Source of the DNA: an uncultured Bacteroidales bacterium
Lineage (GTDB): Bacteria > Bacteroidota > Bacteroidia > Bacteroidales > WCHB1-69
Assembly (NCBI GenBank): GCA_947167635.1
Contig: CAMVIT010000003.1
Span: 26,299-90,298 of the forward strand
Direction: 5' to 3'
DNA length: 64,000 bases
The notes below the pieces were generated by a model. That model saw nothing but the letters and a program-made list of their open reading frames with translations. It was not told the origin of the DNA and did not search any database. A program made the position numbers and the translations under genes. Shown here in pieces: positions 1-64,000 of this stretch (positions are counted from its first letter, which is position 1; each line of letters opens with the position of its first letter).

Positions 1-1985
1 TCCGATTTCACCACAGGATCCACAACAGCAGGCGGATTGTAGGCTGCAGTCATGGCGGAGTCCATGGTATATTGCAAGGCCAGCAGCTGGGTGCGCTCGG
101 AGTCGCCGATGAACATGGCCAACGCTCTGCGTTTCAGGATGTCTTCTGTCACGAAGTGGACGAATTGCAGCGGGGTCATTTTGCCGCCATTCCGTTTGGC
201 GAGTTTATAGACTGCTTTCGCTTGCGAATCGTTCATGTTCAGGAATCCGGCCATTTCCATGTAATTCAACGGCTTGTTCAGCAATGCCGTGTCGGTATAT
301 GGGGATTGCGCTGGTTTTGGGGTGACTTTCGGTGCGACGGGTGCGTCCACTTTGCTTTCAGGGGAATTGGGTGCTGTTGTGGTGACAGGTTCCGAATGGA
401 CCTCCGGAGTGGTGTTGTGCGTGACAGTGGCCGGAGAGTCGCTTTTTTTCACGGGTTTCTCGTATTTGGCACTGTAAATACCCCGGTGGTGTCTCAAATC
501 ATCCAGCAAATTGATTTTTTCCCTCATTTCATCGTCCACCTGTTGGGCGATAATCGAGTTCGGATCATGGGTTTGTTCCAAGATGAAATCCGCCATGTCG
601 TTGAATTTCATGGTCAGCTCTTTGTTTCCATTGAACTTGGCGTTGTAAATGACTTTCAGAATGTCGTCAGATAGCATATCCAAGCTGATGGGAGGAGTGC
701 TGTCGGGTGAAATTCCACCCATGATGTCGCCTAAATTGGTGAGGGCCTCCATCATTTGCGGCGCAGTGTATTCGCGATGCAGCAGGGTCGGGTAGGAGAT
801 GACCATCTCCACCCCGGAATCTGCCATGACAGAATCCAACAGCCCGATCACCTTCTTCTCATCGGCGTTGTCATACACCAAGATCATGGGGTTTTTCTTC
901 GGGAAATATTTCTCGATTTTGGAAATTTTGGAGTTGAGGTAGATGATGTTGGTCTTGTTGTGAAGAATATAGGAACTGGCGAAAATGGCGACGAACAGGA
1001 TGGTCAAAGGAATGCGGAAGCGCATGCTGAATTGGGCCAGTTTGTCTGTGGGGGGAACAGGAACTTTTTTGCGGGTTTTTTCCAAGCCCTTTTCAAATTT
1101 CAGGATAAGCGAAGGCAGTACGGTGAAGTTGCAGATAAGACTGCACAAAACACCCTTTGATAGAACGATGCTGAGGTCCGCGCCGATTTTCAGTTTCATG
1201 AAAAGCAGCATCAACAGTCCGACAATGGTGGTTATGGCGCTGCTGAGAATAGGGCGGAAAGCCCGCCGGATGGCCCTTTGCATGGCGAGTTGGCTGTCAT
1301 CGGTCTTTGCCCGGTCCTGCCGGAAGTGATTGAGCAGGATGATGGAGTAGTCCATGGAGAGCACCAGCTGTAACACGGCGACGATAGAGTTGGTGGTTAC
1401 GGACACACTGGGCAACAGGGCGTTGGTGCCGATATTGATAAGAAGTGCGAGACCGGTGGAGGTGAGGAAAAGCACGGGTTCAAGCCATGACCGGCACATG
1501 ATCAGGAGGATGACGAGCAGCAAGGCGATACCTCCGATCATCATGGAGGGCTCTGCCGCCGCACCGTCCTGGCTGGTCTCAACAACCTCGACCTTGGGGA
1601 AGTTTTCAGAGATTTCCGAACCCAAAGCAACTTGGTCGATGGAGCTTGAGACTCCCAGCTCATAAAGGGTGCGGTCGCCGTTCTCCTGTTCTATCACGCT
1701 GTTGACCTCCTCGAGTTTTCGAAAATCGCCCATGATGTCGAGCTTTTCATCTTCGGAAAGGTCCTTGAACATCACCCGGACACCATTGCCGCCCATCTCG
1801 GCCATATCGCCGAATTCGTTGTGCAGGATTTCCAAACCAGCCCTCATGTTGGAGTCATTGGGCAGGTATTTGGTCATGTCCGTGTTGATTTTGACGTGGA
1901 AAAGTAAGACAAAACATACCGCAGCCACCGCAATTGTGATGGCGAGATACCATTTCCTTCGACCTACTAAACTCTTAAAAATCAA
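1..1985 (-). CDS. RND-superfamily (MMPL/HAE3-like) membrane exporter; 3' end lies beyond the window edge
   Basis: Absent from the ORF track because it runs off the left edge. My hand translation of the minus strand is open from TTG at 1985 to base 1 (~660 codons). TM-rich blocks 'MMIGGIALLLVILLIMCRSWLEPVLFLTSTGLALLINIG' and 'VLQLVLSMDYSIILLNHFRQDRAK..AFRPILSSAITTIVGLLMLLF' are typical of MMPL-type RND exporters. The start codon is uncertain. Confidence 0.7.
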   Translation of the reverse strand, partial: MIFKSLVGRRKWYLAITIAVAAVCFVLLFHVKINTDMTKYLPNDSNMRAGLEILHNEFGDMAEMGGNGVRVMFKDLSEDEKLDIMGDFRKLEEVNSVIEQENGDRTLYELGVSSSIDQVALGSEISENFPKVEVVETSQDGAAAEPSMMIGGIALLLVILLIMCRSWLEPVLFLTSTGLALLINIGTNALLPSVSVTTNSIVAVLQLVLSMDYSIILLNHFRQDRAKTDDSQLAMQRAIRRAFRPILSSAITTIVGLLMLLFMKLKIGADLSIVLSKGVLCSLICNFTVLPSLILKFEKGLEKTRKKVPVPPTDKLAQFSMRFRIPLTILFVAIFASSYILHNKTNIIYLNSKISKIEKYFPKKNPMILVYDNADEKKVIGLLDSVMADSGVEMVISYPTLLHREYTAPQMMEALTNLGDIMGGISPDSTPPISLDMLSDDILKVIYNAKFNGNKELTMKFNDMADFILEQTHDPNSIIAQQVDDEMREKINLLDDLRHHRGIYSAKYEKPVKKSDSPATVTHNTTPEVHSEPVTTTAPNSPESKVDAPVAPKVTPKPAQSPYTDTALLNKPLNYMEMAGFLNMNDSQAKAVYKLAKRNGGKMTPLQFVHFVTEDILKRRALAMFIGDSERTQLLALQYTMDSAMTAAYNPPAVVDPVVKS

Positions 1986-2125
1986 CCCGATAGAATATAT
2001 TTATAGCGAACAGTTATTGTGAATTTTTCAAAATTGCAAAAATAAGAAAAATATGGGTATGTCGGGAACATGTCATTTTTTTCATGAGCAGGCCATCTCC
2101 ACAGGGCCTTTGGCTCTATTTTTTG

Positions 2126-2133
2126 TATTTTTG
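2126..2133 (+). promoter_or_regulatory. -7 box TATTTTTG (extended TATTTTTGCGGC) upstream of the Fe-S oxidoreductase gene
   Basis: Matches the Bacteroidota sigma-A -7 consensus TAnnTTTG, 25 nt before ATG 2158. Confidence 0.6.
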
Positions 2134-2157
2134 CGGCTCCAAACAAAACTTGACGTC

Positions 2158-3447
2158 ATGACAGAGCCTGCACCCGAGAAAGTCCAGAAAGCCATTGACA
2201 TTCTGACAAAATTCACCGACAGCAAACTGCTTACGCACCTCAATGCCTGCGTGCATTGCGGGTTGTGCGAGACCAGCTGTCTTTTCTATAAAACCTTTCA
2301 GGAATCGAAATACATTCCCGGCAAGAAGGTTGATATGGTCTCCTCCATCTATCGCCGTTATTGCACTGTGTTGGGCCGCACTGCTCCCAAGCTGACGCAC
2401 GCCCGCGATTTGGACGAGGCGACCATCACCGAGATGGTGGACTCTCTCTTCGGGGCCTGCACCATGTGCGGACGTTGTGTGAAGCACTGCTCCATTGGTG
2501 TGGACATACCTTTCGTGGTGCGCACGGGCCGCCGCATGCTGGCCGCCATGGGCTATGTGCCCCAAACACTCCAGGCTACCGTCGATGCGGCCATCCAGAC
2601 GGGCAACAACATGGCCATTCCCACGGAGGATTTTGTCGATACCATCGAGTGGATGCAGGAGGACTTGCAGGACGAAATAGGCGAGGATGCCGTCATCCCT
2701 CTCAACAAGGAAGGAGTGGACATCCTTTACACGCTCAATCCCCGCGAGCCCAAGTTCTTCCCGCTCTCCATTGCCGCTGCCGCCAAGATATTCTATGCCG
2801 CCGGTGCCAGCTGGACCCTCTCCACGGAGATGTACGACGTGACCAACTACGGCTATTTTTCCGGCAACGACGGGGAGGCCACCGCCATCGCCAAGCACAT
2901 GTTCGATGAGGTTCACAAGCTGAAATGCAACACGCTTGTGCTGGGCGAGTGTGGTCACGGCTCGCGTGCCCTCCGCTGGGAAGCCCCCAATTATCTCAAG
3001 ACGCATCCCGACTTCAAGATGGTCACCCTTATTGAAGTTTTGGAAGACTACATCAAGACAGGGCGCATCAAGGTCGATAAGAACCTTAACACCAAGAAAT
3101 ACACCATTCACGACCCATGTAACATTGTGCGCAACGGCGGTCTGTACAACTCACTGCGCTATGTGACGCGCCAAGTGGTGCCCGAACTCATCGAGATGGT
3201 CCCCACGGGCAGCGACAATTTCTGTTGCGGTGGCGGCGGCGGCATGCTCGCCATGAGCGAATACAACGAACGCCGCCTCAAGGTGGGCCAGATCAAAGCC
3301 GACCAGATCAAGGCCACGGGCGCACAGGTCGTCATCACCCCGTGCCACAACTGTGTGGATCAACTCAACCAACTCAACCACGAGTACAAGCTCAACGTTG
3401 AAATCAAATCCCTTGCCGAGGTGGTTGCCGACGCATTGGTGCTATAA
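2158..3447 (+). CDS. (Fe-S)-binding oxidoreductase, HdrD/GlpC-like (two 4Fe-4S motifs plus two CCG cysteine-rich domains)
   Basis: ORF 2053..3447. I prefer ATG 2158 (MTEPAPEK) because the TATTTTTG box at 2126-2133 lies inside the longer ORF. Motifs: CVHCGLCETSC, CTMCGRCVKHC, DPCN, CCGGGGG, PCHNC. Confidence 0.85.
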   Translation: MTEPAPEKVQKAIDILTKFTDSKLLTHLNACVHCGLCETSCLFYKTFQESKYIPGKKVDMVSSIYRRYCTVLGRTAPKLTHARDLDEATITEMVDSLFGACTMCGRCVKHCSIGVDIPFVVRTGRRMLAAMGYVPQTLQATVDAAIQTGNNMAIPTEDFVDTIEWMQEDLQDEIGEDAVIPLNKEGVDILYTLNPREPKFFPLSIAAAAKIFYAAGASWTLSTEMYDVTNYGYFSGNDGEATAIAKHMFDEVHKLKCNTLVLGECGHGSRALRWEAPNYLKTHPDFKMVTLIEVLEDYIKTGRIKVDKNLNTKKYTIHDPCNIVRNGGLYNSLRYVTRQVVPELIEMVPTGSDNFCCGGGGGMLAMSEYNERRLKVGQIKADQIKATGAQVVITPCHNCVDQLNQLNHEYKLNVEIKSLAEVVADALVL

Positions 3448-3485
3448 TCTTTTCACTACCGATCCGTGTCTCCAAGAGCGGTATT

Positions 3486-3899
3486 CTATTCAACGTCAGG
3501 TATTTTCGTTATTGTCGGAATCGTGTCGTGTGCCAACCAATGGCCATTGCGTTTGCGCAATAGCAGGGAAAAGCGGGTGTCTTTTATGGGCGTGGTTTTG
3601 TGGAAGTTCATGATGGCAGTGGTGTCATCAATGCGGGTGAAATCCACCGTTTCCAATTTGGCAGGGGTATCACTCTTCACATACTCCTCGCCCACGGCTG
3701 CTGTGTAATTTTTGGCCAAAATGAGAGTGGATCGCCGTGTCTCCTCGGTTGCGTATTTTGCGGCCTCGTCCACTTGGTAGTTGGCCATGGCGAAAGCATA
3801 GTCGTAGCCCACTTCCCGGGCTTTCTTCTCATCGAGATTACAGCTGGCAAGGAGAATCACCAGCGCAAGGAGAGAGAGCGAAAAAATGATTTTTTTCAT
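3486..3899 (-). CDS. small lipoprotein, unknown function
   Basis: 137-aa ORF. Signal peptide plus lipobox MKKIIFSLSLLALVILLASC. No motif I recognise. Confidence 0.7.
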   Translation of the reverse strand: MKKIIFSLSLLALVILLASCNLDEKKAREVGYDYAFAMANYQVDEAAKYATEETRRSTLILAKNYTAAVGEEYVKSDTPAKLETVDFTRIDDTTAIMNFHKTTPIKDTRFSLLLRKRNGHWLAHDTIPTITKIPDVE

Positions 3900-3974
3900 A
3901 TTATTGTAAGAAAAAGTATGAGATGAGACACACCCTAAGCGTCCCTCTTTGTATAATGTTGTAACAAAGGAGGT

Positions 3975-4781
3975 TTAGTTGACGGAAAGGAGGCCTGTTT
4001 TGGCGTTGACGGGTTCGATTTCCTTTGTGGCGGTTCCCCATTCCCAAGAAGCTTTCCGCATTTTACAGGTCAGCGGGTAGTAGGTGGAAGGGGTCCCGTT
4101 GTGTTCAATATAGTCGTAGATGCTGAAAAGGTTCTCGGACCATTCGGCGTCAATGGTCTTGGCATTGATGTCAATAGCTGTGATCTTTTCCACGAAAGAG
4201 TTTTCCGCGACTTGCCACACATAATATTTTGTGCCGGGATGGGCGGCGCCGTTTTGATCGATGATGACGCCCTCTTCATCCACCCAGGTTTGGTTGGGGT
4301 CAATGTAAGTGAAATAATCACCTTGGCTGCTTTCGAAGGTATGGCTGCCAACCTCCTTGATAATAGTGCCAGACAAGAAGATGTCGTTATTGTCGTTGGC
4401 GGTCTTGTGGATTTCCAGCTGCAGGTAGTTGCTGGACGGGCTGTTGGTGTTGACGACGGCGGAGGCTTTCCAGGTGTTGTTCTGGAAGGAAACCGTAACA
4501 CCGCCTTCATCAAAAACAGCGGTATAGACAACATCTTGGGTGACGACAACAGTTCTTGGATTGTCGGTGTTGCCGTCGTCCCATTTCACAAAAACATATC
4601 CGTTTTGGGGTGTGGCCGAAAGCATGATTTCGGTGTTGACATCGTACTTGCCGCCGCCCGTCACGGTGCCCATTCCGGGGTCGTTCACATCAACGGAAAT
4701 AGTGTATTGGTCTTTCTTGCAGCCAAAGAACAGCACAGCAATGGTTATGACCATCGTCATCAAGAAAAGGTTGTTTTTCAT
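3975..4781 (-). CDS. surface lipoprotein with divergent InlB B-repeat-like N-domain (paralog 1)
   Basis: 268 aa. Lipobox LFFGC. 'YTISVDVNDPGMGTVTGGGKYDVNTEIMLSATPQNGYVFVKWDDGNTDNPRTVVV' matches the Listeria-Bacteroides / divergent InlB B-repeat pattern. Paralog of 4937..5767. Confidence 0.75.
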   Translation of the reverse strand: MKNNLFLMTMVITIAVLFFGCKKDQYTISVDVNDPGMGTVTGGGKYDVNTEIMLSATPQNGYVFVKWDDGNTDNPRTVVVTQDVVYTAVFDEGGVTVSFQNNTWKASAVVNTNSPSSNYLQLEIHKTANDNNDIFLSGTIIKEVGSHTFESSQGDYFTYIDPNQTWVDEEGVIIDQNGAAHPGTKYYVWQVAENSFVEKITAIDINAKTIDAEWSENLFSIYDYIEHNGTPSTYYPLTCKMRKASWEWGTATKEIEPVNAKTGLLSVN

Positions 4782-4830
4782 ATTGGTTAGGTTAATGGTT
4801 TGTCAGAAAATCTGATGTGAAATCAGGCTG

Positions 4831-4838
4831 CAAAAATA
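4831..4838 (-). promoter_or_regulatory. -7 box TATTTTTG (TATTTTTGCAGC) upstream of lipoprotein gene 3975..4781
   Basis: Minus-strand match, 50 nt upstream of the ATG at 4781. Confidence 0.55.
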
Positions 4839-4885
4839 GTCATTTTATAAGTCCGAAATTAAAGTGGGAAGAAATTTTTTTGCAT

Positions 4886-4917
4886 AAAAAAAAGGTCGCG
4901 CGAAGCGACCTTTTTTT
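4886..4917 (-). terminator. rho-independent terminator (bidirectional shape) after lipoprotein gene 4937..5767
   Basis: A8-GGTCGC-GCGAA-GCGACC-T7. Confidence 0.8.
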
Positions 4918-4936
4918 ATGCAAATTTGCGTGATAA

Positions 4937-5767
4937 TTATCTCACGACAAGGAATTTGGAATCTTTGACTTTTTGAGCAGCCTTGGAAGTTTGACCCCAA
5001 ACCCAAGTGGCGTTGACCATTTGGCAAGTCAGAGGATAGACGTTGTCGGGAAGGGTGTTACCAGCAGCGACGTAGTCTTCGATGCTGAATATATCCTCAG
5101 ACCAGGTAGCGGACATCTTCTTGTTGTTGAGGTCAACAGCGGTGATGTGCTCTTCGAAGGAGTTTTTGTTAACTTGCCAGTAGTAATATGTGTTACCAGC
5201 TTGGCCGATAACGCCATTTTCATCCGTCCAGGTGTTGTTTGCATCATAGTAGTGGAAAAAGTCTCCTTCAACGGTTTGTCCTTCGGAGTTCACAGAAGTG
5301 GTACTTTCATAGGTGTAGTCGCCCACAGTGCTTTCCAACCAGCCTTGGAGATAAATGTCGTTCTGATCGTTGGCGGTCTTGAAAATATCAAAAGCAAGAT
5401 AATTCTGGGCGGAGTAGTCATAAGCTGTCATGCTGGCGGCGGTCCAGGTGCTGCCGTTGAAGGAAATGGTGGCGCCATCCACAACGTGACGTTGGAAAAT
5501 AGCGGTGTATTCAGCGTCGGCGGTCACAACAACCTTGCGGGGATTGTCGGTGTTGCCGTCGCTCCACTTCACGAAATCGTAGCCCGTGTTGGGGGTAGCG
5601 GTGAGGGTGACTTCGGTGTTGACATCATACTTGCCGCCGCCGGTAGCAGAACCCATGGAAGCATCGTTGACACCAACGGTGATGGTGTATTGCTCTTTAC
5701 CGCAGGAGGTGAACATCATGGCACCTGCAACGAGGGCCATCAGAATCAAACTAAGGTGTTTTCTCAT
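4937..5767 (-). CDS. surface lipoprotein with divergent InlB B-repeat-like N-domain (paralog 2)
   Basis: 276 aa. Lipobox MFTSC. 'YTITVGVNDASMGSATGGGKYDVNTEVTLTATPNTGYDFVKWSDGNTDNPRKVVV'. The C-terminal domain is also alignable with 3975..4781. Confidence 0.75.
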   Translation of the reverse strand: MRKHLSLILMALVAGAMMFTSCGKEQYTITVGVNDASMGSATGGGKYDVNTEVTLTATPNTGYDFVKWSDGNTDNPRKVVVTADAEYTAIFQRHVVDGATISFNGSTWTAASMTAYDYSAQNYLAFDIFKTANDQNDIYLQGWLESTVGDYTYESTTSVNSEGQTVEGDFFHYYDANNTWTDENGVIGQAGNTYYYWQVNKNSFEEHITAVDLNNKKMSATWSEDIFSIEDYVAAGNTLPDNVYPLTCQMVNATWVWGQTSKAAQKVKDSKFLVVR

Positions 5768-5835
5768 TTTTTTGAAGTTTTAGGTTTGTAAAAAATTTTT
5801 TTTGAGGTTTCTTTTTAAAATTCAGAATGGAACGG

Positions 5836-5843
5836 CAAAAATA
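5836..5843 (-). promoter_or_regulatory. -7 box TATTTTTG upstream of lipoprotein gene 4937..5767
   Basis: Minus-strand match (CGTATTTTTGCCG), 69 nt upstream of the ATG at 5767. Confidence 0.5.
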
Positions 5844-6166
5844 CGATTTTTATTGTTACAAAAAACATAGTGTAATTTAATTTTTTTGAACTGTTTTTTG
5901 ACGTGCTTTTTAATGTCAATATTTTTTATTTTCGCGCCCCGTAAGGATTTCTTCAAAACGAAAAAGTTTAATGGACACAGAAAAAAACAGTCGCATTTTA
6001 TGAAAAAACCATCCCTTACTGCCCAGATCTGCATCGAACGCATCATCAATATGGGACAACACCCTGTGATGTCCGTCACCGGCACCTCCTCCCGCGCCTT
6101 TGTGTGGCAAAGGGCGGTGAGGGAGATATTGCAACATTGCCCCGCATTCGGAATTAAAAAAACTTG

Positions 6167-6174
6167 TATTTTTG
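6167..6174 (+). promoter_or_regulatory. -7 box TATTTTTG (TATTTTTGCGGC) upstream of msrA
   Basis: 10 nt before ATG 6185 and 19 nt before ATG 6194. Confidence 0.6.
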
Positions 6175-6184
6175 CGGCTGAAAC

Positions 6185-6718
6185 ATGTTAAGAATGAAAA
6201 ACACAAAAGAAATCTATCTTGCCGGAGGCTGCTTCTGGGGAACCGAGCACTTTTTCAAACAGATCGAAGGTGTGGTGGAAACAGAAGTGGGATTTGCCAA
6301 CGGACATACGCAAGATCCGACGTATCAGGAAGTCTATACCGACACGACGGGGTTTGTGGAGACGGTTCACGTCCAATACAATCCCGAAGTGCTCAGTCTT
6401 GGGTTTCTGCTGCAGATGTTCTTCAAGGCCATTGACCCGACCAGCTTGAACAAGCAAGGGCACGACGAAGGGACACGCTATCGCACAGGGATTTATTACA
6501 CCGATCTTGAAGATTTGCCTGTTATCGAGACAGTATATCAGGAAGAACAGAAAAACTATAGGCAGCCCTTGGTTGTGGAAAAGCTTCCCCTGGAGAACTT
6601 CTATACGGCCGAGGATTATCATCAGGACTATTTGGACAAGAACCCCGCGGGTTACTGCCACCTGCCGCAGTCGCTGTTCGATTTTGCGAAGAAGGCGAAA
6701 CCTGCCCCGAAAATCTGA
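6185..6718 (+). CDS. msrA: peptide-methionine (S)-S-oxide reductase
   Basis: 177 aa. Active-site motif 'GGCFWGTEHFF', plus 'YRTGIYY' and 'DYHQDYL'. The start could instead be ATG 6194. Confidence 0.93.
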   Translation: MLRMKNTKEIYLAGGCFWGTEHFFKQIEGVVETEVGFANGHTQDPTYQEVYTDTTGFVETVHVQYNPEVLSLGFLLQMFFKAIDPTSLNKQGHDEGTRYRTGIYYTDLEDLPVIETVYQEEQKNYRQPLVVEKLPLENFYTAEDYHQDYLDKNPAGYCHLPQSLFDFAKKAKPAPKI

Positions 6719-6790
6719 CGCCGTGTCAGAGCTACGCCGTCGTGATGCAAAGGATTGTGGGGAAGAAGTTGTGAAAAATGAAACAATGGG

Positions 6791-7423
6791 ATGAAAACGA
6801 TTCGTCAAGATTTACAGGCATACATCGGGCGCGAGATATTGCCGCGCTACGACACTTTCGACGCAGCGCACCGGCGCGATCATGTGGAGATGGTCATCCG
6901 GCAGAGTCTGGAGCTGGCCGAACAGACCGGTGCGGATGCGGAGATGGCGTATGTCATTGCCGCCTACCACGATACGGGTTTATGTGAGGGGCGCGAACAG
7001 CACCACTTGGTTTCCGGCACAATCATCCGTGCCGACCGGAACCTGTTGCGGTGGTTCTCGCCCGAGCAGATTGAGACGATGGCCTGCGCGGCGGAGGACC
7101 ACCGCGCCTCGGCGGACCATGCCCCGCGCACGCTGTACGGGCGCATTGTGGCCGAAGCCGACCGCTTTATCGACCCCGAGACGATAGTCCGCCGCACGGT
7201 GCAATACGGGCTGGAACACTATCCCGGATTGGACAAGGCCGGACACTATGAGCGGACAGTGCAGCATCTTCACGAGAAATACGGGCGCAACGGCTATCTC
7301 AAACTCTGGTTCGCCGACTCACCCAATGCCCAGCGTCTGGAACTCCTGCGCCAAATCATTGACGACGAACCCCAACTCCGCCGACTTTTCAACGAGTACT
7401 GGGAGAGCATTATCAAACACTGA
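6791..7423 (+). CDS. HD-domain phosphohydrolase
   Basis: 210 aa. 'HRRDHVEMV' ... 'AAYHDTG' gives the H..HD..D metal-binding pattern. Confidence 0.8.
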   Translation: MKTIRQDLQAYIGREILPRYDTFDAAHRRDHVEMVIRQSLELAEQTGADAEMAYVIAAYHDTGLCEGREQHHLVSGTIIRADRNLLRWFSPEQIETMACAAEDHRASADHAPRTLYGRIVAEADRFIDPETIVRRTVQYGLEHYPGLDKAGHYERTVQHLHEKYGRNGYLKLWFADSPNAQRLELLRQIIDDEPQLRRLFNEYWESIIKH

Positions 7424-7604
7424 CTAAACTACAATGAGCCGTCTTGAAGGCCATCAAGAAATACAGGTGTGAGATTGTTTATGATTACCATACCTTCAAT
7501 GGAATGGCACTGAAGAAATCCGAAGACAAAACGCTGGAGGAGACATGGCAACCATTTATCCTGTACTTTGTTTTTATATGAGCAGACTGGATTTTTGTGC
7601 GCTC

Positions 7605-8063
7605 TTATTGGACAAGCCGCACATAATGCCAATTGCACCGTTCTTGGTGGGCCATGTCCACCCCGTTCCAGTTGAATTGCAAAATCCATGCCTGCTCCAA
7701 TCCCATGGCTGTTGACGACCAGTAATTGCCCAAGGGTACACCGGACAATAGATCATACCAATCGCCATTGCAATCCCGAACCCCCTTTGATATTGGCAGA
7801 AAGATAGAGTTGCCATTAGGTCCTGTCACCTTGTAGCCGTCGTCTTTCCATTCCCACTTGCAACTGTCCTTCAGTTCCTCGAACTGTGTAAATGTGGGGA
7901 GACTGTTGCCAAACTCGGCCAGAGCCGCACCATAGTAGTACAAATCGACCTCGTTTTTGTCTTTCCACTTTGTGCCACTGGGCAACCCCAGATCCACAAA
8001 TTCCTGCGCGCTGATGCTCAGCGCCATCAGGCAAATTATGCTTAAAAAGAGAATCTTTTTCAT
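7605..8063 (-). CDS. secreted DUF1566/Lcl-C-terminal-like domain protein
   Basis: 152 aa. Signal peptide MKKILFLSIICLMALSISAQ. 'FVDLGLPSGTKW', 'LPTFTQFEEL', 'YWSST' and the C-terminal 'VRLVQ' resemble the DUF1566 / Fib_succ_major pattern. Confidence 0.65.
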   Translation of the reverse strand: MKKILFLSIICLMALSISAQEFVDLGLPSGTKWKDKNEVDLYYYGAALAEFGNSLPTFTQFEELKDSCKWEWKDDGYKVTGPNGNSIFLPISKGVRDCNGDWYDLLSGVPLGNYWSSTAMGLEQAWILQFNWNGVDMAHQERCNWHYVRLVQ

Positions 8064-8197
8064 CGTTTTGTGTTTTTATATTGTAAAATATTGTTTTTGA
8101 TGTTACATCGTCTCTTTTTCCGTTTTGTCTTCAAAGTTTTGTAAAGTTTGTGAAAAATGAAAAAAGACGTTGCAAAAGTGCAAAAGATTTTCTTTGT

Positions 8198-8234
8198 ATG
8201 TCGGGCCAACAGCATGTCGGCCAACAGTATCGGG
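8198..8234. repeat. 15/16-bp tandem duplication ATGTCGG(G)CCAACAG(C/T), ~2.4 copies
   Basis: 8198-8213 ATGTCGGGCCAACAGC, 8214-8228 ATGTCGGCCAACAGT, then ATCGGG. Immediately 3' of the 872-aa gene's stop codon (8240). Confidence 0.75.
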
Positions 8235-8239
8235 ATTGT

Positions 8240-10858
8240 TTACTCCGACTTCGCCACCTTCACTGTTGCGGTCTTGCCGTCGGTGGACTGTAATCGAAGC
8301 AGGTACATTCCAGCCGGAGCATCTGACAAATCCATGGTCAAATGATTGCCGTCCATTTTCCCCTGCCGTATTTCTTTGCCATACAAATCTGTAACACAAT
8401 ATATTGCATTATTCATATGGCATTCCACATTGAAAACAGAATTCGATGGATTGGGCCATACGCGAATGTCGTTTGACGAAAGATCCACTATGCCCACCGA
8501 TGTGACATTCAGCACTTTCATCACATCCTGTGCCGGATAATACTGGTCGTTGCCGGCCTGCGAGGCTGTTATGATGGCTAAACCGGGTGCGTTGAGTATC
8601 AGGATGCTGCCATACACCGTGGCGATGGTTTCATCATTACAAGTGTAGCTGACGGGCAGCCCCGAGGTGGCGGTCGCGGTAAGCGGCAGGTAGTGATCGT
8701 TCAGGTTGACGTTCAGGTCTTGGTTCCAAATAATAGTTTGGGGTTGCGGGTCTTCCGTCCCGCCGTTTTCAGTAACGGTCAGTATTTTGACCACATTCTG
8801 TGCGGGATGGTAATAGGCGTTGCCGGCCTGTGAGGCTGTGATGACGGCTTGTCCCACTCCCATCAGGGTGAGTGTGTTGCCATTGACGACGGCAATGCTC
8901 TCATCGCTGCAGGTGTAGCTGACAGGCAGCCCCGATGATGCGGTGGCGTTCAACACCAGCGTGCCGCTGTCAATACAGGTGGTCAAGGTTTGGATCCAGG
9001 TGATGCTCTGGTTCAGCACCGGAGCCGACACGTTCACGATCAGGCTCACATCGGTGGCGGGTTGGTAAAGTGTGTTGCCGGCTTGAGAAGCGGTGATGAG
9101 GGCGGCGCCAACTCCCACGAAATAGAGGCTGTCGTTGTGGATGTAGGCGATGCTCGTGTCGCTGCTGCTATAGCTCACGGGCAGTCCCGAGGTGGCCGTG
9201 GCGATCAGTAGAACAGGCGCGTCGCCCAAGGTTGCAGACAGCGTCTGGTTCCAGACAATGGCTTGGCTCATGGTGGTTTGCGTGCATTCGTAGGCCCCGA
9301 TGTCGGCACGGTTGTTGTAAATGCGCGGATTGCCGTCCATGTCCGTGGCGGGTAGAAAAGTTATAAATGCCGTGTTGGGGTCGCCAGCGTCAATCAGCGG
9401 CGAGTTGGGCAGCACCCGCCAGTCGGCGACAATGTTCGACGGGTCCGTGGCAATGGTCGTGGCGCCTACCATAGACGAAGGTGCGACAAACAAGGGTTGC
9501 GTCAGTGAATCCAGCACGATATTGGTGCTGTCTGCGGCGAAATCGCTGGTCGTTGATGCCTGGCTTGCGCAATAGGTGTAGGGTTGCGTGTAGTTCGGGG
9601 ACCATCTTAAATTGTTCACAGCACTGCCACGCTTGTTGTTCCAGGCCACCGTGTTCTTGACTGTCGCCGCCTTGACGGTTCGGATGCCTCCAGTGCCGTT
9701 GGCATAGGTGGTCTGCGCGAGGTTGTTGGCCACCACACAGTTGGTCATATACAACCGTCCCACGGGATCACCAGTGTTACTGGAGGATGTAGAAGTTCCA
9801 TTGGCATACGATGCCACACCGCCGGTTACATCGATGCCCTCGGTGGAGATGGCGCTGTTGTTGGAAATCACGCAGCCCAAAATATGCGTGGTGTGGGTGT
9901 AAGCACTGATGCCTCCGGCAATATAGGGCCAGCTGTTGTCAGCACTGGCTGTGGTAGCTGTGGTATAGACGGTGTTATCAATGATGCGCGAGTTGAGGAT
10001 CCTCCACTCGCATTTTGTCTTGGCATAGTCAAAATCATTGCTCTGCGTGAGGATGCCGCCGGCCTTGGCAGTCAGTCCGGAAGCGACATTCTTCACAATG
10101 TCACAATTGTTTACAATAATATTATTGGTTGTAGAATAAGCATACGTGTTGAACCTCATGCCACCGAACTGGTTACCAGTGTTTTCTGCAATTACACAGT
10201 TATTAAACTCAAATGTGGCTCCGTATGTCTGGTTGCCGTTGTACATCTGCACGCCGCCGTATGTGGTATTTCCAATGATTTTACAATCAGAAACCTGGAA
10301 TGTGGAACTGTAGTATGTGTTGTTAGATGCCAAGGTCAGATACAAGCCGCAGGCATTTCCCGTCATTGTACAGTTGGAAATAGTGTAGGTGTTGTTAGCT
10401 TCGCTGTAAACACCATATTGATTGCCCCCTGTCACATAAAAACCGTCAAAATCGACAGGCCGGCAATTATAGGCGTTGTTGTAGTACATATAGCCGTTGA
10501 TGGAGACGGCATAATTACTATTATGCTGTGCGTTGATAACAGAACAGGAACTGTCGGAAGCGATGCCGTAGGTGAGCGGCTGTCGTTCGTACAAGTGTGA
10601 CTCCGTACCCGCGAAGCCGCCATATACGTGCGTGCTGCTCTTGACGGTGCAGGCCGGATAGGTGCCCACCGCCACGAATACCGAGTCGTTGTTGGGTGAG
10701 GTGATGAGCGCCATCGCCCCGTTGATGGTGGCCTTGGCCGTGGCCCACGAGAGGCCGTTGTTGCTGTCATCGCCGCTGTTGGAAACGAAATAGGTGGTCT
10801 GTGCCGACAGACAGGCACTCCATAATAGAAAAGTCCAAAAAAATAATGTTTTTTTCAT
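8240..10858 (-). CDS. T9SS (type A CTD) secreted beta-helix protein with three Ig-like repeats
   Basis: 872 aa. Signal peptide. N-terminal half is rich in N/T/G beta-helix-like repeats. Three ~90-aa repeats ('ATSGLPVSY..SD.SIA...ITASQAGN..Y.PA'). C-terminus 'VWPNPSNSVFNVE...GMYLLRLQSTDGKTATVKVAKSE' is a Por secretion tail. Confidence 0.85.
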   Translation of the reverse strand: MKKTLFFWTFLLWSACLSAQTTYFVSNSGDDSNNGLSWATAKATINGAMALITSPNNDSVFVAVGTYPACTVKSSTHVYGGFAGTESHLYERQPLTYGIASDSSCSVINAQHNSNYAVSINGYMYYNNAYNCRPVDFDGFYVTGGNQYGVYSEANNTYTISNCTMTGNACGLYLTLASNNTYYSSTFQVSDCKIIGNTTYGGVQMYNGNQTYGATFEFNNCVIAENTGNQFGGMRFNTYAYSTTNNIIVNNCDIVKNVASGLTAKAGGILTQSNDFDYAKTKCEWRILNSRIIDNTVYTTATTASADNSWPYIAGGISAYTHTTHILGCVISNNSAISTEGIDVTGGVASYANGTSTSSSNTGDPVGRLYMTNCVVANNLAQTTYANGTGGIRTVKAATVKNTVAWNNKRGSAVNNLRWSPNYTQPYTYCASQASTTSDFAADSTNIVLDSLTQPLFVAPSSMVGATTIATDPSNIVADWRVLPNSPLIDAGDPNTAFITFLPATDMDGNPRIYNNRADIGAYECTQTTMSQAIVWNQTLSATLGDAPVLLIATATSGLPVSYSSSDTSIAYIHNDSLYFVGVGAALITASQAGNTLYQPATDVSLIVNVSAPVLNQSITWIQTLTTCIDSGTLVLNATASSGLPVSYTCSDESIAVVNGNTLTLMGVGQAVITASQAGNAYYHPAQNVVKILTVTENGGTEDPQPQTIIWNQDLNVNLNDHYLPLTATATSGLPVSYTCNDETIATVYGSILILNAPGLAIITASQAGNDQYYPAQDVMKVLNVTSVGIVDLSSNDIRVWPNPSNSVFNVECHMNNAIYCVTDLYGKEIRQGKMDGNHLTMDLSDAPAGMYLLRLQSTDGKTATVKVAKSE
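8493..9265 (-). repeat. intragenic repeat, 3 x ~90-aa Ig-like modules in the 872-aa T9SS protein
   Basis: Protein repeats 'W.Q.L.....ATATSGLPVSY..SD.SIA.......L...G.G.A.ITASQAGN..Y.PA..V...L.V'. The DNA motif GGCAG(C/T)CCCGA recurs at ~8651, ~8925 and ~9181. Confidence 0.8.
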
Positions 10859-10904
10859 AGGTGATTTTTTTTTTCAATTCCACAGATGTGAATATAAAGG
10901 AATG

Positions 10905-10912
10905 CAAAAATA
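10905..10912 (-). promoter_or_regulatory. -7 box TATTTTTG upstream of the 872-aa T9SS gene
   Basis: Minus-strand CTATTTTTGCATTCC, 47 nt upstream of the ATG at 10858. Confidence 0.55.
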
Positions 10913-10924
10913 GAAAAAATATTG

Positions 10925-10932
10925 TACCTTTG
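10925..10932 (+). promoter_or_regulatory. -7 box TACCTTTG upstream of miaB
   Basis: Only 5 nt separate the box from ATG 10938, implying a leaderless or near-leaderless mRNA if this box is used. Confidence 0.5.
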
Positions 10933-10937
10933 CATTT

Positions 10938-12251
10938 ATGAAAAAGTTATACATAGAAACGTATGGTTGTCAGATGAATTTTGCTGATAGCGAAGTAGTT
11001 GCAGCTATTCTCAAAGATATGTTCGTGATAACCAAAGAGGTTGAAGAGGCTGATTTGGTCCTCCTTAACACCTGTTCCATCCGCGAGAAAGCGGAGCAGC
11101 GCATCCACAAGCGCCTTCAGGAATTGGAATCCCTTAAGCGTCGCCGCCACGGCTTGCAGGTGGGACTTTTGGGCTGCATGGCCGAGCGCATGAAGGAGGA
11201 GCTCCTGCAAACCGAGCCTGTTCTCGACTTCATCGCCGGTCCGGATGCCTATCGTTCACTGCCGCAGCTTATTGCCGACTCGCGAAACCAAGGGACACGG
11301 TTCAACGTGATGCTCTCCGAGGAGGAAACCTACGAGGACATCATTCCCGTGCGGTACGACGTGAACGGTGTTTCCGCGTATGTCTCCATCATGCGCGGTT
11401 GCAACAACTTCTGTTCCTACTGCGTGGTGCCTTACACCCGTGGGCGCGAACGCAGCCGCAGTCCCAAAACCATCCTCGGCGAGGTGGAGCAGCTTCTCCG
11501 CGATGGCTTCAAGGAGGTCACCCTCCTGGGACAAAATGTCAACTCTTACCGTTGGGAAGACGATAGGGTGGGGGAGATGACCTTTGCCAAGCTCATGGCC
11601 GCCGTGGCCGACTTGTCGCCCGACCTGCGCGTGCGTTTTGCCACCTCCCATCCCAAGGACATTTCCGATGAGCTTATAGAGACCATCGCCCGTTACGACA
11701 ACATCTGCAAGTACATCCACCTGCCTGTCCAATCCGGCAGTGATGCCGTGCTCAAGCGCATGAACCGCAGTTATAGCCGCGACTACTACATGGGCCGCGT
11801 GCGTAAAATCAAGGAGCTGATGCCCGATTGCGCCATCTCCACCGACATCATCGCCGGTTTTTGCGGCGAAACATTGGAAGACCATCAGCAAACGTTGGAG
11901 GTGATGCGCGAGGTGGGTTATGAATATGCTTACATGTTCAAGTACTCCGAACGCGGAGGCACCCTCTCTGCCAAGCGCTATGCCGACGATGTGCCCGATG
12001 AGGAAAAGACCCGCCGCTTGGAGGAGATCATCGCCCTGCAGGGAGAGCTGTCGCTCGTGAGCAACCAACGCGACCTTGGCAAGACCTTCCGCGTGCTGGT
12101 GGAAGGCGCTTCCAAGCGTTCTTCCGACTACTTGTACGGCCGCAACAGCCAGAACAAAGTCGTCATTTTCCCGAAAGCCGATCACAAGCCTGGCGATTAT
12201 ATCGATGTCACCGTGAACGACTGCACCGGTGCCACACTGTTTGGTGAATAA
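10938..12251 (+). CDS. miaB: tRNA-2-methylthio-N6-dimethylallyladenosine synthase
   Basis: 437 aa. 'MKKLYIETYGCQMNFADSE', radical-SAM 'CNNFCSYCVVP', and a C-terminal TRAM-like end. Confidence 0.95.
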   Translation: MKKLYIETYGCQMNFADSEVVAAILKDMFVITKEVEEADLVLLNTCSIREKAEQRIHKRLQELESLKRRRHGLQVGLLGCMAERMKEELLQTEPVLDFIAGPDAYRSLPQLIADSRNQGTRFNVMLSEEETYEDIIPVRYDVNGVSAYVSIMRGCNNFCSYCVVPYTRGRERSRSPKTILGEVEQLLRDGFKEVTLLGQNVNSYRWEDDRVGEMTFAKLMAAVADLSPDLRVRFATSHPKDISDELIETIARYDNICKYIHLPVQSGSDAVLKRMNRSYSRDYYMGRVRKIKELMPDCAISTDIIAGFCGETLEDHQQTLEVMREVGYEYAYMFKYSERGGTLSAKRYADDVPDEEKTRRLEEIIALQGELSLVSNQRDLGKTFRVLVEGASKRSSDYLYGRNSQNKVVIFPKADHKPGDYIDVTVNDCTGATLFGE

Positions 12252-12361
12252 CGGTTTCAGATGATTACTTTTTATAAACATGTAACAAGTTGTTTCACAG
12301 TCTTTTCTCTTAAACTACGGCATAATCATTCTGATAATTTAGCAACATAATAATTAATCTC

Positions 12362-14830
12362 GTGCTTTATCCCGATAATTTTGAAGATAAAATAGGATTC
12401 ACCACTATTCGCCAATTGCTGTTGAGCCATTGTCTCAGTCCGTTAGGGCGGAGATTTGTGGATAACATCCGTTTCCGAACAGACATTGACGGGTTGCGGC
12501 CGGAGTTGGAGAGTGTGGAGGAGATGCGGCAGCTGCTGCTCTTCGATGACCCGTTTCCGGCACAGGAGTACCATGACCTGCGTGCCGAGCTGAAACGTCT
12601 GCACACCGACGGCACCTATATTGAGTTGGAGGAGCTGGCGTGTCTGCGCGGCTTCGTTGCCACCATGACCGCCATCTATGTCTATCTCAAGGTGCGCCGC
12701 GAAGAGAAGCGTTACCCGTATTTGTGGTCGCTGTGCGAGGAGATGCCCCTGCAGCGCGAGCTCACCGCGGCCATCAACCGTGTGCTTGACGACAAGGGGA
12801 ATCTGCGTGACAATGCTTCCGACGAGCTTGCCCGCATCAAAAGCGAGATAAACCGCATCTCCAATGCTGCCGACCGGCAAATCCGCAAGATCCTCACCGC
12901 CGCCAAGCAAGACGGTCTCGTGAAGGAGGATGCCGAGATGACAGTCCGCAACGGCCGTCTCTGCATACCCGTTGCCGCGCAGTTCAAGCGGCGTCTCAAA
13001 GGGTTCGTCCACGACGAGTCGGCCACCGGCCAAACGGTCTTTATTGAGCCCACAGAAGTTTTTGATGCCAACAACGAGCTCCGCGACCTCCAAAATGCCG
13101 AGCAGCGCGAAGTGGTTCGCATCCTCACCGAGCTTTCCAATCAGATACGGCCTGCCATCCCGGAACTGCTGGAGGCTCAGCAGCTAATGGGCCGGTATGA
13201 CTTCTTGCGTGCCAAAGCTCTGTTGGCCATCGACATTGACGGTTCGCTGCCGCATATCCACGACAAACCAATGATCAACTGGCGGCAGGCCCTCCATCCG
13301 CTGCTGCATCTCTCCTTGAAGCGTACCTCCCGCAAGGTGGTGCCTCTTGATGTAGCCCTCTCCCAAGAACAGCGCATTCTCATTATTTCCGGACCCAATG
13401 CCGGCGGCAAGTCTGTCTGCCTGAAATGCGTCGGACTACAGCAATACATGATGCAATGCGGCCTGCTCGTCTCCATGCAGAGCACCTCCGACATGGGCAT
13501 GTTCCACAGCCTCTTCATCGACATCGGCGACGAGCAGTCCATCGAAAACGACCTCAGCACCTACAGTTCCCATCTGTCGAATCTGAAAGCCATGGACGAC
13601 AACCTTGATTCAAATTCACTTTTTTTAATAGACGAGTTCGGGTCGGGTACGGAGCCCACGTTGGGTGGTGCATTGGCCGAGGCGATTCTTGAGAGTTTCT
13701 ATGCCAAAAACGCCTTTGGCATTATCACCACGCATTATGGCAACCTCAAGATGTTTCCCGACAGCCACTCCGAGGCTGAGAACGGTGCGATGCTCTATGA
13801 TACTCAAGCACTAAAGCCTCTTTACACGCTGAAAATCGGCAAGCCGGGCAGCTCTTTCACATACGAGATTGCCCGCCATATCGGCTTGGACAACCGCATC
13901 ATCGACAATGCCATCGCCAAGTCGGGCACCGCGCAAATCGACTATGAGCGCAAGTTGGAGGAGATCGAAATCATGCGCTTGAAGACTGAAAAAATGTTAA
14001 AACAGGTCCATGCCGCCGATGACCAGCTGGCCGAGATGATAGATGGCTATGCCGAGAAGTTCTCCGAGCTTGACAAACAGCGCAAGGAAATTCTCCAGAA
14101 GGCCAAAAACCAGGCCAACACGATTGTGGAGAGCGCCAATAAAGTGATAGAGAAGACTATCCGCGAAATCAAGGAGGCCAAGGCTGATGCCGAGCGGACC
14201 AAGAAGGCGCGCGAGAACGTGGGCAAGCTCAAGCAGGAGTTGCAGGAGGAGATCACCTCCATTGAGCAGGAGGAGACGCTCAAGCCCATTGTGCCGGTGA
14301 AGCTGTCCAAGCCGCGTCCCAAGAAGGAGGAACAGCCTGTGGAGGACACCACCATTCGCGTGGGCGATTCGGTTTTCATGGCCGACATGCAAGTCACGGG
14401 CGAGGTCACGGCCATCAATGGCAACGACGCGACCATCGCGTTCAACTCCATCTCTTTTCGCACGGATATTCGCAAATTAGCGAAAATCAGCAAGAAAGAG
14501 GTTCGGGAGGTGCGCCGCGGAAGTGTGGTCCGTTTCGACCAAGGCTCGCTCGCCGACGCGATGAACAAGCGGTTGGCGGCATTTGAGTCCACCCTCGACG
14601 TGCGCGGCATGCGCGTGGACGAGCTGTTGCCGATCCTTTCCGACTATCTTGACGAGGCGACACTGCTGAGCATCCGCTATGTGCGCATCCTCCATGGCAA
14701 GGGCAACGGCATCTTGCGCCAGGTGGTGCGCCAGCAGCTCACCCGCCGCAGCGATGTGGAATCTTTTGAAGATGAGATCCTCGAAATGGGCGGCAGCGGC
14801 ATCACCGTGGTGAAAATGGCAAACGGTTAA
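12362..14830 (+). CDS. mutS2: endonuclease MutS2 (MutS domain V plus C-terminal Smr)
   Basis: 822 aa with a GTG start. 'YPDNFEDKIGF', Walker A 'GPNAGGKS', 'DEFGSGTEP', coiled-coil linker, and a C-terminal Smr 'LDVRGMRVDE...ILHGKGNGILR'. Confidence 0.93.
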   Translation: MLYPDNFEDKIGFTTIRQLLLSHCLSPLGRRFVDNIRFRTDIDGLRPELESVEEMRQLLLFDDPFPAQEYHDLRAELKRLHTDGTYIELEELACLRGFVATMTAIYVYLKVRREEKRYPYLWSLCEEMPLQRELTAAINRVLDDKGNLRDNASDELARIKSEINRISNAADRQIRKILTAAKQDGLVKEDAEMTVRNGRLCIPVAAQFKRRLKGFVHDESATGQTVFIEPTEVFDANNELRDLQNAEQREVVRILTELSNQIRPAIPELLEAQQLMGRYDFLRAKALLAIDIDGSLPHIHDKPMINWRQALHPLLHLSLKRTSRKVVPLDVALSQEQRILIISGPNAGGKSVCLKCVGLQQYMMQCGLLVSMQSTSDMGMFHSLFIDIGDEQSIENDLSTYSSHLSNLKAMDDNLDSNSLFLIDEFGSGTEPTLGGALAEAILESFYAKNAFGIITTHYGNLKMFPDSHSEAENGAMLYDTQALKPLYTLKIGKPGSSFTYEIARHIGLDNRIIDNAIAKSGTAQIDYERKLEEIEIMRLKTEKMLKQVHAADDQLAEMIDGYAEKFSELDKQRKEILQKAKNQANTIVESANKVIEKTIREIKEAKADAERTKKARENVGKLKQELQEEITSIEQEETLKPIVPVKLSKPRPKKEEQPVEDTTIRVGDSVFMADMQVTGEVTAINGNDATIAFNSISFRTDIRKLAKISKKEVREVRRGSVVRFDQGSLADAMNKRLAAFESTLDVRGMRVDELLPILSDYLDEATLLSIRYVRILHGKGNGILRQVVRQQLTRRSDVESFEDEILEMGGSGITVVKMANG

Positions 14831-14832
14831 GG

Positions 14833-15522
14833 CTAATGTGTCGCCGTCGCCAGTGTCACCACGCTGACGCGCACGCCCTCTATTTCGAGAAGCTGACGGA
14901 CAGCAGCCTCCGTGGTGGCACCGGTGGTCAGCACATCGTCGCAGACCAGCAGGTGCTGCCCTTTGACTTTTTCGCCGTTTTGCACCACAAAGACCTCTTT
15001 CACGTTTTCCCAGCGATTAAAACGGCTTTTATGTGTTTGTGTCTCCGTGAAATGTGTGCGCACCAGCACATCCGTGCGATAGGGGATTCCCATCCCCCGG
15101 CTCAGCCCCTTCGCAATCCACTCGCTCTGGTTGTAGCCGCGTTTCCGTTCCTTGCGCGGATGCAGTGGAATCGGAATGATGGTGCTGATCTCTTGAAAGC
15201 GCGGCTCAAAAACCAACTGTCGCCCGTAATAAGTTCCGAGAAAATCGCCCAGTTCTTTCTGTCCGTTATACTTGAGATTGTGCAGGATGTGCTGGGTTGA
15301 GGTTCCCTTCTTGTAGTAGAGCAGTGCCGCCACCTCCTCCACCTTCACACGTCCCGCAAAGACCAACTTGAGCGGGTTGTCGTGTTCCTTGTGGAAATTG
15401 GTCTCCGGAAGGTGCAGTTGACAGTGAAGGCACAGACACTCCTCATGATGCTGCAACGCGTCGCCGCAGCCCGCACATAGCCGTGGATAAAACAAGGATA
15501 AAATATTATTTAGTATTTTCAT
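14833..15522 (-). CDS. ComF-family phosphoribosyltransferase-like protein
   Basis: 229 aa. N-terminal double zinc ribbon 'CAGCG...CLHC'. PRTase motif 'LLVCDDVLTTGATTEA'. Confidence 0.85.
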   Translation of the reverse strand: MKILNNILSLFYPRLCAGCGDALQHHEECLCLHCQLHLPETNFHKEHDNPLKLVFAGRVKVEEVAALLYYKKGTSTQHILHNLKYNGQKELGDFLGTYYGRQLVFEPRFQEISTIIPIPLHPRKERKRGYNQSEWIAKGLSRGMGIPYRTDVLVRTHFTETQTHKSRFNRWENVKEVFVVQNGEKVKGQHLLVCDDVLTTGATTEAAVRQLLEIEGVRVSVVTLATATH

Positions 15523-15579
15523 AACATAATTTTTACAATATCACAACGGTGATAACCGGGGAAATATTGTGAGGAGAAT

Positions 15580-15621
15580 GGATGTTGGTGGTTGGATGTT
15601 GGTGGCGAGTACATCCAATGG
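15580..15621. repeat. 12-bp motif GGATGTTGGTGG repeated at 14-bp period, plus complementary ACATCCAATGG
   Basis: 15580-15591 and 15594-15605 are identical. 15611-15621 is complementary to (T/A)TGGATGT, giving an 8-bp stem. Located between the methyltransferase stop and the comF-like start. Confidence 0.8.
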
Positions 15622-15626
15622 CTGTT

Positions 15627-16361
15627 CTATCCTTTAATCCACAGATAGGGTTCCATCAACCGCAAGTACGCCTCTGTGTAGCGGTTGTCGGCGGTGCGGA
15701 TGGTCAGGTGCTCTTCCACGCAGTTGGAACCCGTGCGGGCGTAGGTGAGCACCATGCGGTGTGCGGGCTTGCGTTCGGTGGGTTGCACGGTCACGCGATG
15801 CACACAGATAAGCGATTGGCGAGCCAATGCGTCGAACACCTCTCCCTCTCGCACAGGCAGAACAAGGGAGAAAAGGCCCTCTTTGGCAAGGATTTTTAAC
15901 ACACTCTCCAGCAATTCCCCGAATGAAAGGTTCCCATCGCCATGGCGGCTTTGAAGGCGTGAAGGATGGTCGGGCTTGAGATCGCCGTGAAAAAAAGGGG
16001 GGTTGGAAAAGATGAAGTCGAAGGGTTCGCCTTGCCAATGCTGTGCAAACTCCTGCACGGTTGACTGTTCAAAGTGCAGGTTTTCAGTTGGCAGCAGCGG
16101 GTAGGATTGGGCATTTCGGCGTGCTTCCGCGATGGAGGCGGCATCCGGGTCGATGCCGAAAACGACAGGGTTAACAGATTTTAACACCGCCTGCTGTGCG
16201 GCACAGAAGGCCACCACCCCGCAACCGCAACCCACATCCAGGATACGATGCGCACCGCCGGTGTCGCACAAGGAGACCAGAAGCATCGCGTCAGTGCCCA
16301 CCTTCATCGTGCTGCGATCGTGGTGGAGCGAAAAACGTTTGAAGTGGAAATCCATCAGCAA
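15627..16361 (-). CDS. tRNA (adenine37-N6)-methyltransferase-like SAM methyltransferase (YfiC/TrmN6 type)
   Basis: 244 aa. 'ILDVGCGCG' (SAM motif I) and 'FSNPPFF' (N6-adenine MTase motif IV). Overlaps the manA stop by 7 nt. Confidence 0.8.
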   Translation of the reverse strand: MLMDFHFKRFSLHHDRSTMKVGTDAMLLVSLCDTGGAHRILDVGCGCGVVAFCAAQQAVLKSVNPVVFGIDPDAASIAEARRNAQSYPLLPTENLHFEQSTVQEFAQHWQGEPFDFIFSNPPFFHGDLKPDHPSRLQSRHGDGNLSFGELLESVLKILAKEGLFSLVLPVREGEVFDALARQSLICVHRVTVQPTERKPAHRMVLTYARTGSNCVEEHLTIRTADNRYTEAYLRLMEPYLWIKG

Positions 16362-17341
16362 TAGACCTCCAACAGTTTGGCACGACCGTCGGGGATCAGC
16401 TGCACCTCCTCGATTTCGGCGGGCACGAGGGTCACGGCACCCGTCTCCAACACGAGGTGGCCGTCACCGTAAAAGAGGTGCACGCGCCCCTCAAGGCACA
16501 TATAGACCACAAAAGAGTCGATTTCCACAAACGTCTTCTTGAGCGGTTTCTCGAACTCGAGCAGGTTGGTGTTGAAATAGGGGGAGCGCACAAGCTTGAC
16601 GGTCTGGTCCAGCTTCGGGGTGTAGTCAACCTTGAAGCCGCCTTGGCTGTTCTCCTCGAAATGGATGGCTTCGAGGGCCTCGGCAGTGTGCAGCTCGCGA
16701 CTGTTGCCCTCGTCATCAACTCGATTCCAGTCGAAGATGCGGAAGGTCACGTCGGAGGGTTGCTGGATTTCGGCGAGGAGCACGCCCTTGCCGATAGCAT
16801 GCACCGTGCCGGCGGGGATCATGAAGGTGTCGCCCGCCGCAACAGGATAGAATTGCAGCAGCTCGTGAAGCACACCCGTGGCCACCGCTTCCACATACTG
16901 CGCTTTTGTGACTTTCTGCTTGAAACCCACATACAGTCCCGCACCCGGTTCTGCCGCGATGACATGCCACATCTCTGTTTTGCCGTTCTGTCCATATTTT
17001 TTTTGCGCCAACTCGTCATCGGGATGCACCTGCACGGAGAGATTGTCTTGCGCATCTATATACTTGATTAACAATGGGAAACCGAGCCCATACTTCTCGT
17101 AATTTTTCTCTCCCACCAAATCGGTGAGATAGACCTCGAGAAGTTCATTGATATTGTTCTCCGCCAAAAAACCATTGGCCACCACGGATTCGTCGTCGAT
17201 GATGCCGGAGATTTCCCAGCTCTCGCCGCAACGTGCCATGCCGCCGGTTTCGTGTTTGAGAATTTTCTGGATTCTGCCGCCACCCCAGATTTTTTCCTTC
17301 AAGATGGGCTTAAAGGTGAAAGGATATAAGAATTTGCTCAT
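16355..17341 (-). CDS. manA: type I phosphomannose isomerase (mannose-6-phosphate isomerase)
   Basis: 328 aa. 'KEKIWGG', 'GESWEISG', 'LSVQVHPDD', 'KTEMWHV', 'GTVHAIG' are the cupin-type PMI motifs. Confidence 0.85.
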   Translation of the reverse strand: MSKFLYPFTFKPILKEKIWGGGRIQKILKHETGGMARCGESWEISGIIDDESVVANGFLAENNINELLEVYLTDLVGEKNYEKYGLGFPLLIKYIDAQDNLSVQVHPDDELAQKKYGQNGKTEMWHVIAAEPGAGLYVGFKQKVTKAQYVEAVATGVLHELLQFYPVAAGDTFMIPAGTVHAIGKGVLLAEIQQPSDVTFRIFDWNRVDDEGNSRELHTAEALEAIHFEENSQGGFKVDYTPKLDQTVKLVRSPYFNTNLLEFEKPLKKTFVEIDSFVVYMCLEGRVHLFYGDGHLVLETGAVTLVPAEIEEVQLIPDGRAKLLEVYC

Positions 17342-17343
17342 TA

Positions 17344-18300
17344 TCAGTTATTTGGATTGTAAATTTGTCGGGGTTTATATTCATAGTCGGGTTTAACCTT
17401 GTCGGGGTTGCTGCCGATCACGCTTTTCATGAAGAGCCAACGCCCGTCCTCCTCGATGAATCCCTGACTCAGGCTGGATTCGGGCACCATATAGGCGGGA
17501 ATGGAGGGCACGTTCTCGTCCAGCGGGATAAGCTGGTCGAAAATGATCATCGGGCTGGTCACGCGACGGTAATCCACCTGGCGCGTTTTGGGGTTGTATT
17601 TGCCCGTGCTGACAAGATACTCTTGTGTCTCGTAGTTGAGATGCAGCGAAGCATTTTTGGAATACTCGAAAATGACACGACTGACTTTTCCGGGGTAGTT
17701 CTTGAAAATGCGCGCCCCGAAGACAGGCACCGTTTCTTTGTTAAAATGCAGTATCTCAATGATTTTCTGGTTTGTAAACAAATTGTTCCCGTTCAGTCCT
17801 AACAACGTATAGTAGGTGATGTTTTTTTCCTTCACCGGAATCATCTTGTAATAGACGGCGCCATACCAGCGGTTGTGGTTGCCCACTTGTGTGTTGGGGT
17901 AGTCTATCGTGCCGCGCTTGTCATACAGAGGGAAAAGCACATGTTTTTTTCGGGATTCATTGTAAACCTGCACAAAACCGAAATTCTCCACCGTATAATC
18001 TTTTCTCACCACATGCCAGGTGAAAATCTTGAACACCTTGTCGGGGGAGGCCAGCACGGCGAAGTTGCGCACAGAGTCCCATGGATATTCAAAGGAGTGG
18101 GGTTTTTGCAAGACCGTCTCCAACAAGGTCATGAACTCCTCGTTCATCTCCAAACGGACGGTCTCGTCAGGCTCGTTCATCACAATGTCGCGCAATGCAA
18201 TCAGGGAGTCCTCCCAGAAACGGAATTCCGACTGGTTTTTCTGGGCGAACGCCGCCGTGCAGAGCAGCATCAGCATAATATGACAAAGGAGCTTCTTCAT
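17344..18300 (-). CDS. secreted protein, unknown function
   Basis: 318 aa. Signal peptide MKKLLCHIMLMLLCTAAFAQ. Stop codon is 2 nt from the manA start (same operon). No motif recognised. Confidence 0.7.
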   Translation of the reverse strand: MKKLLCHIMLMLLCTAAFAQKNQSEFRFWEDSLIALRDIVMNEPDETVRLEMNEEFMTLLETVLQKPHSFEYPWDSVRNFAVLASPDKVFKIFTWHVVRKDYTVENFGFVQVYNESRKKHVLFPLYDKRGTIDYPNTQVGNHNRWYGAVYYKMIPVKEKNITYYTLLGLNGNNLFTNQKIIEILHFNKETVPVFGARIFKNYPGKVSRVIFEYSKNASLHLNYETQEYLVSTGKYNPKTRQVDYRRVTSPMIIFDQLIPLDENVPSIPAYMVPESSLSQGFIEEDGRWLFMKSVIGSNPDKVKPDYEYKPRQIYNPNN

Positions 18301-18311
18301 AAAAGAGAGCG

Positions 18312-18319
18312 CAAAAGTA
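18312..18319 (-). promoter_or_regulatory. -7 box TACTTTTG upstream of the 17344..18300 / manA operon
   Basis: Minus-strand TTACTTTTGCGC, 11 nt before the ATG at 18300. Confidence 0.55.
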
Positions 18320-18363
18320 ATAAAATTGTTGCTACATAACGTGCAATATTCAGTTTTGTTTTA

Positions 18364-18371
18364 TATCTTTG
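18364..18371 (+). promoter_or_regulatory. -7 box TATCTTTG upstream of 18397..19287
   Basis: TATCTTTGCAGGC, 25 nt before the ATG. Divergent from the box at 18312. Confidence 0.55.
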
Positions 18372-18396
18372 CAGGCTCATTATAAACATCCTTGTT

Positions 18397-19287
18397 ATGA
18401 AAACTTTGAAAATCATCAAAAAAGAGTACCAACGCATTGGTTACGACGAAAATGACATCCAGCCGGTGGAGTATCTGGAGGTCTCCGCGCAGTACAACGA
18501 CCACGGACAGATCCTTCGAGAGGAGCGTTTCGATCCAGATGGCAATCTTAACACCCTGACGGTCAACAATTACAACGACAACCACCTTCTTTTGAAGACG
18601 GAGCAGTACGACATGGACAGCATCCTTCTGCAAAAGACGGTGAACGAGTATGACGATCGGCAGCAGTTGGTGCAGGAAAACAACTATTTTGGCGAGAGCG
18701 ACCAGGTTTACATCACGAAACTCGTTTACGACGAGGATGGCAATTTGCTGCGACGGGAGATGTATTTCGAAGGGCAGCTCGACTATGTGGAAAACCTCTA
18801 CGAATACAAGGATGGTTTGTTGGTCAGGGAGGTGGAAAACGACGAATATGGCAAGGAGCTCAATGTCCACACCTACTCCTACAACGACAAGGGGCTGCTG
18901 GCCCGGCATGTTCGCGACGAGGTGCAGAACAAGGATCGCCGTACCTATGAATACACTTACGATGACAACGACAATTGTATCAAGGAGTTGGTGTATGATT
19001 ACGACAATGCCCTCATCGCCAAGGTCTATCGCAGATATAACGAGGATGGTAAAATGGTGGAGACCGAAGAGGAGGATTTGGATCATTATCGCAAAATCAC
19101 CTTGGAATATGACGGTGAGCTTGTGGTCAAGAACTCCATCCTTGACCGTGACGGGAACCTGCAGGGATGGGCGGAGTATTCCTACAACGAGGACGGGAAG
19201 GAAAACGCCTCGCGCGAGTTCATCAAAGACGAGGTGCAACCCGACCATTTCCGCCAGTTGCGCGAAACCAGATATGTAAGAGAGTAG
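18397..19287 (+). CDS. cytoplasmic YD-like beta-hairpin repeat protein, unknown function
   Basis: 296 aa, no signal peptide. At least 12 copies of a Y(D/N)xxGxL-type motif at ~17-22-aa spacing (YDEDGNLLR, YNDKGLLAR, YNEDGKMVE, LDRDGNLQG and others). Confidence 0.7.
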   Translation: MKTLKIIKKEYQRIGYDENDIQPVEYLEVSAQYNDHGQILREERFDPDGNLNTLTVNNYNDNHLLLKTEQYDMDSILLQKTVNEYDDRQQLVQENNYFGESDQVYITKLVYDEDGNLLRREMYFEGQLDYVENLYEYKDGLLVREVENDEYGKELNVHTYSYNDKGLLARHVRDEVQNKDRRTYEYTYDDNDNCIKELVYDYDNALIAKVYRRYNEDGKMVETEEEDLDHYRKITLEYDGELVVKNSILDRDGNLQGWAEYSYNEDGKENASREFIKDEVQPDHFRQLRETRYVRE

Positions 19288-19367
19288 GGGGAAAACAATT
19301 ATTCAGGGATTCCTCCGTTATTATCCGGAAGCTTTTGCAAACCAAGAGCCGCTTCGTACATTTTTTG

Positions 19368-19375
19368 TATTTTTG
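19368..19375 (+). promoter_or_regulatory. -7 box TATTTTTG (TATTTTTGCGGC) upstream of serS
   Basis: 20 nt before ATG 19396. Confidence 0.6.
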
Positions 19376-19395
19376 CGGCTTAAAATTTTTGAGCA

Positions 19396-20667
19396 ATGTT
19401 ACAAATACAACTTTTACGCGAAAATCCGCAAGAAGTCATTGATAGATTGAAGATTAAAAACTTCGATGCAACCGAATTGGTGGCTCAGATCCGCCAGCTC
19501 GACACAGAAACCCGTAATCTCAAGAAGGGGCTTGACGACAACCTCATGGAGCAAAACAAGGGAGCGAAGGAGATCGGCAAGCTCTTCAAGGAGGGCCGCC
19601 GCGACGAGGCCGAGGTACTCAAGGCCCGCATGGCCGAGCTCAAGGAGAGCGAGAAGCGCGACCGCGCACGCATGCAGGAGGCCGAGGCCGAATTGCAGGA
19701 AAAGATGGTGCTGCTTCCCAACCTGCCCAACCATGCCGTGGCTCCCGGCAAGGGTGCCGAGGACAACGAGATTGTCTATACCGAAGGCGATGCCTCCAAC
19801 ATGGGTCCTGATGCCCTGCCCCACTGGGACTTGGTGAAAAAATACGATATCATCGACTTCGAGTTGGGCAACAAGATTACGGGCGCCGGATTCCCCGTCT
19901 ATAAGGGCAAGGGAGCCCGCATGCAGCGTGCCCTCATCGACTTTTTCCTTGACAGTGCCATCGAACACGGCTTCACCGAAATACAACCCCCGTACATGGT
20001 CAACGAGGATTCCGCCTACGGCACAGGCCAGCTGCCTGACAAGGAGGGCCAGATGTACCACTGCCAAGTCGATAACTTCTACCTGATCCCTACCGCCGAG
20101 GTGCCCGTCACCAACATCTACCGCGACGTCATCCTCAAGGAGAGCGACTTCCCGTTGAAGAACTGCGCCTATTCCGCCTGTTTCCGTCGCGAGGCCGGCT
20201 CCTATGGCAAGGATGTGCGCGGACTCAACCGCCTGCACCAATTCGACAAGGTCGAAATCGTCACCATTGAACATCCGGACCGCTCGTATGAGACTTTGGA
20301 GAAGATGACCGACTACGCCAAGAGTCTGCTCACCAAGCTGGGTCTGCCTTTCCGCGTGCTGCGTCTTTGCGGTGGCGACATCAGCTTCACCTCCGCGCTC
20401 ACCTACGACCTTGAGGTCTATTCCAAGGCCCAGCAGAAGTGGTTGGAAGTCAGCTCCGTGTCCAACTTCGAGTCCTATCAGGCCAACCGTCTGAAGTTGC
20501 GTTTCAAAGACGCCAACGGCAAAACCCGCTTGGCACACACCCTCAACGGCAGTGCTCTCGCCCTGCCTCGCGTGCTGGCCGCCATCCTCGAGAACAACCA
20601 AACCCCCGAAGGCATCATCGTGCCCGAGGTGCTGCGCCCCTACACCCATTTCGACATGATCGACTAA
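19396..20667 (+). CDS. serS: serine--tRNA ligase
   Basis: 423 aa. N-terminal coiled-coil arm, then class II motifs 'FRREAGSYGKDVRGLNRLHQFDKVE' and 'LNGSALALPR'. Confidence 0.96.
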   Translation: MLQIQLLRENPQEVIDRLKIKNFDATELVAQIRQLDTETRNLKKGLDDNLMEQNKGAKEIGKLFKEGRRDEAEVLKARMAELKESEKRDRARMQEAEAELQEKMVLLPNLPNHAVAPGKGAEDNEIVYTEGDASNMGPDALPHWDLVKKYDIIDFELGNKITGAGFPVYKGKGARMQRALIDFFLDSAIEHGFTEIQPPYMVNEDSAYGTGQLPDKEGQMYHCQVDNFYLIPTAEVPVTNIYRDVILKESDFPLKNCAYSACFRREAGSYGKDVRGLNRLHQFDKVEIVTIEHPDRSYETLEKMTDYAKSLLTKLGLPFRVLRLCGGDISFTSALTYDLEVYSKAQQKWLEVSSVSNFESYQANRLKLRFKDANGKTRLAHTLNGSALALPRVLAAILENNQTPEGIIVPEVLRPYTHFDMID

Positions 20668-20675
20668 CCGCCGAA

Positions 20676-22550
20676 ATGAAACGCATCCTCTTTGTTTTCT
20701 TGCTCGTGCTGTCCTGCGGCGCGCTCTGGGCCCAACAGAGCGACGACGAAAAGCTGGCTTTGCAATATTACAAGGACAAGGAATTTGACAAGGCCATCAC
20801 ACTCTTTGAGAAAATACAGAACCAAAAGCCGAACTCTTACATATACTATTATTACTACGCCTCCCTGATGGAACTGGAACGCTATTCCGATCTGGAAAAG
20901 CTGACCAAGAAACAGATCAAGGCGTTTCCCAACGTGCAACGCTACAAGGTCGATCAAGGATATGCCTACGAACGGTCGGGCGACAACGCCAAGGCGGAAA
21001 AGATCTACCAAGACCTCATCAAGAGCTTGCAAGCCAAAGAGTTTTCCGTGCAGGAACTCTACAGTGCCTTCTATTCGCGTGCCAAATACGACTATGCTAT
21101 CGAGACGATTTTGAAAGGGAGAAAAATGCTGAATAACAGCAACCTCCTGTCCAAGGAACTTCTCTCTATCTATCAACATCTTAACCAAACGGACCGGATT
21201 ATCGAGGAGGTGCTCTCTCTTGTGAAAGACGACAACTCCGCCAACTTGGAGCCTGCGCAAAACGCTCTCCAGAACCTTCTGCTTGACGACGAAGACAACC
21301 AGAAATACCTGGCTGTCAAAGGAACTTTGCAGAAATATTCCCAAAAATCGCCTGACAACATCTGCTATCTGATGCTGCTCTCCTGGATTAACCAACTGCA
21401 CAAAGAGTACGGTGAGGCGCTGATCCTGGCCAAGGCTATCGACAAACGGCAAAAAACGGAATGCATCCGCACCTACGACCTGGCCTGCGTTGCAGCCGAC
21501 AACCACGACTATACCACCGCCATCGAAGCGTTGGAATACATCATCTCCAAAGGAGAATCTGTACACAACTACGTCCAGGCCAAGATGAAAATTCTGGATG
21601 TCAGATATTCGCAGCTCACAGAAACCTATCCTGTCAAAATGGTGGATGCCATCAATCTTGAGCGGGATTTCAAGAAGGTGTTGGATGAGAATGGCATGCA
21701 CTCCGGCACAGCCGATTGGATTCGAAAATACGCCCATCTGCTCGCCTTTTACGTCAACAAGCCCCAAGAGGCCGTCAATGTGCTCACCGAGGCGATGAAC
21801 AACGCCACCCGTGACCCGAAGGAGAAGAACCAGTTCAAGATCGACCTGGCCGATGTGCAACTCTACATGGGCAATGTGTGGGATGCCACGCTCAACTATT
21901 CGCAAGTCAACAAAGACCTGCCTAACGACGATCTCGGCAACGAAGCCAAGTTCAAGAACGCCAAGCTCTCCTTCTACATCGGCGAGTTTGACTGGGCCAA
22001 GAGCCAGCTTGACGTGCTCTCCTCCGCCACCACCAAGCTCATCGCCAACGATGCCATCTATTTCTCCTTGCTCATTTCCGACAACCAGGAAGAGGAGGAG
22101 GAAGAAGAAGGCGAAGAGGAGGACACCACATACTTGCTCTTCGAGAAACCCTCCACCAACATGCCGCTCCTGAAATATGCCGAAGCCGACTTTCTCATTT
22201 TTCAGAACAAGGACGACAAAGCGCTTGAAAAACTCGACTCCGTCATTGCGCTCGCACCCTTTGGAACGCTGGTGGACGATGCCCTCTACCAAAAGGCCCT
22301 CATCTTCATCAAACGCAAGGATTACCTTGGTGCCGAGAATTTGCTCAAGAACATCATCGAAAACCACGGTACTGAATTGTTGGCCGACGATGCCATTTTC
22401 AAGTTGGCGGAACTGTACGAGTACTACATCAAGGATATTCCCAAGGCCATGGAGTATTATCAGAAGATCTTGAAAGACCATAGTGGCAGTCTTTTTGTGG
22501 TGGAAGCCCGGAAGCGTTATCGCGCTCTTCGCGGCGACAACGTAGAATAG
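20676..22550 (+). CDS. secreted tetratricopeptide-repeat protein
   Basis: The ORF track entry starts at 20439 inside serS. I use ATG 20676 (MKRILFVFLLVLSCGALWAQQ signal peptide). TPR-like helical repeats throughout, with an acidic insert 'NQEEEEEEEGEEED'. Confidence 0.8.
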   Translation: MKRILFVFLLVLSCGALWAQQSDDEKLALQYYKDKEFDKAITLFEKIQNQKPNSYIYYYYYASLMELERYSDLEKLTKKQIKAFPNVQRYKVDQGYAYERSGDNAKAEKIYQDLIKSLQAKEFSVQELYSAFYSRAKYDYAIETILKGRKMLNNSNLLSKELLSIYQHLNQTDRIIEEVLSLVKDDNSANLEPAQNALQNLLLDDEDNQKYLAVKGTLQKYSQKSPDNICYLMLLSWINQLHKEYGEALILAKAIDKRQKTECIRTYDLACVAADNHDYTTAIEALEYIISKGESVHNYVQAKMKILDVRYSQLTETYPVKMVDAINLERDFKKVLDENGMHSGTADWIRKYAHLLAFYVNKPQEAVNVLTEAMNNATRDPKEKNQFKIDLADVQLYMGNVWDATLNYSQVNKDLPNDDLGNEAKFKNAKLSFYIGEFDWAKSQLDVLSSATTKLIANDAIYFSLLISDNQEEEEEEEGEEEDTTYLLFEKPSTNMPLLKYAEADFLIFQNKDDKALEKLDSVIALAPFGTLVDDALYQKALIFIKRKDYLGAENLLKNIIENHGTELLADDAIFKLAELYEYYIKDIPKAMEYYQKILKDHSGSLFVVEARKRYRALRGDNVE

Positions 22551-22579
22551 TTTGACAATCAAAGCAGTATAAGACAATC

Positions 22580-23389
22580 TTGAAAAAGCCCGCGAAGACA
22601 AACTCATATTCGGAAGTCAAGGCCAAGAAGCGGTTGGGGCAGCATTTCCTCAAGAACGAGGAGATTGCCCGTCGCATTGCGGAGGCCGTGCGCACCCCCG
22701 ACGCCCATGTGCTTGAGGTGGGTCCCGGCATGGGCGTGCTCACCCAATATCTGCTCCAGCAGCCCTTTGCCTCCCTCTCCGCTGTTGAGCTTGACGAGGA
22801 ATCCGTCGCCTACTTGCAAGAGCATTTCCCGCAGTTGGGCGACAATCTCATTGCGGGCGATTTTCTGCGCATGGACCTTTCCGCCCGCTATCCCGGCAAG
22901 TTTGTCATCGTGGGTAACTTTCCCTATAACATTTCATCGCAGATTCTCTTCCGGTTGCTCGAGTACCGCGACCAGGCCGTCGAGCTGGTCGGGATGTTCC
23001 AAAAGGAGGTCGGGGAGCGTGCCACCGCCAGCCCTGGCAACAAGCAATACGGCATCGTCAGTGTGCTGCTCCAGGCTTTTTACGATACCGAATATCTCTT
23101 CACGGTGGGGGAACACGAGTTCAACCCGCCGCCACAGGTCAAATCCGCCGTCATCCGCGTCACCCGCAATTTCGACAAAAAGCTGCACTGTGACGAAAAT
23201 ACCTTCAAGACGGTGGTCAAAACAGCCTTCAATTACCGCCGCAAGACGCTTCGCAACGCCTTGCAGTCGTTGCCTTTTCCGCCTGACATCGTGGCCGCCG
23301 ACCCCCTCTTCGCCCTCCGTGCTGAACAACTCTCCCTGCAGGATTATGAAAGACTCAGCAACCTCTTGATTCGAAACGAGGAACAATAA
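22580..23389 (+). CDS. rsmA: 16S rRNA (adenine1518/1519-N6)-dimethyltransferase
   Basis: 269 aa with a TTG start. 'LGQHFL', 'VLEVGPGMGVLT', 'GNFPYNISSQIL'. Confidence 0.9.
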   Translation: MKKPAKTNSYSEVKAKKRLGQHFLKNEEIARRIAEAVRTPDAHVLEVGPGMGVLTQYLLQQPFASLSAVELDEESVAYLQEHFPQLGDNLIAGDFLRMDLSARYPGKFVIVGNFPYNISSQILFRLLEYRDQAVELVGMFQKEVGERATASPGNKQYGIVSVLLQAFYDTEYLFTVGEHEFNPPPQVKSAVIRVTRNFDKKLHCDENTFKTVVKTAFNYRRKTLRNALQSLPFPPDIVAADPLFALRAEQLSLQDYERLSNLLIRNEEQ

Positions 23390-23446
23390 GACCAAAAGTG
23401 TAGTCCGATTAAACATTTCCCTTTCGAAACCAATCAAAATAATTCG

Positions 23447-23454
23447 TAATTTTG
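23447..23454 (+). promoter_or_regulatory. -7 box TAATTTTG upstream of the I42-inhibitor/GT2 pair
   Basis: 25 nt before ATG 23480. Confidence 0.55.
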
Positions 23455-23479
23455 CACCGGAAATAAATCATACAAGAAA

Positions 23480-23857
23480 ATGAAAAGACTCATTTATATC
23501 AGCATGTTGTTGCTTTTGATGACAGGTTGCCAATCCCAGAAAAAAATCGTCTCCGTCAGCAAGGAGACCAATGAGTTCACCATGCGCAAGGGACAATATT
23601 GCGAAATCGCTTTCCGTACGAACGCTTCCACCGGATTCTGGTGGCAGTTGGCAAACAAGGATGAGATCACCATTGTGGATTCCTTGGAGTCGCGTTACGA
23701 AAGCGACGCCCCGAAGGGCATGGTAGGAGCCTCCTCTAACCGTTATTGGAAGTTCTACGCCAAAGAGAAAGGCACTCAGACGCTGAGGTTTGTTTATGCC
23801 CGCGACAAGCAAGACGAGGCGATCAGAACCCGCGAGGTCACCATCACTGTCAAGTGA
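23480..23857 (+). CDS. lipoprotein, chagasin-like (I42 family) peptidase inhibitor
   Basis: 125 aa. Lipobox LLLMTGC. 'NASTGFWWQ' and 'GASSNRYWKFYAKEKGTQTLRFVY' fit the NPTTGYxW / GxGGxxxFxF pattern of family I42. Confidence 0.6.
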   Translation: MKRLIYISMLLLLMTGCQSQKKIVSVSKETNEFTMRKGQYCEIAFRTNASTGFWWQLANKDEITIVDSLESRYESDAPKGMVGASSNRYWKFYAKEKGTQTLRFVYARDKQDEAIRTREVTITVK

Positions 23858-25095
23858 TGCCCGCCCCCCGTCTGTTCGTCGCCATCCCCGTGATGGATGA
23901 ATACGACCACTTGCCCCTCACGCTTCAGGATTTAAAGGAACAGGTGGATGTTTCCTCTTTTGACACCTACATCTGCGTAAACCAGCCCGACGACTACTGG
24001 CAACAGCCGGAGAAGAGAGGCTTGTGTGAGCGCAACGTGCAGACACTGCGCTTGTTGGAGCAAGAAGTTCAAGATACGGCTCAAAGCGGTGCTGGTATGC
24101 TGCTTCATGTGTTGGACCATGCCTCGCCGGGCAAGGGCTGGCAGGGGCGGAAGCGTGGTGTGGGCTGGGCCCGCAAGACGCTCTTCGACACCATCATGCA
24201 GGTGGCCGGTGCCGATGACCTCATCGTCAGCTTGGATGCCGATACCCGTGTGCCCGCCGACTATCTGCACGCCGTGACCGAGGCCATGGTGCTGCATCCC
24301 GAATGGCCGGCGCTCTCCGTGCCCTACTACCACCCGCTCACGGGCAACGAAGCCCAGGACCGGGCCATCTTGCGCTATGAACTCTACATGCGCAACTACG
24401 CCCTTAACCTCTACAAGATCGGAAGTCCGTACAGTTTCACCGCCCTCGGGTCCGCCATCGTCATGCGCGTGGGCGCCCTTGCGAAAATCGGCGGCATAAC
24501 GCCCGTGCAGAGCGGTGAGGACTTCTACCTGTTGCAAAAATTCCGCAAGATGGCATCTATCGGAAATTACTGCAACACCACGGTTTATCCATCCTCCCGC
24601 CTCTCCGACCGCGTCCTTTTCGGCACCGGTCCCGCCCTCATCAAAGGAACGCAAGGCGATTGGGAAAGCTATCCTGTTTACCATCACAGCCTCTTTGAGA
24701 GCATTGCCGAAACCTACCGGCGGTTGCTGCAACTCTACCGTGAAGAGGTGGAGACAGACTTCCTCCTTTTTCTGCAAAAACAGTTCAACGAAGAACATAT
24801 TTGGGACAAAATCCGGCATAATGTGACCGATTTCCGACATTTTGCAATGGCCTTTCACCAGAAAGCCGACGGCTTGCGCATCCTGCAGTATCTTCGCCTC
24901 AAACATCGCGAGTCGCCGATGTCAGCAGAGGAATCGTTGTTTGAAAACATGGTCCGATGGATTCCGGAAAAAGTTCCTTCCTGGCTCAAAAAAGAGGCCG
25001 CATTTGCTGATCTCACCACCGAACAGATGGACAAAATCCGGAAATTATTATTCGGGATTGAAAATGAATGTCGTAGAAATAATTTTTCCATATAA
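23857..25095 (+). CDS. family-2 glycosyltransferase
   Basis: The ORF track entry starts at 23746. I use ATG 23857 (MPAPRLFVAIPVMDEYDHL), which overlaps the upstream TGA (TGATG). 'VSLDADTRVPADY' is a DxD-type motif. Confidence 0.75.
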   Translation: MPAPRLFVAIPVMDEYDHLPLTLQDLKEQVDVSSFDTYICVNQPDDYWQQPEKRGLCERNVQTLRLLEQEVQDTAQSGAGMLLHVLDHASPGKGWQGRKRGVGWARKTLFDTIMQVAGADDLIVSLDADTRVPADYLHAVTEAMVLHPEWPALSVPYYHPLTGNEAQDRAILRYELYMRNYALNLYKIGSPYSFTALGSAIVMRVGALAKIGGITPVQSGEDFYLLQKFRKMASIGNYCNTTVYPSSRLSDRVLFGTGPALIKGTQGDWESYPVYHHSLFESIAETYRRLLQLYREEVETDFLLFLQKQFNEEHIWDKIRHNVTDFRHFAMAFHQKADGLRILQYLRLKHRESPMSAEESLFENMVRWIPEKVPSWLKKEAAFADLTTEQMDKIRKLLFGIENECRRNNFSI

Positions 25096-25113
25096 AGCTA
25101 TGGATAAAAATAT

Positions 25114-25121
25114 TATCTTTG
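25114..25121 (+). promoter_or_regulatory. -7 box TATCTTTG upstream of gapA
   Basis: 45 nt before ATG 25167. Confidence 0.55.
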
Positions 25122-25145
25122 CACGCTTATTTCAGCAACACATAA

Positions 25146-26177
<1,032 letters not shown>

Positions 26178-26213
26178 TCAAAACCCCATTTTGCCTTTTA
26201 TGGCATCAAAAAA

Positions 26214-26245
26214 GGAGGATGTTGAAAAACGTCCTCCTTTTTTTT
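26214..26245 (+). terminator. rho-independent terminator after gapA
   Basis: GGAGGATG-TTGAAAAA-CGTCCTCC followed by T8. 8-bp stem with one G:U pair. Confidence 0.8.
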
Positions 26246-26281
26246 GTTTGTTATGGTTTTGCAATCAAAAAGCAATTTTCG

Positions 26282-26289
26282 TACTTTTG
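26282..26289 (+). promoter_or_regulatory. -7 box TACTTTTG (TACTTTTGCAGC) upstream of metG
   Basis: 28 nt before ATG 26318. Supports the shorter metG start. Confidence 0.6.
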
Positions 26290-26317
26290 CAGCCTTAAAA
26301 TAAAATCATATCAAGAC

Positions 26318-28366
26318 ATGGAAAATCCTAAACGATACACGGTTACTTCTGCCCTGCCCTACGCCAACGGCCCCGTCCACATCGGCCACCTCGCCGGCGT
26401 CTATATCCCTGCCGACATTTACGCGCGCTACCTGCGCAACAACGGCAAGGAGGTGCTCTTCATCGGCGGCTCCGACGAGCACGGCGTGCCCATCACCATC
26501 AAGGCCCGCAAGGAGGGCGTGACCCCGCAAGATATCGTGGACCGCTACCATAACATCATCAAGCAATCGTTCGAGGACCTCGGCATCTCCTTCGACATCT
26601 ACTCCCGAACCTCAAACCCCACCCATCACGAAACCGCCGCCGCCTACTTCAAGAAGCTGTACGACGAGGGCAAGCTCATCGAGAAGACCTCCATGCAGTA
26701 CTACGACGAGGAGGCCAAACAGTTCCTCGCCGACCGCTACATCACCGGCACGTGCCCGCACTGCAAGAACGAGCACGCCTACGGCGACCAGTGCGAGGTG
26801 TGCGGCACCTCCCTGAACGCCACCGACCTCATTGATCCTAAATCGACACTCAGCGGCAACACCCCTGTGCTGAAGGAGACCAAGCACTGGTATTTGCCTC
26901 TGGACCAGTACGATCCGTGGCTCCGCGAGTGGATCCTCAAGGGACACAAGGACGACTGGCGCCCCACCGTCTATGGCCAGTGCAAGTCGTGGATTGACCA
27001 AGGACTGCAGCCCCGCGCCGTCACCCGCGACCTCAACTGGGGCGTGAAAGTCCCCCTGGAAGATGCCGACGGCAAGGTGCTCTATGTCTGGTTCGACGCT
27101 CCCATCGGCTACATCTCCGCCACCAAGGAGTGGGCCGAGGCGCACCACACCGACTGGCAACCCTGGTGGAAAGACCAGGAGACCCAGCTGGTGCACTTCA
27201 TCGGCAAGGACAACATCGTGTTCCACTGCATCATATTCCCCTGTATGCTGAAGGCTGACGGCTCTTACATACTGCCCGCCAACGTGCCCGCCAACGAGTT
27301 CCTGAACCTTGAGGGCGACAAGATCTCCACCTCCCGCAACTGGGCCGTCTGGGCGCACGAATATCTCCACGACTTCCCCGGCAAACAGGACGTGCTGCGC
27401 TACACGCTCACCGCCATCGCGCCGGAGACCAAGGATGCCGACTTCACGTGGGCCGACTTCCAGGCGCGCAACAACAACGAGCTGCTGGCCATCTTCGGCA
27501 ACTTCGTGAACCGCACCGTGGTGCTCACCCACAAATACTACGGAGGTATTGTGCCTGCCCCGGGCGAGTACTCCGACTACGAGAAGGAGATTGTGGCCAA
27601 GATGGCCGAGTTCCCCAAGACCATCGGCGACTCCATCGAGCACTACCGTTTCCGCGAGGCGCTGCAGGAGTTTATGAACCTGGCGCGCATCGGCAACAAG
27701 TACCTCACCGAGACCGAGCCGTGGAAGAAGCAGAAGGAGAACCCCGAAGCCGTGAAGACCATCCTGCACCTGTCGCTGCAGATCTGCGCCTCGCTCTCTG
27801 TGCTGTGCGAGCCGTTTTTGCCCTTCACTGCCAAGAAGTTGCAGCACATTTTGAACATTGACAACAAAAACTGGCAGGATGGTGGCCGTGCCGACCTGCT
27901 GCAGGTGGGCGCGCAGCTCAACCCTGCCGAATACCTGTTCGAGAAGATTGAGGACGCCGTCATCGCCCAGCAGATCCAGAAGTTGGAGGACACCAAGAAG
28001 GCCAACGAGATTGCCACCGCCGAGGCCGTGGCTGCCAAGGAGGACGTCACCTTCGAGGAGTTCCAGAAGATGGACTTGCGGGTAGTCACCGTGTTGGAGG
28101 CCGAGAAGGTGGCCAAGACCAAGAAGCTGTTGAAGTTGAAGGTGAACACGGGCGTGGACGTGCGCGAGATCGTGTCGGGCATTGCCGAGTATTACGAGCC
28201 GCAGGACCTTGTGGGCAAGCAGGTGCTGATGCTCATCAACCTGGCCCCGAAGAACATCAAGGGTGTGGAGTCGCACGGAATGGTATTGATGGCCGAGCAC
28301 GCCGACGGCACCTTGAGCCTGATGCAGCCGCAGAAGGCGGTGAAAGAGGGGAGCACGGTGAAATAA
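26318..28366 (+). CDS. metG: methionine--tRNA ligase (with C-terminal tRNA-binding domain)
   Basis: The ORF track entry starts at 26219. I use ATG 26318 ([24 protein letters not shown], the HIGH motif). Zinc knuckle 'CPHC...CEVCG', 'KISTSR' (KMSKS), and an EMAP-like C-terminus. Confidence 0.96.
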
Positions 28367-28398
28367 AATTAAATATTAAAAATTAAGAATTAAATTAT

Positions 28399-28435
28399 GG
28401 GGTGATGCGTGAAAGCGCGTCGCCCCCTGTTTTTA
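28399..28435 (+). terminator. rho-independent terminator after metG
   Basis: GGGGTGATGCG-TGAAAG-CGCGTCGCCCC (11-bp stem with two G:U pairs) followed by CTGTTTTTA. Confidence 0.7.
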
Positions 28436-28693
28436 TTAGGCGGTTATATACATGATGGCACAAGGTTGGCATGGACAGTTCTCCAAACAACGTTTTTTCC
28501 AACGCCTCCCTTTCGCGGCGAGCCAGTTCCATGCCTCTTGGATGCCGACTCCCGCGCCGGACTGCCAAAATATCAAGACACAGGAAAACAGATTGCCATT
28601 CACATTTTTCTTATCTTTGCAATTTCTTTTTTGTAACCAATTTTTTTATGAAAAAATAATATACAATCACAACCCTGCTAAAAACATCATACA

Positions 28694-29380
28694 ATGAGAC
28701 ACTCTTTTTTAACCTTATTATTCACATTGTCGGCGGTTTTTTGCTATGCACAGGACATTATTGTCACCACAGATGCCCGAAGGATAGAAGCCAAAATTCT
28801 GGAAGTTTCCGAGTCGGAAGTGAAATACAAGGAGCTCGACAATCTGGAAGGTCCGATTTACATATTGTCCACGCAAAGCATCGTGTCCATTATTTATGCC
28901 AACGGGAAGGTTACGCTATTTCAGGACTCCTCATCAGAAAAGGAGTATCAGCAGGAAACAACCCCGAGTCTTCTCACCCGTTTAGGTGAAACATACACCT
29001 ATATAGGTCATGCGATGAAAGGCGATGTTTATGCCAATTTCTTGAATGACCACTGTCCAAGAGCCTATGAAATATACCATAGTGGATACATAATCTCCTA
29101 TACCGGAATATGTTTGCTGTCTGCCGCGATCGGAATGGAATTGGGTACACTTATTGGTTGTGCCATTGCGGGAGGCAACCTCAACTATTCCATCCCTTAC
29201 ATGTATTGCGCCCTGGGGTTGTCTGTCGCCAGCATCCCCCTGTTGATTGTTGGATACAACAAAATGCATAAGAGTGTGGATGTCTTCAATCAAAAATGTG
29301 CCCTGGATGTCGATCATCGTCAAATCTACTGGAGCATTAACACAAATCGGCATGGTGTGGGATTGACACTGAACTTCTGA
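28694..29380 (+). CDS. membrane protein, unknown function
   Basis: 228 aa. Signal peptide ending FCYAQ. Two hydrophobic helices in the C-terminal half. No motif recognised. Confidence 0.65.
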   Translation: MRHSFLTLLFTLSAVFCYAQDIIVTTDARRIEAKILEVSESEVKYKELDNLEGPIYILSTQSIVSIIYANGKVTLFQDSSSEKEYQQETTPSLLTRLGETYTYIGHAMKGDVYANFLNDHCPRAYEIYHSGYIISYTGICLLSAAIGMELGTLIGCAIAGGNLNYSIPYMYCALGLSVASIPLLIVGYNKMHKSVDVFNQKCALDVDHRQIYWSINTNRHGVGLTLNF

Positions 29381-29466
29381 AACAGTTGATCTGTTTTTCC
29401 CTTGCCTCTTCCTCCCCTCCGCAGCCACTTTTTTTCAGGCCCCGTTTTTTGAAAGATAAAAAAGAC

Positions 29467-29474
29467 TATTTTTG
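29467..29474 (+). promoter_or_regulatory. -7 box TATTTTTG upstream of the giant T9SS cargo gene
   Basis: 28 nt before ATG 29503. Supports the shorter start. Confidence 0.55.
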
Positions 29475-29502
29475 CACTTTGAAAACACGGACGCCTCGAC
29501 TT

Positions 29503-32500
29503 ATGTTAAAGTTTTTCATAAGGTTGTTTTGGGCATCATTCTTGTTTTTGATGTTGCCATGGACCATGCAGGGCCAAAGTTTCCCTTATGTCGTTTCCGT
29601 ACAGACTGTTCAGGGCCTTTGTTATGACGATTCCCACATCATTGTCACCCTGACAGACAATAGCGGACATGTGGTGCAAATAGACCCGGAGACCCACAAT
29701 GCCGTGGACATGAACTCCTATCCGCTAAGCAATGTCCAATACTACTACCAAAACGTCACGGCCGGGACAACGCTGCAGTACAGTTATAGCAATGACATCA
29801 TAGTGCCCGCCGGAACCTATCTCGTTGGGGTTGTGGCCAATATTCCAGGCGCAAACGGCGTGTGGACAAACGTCGATGTCCCGTATGGGAATGTCGCGGT
29901 GACCACCCAATACAATCATCTTGAAGCCATGGTGTTAGATTTGGCCAATGCAAATGACCTTGGTCATGAAAGATGCGGTATGCACCCATCTCTATCGTGT
30001 GTTGCCTGTGGTCGTATTCAGTTGAAACTCGTCAATGGTCGTTTCCCCTATCACGTGGTCATTCTTGACGAACAAAATGATACGGTTAGGGATGTCACAT
30101 ATTCTCAACGGGTACAATCAGGTTCTAACGCTTCTTATGCGGATTTCAGGGATTATTACACATTTGATAGCATGGCTGTTGGAAATTACACCATATTCAT
30201 TTCCGATGCTTGTAACTATTCGGTGAGGTTGTCTGCAATCATTCCCGATGTTTCACCATGGGGTTACGAATTTTATTTCAATCCCAACAAGAAATGCGAG
30301 GAGAGCGACAACATACTTTTTTTTGCATTTTCAGTGCGAAACTCTGGAACTACTGGAAGTCTCAAAAACTATATGCATCCTTATTTGAGCAATACGATGC
30401 AATATTGTTTCGTGCATTCGGGACAAGACACAACAGCATGGCGACAGATGCAATTTAATGATTCTTACGATGGAGGAGGATGGATATATATATATGACAC
30501 ACTTGAATCCGGCCTTCGGGTTTGTGAAATTATGGACGACACCCTTCAATTCCTTATCAAGGACATGTGTTTGGACAGCGTCTTCGTGACCAAATGGCAT
30601 ATTGTTTCTGGCTTTTTTTTAAAAGACTCCATGAGGATCGTACCTTATAATGGCATTGAAACTCCAGATACCTGCTCAATACACGTATCAAATGGCATAT
30701 CCACCCAATCTTATCTCTTTTATGGTAATATAAACAACTCCTCAGGTTGGAATGTTTCCTATAGCGACCGTGTCATAACTGTTGCTTCGCGATACTATGG
30801 CTGTCCCCTGTTTTTTAATGCTTGGTCCCTTCCCGATTCCACCCTCTTGGCCCATGGCGAGTCCAATGATTTCAATGGATTCGGCGTTCCGATAAGTATT
30901 GCAGCAGACACGACATTATCTGTACATATCGCCATCAGCGACGTACATGACTGTGTTTTAGCCGAATTTGACACCACGCTCACCTTCCAGACGTCACAAG
31001 CAGAAGATATCGACTATTGGTGGGAGTGCGGACATTATGATACTCCTAACAATTGGTTCGTTTGTTGCGAAAATCGCTATATGTGGCTGCAAGAACATTT
31101 AGTGGAGGCGGATTCTTTCCGTAGAAACATGACCCTGCATCTCATTGAAAGCCCGCTATATAATCGATTCAACTTCACGGCAGTACGGCAGGACGGTGTA
31201 TGGACCGTGAACAATGACGATCCGAACAACACCTCCACTTCCGTGGAATTCTCTTACGAGGACGGTTGGCGAGCCACCATCCGAGATGCCGAATGTCTCT
31301 CCCCGGGTCGCTATGTGTTTGAAATACACAACGATTGTGGTGACACCATAATTTCATACCAATGGAATGGGTATTATACGGATTCTACATTTTTAGTCTC
31401 CACGCCTCAATACAACGCTTATCAAGTGTGCGACCAATTCGTGATTCCAACAAACGATGTTTCTATTGTTCGGAACTACTACTATATCTATCCAGACATT
31501 GACAACAACGTACCACAAATACAAACAAGTCAACCTCGTTATTACTTTACAGTAAGGGGCCATTCCAATAATGTTTTTTTTTATGTAGAATCATACGAAC
31601 CGTATATAATCCTCTCTCAACCTGGAGTTTACAGCATAGACTTGACCACAAATGCAGGATCCGATTGCTCTCGATTATTTTATAGCGATACTGTCTCCTT
31701 TACACAGACTTTCCTCAAATTTGATTTTGCAAATGCTTATATTTGTGATGTCTCAAGTTCAACGGGAATGGTCTTGGCACAAGCCATCAACGGCAACAAA
31801 CCTTATACCTTCAATCTTTATGACCAATGGAACGCCACCGGCAATGTCATCGCCACCAGCGACACCGGGTTTTTCAACAACGTCCCCATGATGGCGGGGC
31901 AGCATCTGTCCGTATTGGTAACGGATTCCTGCAACAACAGTTTCTCGGTCAACCTTACAGCGTCCGCACTGACACAAGAGAACCTGATTATGTCAGTGGG
32001 AGACTCCATACATTGCGAAGGGGATACCCTGCACTTGGAGGCAAAACAGTTCCCGTTCCCGACAAGCTACCAGTGGACGGGACCCAACGGATTCAGCGAC
32101 ACATCACGGGTTATTGATGTCCATATCCCCTACGGCAGCGAAAGTGGCTGGTATAGGGTGGACATCACGAACAGCTTGTGCGGGAACACCCTTTCCGACA
32201 GCATTTACATTACGGTGACACCCGCCCCGAGAGTGACTATCTTGGGGGACACGATTGTTTGTCCTGACAGGCAGATCATATTGGATTTCATTCCACATGG
32301 TACAGGAACCGTCAACTTCGACATTCTGCATTCCGACAACAATCTCCGTACACATTACTCTGTAGCCGCCGGAGACACGGTGCAACAAAGCCTGCAGATT
32401 CTTTCCAATATCGTTTTTTGGGCCGACAGCATCTTCGATGAAGCCTGCGCCTATCACTCTTTCATCGACAGCTTCCCTGTCTTGATGAGGGTGTTGGACT

Positions 32501-35304
32501 ATAATCCCACCCATGTTTACGACACGGTCTTGGAAAACAATCTGCCTTTTGGCATCTACGATACTGTTTTTCAAAATGCAGGTACTTACGAAATCACACT
32601 TTCCGACCAATTCGGCTGTGACAGTGCGGTATTTGTTCACCTTACCGTCCTCTATAATGTCACCGCAGTGGATGACTCCGTCGTGTGTTTCAGCGCGTTG
32701 CCATTGACATGGAACAACACGGTGTTCCGTGCAGACATGATGGACACCCTTGCGGGTTCAAGTGTTCCCATCATAACACACCCCGGTGTGCTTACAGCCT
32801 CCAATGGGGTGGACAGCACCGTGACGATGATCCTGTACGTCAACCCGACCTATGCCGTCACCGATACTTCGACCATCTGCGCTGACGAACTCCCCTACAT
32901 CTGGAACGGGGTCACCTTCACGGAGGCGGGCACCCATAGCACCACCCTCCAGAGTGTCAGCGACTGCGACTCCATAATCGCGATGACGCTGGTGGTCAAG
33001 CCGCTCTATGCCGTCACCGACACCGCAGTCATCTGCGCTGACGAGCTCCCCTACACCTGGAACGGGGTCGCCTTCACGGAGGCGGGCACCCAAAGCGCCA
33101 CCCTCCCGACCGTCTATGGCTGCGACTCCGTGGTGGCCATGACGCTGCTTGTCAACCAGACCTACTCCGTCACGGACACCGCCGTCATCTGCGCTGACGA
33201 GCTCCCCTACACCTGGAATGGCGTCACCTTCACGGAGGCGGGCATCCAGAGCGTTACCCTCCAGAGTGTCAGCGGCTGCGACTCCGTGGTGGCGATGACG
33301 CTGCTTGTCAACCCGACCTACTCCGTCACTGACACCGCGACCGTCTGCGCTGACGAGCTCCCCTACACTTGGAACGGGGTCACCTTCACGGAGGCGGGCA
33401 CCCAATATGTCACTCTTCCGACCATTGACGACTGCGACTCCGTGGTGGCCATGACACTGCTTGTCAACCCGACCTACTCTGTTACGGATACCGCTGTCAT
33501 CTGCGCCAACGAACTCCCCCTCATTTGGAACGGCGTCACCTTCACGGGGGCGGGCACTCGGAGCGCCACCCTCCCGACCGTGGACGGCTGCGACTCCGTG
33601 GTGGCGATGACACTCGTCGTGCTGCCCATGCCCGAATTTTACGACACCCTGCATTTGGTCCAGAATCAAATGCCGTATCATTTTCTGCCTAACGACACGA
33701 TACTGACGTTGAGTTCGACATTCATACAGTTCCAATACAGCCATCCTGCCGAGGGCTGCGACTCCATCTTCCACCAGACGGTCTTCGTACACTTGAACAC
33801 GACACAGCAGGTGGACACTGTGGTCTGTGCCGCATCGTTGCCGACCTCCTGGCACGGACATCTCTTTACTGGGAACGCCTCCTTCACCGACACGCTGCAA
33901 ACAGTGTTCCAAAGCGACAGCGTCGTGATGTACTCACTCACCGTCACAAACATCTCCGCTGACATCGGCAACATTGTCCATGTTGTCTGTTTCGGCGACT
34001 CCACGGGCTCCGCGTCCGCCACTGTTTCGGGCGGCAACGCGCCGTTGACCCTGCGGTGGACCAACGCGGCGAACACCCCAGTCTCTTCGACCGCCAGCCT
34101 TGGCGGCCAGCCGGCGGGATTCTATACCTTCACTGTCACCGACAACCTTGGTTGCTCCGCCTCCGACACGGTCACCCTCCGGAACCTGCATGCCACGATG
34201 GCACCGGGTGCGGTCTCCGAAGACCAGGACCTCTGCGAAGGCAACACGCCGGATCCCTTCCTCGGAACCCCGGCCTCCGGAGGCGCAGACGGCCACTATC
34301 AATGGCAAATAAACCTCAACGGCACAGAGTGGGTCGCCGCGCCCGGCACAAACAACGCCCAAAACTACACCTATCCCGATTCCGTCACGGGTTCATTCTC
34401 CCTGAGACGTGCCTGGATCAGCGCGGCATGCGGCATCGTGTTCAGCAATACCGTGACCATCAACGTGTGGATGAACCATCACGACACGGTTGAGGCCAAC
34501 GTCTGCCAAGACGAACCATTCCAGGATTTCGGTTTTGACATCGGGGCCGACGAGACTGATGAGGTCGGATTGCAGACGTTCACACAGCGCCTGCCTTCCT
34601 CCCATTGCGACAGCACCCTTACCCTCCTACTGACTGTCAACCCCAAATACGAAGCCCTCATCGAAGAAAATGTTTGCGAAGGAGACGGTTATTTCTTGAA
34701 CGGTTTTTCAGTGAACCATCAGGAAACCATGGGTGTGGACGAACTGACGCGCGAACTCACCTTGCAGAGCGCGTCCGGATGCGACAGCATTGTCAGACTC
34801 CACTTGTCTGTCATCGACACCTCCCTGCACATTGAGAGTTCCACCGACGATTTTTGTGAAAGACTGTCTGCAGAACTGATGGCTGTCACGGAGATGACGG
34901 ATTACCTCTGGAACACTGGCGAGACATCGCAAGAGATTACCGTAACACAGCCCGGTCTCTACAGGGTGACCGCCTATCAGGGACAATGCAACAGGACGGC
35001 CTCCTACCATGTGGAGACCTGCCACACCGACCTGCACTTGCCCAATTCCATCACCCCCGTCCATAGCAGCGGCCTCAACGACTACTTCTCCATTCCCGAA
35101 ATGTTCCAGCAGTCCATCCGCCGTTTCGAAATCCGCATCTACGACCGTTGGGGCGAGCTTGTCTTCCATTCCACTGACAAGAATTTCAAGTGGAGAGGAG
35201 AGTGTAAGGGGCAAATCCAACACAACAGCATTTTCAACTACATCATCCTGTTTACAGACAAAATGGGGAATCACCAGGTGAAGGGCTCCCTCTTGGTACT
35301 ATAG
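29503..35304 (+). CDS. giant cell-surface protein with T9SS type-B (gliding-motility-associated) C-terminal domain, SprB-like and 52-aa tandem repeats
   Basis: The ORF track entry starts at 29386. I use ATG 29503 (MLKFFIRLFWASFLFLMLPWTMQGQ), 29 nt after a TATTTTTG box. C-terminus 'LPNSITPVHSSGLNDYFSIPE...IRIYDRWGELVFHS...FKWRGE..' is the type-B CTD pattern. 'VVCFGDSTGSASATVSGGNAPLTLRW' is SprB-repeat-like. Five 52-aa repeats 'NPTY.VTDT..ICADELPY.WNGVTFTEAGT...TL....GCDSVVAMTLLV'. Confidence 0.85.
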   Translation: MLKFFIRLFWASFLFLMLPWTMQGQSFPYVVSVQTVQGLCYDDSHIIVTLTDNSGHVVQIDPETHNAVDMNSYPLSNVQYYYQNVTAGTTLQYSYSNDIIVPAGTYLVGVVANIPGANGVWTNVDVPYGNVAVTTQYNHLEAMVLDLANANDLGHERCGMHPSLSCVACGRIQLKLVNGRFPYHVVILDEQNDTVRDVTYSQRVQSGSNASYADFRDYYTFDSMAVGNYTIFISDACNYSVRLSAIIPDVSPWGYEFYFNPNKKCEESDNILFFAFSVRNSGTTGSLKNYMHPYLSNTMQYCFVHSGQDTTAWRQMQFNDSYDGGGWIYIYDTLESGLRVCEIMDDTLQFLIKDMCLDSVFVTKWHIVSGFFLKDSMRIVPYNGIETPDTCSIHVSNGISTQSYLFYGNINNSSGWNVSYSDRVITVASRYYGCPLFFNAWSLPDSTLLAHGESNDFNGFGVPISIAADTTLSVHIAISDVHDCVLAEFDTTLTFQTSQAEDIDYWWECGHYDTPNNWFVCCENRYMWLQEHLVEADSFRRNMTLHLIESPLYNRFNFTAVRQDGVWTVNNDDPNNTSTSVEFSYEDGWRATIRDAECLSPGRYVFEIHNDCGDTIISYQWNGYYTDSTFLVSTPQYNAYQVCDQFVIPTNDVSIVRNYYYIYPDIDNNVPQIQTSQPRYYFTVRGHSNNVFFYVESYEPYIILSQPGVYSIDLTTNAGSDCSRLFYSDTVSFTQTFLKFDFANAYICDVSSSTGMVLAQAINGNKPYTFNLYDQWNATGNVIATSDTGFFNNVPMMAGQHLSVLVTDSCNNSFSVNLTASALTQENLIMSVGDSIHCEGDTLHLEAKQFPFPTSYQWTGPNGFSDTSRVIDVHIPYGSESGWYRVDITNSLCGNTLSDSIYITVTPAPRVTILGDTIVCPDRQIILDFIPHGTGTVNFDILHSDNNLRTHYSVAAGDTVQQSLQILSNIVFWADSIFDEACAYHSFIDSFPVLMRVLDYNPTHVYDTVLENNLPFGIYDTVFQNAGTYEITLSDQFGCDSAVFVHLTVLYNVTAVDDSVVCFSALPLTWNNTVFRADMMDTLAGSSVPIITHPGVLTASNGVDSTVTMILYVNPTYAVTDTSTICADELPYIWNGVTFTEAGTHSTTLQSVSDCDSIIAMTLVVKPLYAVTDTAVICADELPYTWNGVAFTEAGTQSATLPTVYGCDSVVAMTLLVNQTYSVTDTAVICADELPYTWNGVTFTEAGIQSVTLQSVSGCDSVVAMTLLVNPTYSVTDTATVCADELPYTWNGVTFTEAGTQYVTLPTIDDCDSVVAMTLLVNPTYSVTDTAVICANELPLIWNGVTFTGAGTRSATLPTVDGCDSVVAMTLVVLPMPEFYDTLHLVQNQMPYHFLPNDTILTLSSTFIQFQYSHPAEGCDSIFHQTVFVHLNTTQQVDTVVCAASLPTSWHGHLFTGNASFTDTLQTVFQSDSVVMYSLTVTNISADIGNIVHVVCFGDSTGSASATVSGGNAPLTLRWTNAANTPVSSTASLGGQPAGFYTFTVTDNLGCSASDTVTLRNLHATMAPGAVSEDQDLCEGNTPDPFLGTPASGGADGHYQWQINLNGTEWVAAPGTNNAQNYTYPDSVTGSFSLRRAWISAACGIVFSNTVTINVWMNHHDTVEANVCQDEPFQDFGFDIGADETDEVGLQTFTQRLPSSHCDSTLTLLLTVNPKYEALIEENVCEGDGYFLNGFSVNHQETMGVDELTRELTLQSASGCDSIVRLHLSVIDTSLHIESSTDDFCERLSAELMAVTEMTDYLWNTGETSQEITVTQPGLYRVTAYQGQCNRTASYHVETCHTDLHLPNSITPVHSSGLNDYFSIPEMFQQSIRRFEIRIYDRWGELVFHSTDKNFKWRGECKGQIQHNSIFNYIILFTDKMGNHQVKGSLLVL
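32839..33618 (+). repeat. intragenic tandem repeat, 5 x 156 bp (52 aa) inside the giant T9SS cargo gene
   Basis: Unit starts GTCAA(C/G)CC at 32839, 32995, 33151, 33307 and 33463, exactly 156 bp apart. High DNA identity between units. Diverged copies flank on both sides. Confidence 0.92.
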
Positions 35305-35334
35305 GCGGAGACGTTGCGTATGACGGCTTTAGGA

Positions 35335-35375
35335 TAAAAAAAAGCAAAACAAGGAAGACCCTGTTTTGCTTTTTA
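35335..35375. terminator. bidirectional rho-independent terminator between the giant T9SS gene (+) and the GlsB-family gene (-)
   Basis: A-tract, then AGCAAAACA-(10-nt loop)-TGTTTTGCT, then TTTT. Confidence 0.8.
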
Positions 35376-35401
35376 TGTTCTCATTCCTGTATAAAGGCCT
35401 G

Positions 35402-35650
35402 TTATTTCTTTTTCAACAGAGAAATAACCAACAGGAGCAGGCATGCGCCGATGACGCCGACGATGATTTGCCAAACAATGCCACCGCCGGTGTTGACATG
35501 CAACAGGTTCATGACAAAGCTGCCGATGAAGCTGCCGATAACGCCAATGATGATGTTCCACAGCAGTCCGAAGCCGCCGCCACGCATGATGTTGCCGGCC
35601 AACCAGCCTATCACTGCGCCTAATACTAAGGAAATAATAATACCAACCAT
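35402..35650 (-). CDS. GlsB/YeaQ/YmgE-family stress-response membrane protein
   Basis: 82 aa. 'MVGIIISLVLGAVIGWLAGNIMRGGGFGLLWNIIIGVIGSFIG' is the typical transglycosylase-associated family sequence. Confidence 0.85.
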   Translation of the reverse strand: MVGIIISLVLGAVIGWLAGNIMRGGGFGLLWNIIIGVIGSFIGSFVMNLLHVNTGGGIVWQIIVGVIGACLLLLVISLLKKK

Positions 35651-35737
35651 AATTTTAATGTTTTGGATTAATGATGAATTGAACGCGCAAACTTACTAAA
35701 TTTTTGCCCACGATGCACTGTTTTGGCGATTTTTTTT

Positions 35738-36514
35738 CTAACACTGACAATCCAACACGGGAAATCGCTTTCTCAAAGGGGTGAGAAGATGAAGGGGCAA
35801 TGTGCCCACAAGGATCTGCTCGCAATCGGGGCGGGCGGCGGCCAGCATGTTTCCTTCGGGATCGAATAGGGCAGTGCCGCCACGATGTTCGTGCCCGTTG
35901 CCATCACGACCGATGCGGTTGACCACGGCCACATACGCCTGGTTTTCGATGGCGCGGGCGGCGGCCAACTTCAACAACGCTTCCTCGCGCGGTGCCGGGA
36001 AATTGGCGGCATACAACAAGAGATCATAATCAGGTCTCCCCTCAGTACGGCGGTTGCGACTCCATTCCGGAAAACGCACGTCGAAGCAGATCAAAGGCAG
36101 AAAACGGTATCCAAAAGCCTCCACGACAGTGCGCTGCTCACCTGGCGTACACTGCTCGCGCTCCTCGCCAAAGAAGAGATGACGCTTGTCGTAAGTGCCA
36201 CGCACACCTTCGGGCGAGATCCAGAAGAGGCGGTTGAAAAGGCGCGAACCCTCCAGCACGGGCAGGGTGGCCACCAGATGACATTTGTACTGCAGGGCGA
36301 TCTTCTGGAGGAAAGCGCGCGACTTGCCGCCATCAGACAGGGCGTATTGCCGCATGTCTGGACCGAAACCGCAGGAAAACATCTCGGGAAAGACCAACAA
36401 ATCCACCTGACGGGACAGTTGCTGTTGCAACAGCGCCTCATAGTGAAGGAGATTCTCCTCCACCGCACCAGGTCTAATGTCCGACTGCACCAATCCTAAA
36501 GTCACCATATTCAA
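35738..36514 (-). CDS. carbon-nitrogen hydrolase (omega-amidase YafV-like)
   Basis: 258 aa. E-K-C triad context: 'LLVFPEMF', 'YDKRHLF', 'LICFDVRFPEW'. Confidence 0.85.
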   Translation of the reverse strand: MNMVTLGLVQSDIRPGAVEENLLHYEALLQQQLSRQVDLLVFPEMFSCGFGPDMRQYALSDGGKSRAFLQKIALQYKCHLVATLPVLEGSRLFNRLFWISPEGVRGTYDKRHLFFGEEREQCTPGEQRTVVEAFGYRFLPLICFDVRFPEWSRNRRTEGRPDYDLLLYAANFPAPREEALLKLAAARAIENQAYVAVVNRIGRDGNGHEHRGGTALFDPEGNMLAAARPDCEQILVGTLPLHLLTPLRKRFPVLDCQC

Positions 36515-36554
36515 AGACTGATTTACAAATCACCATTCATTGATCATCAAATAC

Positions 36555-36580
36555 AAAAAAAAACCCCGATTTCGTCGGGG
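36555..36580 (-). terminator. rho-independent terminator after tRNA-Phe
   Basis: On the minus strand: CCCCGA-CGAAA-TCGGGG followed by T9, starting 5 nt after the tRNA 3' end. Confidence 0.85.
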
Positions 36581-36585
36581 CTTTG

Positions 36586-36658
<73 letters not shown>

Positions 36659-36676
36659 ATCTCAGTTTTGAGGCTG

Positions 36677-36684
36677 CAAAAATA
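36677..36684 (-). promoter_or_regulatory. -7 box TATTTTTG (TATTTTTGCAGC) upstream of tRNA-Phe
   Basis: Minus-strand match, 18 nt upstream of the mature tRNA 5' end (36658). Confidence 0.6.
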
Positions 36685-36778
36685 CACTTTTTTTTTAAAT
36701 TCAACTATCTCGTATTAATTTTTTTAAATCATTGATTATTAATAGGATTTATTCAAAAAAGTGTTTGTTGCATCTTTT

Positions 36779-38494
36779 TTACCGAGCGATAAGATCCGTT
36801 TTTTCCAGAAATTCTGTACAATCTTCAAAGGTGGCGAAGGTGTGCTCCTTCGGGACTACAGCGGGGATGACGTTCATCTTGGTAAGCATATACATAGGCT
36901 GCGGCTGGATGATGGTCATCAATACGATGATGCCCTTGGCCTGCAAGTCCTTGATGGCCGTCTCCATCGCATAGAGGCCAGACTGATCCATAAAACTGAC
37001 TAAGCGCATCCGGATAATCACAATCTTGACATTGTCGGGCACATCGTGCATCACCTCTTGGAAACGGGTGATGGAGCCGAAGAAGATGGGTCCGTTGAGG
37101 CGCTGGATGTAGATCTGGTGCTTGGTCTCTTCCGAAAGTCCGTGCTCGTCTTTCCATGGCAACTCCTTGTCGAACTGGTTGATTTCGCCCGACTGGTAGC
37201 CGCTCTCCACCAGGTCGCTGGCGCGTTTCATAAAGAGCACGCAGGCGATGATCATTCCGATACCCACGGCGATAAGCAAATCCACGAAGACGGTGAGCAG
37301 CAACACGGTGACGAGCACCACGGCGTCGGCGCGCGGGATGTTGGGCAGGTCTTTCAGCCCCTTGAAGTCGATGATGCCGACCCCCACGGTGATGAGGATG
37401 CCCGACAGCACGGAGAGCGGCACATATTTGACAAAACGGCCAAGTCCGAGCAGGATGGCGAGCAGGAAGAGGGCATGGACGATGCCCGACAGACGGGTGC
37501 GCCCGCCGCTTTTCACGTTGACCACCGTGCGCATCGTGGCGCCCGCGCCGCCAATGCCCGCGAACAGACCCGCAAACATATTGCCGATACCCTGACCGAT
37601 CAATTCCTTGTTGCTGTTATGTTTGGTCTTGGTGATGTTGTCGGCCACCACGGAGGTGAGCAGTGTGTCGATGGAACCGAGACCCGCCAAGGTGAGTGCC
37701 GGGATGACGGCCGCCTTCAAGACCGCGCCCCACTGGATGCCCGCCAAGGAGACCTTCGTGAAAACAGGAAGCGGAAAGCCGGACGGTATCTCCCCGATGG
37801 TCAGGTTGGAGTTGAAATCCTTGACAAACAAGGATATGACGGTCACCACAATCAATGCCACCAAGGTGGCGGGTACCTTCTTCGTAATCAGCGGAAAAAG
37901 GTAGATGATGGCGATGGTGGCCAGCCCGAAAATCAAAGCGTACAGGTCGAAGCCCCCGATGCGAGACGGGAACTGCGTGATCATATCCACGATGAGCACC
38001 GGCGACTTCATCCCGAACAGCGGATAGATCTGCTGCAGGATGATGATGATGCCGATACCGCTCATAAAGCCCGACAGGACAGGGTAGGGGATGTAGCGGA
38101 TGTATTTGCCAATTTTCAGGATGCCGAAGAGGATCTGGAAAACGCCGCAGAGCATTCCCGCCACCGACATGGTGACGAGCACCGTTTCGATGGAGTGGGC
38201 GCCCCCCGCCGACCAGATGCCGGAGATGAGCGTGGCGGTGATGACTGTCATCGGTCCCGTGGGGCCGCTGATTTGCGACGGCGTGCCCCCGAACAGGGAG
38301 GCGAAAAATCCGACCATAATGGCGCCCACCAAGCCCGCCAAGGCTCCGATGGCCCCGATGTTGGGGATGTCTTGCACGTCAATCACGCCAAAGGCCTGGA
38401 TACCGAAAGCCAAAGCCAATGGCAAAGCCACAATGCCGGCGGTGATGCCGCCAAAAATGTCCCCTTTCAAATTAGTAAATTGTCTTTTTTCCAT
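36779..38494 (-). CDS. SulP-family inorganic anion transporter with C-terminal STAS domain
   Basis: 571 aa. 'GDIFGGITAGIVALPLALAFG', many TM segments, and a C-terminal STAS 'IVIIRMRLVSFMDQSGLYAMETAIKDLQAKGIIVLM'. Confidence 0.92.
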   Translation of the reverse strand: MEKRQFTNLKGDIFGGITAGIVALPLALAFGIQAFGVIDVQDIPNIGAIGALAGLVGAIMVGFFASLFGGTPSQISGPTGPMTVITATLISGIWSAGGAHSIETVLVTMSVAGMLCGVFQILFGILKIGKYIRYIPYPVLSGFMSGIGIIIILQQIYPLFGMKSPVLIVDMITQFPSRIGGFDLYALIFGLATIAIIYLFPLITKKVPATLVALIVVTVISLFVKDFNSNLTIGEIPSGFPLPVFTKVSLAGIQWGAVLKAAVIPALTLAGLGSIDTLLTSVVADNITKTKHNSNKELIGQGIGNMFAGLFAGIGGAGATMRTVVNVKSGGRTRLSGIVHALFLLAILLGLGRFVKYVPLSVLSGILITVGVGIIDFKGLKDLPNIPRADAVVLVTVLLLTVFVDLLIAVGIGMIIACVLFMKRASDLVESGYQSGEINQFDKELPWKDEHGLSEETKHQIYIQRLNGPIFFGSITRFQEVMHDVPDNVKIVIIRMRLVSFMDQSGLYAMETAIKDLQAKGIIVLMTIIQPQPMYMLTKMNVIPAVVPKEHTFATFEDCTEFLEKTDLIAR

Positions 38495-38867
38495 GATTAT
38501 AATAATGTTTAGTCTATGACAAAATTTGAAATTTTTAATATAAATTATTTATATTCAATAAGTTATTAACAAATTTTGTTGGTAACATTTTTGTTTTATT
38601 CTTGATAAAATGATTGATATCCAATATTTTATAAGGAAAACCACATTTTTTTCTTCCATGAGTATCTATTACGGCAGCAAAAATAACGAATTATCCGACA
38701 TCTTGAGCTTCTTTTTAAAAAAACATCAAGCTATTGCGCATCAAGCTTATATCGTTGTTTATCATGGTTCAGCATCTTTTTTTTGATTTGGGCGTGCCGG
38801 CGCGGCGGCGAAGCGAGCAACCCACAACCTCGTCTCTTTGTCCGCACACCCGTGCGGACACCCCATA

Positions 38868-39128
38868 ACTCCCCTTCTGATTTTCAGAAGGGGTGGCCGT
38901 AGGTCGGGGTAGTTAATATATAGATTTATAATACCTTATAAAAGAAACAACCACTATTAACAGCAGCAGAATCAAAGACCTCTATGTCCAGAATCTCCCC
39001 CGTGAACAGAAATTTGTCGGGTTATTATCGCATGAACCGCAATGCGGACAACAAGGATGGCCTAACGGCCAATCTCTCATATATCTACCCCGCCCTTCGG
39101 GCACCCCTTCTTCAAAAAGAAGGGGAGT
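38868..39128. repeat. inverted pair of REP-like hairpin elements (MITE/BIME-like, ~45-bp imperfect terminal inverted repeats)
   Basis: 38868-38912 ACTCCCCTTCTGATTTTCAGAAGGGGTGGCCGTAGGTCGGGGTAG versus the reverse complement of 39085-39128 ACTCCCCTTCTTTTTGAAGAAGGGGTGCCCGAAGGGCGGGGTAG. Each arm holds a 9-10-bp perfect stem-loop. Confidence 0.75.
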
Positions 39129-39214
39129 TTTTTGGGTGCAGCACCCAAGGTGCCGCGAACACTAAAAGCGATGGAGTCCACGTCGTTATAGGTTTCCTAT
39201 GGTCAACTACCTTA

Positions 39215-39961
39215 TCATTGCCAAAACAATTCGTGCGTGGCGACCACGAGGCATCCATACAGTCCGGCGGTTTCAGTGCGCAGGCGTCGGTTGCCCAATT
39301 TCACCTCTGTATAGCCTGCTTCGCGGGCTAAAGCGATTTCCCTTTCACTGAAGTCACCTTCGGGCCCGATGAGCAACACCACCTTGTCAGTGGAAAATGT
39401 TTCGGCGGCAAACTGGCGGGTGTTTTTGTCGTCGCACCAGGCGATATAGCGGTTGGCGACCCAATCGCGTTGCTGTTCCATGAAGCCGGTGAAAGGGAGC
39501 ACCTCCATCGTGGGCAGCCAGGTGGTCTGGCACTGCTTGAGGGCGGATACGGCCACGCGGCGCAGGCGGTCCAAATTGACGCGCGGGCGCTCCGAGTGGT
39601 CGCAAATCAGGAAGGTGATGGCCTCTACGCCAATTTCCACGCTCTTTTCGACAAACCACTCGATGCGGTCAGCGTTCTTGGTGGGGGCGATGGCAATGTG
39701 AAGATGCAACTTCCGTGTGCCCACCTCTTCCTTCACCTCCTTGATTTCCAGCACGCACGCCTTGGGGTCGGCGACCATGACAATGGCCCTCGCCTCCCGT
39801 CCATGGCCGTCGGTGAGAAAAACCTCGTCACCCTCTCGGTGGCGCAGCGCCCGACAACAATGTTCCGATTCCTCGGCACTGAGCTTGATTGTCGGTTGTG
39901 ACAAGTCGGGATGGTAAAAGTATTGGTTGAAAACAGTTGGCTTTGTATCTTTGTTTTTCAT
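39215..39961 (-). CDS. rsmE: 16S rRNA (uracil1498-N3)-methyltransferase
   Basis: 248 aa. 'HCCRALRHREGDEVFLTDG', and a SPOUT C-terminus 'LLIGPEGDFSEREI...LGNRRLRTETA'. Confidence 0.88.
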   Translation of the reverse strand: MKNKDTKPTVFNQYFYHPDLSQPTIKLSAEESEHCCRALRHREGDEVFLTDGHGREARAIVMVADPKACVLEIKEVKEEVGTRKLHLHIAIAPTKNADRIEWFVEKSVEIGVEAITFLICDHSERPRVNLDRLRRVAVSALKQCQTTWLPTMEVLPFTGFMEQQRDWVANRYIAWCDDKNTRQFAAETFSTDKVVLLIGPEGDFSEREIALAREAGYTEVKLGNRRLRTETAGLYGCLVVATHELFWQ

Positions 39962-40055
39962 TACGCGAGTATGGTTTTTTGAAATACACTTTCTTTTCCG
40001 CTATGGTTTCTTTCGAAACCACACATCCAGAGTTTATGCTGTGAAAATGTATAAA

Positions 40056-41648
40056 CTAATCCCTGATTTCCGACTCCACAAGATAATCCCCCACCGTCAT
40101 CGTCTCCCGTTCGAACTGCACGCCGACTTTCACGACCTTGCGGCCTTCGGTTTCGTAGGGCAGGGCGTACCCCTTGCTGTTGATCTGGTCAAGGGCCTCC
40201 TGTGCTGTGCCGTTCGCTTTGAGTTCAAAAACGTAGGTGGTATCGGGCATCAGCACCACGACATCGGTGCGGCCGCCCGCACACTTAACCTGCGTGCGCA
40301 CATAGACGTTGAGCATCGAGAAAATCAGGTACAGCGACCATTCGTAGAACCCTTCGTAATTCTTCACCTCCGCCAACTTCTTTTGGAAGCCTTCCGCGTA
40401 GGGCAGTCCGGCAAAGTAGGCCTTCATCTCCTGCATGGCGAGGTCTATGTCGTTCTTCTTCAGAGCCTGCCAAAGTTTCAGGGCGAACCCTTTCTGCACG
40501 TTGGGACCATCAACTCCCACGTAGATGGGCAGCAGCCCGCGGGTGAAGCCTAAGCGGACCTCGTTGTTGGGGATGCCGAGGGTGTAGATGTCCGATTCGC
40601 GGTCGTAACCCTTGATGGTGATATAACCGCTTTGGTAGAGCAGCGGCAGGGCGGTCTCCATGGCTTCGGTGGGGCGGTCGAAGGCGTCAGACGGCTCCTC
40701 TATGCGATCCATCGCGGTGATGTCGGTGCGGTAGTGCTGCATCTGTCGGATGAGGAAGGTCGGGGTGCCGCTCTCGAACCAATAGTTGGCAATGTTCCTC
40801 TGGTTGAAACATTTCAGCAGGCTGAACGGGTTGTAGATGTCGGGGGACTTTTTGGCAAAGCGGTAACCGTCATATTGCTTTTTCAGCTTGTCGTGCATCT
40901 CCTCTGGGGTGCATTCATATTCTTCGGACAGCATTGCGATATCGGGGGCCATGTCAGTGGCGAGTTCCTCCTCTGTGATGCCGCAGATGGCGGCGTACTT
41001 GGCATCCATCGAGATGGTGGTGAGGTTGTTGATGGTGGAGAAGATGCTCAGCTGCGAGAATTTGGTGATGCCGGTGATGAAGCAGAAGCGGATCATTCCC
41101 TCGCACATTTTCAGTCTTTGGTAAAACTCCTGCATGACCTCGCGGACCGCCTCAAGCCGTTCCGGGTCGTGAAGCACGTCCAACAGCGGAGCGTCGTATT
41201 CGTCAATGACGACCACTGCCTGGCGGCCGGACTTCTGAAAGGCTCGCCGGATCAGTCCGGCCAGCCTCATGCCCGGGGAGACCTCCGTCTCGTCTCTGCC
41301 GTAGTCTTTCTCTAAGATGGCGAGCTGTCTCACCAACTCCGCTTTGACCTGTTCAACGGGCAGATGCCTGGCACCGCTCATGTCGAAATGAAGTACCGGG
41401 TACTGTTCCCACTCCGTCTCCAAGTCCATGATTTTCAATCCTTCGAAAAGTTCCTTTTGCCCTTTGAAGTAGGAGTCCAGCGTGGTGGTCAGCAGGCTCT
41501 TGCCGAACCGGCGCGGGCGGCTGAGGAAGACGAATTTCATGCGGGTCATCTCCCACACCAAGTCTGTTTTGTCGATATAAATGTAGTTGCCCTTTCTGAT
41601 TTCCGAAAAGGTCTGGATTCCGACGGGGTATTTGCGGACGGTGTTCAT
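40056..41648 (-). CDS. predicted AAA-ATPase fused to PD-(D/E)XK nuclease domain (AAA-ATPase_like / PDDEXK_9 architecture)
   Basis: 530 aa. N-terminus 'YPVGIQTFSEIRKGNYIYIDKTDLV...FLSRPRRFGKSL'. C-terminus 'GGRTDVVVLMPDTTYVFELKANG' is a D..E-x-K nuclease motif. Confidence 0.8.
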   Translation of the reverse strand: MNTVRKYPVGIQTFSEIRKGNYIYIDKTDLVWEMTRMKFVFLSRPRRFGKSLLTTTLDSYFKGQKELFEGLKIMDLETEWEQYPVLHFDMSGARHLPVEQVKAELVRQLAILEKDYGRDETEVSPGMRLAGLIRRAFQKSGRQAVVVIDEYDAPLLDVLHDPERLEAVREVMQEFYQRLKMCEGMIRFCFITGITKFSQLSIFSTINNLTTISMDAKYAAICGITEEELATDMAPDIAMLSEEYECTPEEMHDKLKKQYDGYRFAKKSPDIYNPFSLLKCFNQRNIANYWFESGTPTFLIRQMQHYRTDITAMDRIEEPSDAFDRPTEAMETALPLLYQSGYITIKGYDRESDIYTLGIPNNEVRLGFTRGLLPIYVGVDGPNVQKGFALKLWQALKKNDIDLAMQEMKAYFAGLPYAEGFQKKLAEVKNYEGFYEWSLYLIFSMLNVYVRTQVKCAGGRTDVVVLMPDTTYVFELKANGTAQEALDQINSKGYALPYETEGRKVVKVGVQFERETMTVGDYLVESEIRD

Positions 41649-41682
41649 GACGGACGGTTTTATCGCGGCAAAGATACGATTT

Positions 41683-43368
41683 TTACCTCTTCACAAACTT
41701 AATAGATTTAGTCGCCCCATCATTGGATTTCAGACGAAGCAAATAAATCCCAGATGCCAAATCCGAGACATCAAACGTGAAAGTCTGATCGAGCATTTTC
41801 TCTGCCTTGATTACCTTTCCTGTCACATCCAGGATTGATATATCAAAATCAGAAGTTGCTGTACTAGTCAGATTCAGAGTGGTAGTAGCTGGATTCGGAT
41901 AAATAGAAATCTCATACTTCCAATCTGTCACAAGCGGATTTATTTCCACTTGGATAGGGAGAGATACTTCATCTTCACAAGATAGTCCCAAATCAGCACC
42001 AAATATTCCAGAGTACTTCAATACATGGTCCCCTACCGAAAGGCCATTGGTATAGACAGTGAAGACTGATGGAATACTCGATACCGACAATACATCATCG
42101 ATATACAGATCACCACCAGGCGGAGATACATAGATGACAAAAGTAGAATCAGTGAAAATTTGTGGAGTCTGGACAGTCATGGAGATATCCGGATTGTATA
42201 CTTCTACCCACACTGAGTCGTGTGTCACACAACCATGTTGGTCAGAGAAATCCACAGACACCCAGGTCGACATAGTCATAGGCGGAGTCAAATATTCTGC
42301 CACATATACCGAATCTGTCTCTATCCACGTAGAATAATTCACACTATCCTCCAAGTCTCCTACATGCCACAGATAGCTAGTCTCATACCCCATACTTTGT
42401 GCATGTAAAGTATCTACTCCTCCATAGCACACCCGAGAATTTGTAGCTGAAAGTGAGATAGAGTCTTCCACGTATTCATAAAGATAAGTAAAAATGCAAT
42501 TAGTTTCCATTCCCCATGCTTTACACCCCTTTGAGTCATACATGTATACACCATAGATATACCCACTATACGCCCCACAAATAAGCCTAGTTGTATCTTC
42601 CATAAAAACTTGACCAGTATCACTATAGTAAAACCAAGTAAAATTATATGGTGGTGTTCCGCCATAAATGCTAGTTGACAAACATCCAGGCTGACCAATA
42701 CATACAGTATCTGTGTAAAGTGAATCATAAATATCCACCCACGGTTCAGGTTGCTCTATGGTGACACTATCATGATACTCACAGCCATTAGTTCCATGTG
42801 CAGTGACATGGTAAGTCCCCGCTCTCAAACCAGTTAGAGTGACAGAATCATAAAACGTACGGCCATAGAAGAATGGTGTATCTACCTCTGCTTTTATCCA
42901 CTCATAATCCTGTACAGGATTATCCAAATCTACATGAAATGAACCATCCATATACGGATACAGATATCCATCAGGACATGTCACATGCTTGACCAAATTT
43001 GTGGGAATGGAGATAGTAGGCGGAACATGGATAGAAAAAGCGATAGCTTTCACAGCACTCAATTCTGCTCCATTCACAGAATCCACATAGCACATAATAG
43101 TAGTATCACTAGGAACATCGAATGTAACTACGATATACGGCTCCGTCGTATAATACCTCACCCCCTGACAGACATAGCTACAACTTGTCTGAAAATGTAA
43201 AGAAGGTGGTATCGGCGTACTAATCTCAGATCCAGCACATACAGATATAGTTAAACCATAAATAGTATCCCCCGAAAGTAATTGATTCGGAGTAGGAAGA
43301 GAACCATTCCTTGCGAATCCAGTTAGACTCACAAAGACAAAACACAAAAATAACAATACTTTTTTCAT
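41683..43368 (-). CDS. T9SS (type A CTD) secreted protein, unknown function, low GC
   Basis: 561 aa. Signal peptide MKKVLLFLCFVFVSLTGFA. C-terminus 'IYPNPATTTLNLT...GIYLLRLKSNDGATKSIKFVKR'. Two 60-nt lines I counted were 40-42% GC, against 57% for a metG line. Confidence 0.8.
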   Translation of the reverse strand: MKKVLLFLCFVFVSLTGFARNGSLPTPNQLLSGDTIYGLTISVCAGSEISTPIPPSLHFQTSCSYVCQGVRYYTTEPYIVVTFDVPSDTTIMCYVDSVNGAELSAVKAIAFSIHVPPTISIPTNLVKHVTCPDGYLYPYMDGSFHVDLDNPVQDYEWIKAEVDTPFFYGRTFYDSVTLTGLRAGTYHVTAHGTNGCEYHDSVTIEQPEPWVDIYDSLYTDTVCIGQPGCLSTSIYGGTPPYNFTWFYYSDTGQVFMEDTTRLICGAYSGYIYGVYMYDSKGCKAWGMETNCIFTYLYEYVEDSISLSATNSRVCYGGVDTLHAQSMGYETSYLWHVGDLEDSVNYSTWIETDSVYVAEYLTPPMTMSTWVSVDFSDQHGCVTHDSVWVEVYNPDISMTVQTPQIFTDSTFVIYVSPPGGDLYIDDVLSVSSIPSVFTVYTNGLSVGDHVLKYSGIFGADLGLSCEDEVSLPIQVEINPLVTDWKYEISIYPNPATTTLNLTSTATSDFDISILDVTGKVIKAEKMLDQTFTFDVSDLASGIYLLRLKSNDGATKSIKFVKR

Positions 43369-43407
43369 AATCTACATGTTCGGCAAAGAACCAACAACTT
43401 TACGGGG

Positions 43408-43415
43408 CAAAAATA
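43408..43415 (-). promoter_or_regulatory. -7 box TATTTTTG upstream of the 561-aa T9SS gene
   Basis: Minus-strand GTATTTTTGCCCCG, 39 nt upstream of the ATG at 43368. Confidence 0.55.
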
Positions 43416-43455
43416 CAAAATATTCAGATATGCCCGTGTTTTATCATGTTTATTA

Positions 43456-43846
43456 ATGCCGACACCGTTTTTTCCCCGCACACCTACGGCGTGCGACAAC
43501 CCGAATCGCCGTCCGCATTCCTACCGAGCCCTTCAGCCCTAACGGGCTGTTTCGTGGCCGGAACGGTGTCCCGTTGATACGGTCGCGGTTGCGGTTGTTG
43601 GCAGGAGCGGTTTGGTGGGTTCGGAGGTATATACGCAAAAGGAACGGTTTCCCGAATCGGTTACGATTGCAAGTGGTGACAGGTTGGGTGGTTTGCCGGG
43701 TGTTATGCATAAACGCGGAAAGGGTGGTTGTCCGAATCTGTTACGGTCGCGGATGTTGGCAGGCCGTCAGGTCTGCCGGGCTTGGTAGCACAGGCGTGTA
43801 CGGGCGTGTTGTCGCAGGCCGTCAGGTCTGCGGGCAAAAACCGAAT
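43456..43846 (+). repeat. REP-like higher-order repeat, copy A
   Basis: Contains the X box plus hairpin (43521-43549), Z hairpin plus GGGCTTGGTAG (43758-43788) and W hairpin (43813-43831). Roughly 95% identical by eye to copy C, with a 6-bp indel. Confidence 0.9.
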
Positions 43847-43860
43847 ATAAAACACATCAA

Positions 43861-44319
43861 TCAAACATCTTCAAATATGTATCGTTCGTCAAATTCTATC
43901 TCGTTTTTTCTCAACATATCCAAATATTCCTCACGGAACGATCTCTTGGCATGGTGTTTTTCTTGATTCAAAATGTATTGCACAACTCTTGGCACATGAC
44001 TCTTTGAATATGAAAAAGCCCCATAACCCTCCTGCCATTGGAATTGGAATCTAGTAAGCCTTTCTTTGTTTATCCATTCTGAAGTTTCGCGTTTCAATCT
44101 TAACATCAAGGATGATAAAGATTGTGTTGGTCGAAAACCAAACAATAAATGCACGTGATTTGAAACGCCGCCAATCGCCAAGGTTTTGTGCCCTTGGTCA
44201 TTGACAATTGACGCCATGTAGCTATACAATCGTTCACTCCATTCTGGTGAAATTAATGCGTCTCTATTTCGTACGGCAAAAACGGTTTGAATGTGAATTT
44301 GGGTGTAAGTGTTGCTCAT
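43861..44319 (-). CDS. HUH/Y1 single-strand DNA transposase, IS200-like / REP-associated (RAYT-like)
   Basis: 152 aa. 'QIHIQTVFAVRNR', HUH motif 'NHVHLLF', catalytic-Tyr context 'WQEGYGAFSYS'. Size and motif order fit the Y1_Tnp family. Flanked on both sides by REP-like repeat arrays. Confidence 0.85.
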   Translation of the reverse strand: MSNTYTQIHIQTVFAVRNRDALISPEWSERLYSYMASIVNDQGHKTLAIGGVSNHVHLLFGFRPTQSLSSLMLRLKRETSEWINKERLTRFQFQWQEGYGAFSYSKSHVPRVVQYILNQEKHHAKRSFREEYLDMLRKNEIEFDERYIFEDV

Positions 44320-44354
44320 AATTTCATTGTTTTTTTAATAATTTTTTTGGGCGG

Positions 44355-44362
44355 CAAAAATA
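44355..44362 (-). promoter_or_regulatory. -7 box TATTTTTG upstream of the Y1 transposase gene
   Basis: Minus-strand TTATTTTTGCCGCC, 35 nt upstream of the ATG at 44319. The gene has its own promoter-like box. Confidence 0.55.
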
Positions 44363-44445
44363 AAAAATATCATAAAATATTGCGTATCAATATTTTAACA
44401 ATAAATTGTAAAAATAAAACACATTGTATTGACTCTCTTTTATTT

Positions 44446-45314
44446 ATGCCGACACCGTTTTTTCCCCGCACACCTACGGCGTGCGACAACCCGAATCGTC
44501 GTCCGCATTCCTACCGAGCCCTTCAGCCCTGACGGGCTGTTTCGCGTCCGGAACGGTGTCGCATAGTTGGGGTGCGGGTGTTGGTGGGTTCGCGTTTTGC
44601 CGGGTGTGGTGCATAAACGCGGAAAGGGTGGTTGTCCGAATCTGTTACGATTGCAAATGTTGACAGGTTGGGTGGTTTGCCGGGTGTTATGCATAAACGC
44701 GGAAAGGGTGGTTGTCCGAATCTGTCACGGTCGCGGATGTTGGCAGGCCGTTAGGTCTGCCGGGCTCGGTAGCACAGGCGGGTGCGGGTGTGTTTTCGCA
44801 GGCCGTCAGGCCTGCGGGCAAAAATCGAATCCCACACCGTTTTCCATAATGCCCGCACACCTACGGCATGCGCAAAAACCAAACCGCCGTCCGCATTCCT
44901 ACCGAGCCCTTCAGCCCTACGGGCTGTTTCGTGGCCGGAACGGTGTCCCGTTGATACGGTCGCGGGTGTTGGCAGGAGCGGTTTGGTGGGTTCGGAGGTA
45001 TATACGCAAAAGGAACGGTTTCCCGAATCGGTTACGATTGCAAGTGGTGACAGGTTGGGTGGTTTGCCGGGTGTTATGCATAAACGCGGAAAGGGTGGTT
45101 GTCCGAATCTGTCACGGTCGCGGATGTTGGCAGGCCGTTAGGTCTGCCGGGCTCGGTAGCACAGGCGGGTGCGGGTGTGTTTTCGCAGGCCGTCAGGCCT
45201 GCGGGCAAAAATCGAATCCCACACCGTTTTCCATAATGCCCGCACACCTACGGCATGCGCAAAAACCAAACCGCCGTCCGCATTCCTACCGAGCCCTTCA
45301 GCCCTAACGGGCTG
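44446..45314 (+). repeat. REP-like higher-order repeat, copies B (44446-44830), C (44831-45217) and partial D (45218-45314)
   Basis: Landmarks recur at exactly 387 bp (44742->45129, 44797->45184, 44899->45286). 44661-44926 is repeated at 45048-45314 with a single 1-nt indel. ~80-bp subunits are visible at 44579-44657 and 44658-44737. Confidence 0.92.
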
Positions 45315-45319
45315 GTTAA

Positions 45320-47212
45320 TCACCCCTCTTTTTCGGACAGTTCCATCCACCGTTCGGTCTTTTCGTCTAACAGCTGGTTGAGTTCATTGTAGCGCTTGCC
45401 CCACTCGGCGAAGTCTTCGGGCGTGCCTTGCCCTAAGGCCATTTTGCCCTCGATGTCACTTTTCTCCTTTTCCAAGTCTGAAATTTCTTGTTCCAACTGC
45501 TCTAATTCGCGTTGTTCTTTGTAGGAAAGTTTTTTCTTGGTTTCTTCTCTTTGCGGACGATTTTCCACAGCAGGGCGCAATGCCTTCTCGATTTTCTTCT
45601 GTATCCGCAACTCCTTGTCCTTGGCCTGCCGGTATTCGGTGTAGTTGCCGTAGTAGTCCTTGATTTTCCCGTCACCCTCGAACACGAAGATGTGATCGAC
45701 CAGCTTGTTCATGAGCCACCGGTCGTGGGAGACGATGATGAGGCAGCCGCCGAAATTGAGCAGGAAGTCCTCCAATAGGTTCAGCGTGTCGATGTCGAAG
45801 TCGTTGGTCGGCTCGTCAAGGATGAGGAAATTAGGATTTTTTAACAGGGTAATGAGCAGGTGGAGCTTGCGTTTCTCGCCGCCGCTGAGGTCCTCGTAGT
45901 AGGTGTACTGCTGGCTGAAGGGGAATCCGAAGTGGTTGAGGAACTGCGAGGCGCTGATATAGTTGCCGTTGTCCATGCGGATGACCTCGGCGTGTTCCTT
46001 GACGAGTTCGAGGACGATTTTGTTGCCGGCATAGATCATGCCATCCTGCGAAAAATAACCGAACTTGATGGTGAGTCCCGGGGTGATTTTGCCTCCGTCG
46101 GGGCGCACCTCGCCCATGATCATCTTGAGAAAGGTGCTTTTGCCGGTGCCGTTTTTGCCCACGATGCCGCACTTCTCGCCTCTTTTGAAGATGTAGGAAA
46201 AGTCCTTGATGATGGTCTGGTCGGGATAGGAAAAGTCGAGATGGCTGATCTCCAGTATTTTGTGTCCAATACGCTCTGACTGCACCTTGAACGCTTCGGG
46301 GGCTTGTTCCACTTTGCGGTCCATCTGCTCCTGCAGCTTCTCGAACTGGTTGATGCGGGCGCGCGCCTTGGAGGTGCGGGCCTGTGGGGAGGTGTGTACC
46401 CACTCGAGCTCGCGGCGGTAGAGATTGCGCAGGCGGTCGTGCTCGGCAGCCTCGTTGGCGAGGCGTTCGGCCTTTTTCTCGACAAAATAGTCGTACTTGC
46501 CGCGATAATGGTACAGCGAGCCGTTGCTCAGCTCGAAGATATCGCTGCAGACACGGTCGAGAAAGGAACGGTCGTGGGTCACCATCAGAAGGGTGATGTT
46601 GGCGGAGGAGAGGTAGTTCTCTAACCACTCGATCATCTCGACATCCAGATGGTTGGTGGGCTCGTCAAGGATGAGCAGGTCGGTGTCGGCAATGAGTGTC
46701 TTGGCGAGGGCGGCCTTCTTGCGCTGCCCGCCGGAGAGCTGGTTGACGTTCTTGAAGATGTCGTGGATGCCGAACTTGGAGAGTATCTCCTTGATGCGGG
46801 CTTCGTAGTCCCAGGCGTTGAGGCGGTCGATTTCGAGGATGGCGTTGTCCATCCGCTCCTGGGGCACCTTGTCGGTCATTCCCTGTTCGAGGAGTGTGAC
46901 GCAGCTTTCGTACTCCTTGATGGCGCGCACCACGGGAGTCTCCTCGTCAAAGAGGGCGTTCAGCACCGAGTCGTCGCCGTTGAAGCTGTCCATCTGGGGC
47001 AAATAGGAGACGACAATGTCGTTGCGGATGACGACCTCGCCCTCGTCGGGCACTTCGCGTCCGGCAATAATGTTGAGGAGCGTGCTCTTGCCCGTGCCAT
47101 TGCGGGCGATGAGCGCACTCTTCTGTCCCTTTTCCAACCCGAAGGTGATGTTACGGAACAGGAGCTTCTCCCCAACCGTTTTGGAGAGATTGTTGACGGC
47201 GAGATAGTTCAT
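45320..47212 (-). CDS. ABC-F family ATPase (tandem ABC domains, no TM domain, C-terminal coiled coil)
   Basis: 630 aa. Two Walker A motifs ('ARNGTGKST', 'GKNGTGKST'), two signatures ('LSGGQRKK', 'LSGGEKRK'), two 'LILDEPTN' motifs, and a K/E-rich C-terminal tail. Confidence 0.92.
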   Translation of the reverse strand: MNYLAVNNLSKTVGEKLLFRNITFGLEKGQKSALIARNGTGKSTLLNIIAGREVPDEGEVVIRNDIVVSYLPQMDSFNGDDSVLNALFDEETPVVRAIKEYESCVTLLEQGMTDKVPQERMDNAILEIDRLNAWDYEARIKEILSKFGIHDIFKNVNQLSGGQRKKAALAKTLIADTDLLILDEPTNHLDVEMIEWLENYLSSANITLLMVTHDRSFLDRVCSDIFELSNGSLYHYRGKYDYFVEKKAERLANEAAEHDRLRNLYRRELEWVHTSPQARTSKARARINQFEKLQEQMDRKVEQAPEAFKVQSERIGHKILEISHLDFSYPDQTIIKDFSYIFKRGEKCGIVGKNGTGKSTFLKMIMGEVRPDGGKITPGLTIKFGYFSQDGMIYAGNKIVLELVKEHAEVIRMDNGNYISASQFLNHFGFPFSQQYTYYEDLSGGEKRKLHLLITLLKNPNFLILDEPTNDFDIDTLNLLEDFLLNFGGCLIIVSHDRWLMNKLVDHIFVFEGDGKIKDYYGNYTEYRQAKDKELRIQKKIEKALRPAVENRPQREETKKKLSYKEQRELEQLEQEISDLEKEKSDIEGKMALGQGTPEDFAEWGKRYNELNQLLDEKTERWMELSEKEG

Positions 47213-47214
47213 TG

Positions 47215-47280
47215 GCTGTTGGCGATTAGCTGTTGGCGATTAGCTCGAACGGCTAATGGCCATTGGCTAATAGCTAATAA
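47215..47280. repeat. perfect 14-bp tandem duplication (GCTGTTGGCGATTA x2) forming one arm of a ~66-nt imperfect palindrome
   Basis: 47215-47228 equals 47229-47242. The reverse complement of 47229-47244 matches 47252-47267 at 12/16. Fills the whole ridA-stop to ABC-F-start spacer. Confidence 0.85.
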
Positions 47281-47655
47281 CTACTTCACCGCGATGGATT
47301 CGATCTCCACCATGACTCCTTTGGGGAGGTCGCGGACGGCGAAGGCGGCGCGGGCGGGCGGGTTGGAGGTGAAGTATTGGGCATAAACCTCGTTCATCGC
47401 GCCGAAGTTGGCGATGTCGCTCAGCAGGCAGGTGGTCTTGACCACATTGTCGAAGGTGTAGCCGGCCTCGTCAAGGATGGCGGCGATGTTCTTCATCACC
47501 TGCTCGGTCTGCGCGGTGATGCCTTCAGGAACGATGCCGGTGGCGGGGTCAACGGGAATCTGACCGGAGATGAACAACATGCCGTTGGCTTCGATGGCTT
47601 GGCTGTAAGGGCCGATGGCGGCGGGGGCGTTTTCGGTGTGGATAACTTTCTTCAT
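47281..47655 (-). CDS. ridA: RidA-family reactive-intermediate (enamine/imine) deaminase
   Basis: 124 aa. 'APAAIGPYSQA', 'FISGQIPVDP', 'PARAAFAVRDLPKGVMVEIE'. Confidence 0.92.
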   Translation of the reverse strand: MKKVIHTENAPAAIGPYSQAIEANGMLFISGQIPVDPATGIVPEGITAQTEQVMKNIAAILDEAGYTFDNVVKTTCLLSDIANFGAMNEVYAQYFTSNPPARAAFAVRDLPKGVMVEIESIAVK

Positions 47656-47662
47656 AATATAA

Positions 47663-49258
<1,596 letters not shown>

Positions 49259-49299
49259 CACACCTCATTTTTATTAGAAAATCTAAAAATCCCATCACT

Positions 49300-50151
49300 A
49301 TGAAAAATATAATCGTCGGTATCGACTTTTCCAACAGCGCCATGACCGCCATGCGCCATGCCGTGGCCATCGCCATCCGTTCCAAAGCCGCCCTGCACCT
49401 CGTCTGGGTGAAAACCCCGGGAGCTTCCAACATCGGCATCGAGACAGAGGAGGAGGGGAAAAGCTATATGAGCCATATCCAGGAGAGAATGCAACAATGG
49501 GCCGCCTTGTGCAAAGAAGAGGCCCCCGAATGCACGGTGAACAGCGTCTATCTGGGAGGCAAACCTCATGTGGAGGTGAACGCATACGCCGCCAAGTTTC
49601 CTGAATCCATCATCGTTATCGGCGCCCATGGCGCCTCCGGCTTCGAAGAAGGCTATATCGGCAACAACGCCTACCGTATGATCAACGGATCCTCTGTGCC
49701 CGTGCTCATCATGCGCGAAAACATCCAGATCAACCGCGACCTCACGAAAATCTTCGTGCCCATCGACATCAGCTTCGAGACCTTGCAGAAGATGAAACTG
49801 TCCATCTACCTGGCCAAGATCTTTGCCGCCCAGGTCTATCTCTTCGGTGTCATCTACCCCAACAGCGCCGAGACGCGCCATGTCATCAACGTGCAGCTGC
49901 GCAACGCCATGGAGATGTGCGACGACGCCAACGTCCGCAATGTCGCCGAAGCCCACACTGTCAGCAACAACGATGTGTGCAGCACCATCCTTAAATCCGC
50001 AAAGGAACTCGACGCCAACCTGATCACCATCATGCGTGAGGAGCAGGAGACCGACTTCACCGCCTCCCGCAACATGCGTCAGATCCTGAGCACCTCGTCC
50101 ATGCCGCTGCTCGTCATCCCCAACCGGAACACTTTCTCCGCTGCACGCTAA
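49300..50151 (+). CDS. universal stress protein (tandem Usp domains)
   Basis: 283 aa. 'IIVGIDFSNSAMTAMRHAV', 'IVIGAHGASGFEEGYIGNNAYRMINGSSVPVLIM', and a second degenerate Usp half. Confidence 0.85.
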   Translation: MKNIIVGIDFSNSAMTAMRHAVAIAIRSKAALHLVWVKTPGASNIGIETEEEGKSYMSHIQERMQQWAALCKEEAPECTVNSVYLGGKPHVEVNAYAAKFPESIIVIGAHGASGFEEGYIGNNAYRMINGSSVPVLIMRENIQINRDLTKIFVPIDISFETLQKMKLSIYLAKIFAAQVYLFGVIYPNSAETRHVINVQLRNAMEMCDDANVRNVAEAHTVSNNDVCSTILKSAKELDANLITIMREEQETDFTASRNMRQILSTSSMPLLVIPNRNTFSAAR

Positions 50152-50188
50152 CAGAATCCCCTTTCGTCAAGAAAGGTTTTTGAAAAAT

Positions 50189-50767
50189 ATGATGAAAAAA
50201 AACGGCAAGCGTGTGATGCGCGCAGGCAACATGCTCAATCCGGAGCCTGCCGTGATGGTCAGCTGTGGTGAATCCATCGGCGAATATAATATTATAACTA
50301 TCGGTTGGACCGGAACCATCTGTTCCGATCCACCGATGTGTTATGTTTCCATCCGTCCCGAGCGCCATTCGTACGATATCATCAAAAGAACGGGTGAGTT
50401 TGTCATCAACTTGGTGAGCCGTGACCTGACGACCGCCGCCGACTGGTGCGGTGTGCGCTCAGGTGCCAAGTTCAACAAATTCCTGGAAACCGGCCTCACA
50501 CCCGTGCGCGCCACCCAGGTCAAGGCACCGCTCATCCACGAGGCCCCCGTCAATCTCGAATGCCGCGTCAAACAGGTAATACCCCTCGGCTCCCACGACA
50601 TGTTCATCGCCGACATCCTCGCCGTTCACGCCGCCGAGAAGCTCTTCAACCCCAAAACCGATGCCATTGAGTTGTGGCGCGCCCATCTTGTGGCCTACTC
50701 ACACGGCCACTACTATGAACTTGGCAAGATCCTCGGCAAGTTCGGATTTTCTGTCGAAAAGAAATAG
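50189..50767 (+). CDS. flavin reductase-family protein
   Basis: ORF 50180 starts with TTG; ATG 50189 is used. 'NPEPAVMVSCGE...NIITIGWTGTICSDPPM..VSIRPERHSYDII' and 'FVINL' fit the Flavin_Reduct pattern. Confidence 0.8.
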   Translation: MMKKNGKRVMRAGNMLNPEPAVMVSCGESIGEYNIITIGWTGTICSDPPMCYVSIRPERHSYDIIKRTGEFVINLVSRDLTTAADWCGVRSGAKFNKFLETGLTPVRATQVKAPLIHEAPVNLECRVKQVIPLGSHDMFIADILAVHAAEKLFNPKTDAIELWRAHLVAYSHGHYYELGKILGKFGFSVEKK

Positions 50768-50926
50768 ATTCAACCTCGGTTTTTACATTGCTTTTTTTCG
50801 GGATTTTCAAAAATCCTCCGAAATTCTTCACCCTTTTTTCTGAAAAAAATGAAGATGTTGTTGTAATATATTGATATTCAATAAGAAAAAATTTTTATAA
50901 ACACGACGTTCATAAAAAACAAATTG

Positions 50927-50934
50927 TATTTTTG
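50927..50934 (+). promoter_or_regulatory. -7 box TATTTTTG (TATTTTTGCGGT) upstream of the ABC/GntR operon
   Basis: 40 nt before ATG 50975. Confidence 0.55.
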
Positions 50935-50974
50935 CGGTGTCTTACTTTACTAATACACCAAAACAATTATAACA

Positions 50975-51838
50975 ATGATACAGTTAGAAAACATCGGGTT
51001 CGAATACAACAAGAAAAAAATGAAGAACCCGTCCAACCAAAGGTTCGGTCTTTTCAACGACTTGAGTCTAACCGTGGAGCCGGGGCATATTTATGGCCTG
51101 TTGGGCAAGAACGGTGCCGGCAAGACCACTTTGTTGAAGATTATGACGGGGTTGCTCTTCCCCCATGCGGGCAAGGCCACCATTTTGAGCGAGAACGCCT
51201 CCCTGCGCAAGGCCGAAGCGCTCCAGAACCTCTATTTCCTTCAGGAGGAGATGTACGTGCCCCATCTCACCATTGCCAATTTCGAGAAGGCCTACGCACC
51301 CTTCTATCCCGAGTTCAGTCACGAGCAGTTCGAGTATTTTCTCAACGAGTTCGAGATGGTTGGGCTGTCGAACTATTTGGACAAGCTTTCGCATGGACAG
51401 AAAAAGAAAGCTCTGATTGCCTTCGCGTTGGCCACCAACACCCAGATTCTCATCATGGATGAGCCCACCAACGGTTTGGACATTCCGTCCAAGAGCGTTT
51501 TCCGCAGATTGATGGCCTCCTCCATCGACGAGCGGCGCTTGGTCATCATCTCCACGCACCAGGTGCGCGACCTGCACAGCCTCATCGACGTGGTGACCAT
51601 CCTTGACGCGGGACACATTCTGCTCAATGCCTCCACCTTCGAGATCACCGACAAGTTGTTGTTCGACGTGGACAACACCAAGAGTGCCGACGGCAAGGTA
51701 TTCTACACGGAGGAGACCCCGCGCGGCAATTATCAAGTGAAGGAGAATGTCAACCACACTGATTCCAACCTCGATTTGGAGTTGCTATTCAACGCTGCCA
51801 TTACAAACAAAAACGAGATTTCCAACCTTTTTAAATAA
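50975..51838 (+). CDS. ABC transporter ATP-binding protein (YtrB-like)
   Basis: 287 aa. Walker A 'GKNGAGKTT', signature 'LSHGQKKK', Walker B 'ILIMDEPT'. Confidence 0.9.
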   Translation: MIQLENIGFEYNKKKMKNPSNQRFGLFNDLSLTVEPGHIYGLLGKNGAGKTTLLKIMTGLLFPHAGKATILSENASLRKAEALQNLYFLQEEMYVPHLTIANFEKAYAPFYPEFSHEQFEYFLNEFEMVGLSNYLDKLSHGQKKKALIAFALATNTQILIMDEPTNGLDIPSKSVFRRLMASSIDERRLVIISTHQVRDLHSLIDVVTILDAGHILLNASTFEITDKLLFDVDNTKSADGKVFYTEETPRGNYQVKENVNHTDSNLDLELLFNAAITNKNEISNLFK

Positions 51839-51846
51839 ACAGCATT

Positions 51847-52068
51847 ATGAAAAAATACACGAATAAGATTTTGATTATCACATTGATAACAGCAGCTGTG
51901 CTGATGGTTGTCGTTGGCACGGTGGAAATCAGAAAGGCATATCACAACGGCCAGATAAAAAAGTCCGAGGAAATTATGAAACAACCTCGAGAGACGGGCA
52001 GTCAGAGAATCATTATTGAAGCGGACACCGTAATGGTGGTGAATGCCGAAACGGAAACCGATGAATAA
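51847..52068 (+). CDS. small single-pass membrane protein, unknown function
   Basis: 73-aa ORF with one TM helix (ILIITLITAAVLMVVVG), tightly packed between operon genes. No other support. Confidence 0.45.
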   Translation: MKKYTNKILIITLITAAVLMVVVGTVEIRKAYHNGQIKKSEEIMKQPRETGSQRIIIEADTVMVVNAETETDE

Positions 52069-52086
52069 CCTTAAAAATCTGCAATT

Positions 52087-52818
52087 ATGAATATCAAGAA
52101 TATAACAAACCTTTTGAAGACCTATTTTATTGAAAATTGGAAAACGGATCTGTTCCAATTCGGCATATTGGCCGCTATAGTGTTGTTTTCTATCATCATG
52201 AATGGCAGAGCCAGCAATTTGAACTTTCCTATATTTGTTTCGATGATATTTCTGATGATTTATCCCGAGCGTTTGTTTCGCAATCTGCACGGCAACTCCC
52301 CAAAAATCCATTATCTCTCTATTCCAGCTTCAAACAGCGAGAAGGTGGTCGCCAACATGTTTTTGGCCAACATTTATTACGTGGCAGGACTGGTGATTTC
52401 CTGTACTTTGGGTCTATTGTTGGCACATCTGTATTTGAAAGTGCGCGGATTTGACGGCGTGAGCTTTTACAATATGTATGATGGCAATTGGGCTGGAATA
52501 TTGATGATTTACGCTTCCTTGGCCATGTTCTTTTTCGGGAGCATCTATTTCCGCAGAAGAACCACGCTTTCCACTGTCGGAGTAGGCATGTTGATCAGCA
52601 TGGTTTTCTCCCTATTGGTTACGTTGACGCTTTGGGTGAACGGTTTGATGCTGATTCCAAAGGACGCTGCCTTCCACGATTATATCTGGAGTTTTAATTC
52701 CTCAATCATTCCCTTATCGGACACGATGGAAAAGGCGATGGTGTATGTGGGGTTATCCGTGAGCATTATCTATTTTTACGTGCTCAGTTTTTTGAGAATG
52801 AAAGAAACGGAGGCCTAA
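52087..52818 (+). CDS. polytopic membrane protein (putative permease partner of the upstream ABC ATPase)
   Basis: 243 aa with ~6 hydrophobic segments, in operon context. No motif recognised. Confidence 0.65.
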   Translation: MNIKNITNLLKTYFIENWKTDLFQFGILAAIVLFSIIMNGRASNLNFPIFVSMIFLMIYPERLFRNLHGNSPKIHYLSIPASNSEKVVANMFLANIYYVAGLVISCTLGLLLAHLYLKVRGFDGVSFYNMYDGNWAGILMIYASLAMFFFGSIYFRRRTTLSTVGVGMLISMVFSLLVTLTLWVNGLMLIPKDAAFHDYIWSFNSSIIPLSDTMEKAMVYVGLSVSIIYFYVLSFLRMKETEA

Positions 52819-52819
52819 G

Positions 52820-53176
52820 ATGGGTATAGATTTCAGCAGTCAACAGACCATTTACATGCAGATTGTCGATTGGGTTTTCGACCAGGTGCTCACAGGTGCC
52901 TGGAAGTCTGGTGACAAAGCCAAATCGGTGCGCGAGTTGGCCGTGCAGTTCGAGGTGAACCCCAACACGGTGATGCGCTCTTACGACTATCTGCAAACCA
53001 AGGAGATTTTTATTAATAGACGTGGCGTGGGATCCTTCATCGCTGAGGATGCCGTCGATAAAATCATAGCCATCAGAAAAAAACGGTTTTTAGAGGTGGA
53101 GGTCCCCGCGTTTATTAAAAACATGAAATTGCTCCATTTGGATTCGGAAGAAGTTATTAATCTTATTAAACAATAA
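52820..53176 (+). CDS. GntR-family transcriptional regulator (short YtrA-type)
   Basis: 118 aa. 'IYMQIVDWVFDQVLTGAWKSGDKAKSVRELAVQFEVNPNTVMRSYDYLQ...RRGVGSFI' is a winged HTH of GntR type. Starts 1 nt after the upstream stop. Confidence 0.88.
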   Translation: MGIDFSSQQTIYMQIVDWVFDQVLTGAWKSGDKAKSVRELAVQFEVNPNTVMRSYDYLQTKEIFINRRGVGSFIAEDAVDKIIAIRKKRFLEVEVPAFIKNMKLLHLDSEEVINLIKQ

Positions 53177-53188
53177 AAACATAAAACA

Positions 53189-54994
53189 ATGAATGATTCA
53201 AATGTAAAAACAAAAAAGCCCGAAACCCGATCCCGCAAGTTCTGGCGTATCGTGTTTGGTTCCATGTTGGGATTCTTTTTCTCAACCATACTGGTTTCCT
53301 GTCTCTATTTCTTCATGATGATAGGGATGATTGCCGGCATCGCAAAATCCGCGGACGACACGACTGTTGTGAAGGACAACAGCATTTTGAAAATCGATTT
53401 CAGCCAACCCATACAGGAACGTGCCATGGATATGCCGTTCGGCGACATGTACGGATACGCTTCGCCGATAGGACTGGACAAGATCCTGTCTGCCATCAAG
53501 TCTGCCGCCACCGACCCGAAAATCAAGGGCATCTATCTGGCCTCTGCCAATGTCGCGGCCTCTCCCGCCACAACGAAGGAGATTCATGATGCTTTGCTCG
53601 ATTTCAAAAAGAGCGGCAAGTTCATCTATGCCTACGCCGACTCTTACTCCCAGAACGGCTATTACATCGCCTCTGTCGCCGACAAGGTGATGATGAACCC
53701 CACGGGCAACATGCTGCTCAAGGGCTATGCCACCCAAGTGATGTTTTACAAGGGTCTGCTCGACAAGCTCGACATCGACGTGCAGGTAATCCGGCACGGC
53801 CAATTCAAAAGTGCAGTGGAACCTTATATCCTTGACAAGATGAGTGAGGCCAACACCAAGCAGATGACCGCATTGGTCAGCTCCTTGTGGGACAACTATT
53901 CCGGAGATGTCTCCAAGTCCCGTAAAATCCCTGTGGAAGAGCTGAACCGTATTGCGGACAACCTGCTTGCCTTTTCTCCCGACTCTGCCGTGAAACTCAA
54001 ACTTATCGACCAGTTGGTCTATGCCGATGAGGTCGAGAAGATGCTCAAGAGCAAGACAGGCGTTTCCGGGGATGGCAAGCTCAACCTTGTCTCTGTCGGC
54101 AAGTATGCCAAGTCTGTTCGCGACGACAGCAAAGCCAAAAACAAGATTGCCGTGGTCTATGCTGTAGGTGAAATCAGCGATGGGAAAGGGGATTCCGAAA
54201 GAGGTATCTTCTCCGACACTTTTATCAAGGATTTCCGCAAGGCTTATCAAGACAAAGATGTGAAAGCCATCGTGTTGCGTGTCAACTCGCCGGGCGGCAG
54301 CGCGCTCGCCTCCGAGGTGATCTGGCACGAGATCGAGCAGGCCAAGAGAGCCGGCAAGAAGGTGGTCACCTCCATGGGCGACTATGCCGCTTCCGGTGGT
54401 TACTACATCTCCTGCAATTCCGACTATATCTTTGCACAACCCAACACCTTGACGGGTTCCATCGGTGTGTTCGGCATGATTCCTTCCGTGCAGAAGGCTC
54501 TGAAGAACAAATTGGGTATCACCGTCGATGGTGTGGGATCCAATGAACATGCCGGCTTCCTTGGCAGCATCTCCAGCCCGTTAGATCCCATGGAACTCAA
54601 CGTGATGCAGCAGATGGTGGAGGAGACCTACGGACTCTTCACCCAGCGTGTGGCCAACGGCCGCAAGATGACGGTCGCCGCCGTCGATAGCATTGGCCAA
54701 GGACGTGTCTGGTCCGGCAAGGACGCCATCGGCATCGGCTTGGTCGATGAGTTGGGCTCTTTGGACGATGCCATCGCCAAAGCCGCCAAGTTAGCCAACG
54801 TTTCCGACTATAAGATTGCCTACTATCCGCACCAGAAGTCTTTCTTCGAAATGCTCTTCAACAAAGAGGATGAAGCCGACCAGATGATTCATGCCAAGCT
54901 CGGTGATCTGTATGATCTGTATCAAGGAGTGCAAACCATCCTTCATGCGACAGGCGTACAAGCCCGTATGCCCATGGAATTGTATATCCAATAG
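53189..54994 (+). CDS. sppA: signal peptide peptidase SppA, 67K type (two S49 domains)
   Basis: 601 aa. N-terminal TM segment. 'SMGDYAASGGYYISC' is the Ser nucleophile context. A duplicated ClpP/crotonase-like half is visible. Confidence 0.9.
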   Translation: MNDSNVKTKKPETRSRKFWRIVFGSMLGFFFSTILVSCLYFFMMIGMIAGIAKSADDTTVVKDNSILKIDFSQPIQERAMDMPFGDMYGYASPIGLDKILSAIKSAATDPKIKGIYLASANVAASPATTKEIHDALLDFKKSGKFIYAYADSYSQNGYYIASVADKVMMNPTGNMLLKGYATQVMFYKGLLDKLDIDVQVIRHGQFKSAVEPYILDKMSEANTKQMTALVSSLWDNYSGDVSKSRKIPVEELNRIADNLLAFSPDSAVKLKLIDQLVYADEVEKMLKSKTGVSGDGKLNLVSVGKYAKSVRDDSKAKNKIAVVYAVGEISDGKGDSERGIFSDTFIKDFRKAYQDKDVKAIVLRVNSPGGSALASEVIWHEIEQAKRAGKKVVTSMGDYAASGGYYISCNSDYIFAQPNTLTGSIGVFGMIPSVQKALKNKLGITVDGVGSNEHAGFLGSISSPLDPMELNVMQQMVEETYGLFTQRVANGRKMTVAAVDSIGQGRVWSGKDAIGIGLVDELGSLDDAIAKAAKLANVSDYKIAYYPHQKSFFEMLFNKEDEADQMIHAKLGDLYDLYQGVQTILHATGVQARMPMELYIQ

Positions 54995-55041
54995 GATTGT
55001 TGAATCATTATTCTTATTTTTAACAAATAAAATCTGGAAAA

Positions 55042-57339
55042 ATGAAAAAAATCATAGCAATATTTGTCTTTTTGTCTGTCAGCGTGACAATGTTCGCCCA
55101 GAATTGTTATTGGGTCTTCTTCACAGACAAGAACAACACAACGTTTGATCCCTATTCCTATTTCGATGCAAAGGCCATCGAACGTTATCAGTTGAACAAA
55201 TTGGATCTTTACGATATCAGCAACTATCCTGTCAATGAGCGTTATACGGATGCTGTGAATGCTTTGACGGAGGAGAATGTGGGCGTGTCGCGCTGGCTGA
55301 ATGCGCAGGCGGTCATGGCCACCGAAACCGAGATAAAAATGGTAGAGCAGCTGCCATTCGTGGACAGAGTTCAGCTTATCGCCACGGAGGCGGCATTGGC
55401 ACAGACTCCGGTTGCAACAGGGAGAGAAAATGTTGAGGCGCTTGACGCCACGATGAAGCAGGTTGCCTTGATGCAGGGCGAGAAATTCCAAGCCCGCAAC
55501 ATCAACGGCAAAGGCGTGCGCATCGCTGTCTTTGACGGCGGCTTCCCCGATGTGGACACACATCCCGCCTTCAAGCATCTGCGCGACAACCACCAGATTG
55601 TGAAGACGTGGAACTTCGCCAACAAGAAGGAGCATGTGTATGGTTATAATTCCCACGGCCGTATGGTGCTGAGCTGCATCGCTGGCATTATGAACGACAC
55701 CACGATGTTAGGCTTGGCTCCGGGCGCGGAGTTCCTGCTGGCCCGCACCGAAGTGGAGGCCGAGAAGCTGAAGGAAGAGGTCTGGTGGGTGCAGGCCCTG
55801 GAGTGGGCCGACCAGAACGGTGCCCACATCGTGAGCAGCTCGCTCGGCTATGGCATCGACCTGCACAGCCTCAAGGATATGGACGGCAAGACCTCCGTGG
55901 TGGCCAAGGGCGCCAGCATGGCTGCCGCCAAGGGCATCCTCGTCTGCACCGCCATGGGCAACGAGGGCAGCGACGGCGATTGGAAGATGATGGTCACGCC
56001 GGCAGATGTGGATGGCGTGCTCTCTGTGGGTGCGGTGAGCTCCTTGGAGACGATGGAGTCCTACAGCTCGTTCGGTCCCACCGCCGACGGCCGTCGCAAA
56101 CCCAATGTGGTGGCTTGCGGCAACGATATGGTGGCCTCCGGCAAGGGCAACTTCACCTACGCGCAGGGCACCTCCTTCGCTACCCCGATGACGTCGGGCT
56201 TCGCCGCCTGCGTGAAGCAGATGCACCCCGAGTGGACCGCCACGCAGCTGCTGGAGGAGATCGAGAAGTCGGCCAACCATTACCCCTACTACGACTATGC
56301 TTTCGGTTACGGCGTGCCACAGGCTGGCTACTTCACCGACGGCCCCAAGGCGGCCAAGCACTCCTTCGACCTGATGGAGGACGAGAAATATCTCTACATT
56401 GTGCCCGTGAACCCTTACGAGAATCTGAAGGTCTTCTACAATTACCAGAACGGAGACGGTAGCATAAACGATTATTTTGTCAAGAAGTTCCTCACGGATA
56501 AGATTGTCACCTCCAAATCATCGTTCCGAATCAACAAAAGCGATTTGGAGAATGGCCAGACGGTAAACATCTGGTATAACGACCAGTATGCTAAATATGT
56601 GGTGGGCAAGGACAAGGTTGCGGCTGCCGATTCCGTTGTGATGGCCAACGTGCCGGATGTGAAGTACGACTTCGGCTGCGGCTCTTCAAACAAGAAACCC
56701 TCCAACACCATTTACACCCATAAGAAAAAGAAATATTCCGGCAACTTGGTGCTCAACGCCTCTTTTATGGTTCCCTCTATGTGGACACCTACGGGCAACA
56801 TCCACCAGGCACAAAGGGTGTCGCGCTCGTTCTCGTTCAGCTATGTCAACAACTGGCAGCTGGCCAAGGTGTATGGGTTGGGATTCAGAATCGGGTTCGG
56901 CTCCTCCTGGTATGCGTTGCAGGACTACACCGACCCCAAGTACGGAACCCCGGCTTTACCGCTGGGTCCCGATCCCAATTCGGATATGGATGTGTACATC
57001 AAAAAGCACAACCTCAAGACTTCGCAGTTCGATTTGGAACTCTTCCAACGTTTCACACTTGCCAGACTCTCCACCACCAGCCTCTATTTGGAAACGGGTG
57101 TGTTCGGCGACTGGATCACGGGCAGCCGTCTGAAGACCAAGACTGAGATAGACAATCGGAGAAACAGCTTCGTGGAGCGGCATTATTTCCGCGAAGGCTT
57201 GAACAAGCTGGATTGCGGTGTGCGTGTGCGCATCGGTTTCACCAAGTACTGTGCTCTTTACGGTCAGTATCGTATCACCCCGATTCTCAAAAACGGCGTG
57301 GACCTGCCCAAGTGGGAGGTCGGTATCCAAATTTTCTAA
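55042..57339 (+). CDS. S8 (subtilisin-family) serine peptidase with C-terminal outer-membrane beta-barrel-like domain
   Basis: 765 aa with a signal peptide. Catalytic triad contexts 'VAVFDGGF' (Asp), 'HGRMVLS' (His), 'GTSFATPMTSG' (Ser). The last ~200 aa show alternating amphipathic strands and end in '...WEVGIQIF'. Confidence 0.88.
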   Translation: MKKIIAIFVFLSVSVTMFAQNCYWVFFTDKNNTTFDPYSYFDAKAIERYQLNKLDLYDISNYPVNERYTDAVNALTEENVGVSRWLNAQAVMATETEIKMVEQLPFVDRVQLIATEAALAQTPVATGRENVEALDATMKQVALMQGEKFQARNINGKGVRIAVFDGGFPDVDTHPAFKHLRDNHQIVKTWNFANKKEHVYGYNSHGRMVLSCIAGIMNDTTMLGLAPGAEFLLARTEVEAEKLKEEVWWVQALEWADQNGAHIVSSSLGYGIDLHSLKDMDGKTSVVAKGASMAAAKGILVCTAMGNEGSDGDWKMMVTPADVDGVLSVGAVSSLETMESYSSFGPTADGRRKPNVVACGNDMVASGKGNFTYAQGTSFATPMTSGFAACVKQMHPEWTATQLLEEIEKSANHYPYYDYAFGYGVPQAGYFTDGPKAAKHSFDLMEDEKYLYIVPVNPYENLKVFYNYQNGDGSINDYFVKKFLTDKIVTSKSSFRINKSDLENGQTVNIWYNDQYAKYVVGKDKVAAADSVVMANVPDVKYDFGCGSSNKKPSNTIYTHKKKKYSGNLVLNASFMVPSMWTPTGNIHQAQRVSRSFSFSYVNNWQLAKVYGLGFRIGFGSSWYALQDYTDPKYGTPALPLGPDPNSDMDVYIKKHNLKTSQFDLELFQRFTLARLSTTSLYLETGVFGDWITGSRLKTKTEIDNRRNSFVERHYFREGLNKLDCGVRVRIGFTKYCALYGQYRITPILKNGVDLPKWEVGIQIF

Positions 57340-57357
57340 TGGAAAAGGAGGAATACT

Positions 57358-57807
57358 ATGAAAAAAATATTGATAATTTGCCTGTTTCTTTGTTCTGCGT
57401 GGGGCATTGCCATGGCACAGTCCTCCAAAGTTGTCAAGGTTGTTCGAGCAGAGACCTTCACACTGAAAAACACGAACAACGAATTTGACTTGCGTGCAGT
57501 GGGAAAGGTGGTTGTTCGGGAGTGCGAAGGAGATGTGATTCGTTGTGAGGTCCGCATTACAGGATATGGCGAAAGCAAGGCGCAGGCCACGGAAAGGACG
57601 CAGAATATAGTGGCCACTTCGATTGCGGGTTATCCAAACAGCACCCCGTGTGTGGTGGTGGAGATGCAGAGAGGTCTCTATTCCCCAAAAAAATGCGAGG
57701 TCGTCACCACCGTCTATGTGCCTGCTACAGTCACTTGCCAAGTCAATGACAATTCCAACATGCTGGACCTTCTGAAACGTGCTGCAGAAAAAATGTTTTC
57801 ACGATAA
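57358..57807 (+). CDS. secreted protein, unknown function
   Basis: 149 aa. Signal peptide MKKILIICLFLCSAWGIAMAQ. Followed by a rho-independent terminator. Confidence 0.6.
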   Translation: MKKILIICLFLCSAWGIAMAQSSKVVKVVRAETFTLKNTNNEFDLRAVGKVVVRECEGDVIRCEVRITGYGESKAQATERTQNIVATSIAGYPNSTPCVVVEMQRGLYSPKKCEVVTTVYVPATVTCQVNDNSNMLDLLKRAAEKMFSR

Positions 57808-57833
57808 TATTGACTATTGAAAATTCGTTACCA

Positions 57834-57869
57834 AGGGGCGGTTGTCTTCTTGCGATTCGCCCCTTTTTT
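57834..57869 (+). terminator. rho-independent terminator after 57358..57807
   Basis: AGGGGCG-(17-nt loop)-CGCCCCT followed by T6. Lies only 12 nt upstream of the MacB-type ATPase start. Confidence 0.7.
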
Positions 57870-57880
57870 CTTCAAACGAC

Positions 57881-58600
57881 ATGCTGATAGAACTGAAAAA
57901 CATCCACAAAACATACGACAACGGGCAGCCGTTGCATGTGCTGAAGGGTATCGACCTCAGCATTGACAATGGTGAGTTTGTCTCAATCATGGGCTCTTCC
58001 GGGTCGGGGAAGTCCACGTTGCTCAACATTTTGGGCATTCTCGACAACTATGATGAGGGTGAGTACCATCTTGACGGTCACCTCATCAAGGGACTGAAGG
58101 AGCGCGAGGCGGCGGACTACCGCAACCGCACCATTGGGTTTGTCTTTCAGTCTTTTAACCTGATACCCTTCAAGACAGCGGTGGAGAACGTGGAGTTGCC
58201 CCTGTTCTATCAGGGTGTGTCGCGCACAAAGCGTCGCGAGGCGGCTATGCAGCTGCTCGACAAGCTCGGGCTGGCCAACTGGGCGAAACATTATCCCAAC
58301 GAGATGTCGGGTGGCCAGAAGCAGCGTGTCGCCATCGCGCGGGCACTCATCACCCACCCGCGCATCATCCTTGCCGACGAGCCCACCGGCGCCCTCGACT
58401 CCAAGACCTCCGTTGAGGTGATGGACCTCCTCGGCCAGCTCAACCGCGAAGAGCAAGTCACCATCATCGTGGTCACCCACGAGAGCGGCGTGGCCAACTG
58501 CGCCAACAAGATCGTCCACATCAAGGACGGCCTCATCGGCGAAATCGAACTCAACAGCCAACACCACGCCTCAACATTCGATAAAAACAACATCAAATAA
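57881..58600 (+). CDS. MacB/LolD-type ABC transporter ATP-binding protein
   Basis: The ORF track entry starts at 57842. I use ATG 57881 (MLIELKNIHKTY). 'GSSGSGKST', 'MSGGQKQRVAIARAL', 'ILADEPTGALD'. Confidence 0.92.
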   Translation: MLIELKNIHKTYDNGQPLHVLKGIDLSIDNGEFVSIMGSSGSGKSTLLNILGILDNYDEGEYHLDGHLIKGLKEREAADYRNRTIGFVFQSFNLIPFKTAVENVELPLFYQGVSRTKRREAAMQLLDKLGLANWAKHYPNEMSGGQKQRVAIARALITHPRIILADEPTGALDSKTSVEVMDLLGQLNREEQVTIIVVTHESGVANCANKIVHIKDGLIGEIELNSQHHASTFDKNNIK

Positions 58601-58627
58601 CGCACTATTCGACAACAAGTACTCCCT

Positions 58628-59902
58628 ATGCACGATCTTTTCACTGAAATATGGTCTTCCGTACGCCGTAATAAGCTGCGCACCATCCTGACGGGATTGG
58701 CCGTGTCGTGGGGTATTTTCATCATTATCCTGTTGTTGGGGGCGGGCAACGGCCTGATGAACGCCTTTATGAAGCAATCGCACGATTTCGCCACCAACAC
58801 TATGGAACTGTACGGCGGCATGACGACCAAACCCTACGACGGGTTGCAACAGGGCCGCTGGGTGCCGCTGACCGAGCAGGATGTCAAAATCCTTCAGGGC
58901 CCGCTCTTCTCTGATCATATCGACGAGGTCTCCGCTTCCGTTGCCGATGGCAACAATAAATTGATAGAAGGCACACGAACTTACACAGTGACATTGTATG
59001 GTGTTTATCCTGCCAACAAGGATATGAATGGGGAGAAGATTTTGGCGGGACGCTACATCAACGAGAACGACCTCAACGAACGTCGCAAGGTGGCCGTCAT
59101 CTCTGATGTGCAGGCCGAGGACTTGATGGGCGGGCGCGACAACTATAAAGCCATATTGGGACGGGCCATCACCGTGGATGACCAAGTGTTCACGGTGGTG
59201 GGCGTGCGCCGCAGCGACCGGCAGTGGCGTGACACGCGCATCCATGTGCCCTTTTCAACCTACAAACTGATATTCGCCTACGATGACCTCGTGAACAAGA
59301 TCACGTTTACCTTCCACGGCCTTCGCACCCAGAAGGAGAACGAAGCCTTTGAAAAGCGTGTGCGGGCGGTCTTGAACCGGGCGCACCGTGCCGCCCCCGA
59401 TGACGAGGGAGCGCTCTATGTCTGGAACCGCTTCACGCAGAATATGCAGATGAACCGGGGCACCGACATTCTGACCAAAGCGCTTTGGGTGGTGGGCATC
59501 TTCACGCTCTTGGGCGGCATTGTCGGCGTTTCCAACATTATGCTCATCACCGTCAAGGAGCGCACCCACGAGTTCGGCATCCGCAAGGCCATCGGGGCCA
59601 AGCCCAAGGACATCACCAAGCTGATCTTGGCAGAAAGTATCACCATAACGGCGCTGTTCGGCATTTTCGGCATGTTGCTCGGCCTGGGGGCCTGCGAGGT
59701 GATGAACGCCACCATCGGCAGCACCTCCATGGACATCTTCGGCGAGTCCATCAAGCTGCTTGACAACCCCCGCGTGGGATGGGGCGTGGCCATAGAAGCC
59801 ACTATTGTCCTGATCGTCGCCGGTACCATCGCGGGCCTCTCACCTGCTATGAAGGCCGCCAAAGTCAGACCTATTGAAGCATTGCGGGAGGGCAAGGGAT
59901 GA
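58628..59902 (+). CDS. ABC transporter permease, FtsX/MacB type (1)
   Basis: 424 aa. N-terminal TM, periplasmic MacB_PCD-like domain, and a C-terminal FtsX 4-TM bundle ('VGVSNIMLITVKERTHEFGIRKAIGA'). Confidence 0.88.
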   Translation: MHDLFTEIWSSVRRNKLRTILTGLAVSWGIFIIILLLGAGNGLMNAFMKQSHDFATNTMELYGGMTTKPYDGLQQGRWVPLTEQDVKILQGPLFSDHIDEVSASVADGNNKLIEGTRTYTVTLYGVYPANKDMNGEKILAGRYINENDLNERRKVAVISDVQAEDLMGGRDNYKAILGRAITVDDQVFTVVGVRRSDRQWRDTRIHVPFSTYKLIFAYDDLVNKITFTFHGLRTQKENEAFEKRVRAVLNRAHRAAPDDEGALYVWNRFTQNMQMNRGTDILTKALWVVGIFTLLGGIVGVSNIMLITVKERTHEFGIRKAIGAKPKDITKLILAESITITALFGIFGMLLGLGACEVMNATIGSTSMDIFGESIKLLDNPRVGWGVAIEATIVLIVAGTIAGLSPAMKAAKVRPIEALREGKG

Positions 59903-61137
59903 GACTGGATATTGACTTTTTCCAAGAGATTACTGATTCGCTGACGCGCAACAAGCGGCGCAGTCTCCTCACGGGCTTCGGCATCTTCTGGGGCCTCTTT
60001 ATGCTGCTCTTCCTGGTGGGCGGCGGCAAAGGCGTGAAGGGGATGCTGGAACAGAACTTCGAGGGCTTCGCCACCAATTCCATGATTGTCTATGCCGACC
60101 GCACAACCAAGCCCTACAAGGGTTTCCAGGAGGGTCGCGACATTGTGTTGACGACCAAGGACGTGCAGCGGCTCAAGTCGATGATACCGGAGTTGGCAAC
60201 GGTCACGCCGGAAGTGTCCAGGTGGGGCCAGACCGCCACGGTCGGTTCCCGAACGGCGAACTGTCAGGTTAGCGGGCGTGAAGCCGTGTATGCGCAGATA
60301 CAAACCCCCGACATACGGTATGGCCGTTACATCACCGAAGAGGATGTGCGGCAGGAACGCAAAGTCTGCGTCATCGGCAAGCGCATCTATCAGCAACTCT
60401 TCCCCGGCGGAGGCAATCCCTGCGGGCAATTCATCCAGATCGGTGACATCTTCTTCCAGATTGTGGGGGTGGACTACTGCGTTTCCAACGTCAACATCAC
60501 GGGCAATGCGCAAGACAACATTTGCGTGCCCATCACGGTGTCCCAGCGGCTCTACAATTTCGGAGAGGAGGTTGAATTGATATATATGGTCGGAAAAGAG
60601 GGGGTTAAGATGGTTGCTTTGGAAAAGCGCCTTCGCAGTATTCTGGCACGCGAGCATCTCTTCGACCCCACCGACGACGATGCTCTGGAAATCTTCAACA
60701 GCGAGCAGATTTTCAACATCGTGGATACCCTGTTCCGCGGACTGAACTTCTTCATTTGGCTCATCGGCATCGGCACGTTGCTGGCCGGCTCCATTGGGGT
60801 GAGCAACATTATGATGGTCACCGTGCGCGAGCGCACCACGGAGATTGGCATCCGACGGGCCATCGGTGCCACACCTCGCGACATCCTCGTTCAAATTATG
60901 ATGGAGAGCAGCGCCTTGACGCTGACCGCCGGCACTTTTGGCATTGTCTTTTCCGTCTTTGTGCTGAACATCTTTGAAAAGATCAATATGCAGGATATGC
61001 ACCCCTCGTTTCAGATCAGTTTCACCACCGCCATTCTTGCAGAACTGCTCTTGCTGCTGCTCGGCGTGCTCGCCGGACTGCCGCCGGCCCTGCGCGCCAT
61101 GCGTATCAAGCCCGTGGATGCCATGAGGGATGAGTGA
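59899..61137 (+). CDS. ABC transporter permease, FtsX/MacB type (2)
   Basis: 412 aa. ATGA overlap with the upstream stop. 'IGVSNIMMVTVRERTTEIGIRRAIGA'. Confidence 0.88.
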   Translation: MRLDIDFFQEITDSLTRNKRRSLLTGFGIFWGLFMLLFLVGGGKGVKGMLEQNFEGFATNSMIVYADRTTKPYKGFQEGRDIVLTTKDVQRLKSMIPELATVTPEVSRWGQTATVGSRTANCQVSGREAVYAQIQTPDIRYGRYITEEDVRQERKVCVIGKRIYQQLFPGGGNPCGQFIQIGDIFFQIVGVDYCVSNVNITGNAQDNICVPITVSQRLYNFGEEVELIYMVGKEGVKMVALEKRLRSILAREHLFDPTDDDALEIFNSEQIFNIVDTLFRGLNFFIWLIGIGTLLAGSIGVSNIMMVTVRERTTEIGIRRAIGATPRDILVQIMMESSALTLTAGTFGIVFSVFVLNIFEKINMQDMHPSFQISFTTAILAELLLLLLGVLAGLPPALRAMRIKPVDAMRDE

Positions 61138-61236
61138 GTTGCTAAAATACTAAAATATTAAATTGTCAATTTGTAATCGGATTCAGAAGAGAAGAGGTTA
61201 AGAGTCTGGAAGTGAATGAAATAAAACATCTATATT

Positions 61237-62331
61237 ATGAAAAAGATTTTGAAATACATCGTTTTCGCCTTGATTGCCATTGTTTTTATCGGCACGTTCA
61301 TGTTTCTTTTCAAAAAGTCGAAGCCTGAAAAGGAGATGTTCGAGGAAATCGAGGTGGTAACCCGGACCATTGAGCGCACGTCGTTGATTACGGGCAAAAT
61401 CGGGCCGCGAGACGAAGTGGCCGTCAAGCCGCAGATCAACGGTATCATCTCCGAACTCTACAAGGAGGCGGGACAGGAGGTGAAGGCGAATGACGTCATC
61501 GCGAAGCTGAAAGTCATCCCCGACATGGGGCAGCTCAGCGCGGCGCAGAGCCGTCTGCGCCTGGCCGAGATCAACCTCAAGCAGGTCAAGACCAACTACG
61601 AGCGCGAGAAGGGGCTGCACGACCAGCATCTCATCAGCGACGAAGAGTACGAGAATGCGTTGCAGCTTTACAACCAGGCGCGTGAGGAGCGCAGTGCCGC
61701 CCAAGAGGCATTGGAAGTGGTGCGCGACGGTGTTTCCTCCTCCAACTCCAAATCCTCTTCCACGCTGGTTCGCGCCACCATCTCCGGTCTTATCCTCGAC
61801 GTGCCCGTCAAGGTGGGCAACTCCGTCATCCAGGCCAACACCTTCAACGACGGCACCACCGTGGCCACCATCGCCAACATGAACGACCTCATCTTCACGG
61901 GCAAGGTGGACGAAACCTCCGTGGGAAGCCTGAAAGAGGGCATGCCTGTGACCATCACCATCGGGGCGTTGCAGGACTACACCTTTGACGCCACCCTCGA
62001 ATATGTCGCGCCCAAAGCCGTGGAAAGCAACGGCGCCAACCAGTTCGAGATTCGTGCGGCAGTGAAGGCCTCCGACGACAAGACCATCCGCTCCGGCTAC
62101 AGCGCGAACGCCCGCATTGTGCTGCAACGCGTCGAGGATGTGCTTTCTGTCCCCGAAAGCGCCTTGGAGTACGAGGGCGACGACACCTTCGTCTATGTTA
62201 AAAGCGGCGAGAATGGCAACTATGAACGCCGCAAGGTGACCACCGGCCTCAGCGACGGCCTCAACATTGAAATCAAAGAGGGCCTCAAAAAAGGCGAGAA
62301 GGTGAGAGGAAACAAGATTATGAACTATTAA
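61237..62331 (+). CDS. efflux periplasmic adaptor subunit (HlyD/MacA-type membrane fusion protein)
   Basis: 364 aa. N-terminal TM, lipoyl-like and coiled-coil hairpin ('AAQSRLRLAEINLKQVKTNYEREKGL'), and a beta-barrel domain. Confidence 0.88.
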   Translation: MKKILKYIVFALIAIVFIGTFMFLFKKSKPEKEMFEEIEVVTRTIERTSLITGKIGPRDEVAVKPQINGIISELYKEAGQEVKANDVIAKLKVIPDMGQLSAAQSRLRLAEINLKQVKTNYEREKGLHDQHLISDEEYENALQLYNQAREERSAAQEALEVVRDGVSSSNSKSSSTLVRATISGLILDVPVKVGNSVIQANTFNDGTTVATIANMNDLIFTGKVDETSVGSLKEGMPVTITIGALQDYTFDATLEYVAPKAVESNGANQFEIRAAVKASDDKTIRSGYSANARIVLQRVEDVLSVPESALEYEGDDTFVYVKSGENGNYERRKVTTGLSDGLNIEIKEGLKKGEKVRGNKIMNY

Positions 62332-62463
62332 ATTATTAAATCATTAAATTATGAAAATATGATTTGCGGTAGTTCATCACAATCCCATAATTTAATATCT
62401 TAAAATCTTAATATCTAATAATTTAATAGTTTAATAACTTAATAACTTAATAATAAAAAGGTT

Positions 62464-63765
62464 ATGCGCAAGATAATACTGTCCCTGATGATATTTCTCC
62501 CTCTTTTTGCTATGGCTCAGGAGGGGGCGTGGACGCTGGACCGGTGCATACAATATGCTTTGGACCACAATCTTAGTGTAAAACAGGGTGACCTGAATGT
62601 GCAGCAGCAGCGGGTGAACTTGAGTACGGCGCGCAATGCCGTATGGCCGGCTGTCAGCGCGAGTGCCACACAGAGCATGTCGTTTGGGCGCGGCATCTCC
62701 GAAGACAACACGTATGTGAGTTCCAACACGGCGAACACCTCGTTTGGGTTGGGTGCCAGTGTCGATTTGTTCACGGGTTTGCGGACGAAGAGCCGCATTG
62801 ACATGGGTAAACTTAATCTGGAGGCGGCCACTGCCGACTTGGAGCGGGCACGTCACGATGTGCGCGTCGCGGTGACGCAGGCCTATGTGCAGGTGCTCTA
62901 CAACATACGCATCCACGAAGTGGCCTTGTCGCAAATTGCGATCGACTCGGTGCAGGTGGCGCGCATGGAGGCCTTGGCACAGGCAGGGCGGGCGAGTTCT
63001 GCCGAGGTTTATGCCCAGCGTTCCGCGCTGGCCCAGAGCCGCCTGACCTGCACGCAAGCCGCCAACAACCTGAAGCTTTCCCTGTTGGAGCTGAGCCAGC
63101 TGCTGGAGCTGCCCTCTCCCGAGGGCTTTTCCGTGGTGATGCCGGAGACTTCTTCCATAGAGGGTGCCGCCATCCCTGCCGCCGAGTCGGTCTATGCCGA
63201 CGCATTGCGCACCATGCCCTCGGTGCAGGCGGAGTCACTGCGGGTGGCTGTGGCCCAAAAGAACATCACCTTGGCCCAGAGCGGCTGGTATCCTTCCCTT
63301 TCGTTGAGCGGCGGCCTCTCCACCGACTACTATGCCCTTCTGGGGCACACAGGCCGTGGCTTTGGCGAGCAACTTAAGAACAACTTCAGCCCATATTTGG
63401 GCATCTCCCTCAATGTGCCCATCTTCGACCGGCTGGCCACGCGTGACAACGTGCGCAGCGCCCGACTGCAGCAGAGTGCGCAGGAATTGCAGCTTGAGAC
63501 TGTTAAGAAGACGCTCTATAAGGAGGTTCAACAAGCCTACTACGGTGCCGTGGCCGCGCGTGACAAATATGTGAGCAGCCGTGCCGCCGAGGAGAGTGCC
63601 CGCGAAGCTTTCAACGTGGTTACCGCCCGGTATGAGAACGGCAAGGCCAACATCACGGAGTTTAACGAGGCCAAACAGAACTATATGCAGGCCTCTTCCA
63701 ACTGTGCGCAAGCACAGTACGAGTTTCTTTTTTATTTGAAGTTGATAGAACTGTTTAGAGGATAA
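62464..63765 (+). CDS. TolC-family outer membrane efflux protein
   Basis: 433 aa with a signal peptide. Duplicated OEP repeats ('LDRCIQYALDHNLSVKQ...', 'ALAQSRL..') and a C-terminal 'QYEFLFYLKLIELF'. Confidence 0.88.
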   Translation: MRKIILSLMIFLPLFAMAQEGAWTLDRCIQYALDHNLSVKQGDLNVQQQRVNLSTARNAVWPAVSASATQSMSFGRGISEDNTYVSSNTANTSFGLGASVDLFTGLRTKSRIDMGKLNLEAATADLERARHDVRVAVTQAYVQVLYNIRIHEVALSQIAIDSVQVARMEALAQAGRASSAEVYAQRSALAQSRLTCTQAANNLKLSLLELSQLLELPSPEGFSVVMPETSSIEGAAIPAAESVYADALRTMPSVQAESLRVAVAQKNITLAQSGWYPSLSLSGGLSTDYYALLGHTGRGFGEQLKNNFSPYLGISLNVPIFDRLATRDNVRSARLQQSAQELQLETVKKTLYKEVQQAYYGAVAARDKYVSSRAAEESAREAFNVVTARYENGKANITEFNEAKQNYMQASSNCAQAQYEFLFYLKLIELFRG

Positions 63766-63785
63766 TGTTCAATTACTAATTTTTT

Positions 63786-63793
63786 TATTTTTG
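63786..63793 (+). promoter_or_regulatory. -7 box TATTTTTG upstream of the flotillin-like gene
   Basis: 28 nt before ATG 63822. Confidence 0.55.
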
Positions 63794-63821
63794 CATTCGT
63801 TAATTTAAAACCCCAAATATC

Positions 63822-64000
63822 ATGTCAGCCAATATGTTTTTCCTGATTTTAGCTTTAGTCGTCGTATTCGTTGTATTCCTTGCAATATGCTATGTCAAGG
63901 CACCGCCAAAAGATGCGTTCATTATTTCCGGCTTGTCGCGCCAACCGCGAATCCTCATCGGCAAGGGCGGTTTCCGAATACCGGGTCTGGAACGTGTGGA
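63822..64000 (+). CDS. SPFH/flotillin-like protein, N-terminal fragment (continues beyond window)
   Basis: Not in the ORF track because it runs off the right edge. ATG 63822 lies 29 nt after a TATTTTTG box. 'MSANMFFLILALVVVFVVFLAICYVKAPPKDAFIISGLSRQPRILIGKGGFRIPGLERV' resembles flotillin/YqiK N-termini. Confidence 0.55.
   Translation, partial: MSANMFFLILALVVVFVVFLAICYVKAPPKDAFIISGLSRQPRILIGKGGFRIPGLERV

Follow-up and report, generated by a model that had tools for sequence, protein, structure and literature searches.

An IS200-related Y1 transposase gene within an alternating array of GGTAG double hairpins in a rumen Bacteroidales genome

The locus and its repeat array

The window, the whole 64-kb stretch of DNA that was analysed, comes from a rumen Bacteroidales genome and carries a Y1 transposase gene embedded in a 1.9-kb repeat array with periods of 387 bp and about 80 bp. 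The array is built from a double-hairpin module of about 80 nt, and to avoid any confusion M is used throughout to refer to this module. The array and its neighbouring genes comprise the following features.

41683-43368, minus strand: gene for a protein with a T9SS tail
43449..45317, no strand assigned: whole array, with seven intact M, decayed M-derived linkers and the Y1 gene
43472..43549, minus strand: M in repeat copy A, adjoining the promoter region of the T9SS-tail gene (nhmmer; covariance model R1, 53.8 bits)
43581..43740, plus strand: linker of two decayed M derivatives of ~80 bp, without hairpins or GGTAG (78-80-bp spacing; equivalent subunits align to M)
43759..43838, plus strand: M directly 3' of the Y1 stop codon, with an orientation opposite to that of the upstream M (53.1 bits)
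43861..44319, minus strand: HUH/Y1 transposase gene, 152 aa (open reading frame; Pfam Y1_Tnp)
44355-44362, minus strand: TATTTTTG box, 36-43 nt upstream of the ATG
44462..44539, minus strand: M on the upstream side of Y1, oriented like the gene (51.8 bits)
44559..44720, plus strand: two decayed M derivatives of ~80 bp, without hairpin 2 or GGTAG (Tandem Repeats Finder, period 80)
44743..44926, plus strand: REPIN-like doublet of M(+) 44743-44822, a 27-nt spacer and M(-) 44850-44926
44950..45107, plus strand: two decayed M derivatives of ~80 bp (alignment to M)
45130..45314, plus strand: REPIN-like doublet of M(+) 45130-45209, a 27-nt spacer and M(-) 45237-45314
45320-47212, minus strand: ABC-F gene

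Both periods had been proposed in an earlier sequence-only reading and were confirmed. Tandem Repeats Finder resolved the 387-bp period over 44465-45314 (2.2 copies, 91% matches) and the 80-bp period over 44596-44764, and a repeat search of the array detected copies 984/990 and 387 bp apart together with a 25-nt block that occurs eight times at distances of 78-80 bp. The seven intact modules alternate in orientation along the array and are joined by linkers of two types, one of 27 nt and the other of ~204 nt and consisting of two decayed M copies; this alternation and these linkers give the array a BIME-like layout and, on either side of the gene, a 387-bp period. Segments 44661-44926 and 45048-45314 are identical at 266 of 267 positions with one 1-nt indel, just as had been read by eye. 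The likeness of the long repeat copies A and C also held, but the identity is 91.9% rather than the estimated ~95%, and pairwise alignment of A and B gave 87.8%.

The 80-bp subunits were considered as a separate repeat family and this was ruled out, as an extended M aligns with them over its first 80 nt; in 44559..44720 the matches amount to 49/71 and 53/78 aligned positions, and the score of the second subunit is well above those of shuffles. By these alignments they are best described as decayed M copies that lack hairpin 2 or GGTAG. A CRISPR-like array was likewise rejected, since unique spacers are absent and the repeats alternate in orientation.

The doublet at 45130..45314 stops 6 nt from the ABC-F stop codon, and folding of 45125-45318 as single-stranded DNA gave one long hairpin (-61.8 kcal/mol, z -8.6). 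The Rfam search of the array returned no family above threshold, which excludes a known RNA family, and the sub-threshold matches, among them a long-hairpin match to the doublet at 44743..44926, were miRNA-precursor-like because of the long doublet hairpin. The search for intrinsic terminators found none where 3.6 were expected.

The Y1 gene and its protein

The 152-aa open reading frame on the minus strand had been read as a Y1 transposase, and this was borne out by Pfam Y1_Tnp (PF01797; E 2.9e-24, 85.9 bits, cutoff 23). The HUH motif was also correctly placed in NHVHLL, which begins at residue 54, so that the HuH metal site is H55/H57. The catalytic tyrosine had been assigned to WQEGYGAFSY, which proved wrong: alignment to 'QYIENQ' of ISDra2 TnpA identifies it as Y115 in VVQYILNQEKHH (YILNQEKHH). 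The HuH motif and Y115 are unchanged in 47 homologues, F128, E131 and L136 are invariant, and WQ occupies residues 95-96.

In a fold search, the AlphaFold model (pLDDT 89.8) matched the TnpA structures of ISDra2 and IS608 (2XMA, 2VIH, 2EC2) at E ~1e-7, whereas the RAYT structure 4ER8 ranked 30th at E 1.2e-5. A sequence profile search of the PDB recovered ISDra2 TnpA at 7.8e-11, and 4ER8 was missing from its results. The NCBIfam IS200 model NF033573 was passed marginally (59.2 bits, cutoff 55), and the RAYT model REP_Tyr_transpos (NF047646) scored 26.6 bits, below its cutoff of 80. The tyrosine motif is Y-x3-Q-x2-HH and not the class-2 Y-x3-NP. Judged by these comparisons, the protein fits TnpAY1 subclass 1.2 (IS200-related, class 1) and not the RAYT family. 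Subclass 1.2 was listed as having no REP, its members are low in copy number (1.7 per genome, 36% identity between copies), and the 2018 description has it resembling IS200 in sequence without behaving like an IS, and lacking both a DNA partner and a known function (Quentin et al. 2018, BMC Genomics 19:475, PMC6006769).

The gene is under purifying selection. Differences at codon positions 1/2/3 number 20/10/76 against the homologue in L023 and 33/20/87 against that in L059, mostly at third positions. The TATTTTTG box that had been noted for the gene is present and matches the Bacteroidetes TAnnTTTG -7 box, and it may act as the Y1 promoter box; the repeat search found that a repeat there is also present in the promoter region of the T9SS gene. 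The GC content is 33.9% in the Y1-bearing segment 43847-44445, compared with 59% in the array and 52% in the host window.

Between species the Y1 gene is 98.7-99.1% identical at the DNA level, whereas the flanking genes are ~77-79% identical. Since ~99% identity of the gene contrasts with ~78% in its neighbours, it has not simply been inherited vertically and bears signs of recent transfer between species. In RUG083 the gene lies at a different site (L063), and the orthologous spacer between the ABC-F and T9SS genes carries a lone M (L074). Such cross-species identity, shifting sites and a 34% GC segment are more like the behaviour of a mobile element than that of a gene that has been domesticated. 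Wherever a contig is long enough to include adjacent genes, the identical protein occurs in the same synteny. Among genome bins sampled around core matches, none had more than one locus bearing the Y1 gene, which bears on the question of gene copy number raised earlier. In metagenomic loci, the only near-identical pairs of the gene share the same immediate downstream flank, and near-identical copies in different contexts were absent there.

Module structure, dispersal and pairing with the gene

The sequence-only reading had taken a 29-nt REP-like core as the unit and a third hairpin as a separate variant, and neither description stood. The repeated, presumably mobile, unit is the ~80-nt M, which consists of hairpin 1 (topped by CCGTTAGG), GGGCTCGGTAG, ~24 variable nt and hairpin 2, the supposed third variant. 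GGTAG therein is invariant and lies between the hairpins, ~9 nt 3' of the former and ~24 nt 5' of the latter. The core does occur in both orientations as claimed, with 83-86% complementarity between the two forms across the 29 nt.

Both hairpins of M show strong compensatory variation. In the rumen clade 97.4% of cells are paired and 8 of 15 pairs have compensatory changes, a result equalled by 0 of 500 shuffles; across lineages the corresponding values are 93.2% and 11 of 14. The GGTAG strand folds better than its complement (-22.9 vs -19.0 kcal/mol) because G.T pairs are frequent.

In the 64-kb window the core is confined to the array, with 0 occurrences expected by chance, and M has no copy in the other 62 kb. 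The search for the core elsewhere, which had been suggested, located M intergenically in the same and related genomes; 68 loci, each taken as an 8-kb stretch with an exact match to the core, came from about 27 genome bins of rumen Bacteroidales. Over the window and these loci nhmmer gave 137 M hits, and of 120 M copies at least 95 are not within an open reading frame of 120 aa or more. The exact core occurs at 1-6 loci per genome bin, and the Y1 gene is present at only 5 of the 68 loci; dispersal of M is sparse. The copies are mostly intergenic singlets or hairpin-forming doublets, with ~27-nt spacers in L015, L032, L044, L047, L053 and L058, and short tandem runs also occur. Contig L053 of bin RGIG9679 is 96% identical to the window in DNA and 99% in its ABC-F, which indicates that this bin is probably the window's own species; it bears M at no fewer than 5 other loci. 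M is kept at orthologous sites in several species, for instance L038, L043 and L050, and its orientation relative to flanking co-directional genes has no significant bias (33 vs 23).

The order M(+), Y1, M(-) was found in the window and in L063, L033, L023, L059, L078 and L080. Among evaluable metagenomic loci, 48 of 69 have M, Y1 and inverted M in this order, with Y1 proteins 54-88% identical; the stems differ there, and CCGT(T)AGG and GGTAG are conserved. Of the 235 M hits in the metagenomic loci, 232 are no more than 1.5 kb from a Y1 gene and only 3 are farther away. In most lineages the modules tightly bracket the open reading frame, forming an IS200-sized unit. The profile search returned 756 clusters (50% identity) at E <= 1e-30, with flanks sampled in a minority of them.

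The architecture is not universal to subclass 1.2. In a closed Bernardetia replicon, a 47%-identical homologue has no M flanks by the covariance model and has a different long palindrome upstream, and a 28%-identical subclass-1.2 paralogue, present in RGIG9679, is without M flanks in L027. A phage or plasmid carrier was ruled out as well: there were no phage matches, and only two large chromid-like Cytophagia replicons carry genes 39-47% identical.

At a single locus the number of M varies between assemblies, and L009 contains a tandem duplication of Y1. Assembly from short metagenomic reads can go wrong in repeat arrays, which also weighs against the interpretation favoured below.

Relation to known systems and interpretation

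The REP/RAYT pair is the principal case in which a domesticated prokaryotic transposase coexists with non-autonomous repeats of its own, and is known chiefly from Proteobacteria. In REPtrons of E. coli and Pseudomonas, a TnpA-REP/RAYT gene is reportedly flanked by REP/BIME (Nunvar 2010, Ton-Hoang 2012, Bertels & Rainey 2011). The present locus resembles a REPtron in having one Y1 HUH gene per sampled genome, flanked by an inverted GTAG-tagged palindromic element, in the dispersal of that element as intergenic singlets and inverted, REPIN-like doublets in which two units fold into one long hairpin, and in M clusters that alternate in orientation with two linker types, as in BIMEs. Of the REP/BIME-RAYT signature proposed earlier, the inverted GTAG-tagged hairpins, the intergenic dispersal, which is sparse, and the BIME-like array stood, but RAYT membership did not. 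Unlike the REPtron protein of class 2 (Y-x3-NP), the present one belongs by its motif with class 1 subclass 1.2; M comprises two hairpins over ~80 nt and has GGTAG between them, whereas REP/BIME repeats (palindromes of 20-40 nt, >100 copies per genome) carry a GT[AG]G tetranucleotide at the 5' hairpin foot; and its copies concentrate at a gene with signs of recent interspecies transfer. The host phylum also differs from that of earlier REPtrons, being Bacteroidota, from which GTAG repeats were reported absent (Di Nocera et al. 2013).

The protein agrees with subclass 1.2 in WQ, Y-x3-Q-x2-HH, a length of about 150 aa (152 here, ~148 typically), the conserved C-terminal tail, low copy number, a divergent paralogue and a Bacteroidetes host. 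In contrast to the subclass as described, a large clade here has a conserved flanking double-hairpin module, and the HuH motif is NHVH instead of DH[IV]H. IS608 and ISDra2 of the IS200/IS605 family are the nearest relatives in sequence and fold, and they share hairpins beside a short conserved motif and a compact unit; their MITE-like derivatives (PATEs) are likewise short non-autonomous units with only hairpin ends. IS200/IS605 elements, however, have subterminal hairpins that differ between their left and right ends and lie on the same strand, and no terminal inverted repeats, while the ends here are inverted repeats, tnpB is absent and the sampled bins contain no multi-copy near-identical elements. 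In TIRtrons, a Y1 gene (TIRYT) has long inverted repeats on both sides; a number of these are double palindromes, and they come from moderately abundant families found in dimers or clusters (Di Nocera et al. 2013). The bracketing by long inverted repeats of a dispersed family is similar, but TIRYT proteins are RAYT-like (class 2.1) and their repeats lack GTAG, unlike the IS200-like protein and GGTAG here.

On balance, the locus is probably a REPtron-like, BIME-like system in which one subclass-1.2 Y1 gene is bracketed by inverted, presumed cognate M. Its anatomy, the dispersal of M, the hairpin pairing, the association of gene and module, the purifying selection on Y1 and the copy-number differences between assemblies are borne out by the data. 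Judging from its homologues, TnpA of IS608/ISDra2 and TnpA-REP of E. coli, the enzyme would bind the M hairpins in single-stranded DNA, on the GGTAG strand, and would nick and rejoin near GGTAG by means of Y115 and the H55/H57 metal site. M units would thereby be copied or moved, mostly in cis; recombination or slippage between units might then expand or contract the array, and could relocate the Y1 gene between M-bearing sites. Binding, cleavage and the cleavage site on M are thus predictions by analogy with these enzymes.

Several observations run against the REPtron-like reading, namely the failure of the RAYT model, the absence of Y-x3-NP and the closeness of the protein to autonomous IS200 transposases, the position of GGTAG, which does not clearly correspond to the hairpin foot of canonical REPs, the sparse dispersal, the presence of a ~99% identical gene on ~78% backbones at different sites, the low GC of its segment, and the Bernardetia homologue that lacks M.

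It is rather unlikely that the unit is an autonomous low-copy IS200-like insertion sequence of about 650-990 bp with the inverted double-hairpin M as its ends, that solo M and doublets are solo ends or MITE-like deletion derivatives, and that the array arose by nested or tandem insertion and unequal crossing-over. The NCBIfam and structural matches, the tight IS200-sized bracketing, the near-identity of the gene across diverged flanks, its altered site in RUG083, its low GC, the tandem duplicate in L009 and the short-spacer doublet, which equals the unit minus the gene, all agree with it. Against it stand a single gene-bearing locus in every sampled genome that has one, the absence of near-identical metagenomic copies in different contexts, the low copy number reported for the subclass (PMC6006769), ends that are inverted and not asymmetric on the same strand, and carriers limited to the two chromid-like replicons.

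That the array mainly serves the host in a structural or regulatory capacity (stabilising mRNA ends, terminating transcription, or offering a platform to a nucleoid protein or gyrase) with Y1 as an incidental passenger is improbable. E. coli REPs do serve such host roles (PMC6006769), M is intergenic and kept at orthologous sites, and the array lies between one gene end and two promoters. Incidental landing cannot, however, account for the pairing, because 48 of 69 diverse loci preserve it, with covarying stems and retained GGTAG; the confinement of nearly all metagenomic M hits to the vicinity of the gene, the lack of terminator-like sites, Rfam families and significant orientation bias also disagree with this proposal. 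It is scarcely credible that faulty assembly of repeats from mixed rumen metagenomes produced the array, its variants and the near-identity across species. Many M loci and Y1 homologues do lie at contig ends or on ~1-kb contigs, and array structures vary between assemblies, but the order M, Y1, inverted M turns up again in studies, biomes and assemblers that are independent of one another, misassembly cannot yield covariation across lineages, and the repeat statistics in the window are far beyond chance.

Under the REPtron-like reading, an orphan Y1 subclass would presumably gain a REPtron/BIME-like system, and enzymes supposed to be REP-less a DNA partner. M offers a concrete conserved candidate substrate for subclass 1.2, a double hairpin topped by CCGT(T)AGG with a GGTAG box; as it comes with a putative functional strand and natural compensatory stem variants, binding and cleavage specificity are directly testable. 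The system may represent the link so far missing from autonomous IS200 elements to REPtrons. More tentatively, the large subclass-1.2 clade might constitute a separate lineage of repeat-forming, largely single-copy transposases, with its own GGTAG double-hairpin substrate amplified mainly in cis; if so, it would be an evolutionary intermediate between autonomous IS200 and domesticated RAYT/REP, with M amplified into hypervariable arrays beside the Y1 gene.

In rumen and gut Bacteroidales, short-read assemblies fragment at such arrays. Being variable in copy number, they could also serve as strain-typing markers; the spacer between the ABC-F and T9SS genes contains 1, 1, 1, 2, at least 3, or 7 M, depending on the species.

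The Y1 protein

The ORF at 43861-44319 (-) encodes the 152-aa Y1 protein proposed by the sequence-only reading (Pfam Y1_Tnp, E 2.9e-24). It scored 59.2 bits with the NCBIfam IS200 model, above the cutoff of 55, and 26.6 bits with the RAYT model, below the cutoff of 80. A profile of 47 homologues matched the TnpA proteins of ISDra2 (7.8e-11) and IS608 (7e-06) and did not match the E. coli RAYT structure, while the AlphaFold model (pLDDT 89.8) matched IS200-family structures at ~1e-7 and the RAYT structure 4ER8 at 1.2e-5. The protein carries the motifs NHVH, WQ and YILNQEKHH; alignment to 'QYIENQ' of ISDra2 places the catalytic tyrosine at Y115, not in WQEGYGAFSY as first read. Subclass 1.2 is defined by Y-x3-Q-x2-HH, WQ, a length of about 148 aa and a specific C-terminal tail; it is of low copy number, its hosts are Cyanobacteria or Bacteroidetes, and its REP status was given as 'no' (Quentin et al., 2018, PMC6006769). 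Judged by these motifs and scores, the window protein fits subclass 1.2 and not class 2 (RAYT), so the proposed likeness to REP/BIME-RAYT systems holds for array anatomy but not for the protein. Differences from the homologous genes of L023 and L059 (20/10/76 and 33/20/87 at codon positions 1/2/3) are concentrated at third positions, and the protein is therefore under purifying selection.

Among the best 150 cluster representatives, about one sixth (P0121, P0122, P0127 and about 25 others) are ~290 aa long and contain the subclass-1.2 Y1 domain twice in tandem, with HuH and Y-x3-Q-x2-HH present in both domains; these proteins may be single-chain 'dimers'.

Module M and the repeat array

REPtrons, BIMEs, REPINs and TIRtrons are already known (PMC3733652, PMC6006769). 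The taxa for which Di Nocera et al. (2013) listed GTAG repeats are Proteobacteria, Cyanobacteria, Chloroflexi and the PVC group; Bacteroidetes are not among them. In the literature searched, which was incomplete, a cognate repeat for subclass 1.2, a double-hairpin module with internal GGTAG and a strongly local array all appear to be undescribed.

The query GTYAGGKCTGNNGGGCTYGGTAG, scanned against one genome per species, was found at 68 loci, every one in rumen Bacteroidales genome bins, with at most six loci per bin. The sequence-only reading described a ~29-nt REP-like core, which does occur elsewhere in related genomes. What is dispersed, judging from iterated nhmmer (137 hits) and from how far blastn matches cover the 387-bp unit, is a ~80-nt module, M, whose second hairpin had been taken for a separate 'third hairpin variant'.

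Elements of module M, in order
Hairpin 1: CAGSCCGTTAGGSCTG, first element
Box: GGGCTCGGTAG, two nt after hairpin 1
Variable stretch: about 24 nt, between the GGGCTCGGTAG box and hairpin 2
Hairpin 2: CGCASGCCGT(T)AGGYSTGCG, last element

Among 108 distinct rumen-clade copies, the hairpins are paired in 97.4% of cells and compensatory double changes occur at 8 of 15 pairs, which none of 500 shuffles equalled; RNAalifold independently predicts the same two helices. This covariation indicates that the hairpin structure is under selection. G.T pairs are common (48 and 82 sequences at two pairs), giving the GGTAG strand a more stable fold than its complement (-22.9 vs -19.0 kcal/mol). No Rfam family matched, and no terminator-like sites were found (3.6 expected).

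The 387-bp and ~80-bp periods of the sequence-only reading were recovered by Tandem Repeats Finder at 44465-45314 (2.2 copies, 91% matches) and 44596-44764, and a repeat search of the window paired copy A with B and C (spacings 984/990 and 387 bp) and found a 25-nt block present eight times at 78-80 bp spacing. The duplication of 44661-44926 at 45048-45314 was borne out (266/267 identity, one 1-nt indel), as was the complementarity of forward and reverse cores (83-86% over 29 nt); copies A and C are alike, at 91.9% identity instead of the estimated ~95%. Across the 64-kb window the core is confined to the array (chance expectation zero), and a covariance model detected exactly seven modules, all in the array and none in the rest of the window.

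Modules in the window
43472-43549 (-), M
43759-43838 (+), M
44462-44539 (-), M
44743-44822 (+), M
44850-44926 (-), M
45130-45209 (+), M
45237-45314 (-), M

The ~204-nt linkers from M(-) to the next M(+) are the 80-bp subunits, which have lost both hairpins and GGTAG. When aligned with extended M they match its first 80 nt at 49/71 to 53/78 positions, and three of the four outscore every shuffle. The 387-bp unit therefore consists of a doublet, M(+)/27-nt/M(-), and a linker made up of two decayed modules. The layout is that of a BIME, with alternating orientation and two linker types, and the doublet as ssDNA folds into a single long hairpin (-61.8 kcal/mol, z -8.6), like a REPIN. In some other lineages, unlike in the window, the modules next to Y1 are arranged head to tail in long direct arrays, with as many as about 10 copies at a period of ~116-140 nt (L088 3386-4852; L082 215-1416; L125 65-2177; L028 1492-1802).

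Distribution and locus dynamics

A Y1 gene is present at only 5 of the 68 loci, and most M copies therefore lie away from one; the bracket M(+), Y1, M(-) occurs in the window, L063, L033, L023 and L059. The bin RGIG9679, whose contig L053 has 96% DNA identity to the window (ABC-F 99%), is probably the window's species and has M at five other loci. Most copies are intergenic, at least 95 of 120 being outside ORFs of 120 aa or longer, and there is no orientation bias relative to neighbouring genes; where copies in the window overlap an ORF, it is a spurious one created by the array itself.

The same bracket surrounds the Y1 genes of L078/L079 (69% identical) and of the termite-gut metagenome locus L080 (60%), whose stems are very unlike the window's but which keep GGTAG and the CCGT(T)AGG hairpin tops. 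A metagenome scan with the protein alignment as query gave 80 loci (Y1 54-88% identical to the query), with GGTAG clustering 60-90 nt upstream of Y1 and CTACC 50-60 nt downstream. The hairpins of 56 diverse modules are paired in 93.2% of cells, with compensatory changes at 11 of 14 pairs; a covariance model found 255 modules in 405 kb. An nhmmer search placed M(+) no more than 260 nt upstream at 57/74 loci and M(-) within 200 nt downstream at 63/75; both are present at 48/69. Of 235 modules, 232 are within 1.5 kb of Y1, and only three lie in the ~200 kb beyond. The association is therefore conserved and the repeats are overwhelmingly local.

Such flanks are not universal to Y1 homologues: neither the 47%-identical gene of a closed Bernardetia replicon nor the 28%-identical paralogue in L027 has them. 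The latter, a second subclass-1.2-type protein of RGIG9679 (L027 3122-3571 (-), 149 aa, DHLH, YIAKQKEHH), adjoins a 1424-aa helicase-like ORF. Upstream of the former (L161 19700-20000, Bernardetia sp. plasmid NZ_CP147018.1) is a structure different from M, in which a long perfect palindrome, AAGTTGCAGAGCAACGTAATAT ... ATATTACGTTGCTCTGCAACTT, comes after GGTAG and the GTTGCNNNGCAAC motif occurs in two more copies; it may be a distinct cognate element of another subclade.

In the index of the assembly collection, 64 blocks contain the identical protein, and all contigs of sufficient length to include neighbouring genes have the order ABC-F, Y1, T9SS-tail. Array content at this locus varies among these assemblies: five modules upstream and two downstream of Y1 in the window, two and two in L001, and three and at least six in L008. 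L009 has a tandem pair of Y1 genes with a spacing of 988 bp, a duplication that could be a precursor state of the two-domain proteins. In other species, the orthologous ABC-F/T9SS spacer holds one module (L074, L013, L021), two (L011) or at least three (L031), and Y1 is absent from the complete spacers of L074, L013 and L011. The Y1 gene is 98.7% (L063, bin RUG083) and 99.1% (L033, bin RGIG6923) identical to the window's in DNA, whereas the neighbouring genes compared (ABC-F and T9SS-tail) are only 77-79% identical; in RUG083 it lies at another site of the same scaffold. The segment that contains the gene has a GC content of 33.9%, compared with 59% for the array and 52% for the window. Together with the variable arrays and spacers, these sequence comparisons point to recent interspecies exchange, possibly by recombination at M copies, with misassembly through shared repeats as a caveat.

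The T9SS-tail (Por_Secre_tail) gene adjoining the array (41683-43368) is low in GC (~41%) and encodes a fast-evolving surface protein. Between species with 80% ABC-F identity the T9SS-tail gene is only 62-72% identical, and its gene calls range from 458 to 590 aa among assemblies (window, L001-L009).

Interpretation and other repeats

The locus has the anatomy of a REPtron plus a BIME-like cluster around an IS200-branch Y1 enzyme. We consider it probable, with all catalytic steps inferred from IS608, ISDra2 and TnpA-REP, that the enzyme would recognise M hairpins in single-stranded DNA, cut near GGTAG and copy M mostly in cis, and that the array would afterwards be reshaped by recombination and slippage. 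The main rival, an autonomous low-copy IS whose ends are inverted double hairpins, would account for the near-identical, low-GC gene across species and the compact M-ORF-M unit; Y1 is nevertheless single copy, the ends are inverted and the orthologues are divergent, and we regard this explanation as rather unlikely. If the array were purely host-regulatory and the Y1 gene incidental, the conserved gene/module pairing would be left unexplained; this reading seems improbable.

Two further repeats occur in the window. A 156/312-bp tandem repeat at 32839-33611 (5 or 2.5 copies, 82-83% matches) lies inside a 1972-aa ORF (29386-35304 (+)) that probably encodes a surface protein with repeat domains. 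The other, at 62326-62454 and shortly before an ATG near 62465, consists of AT-rich tandem repeats with periods of 8 nt (ATAACTTA-like) and 31 nt.
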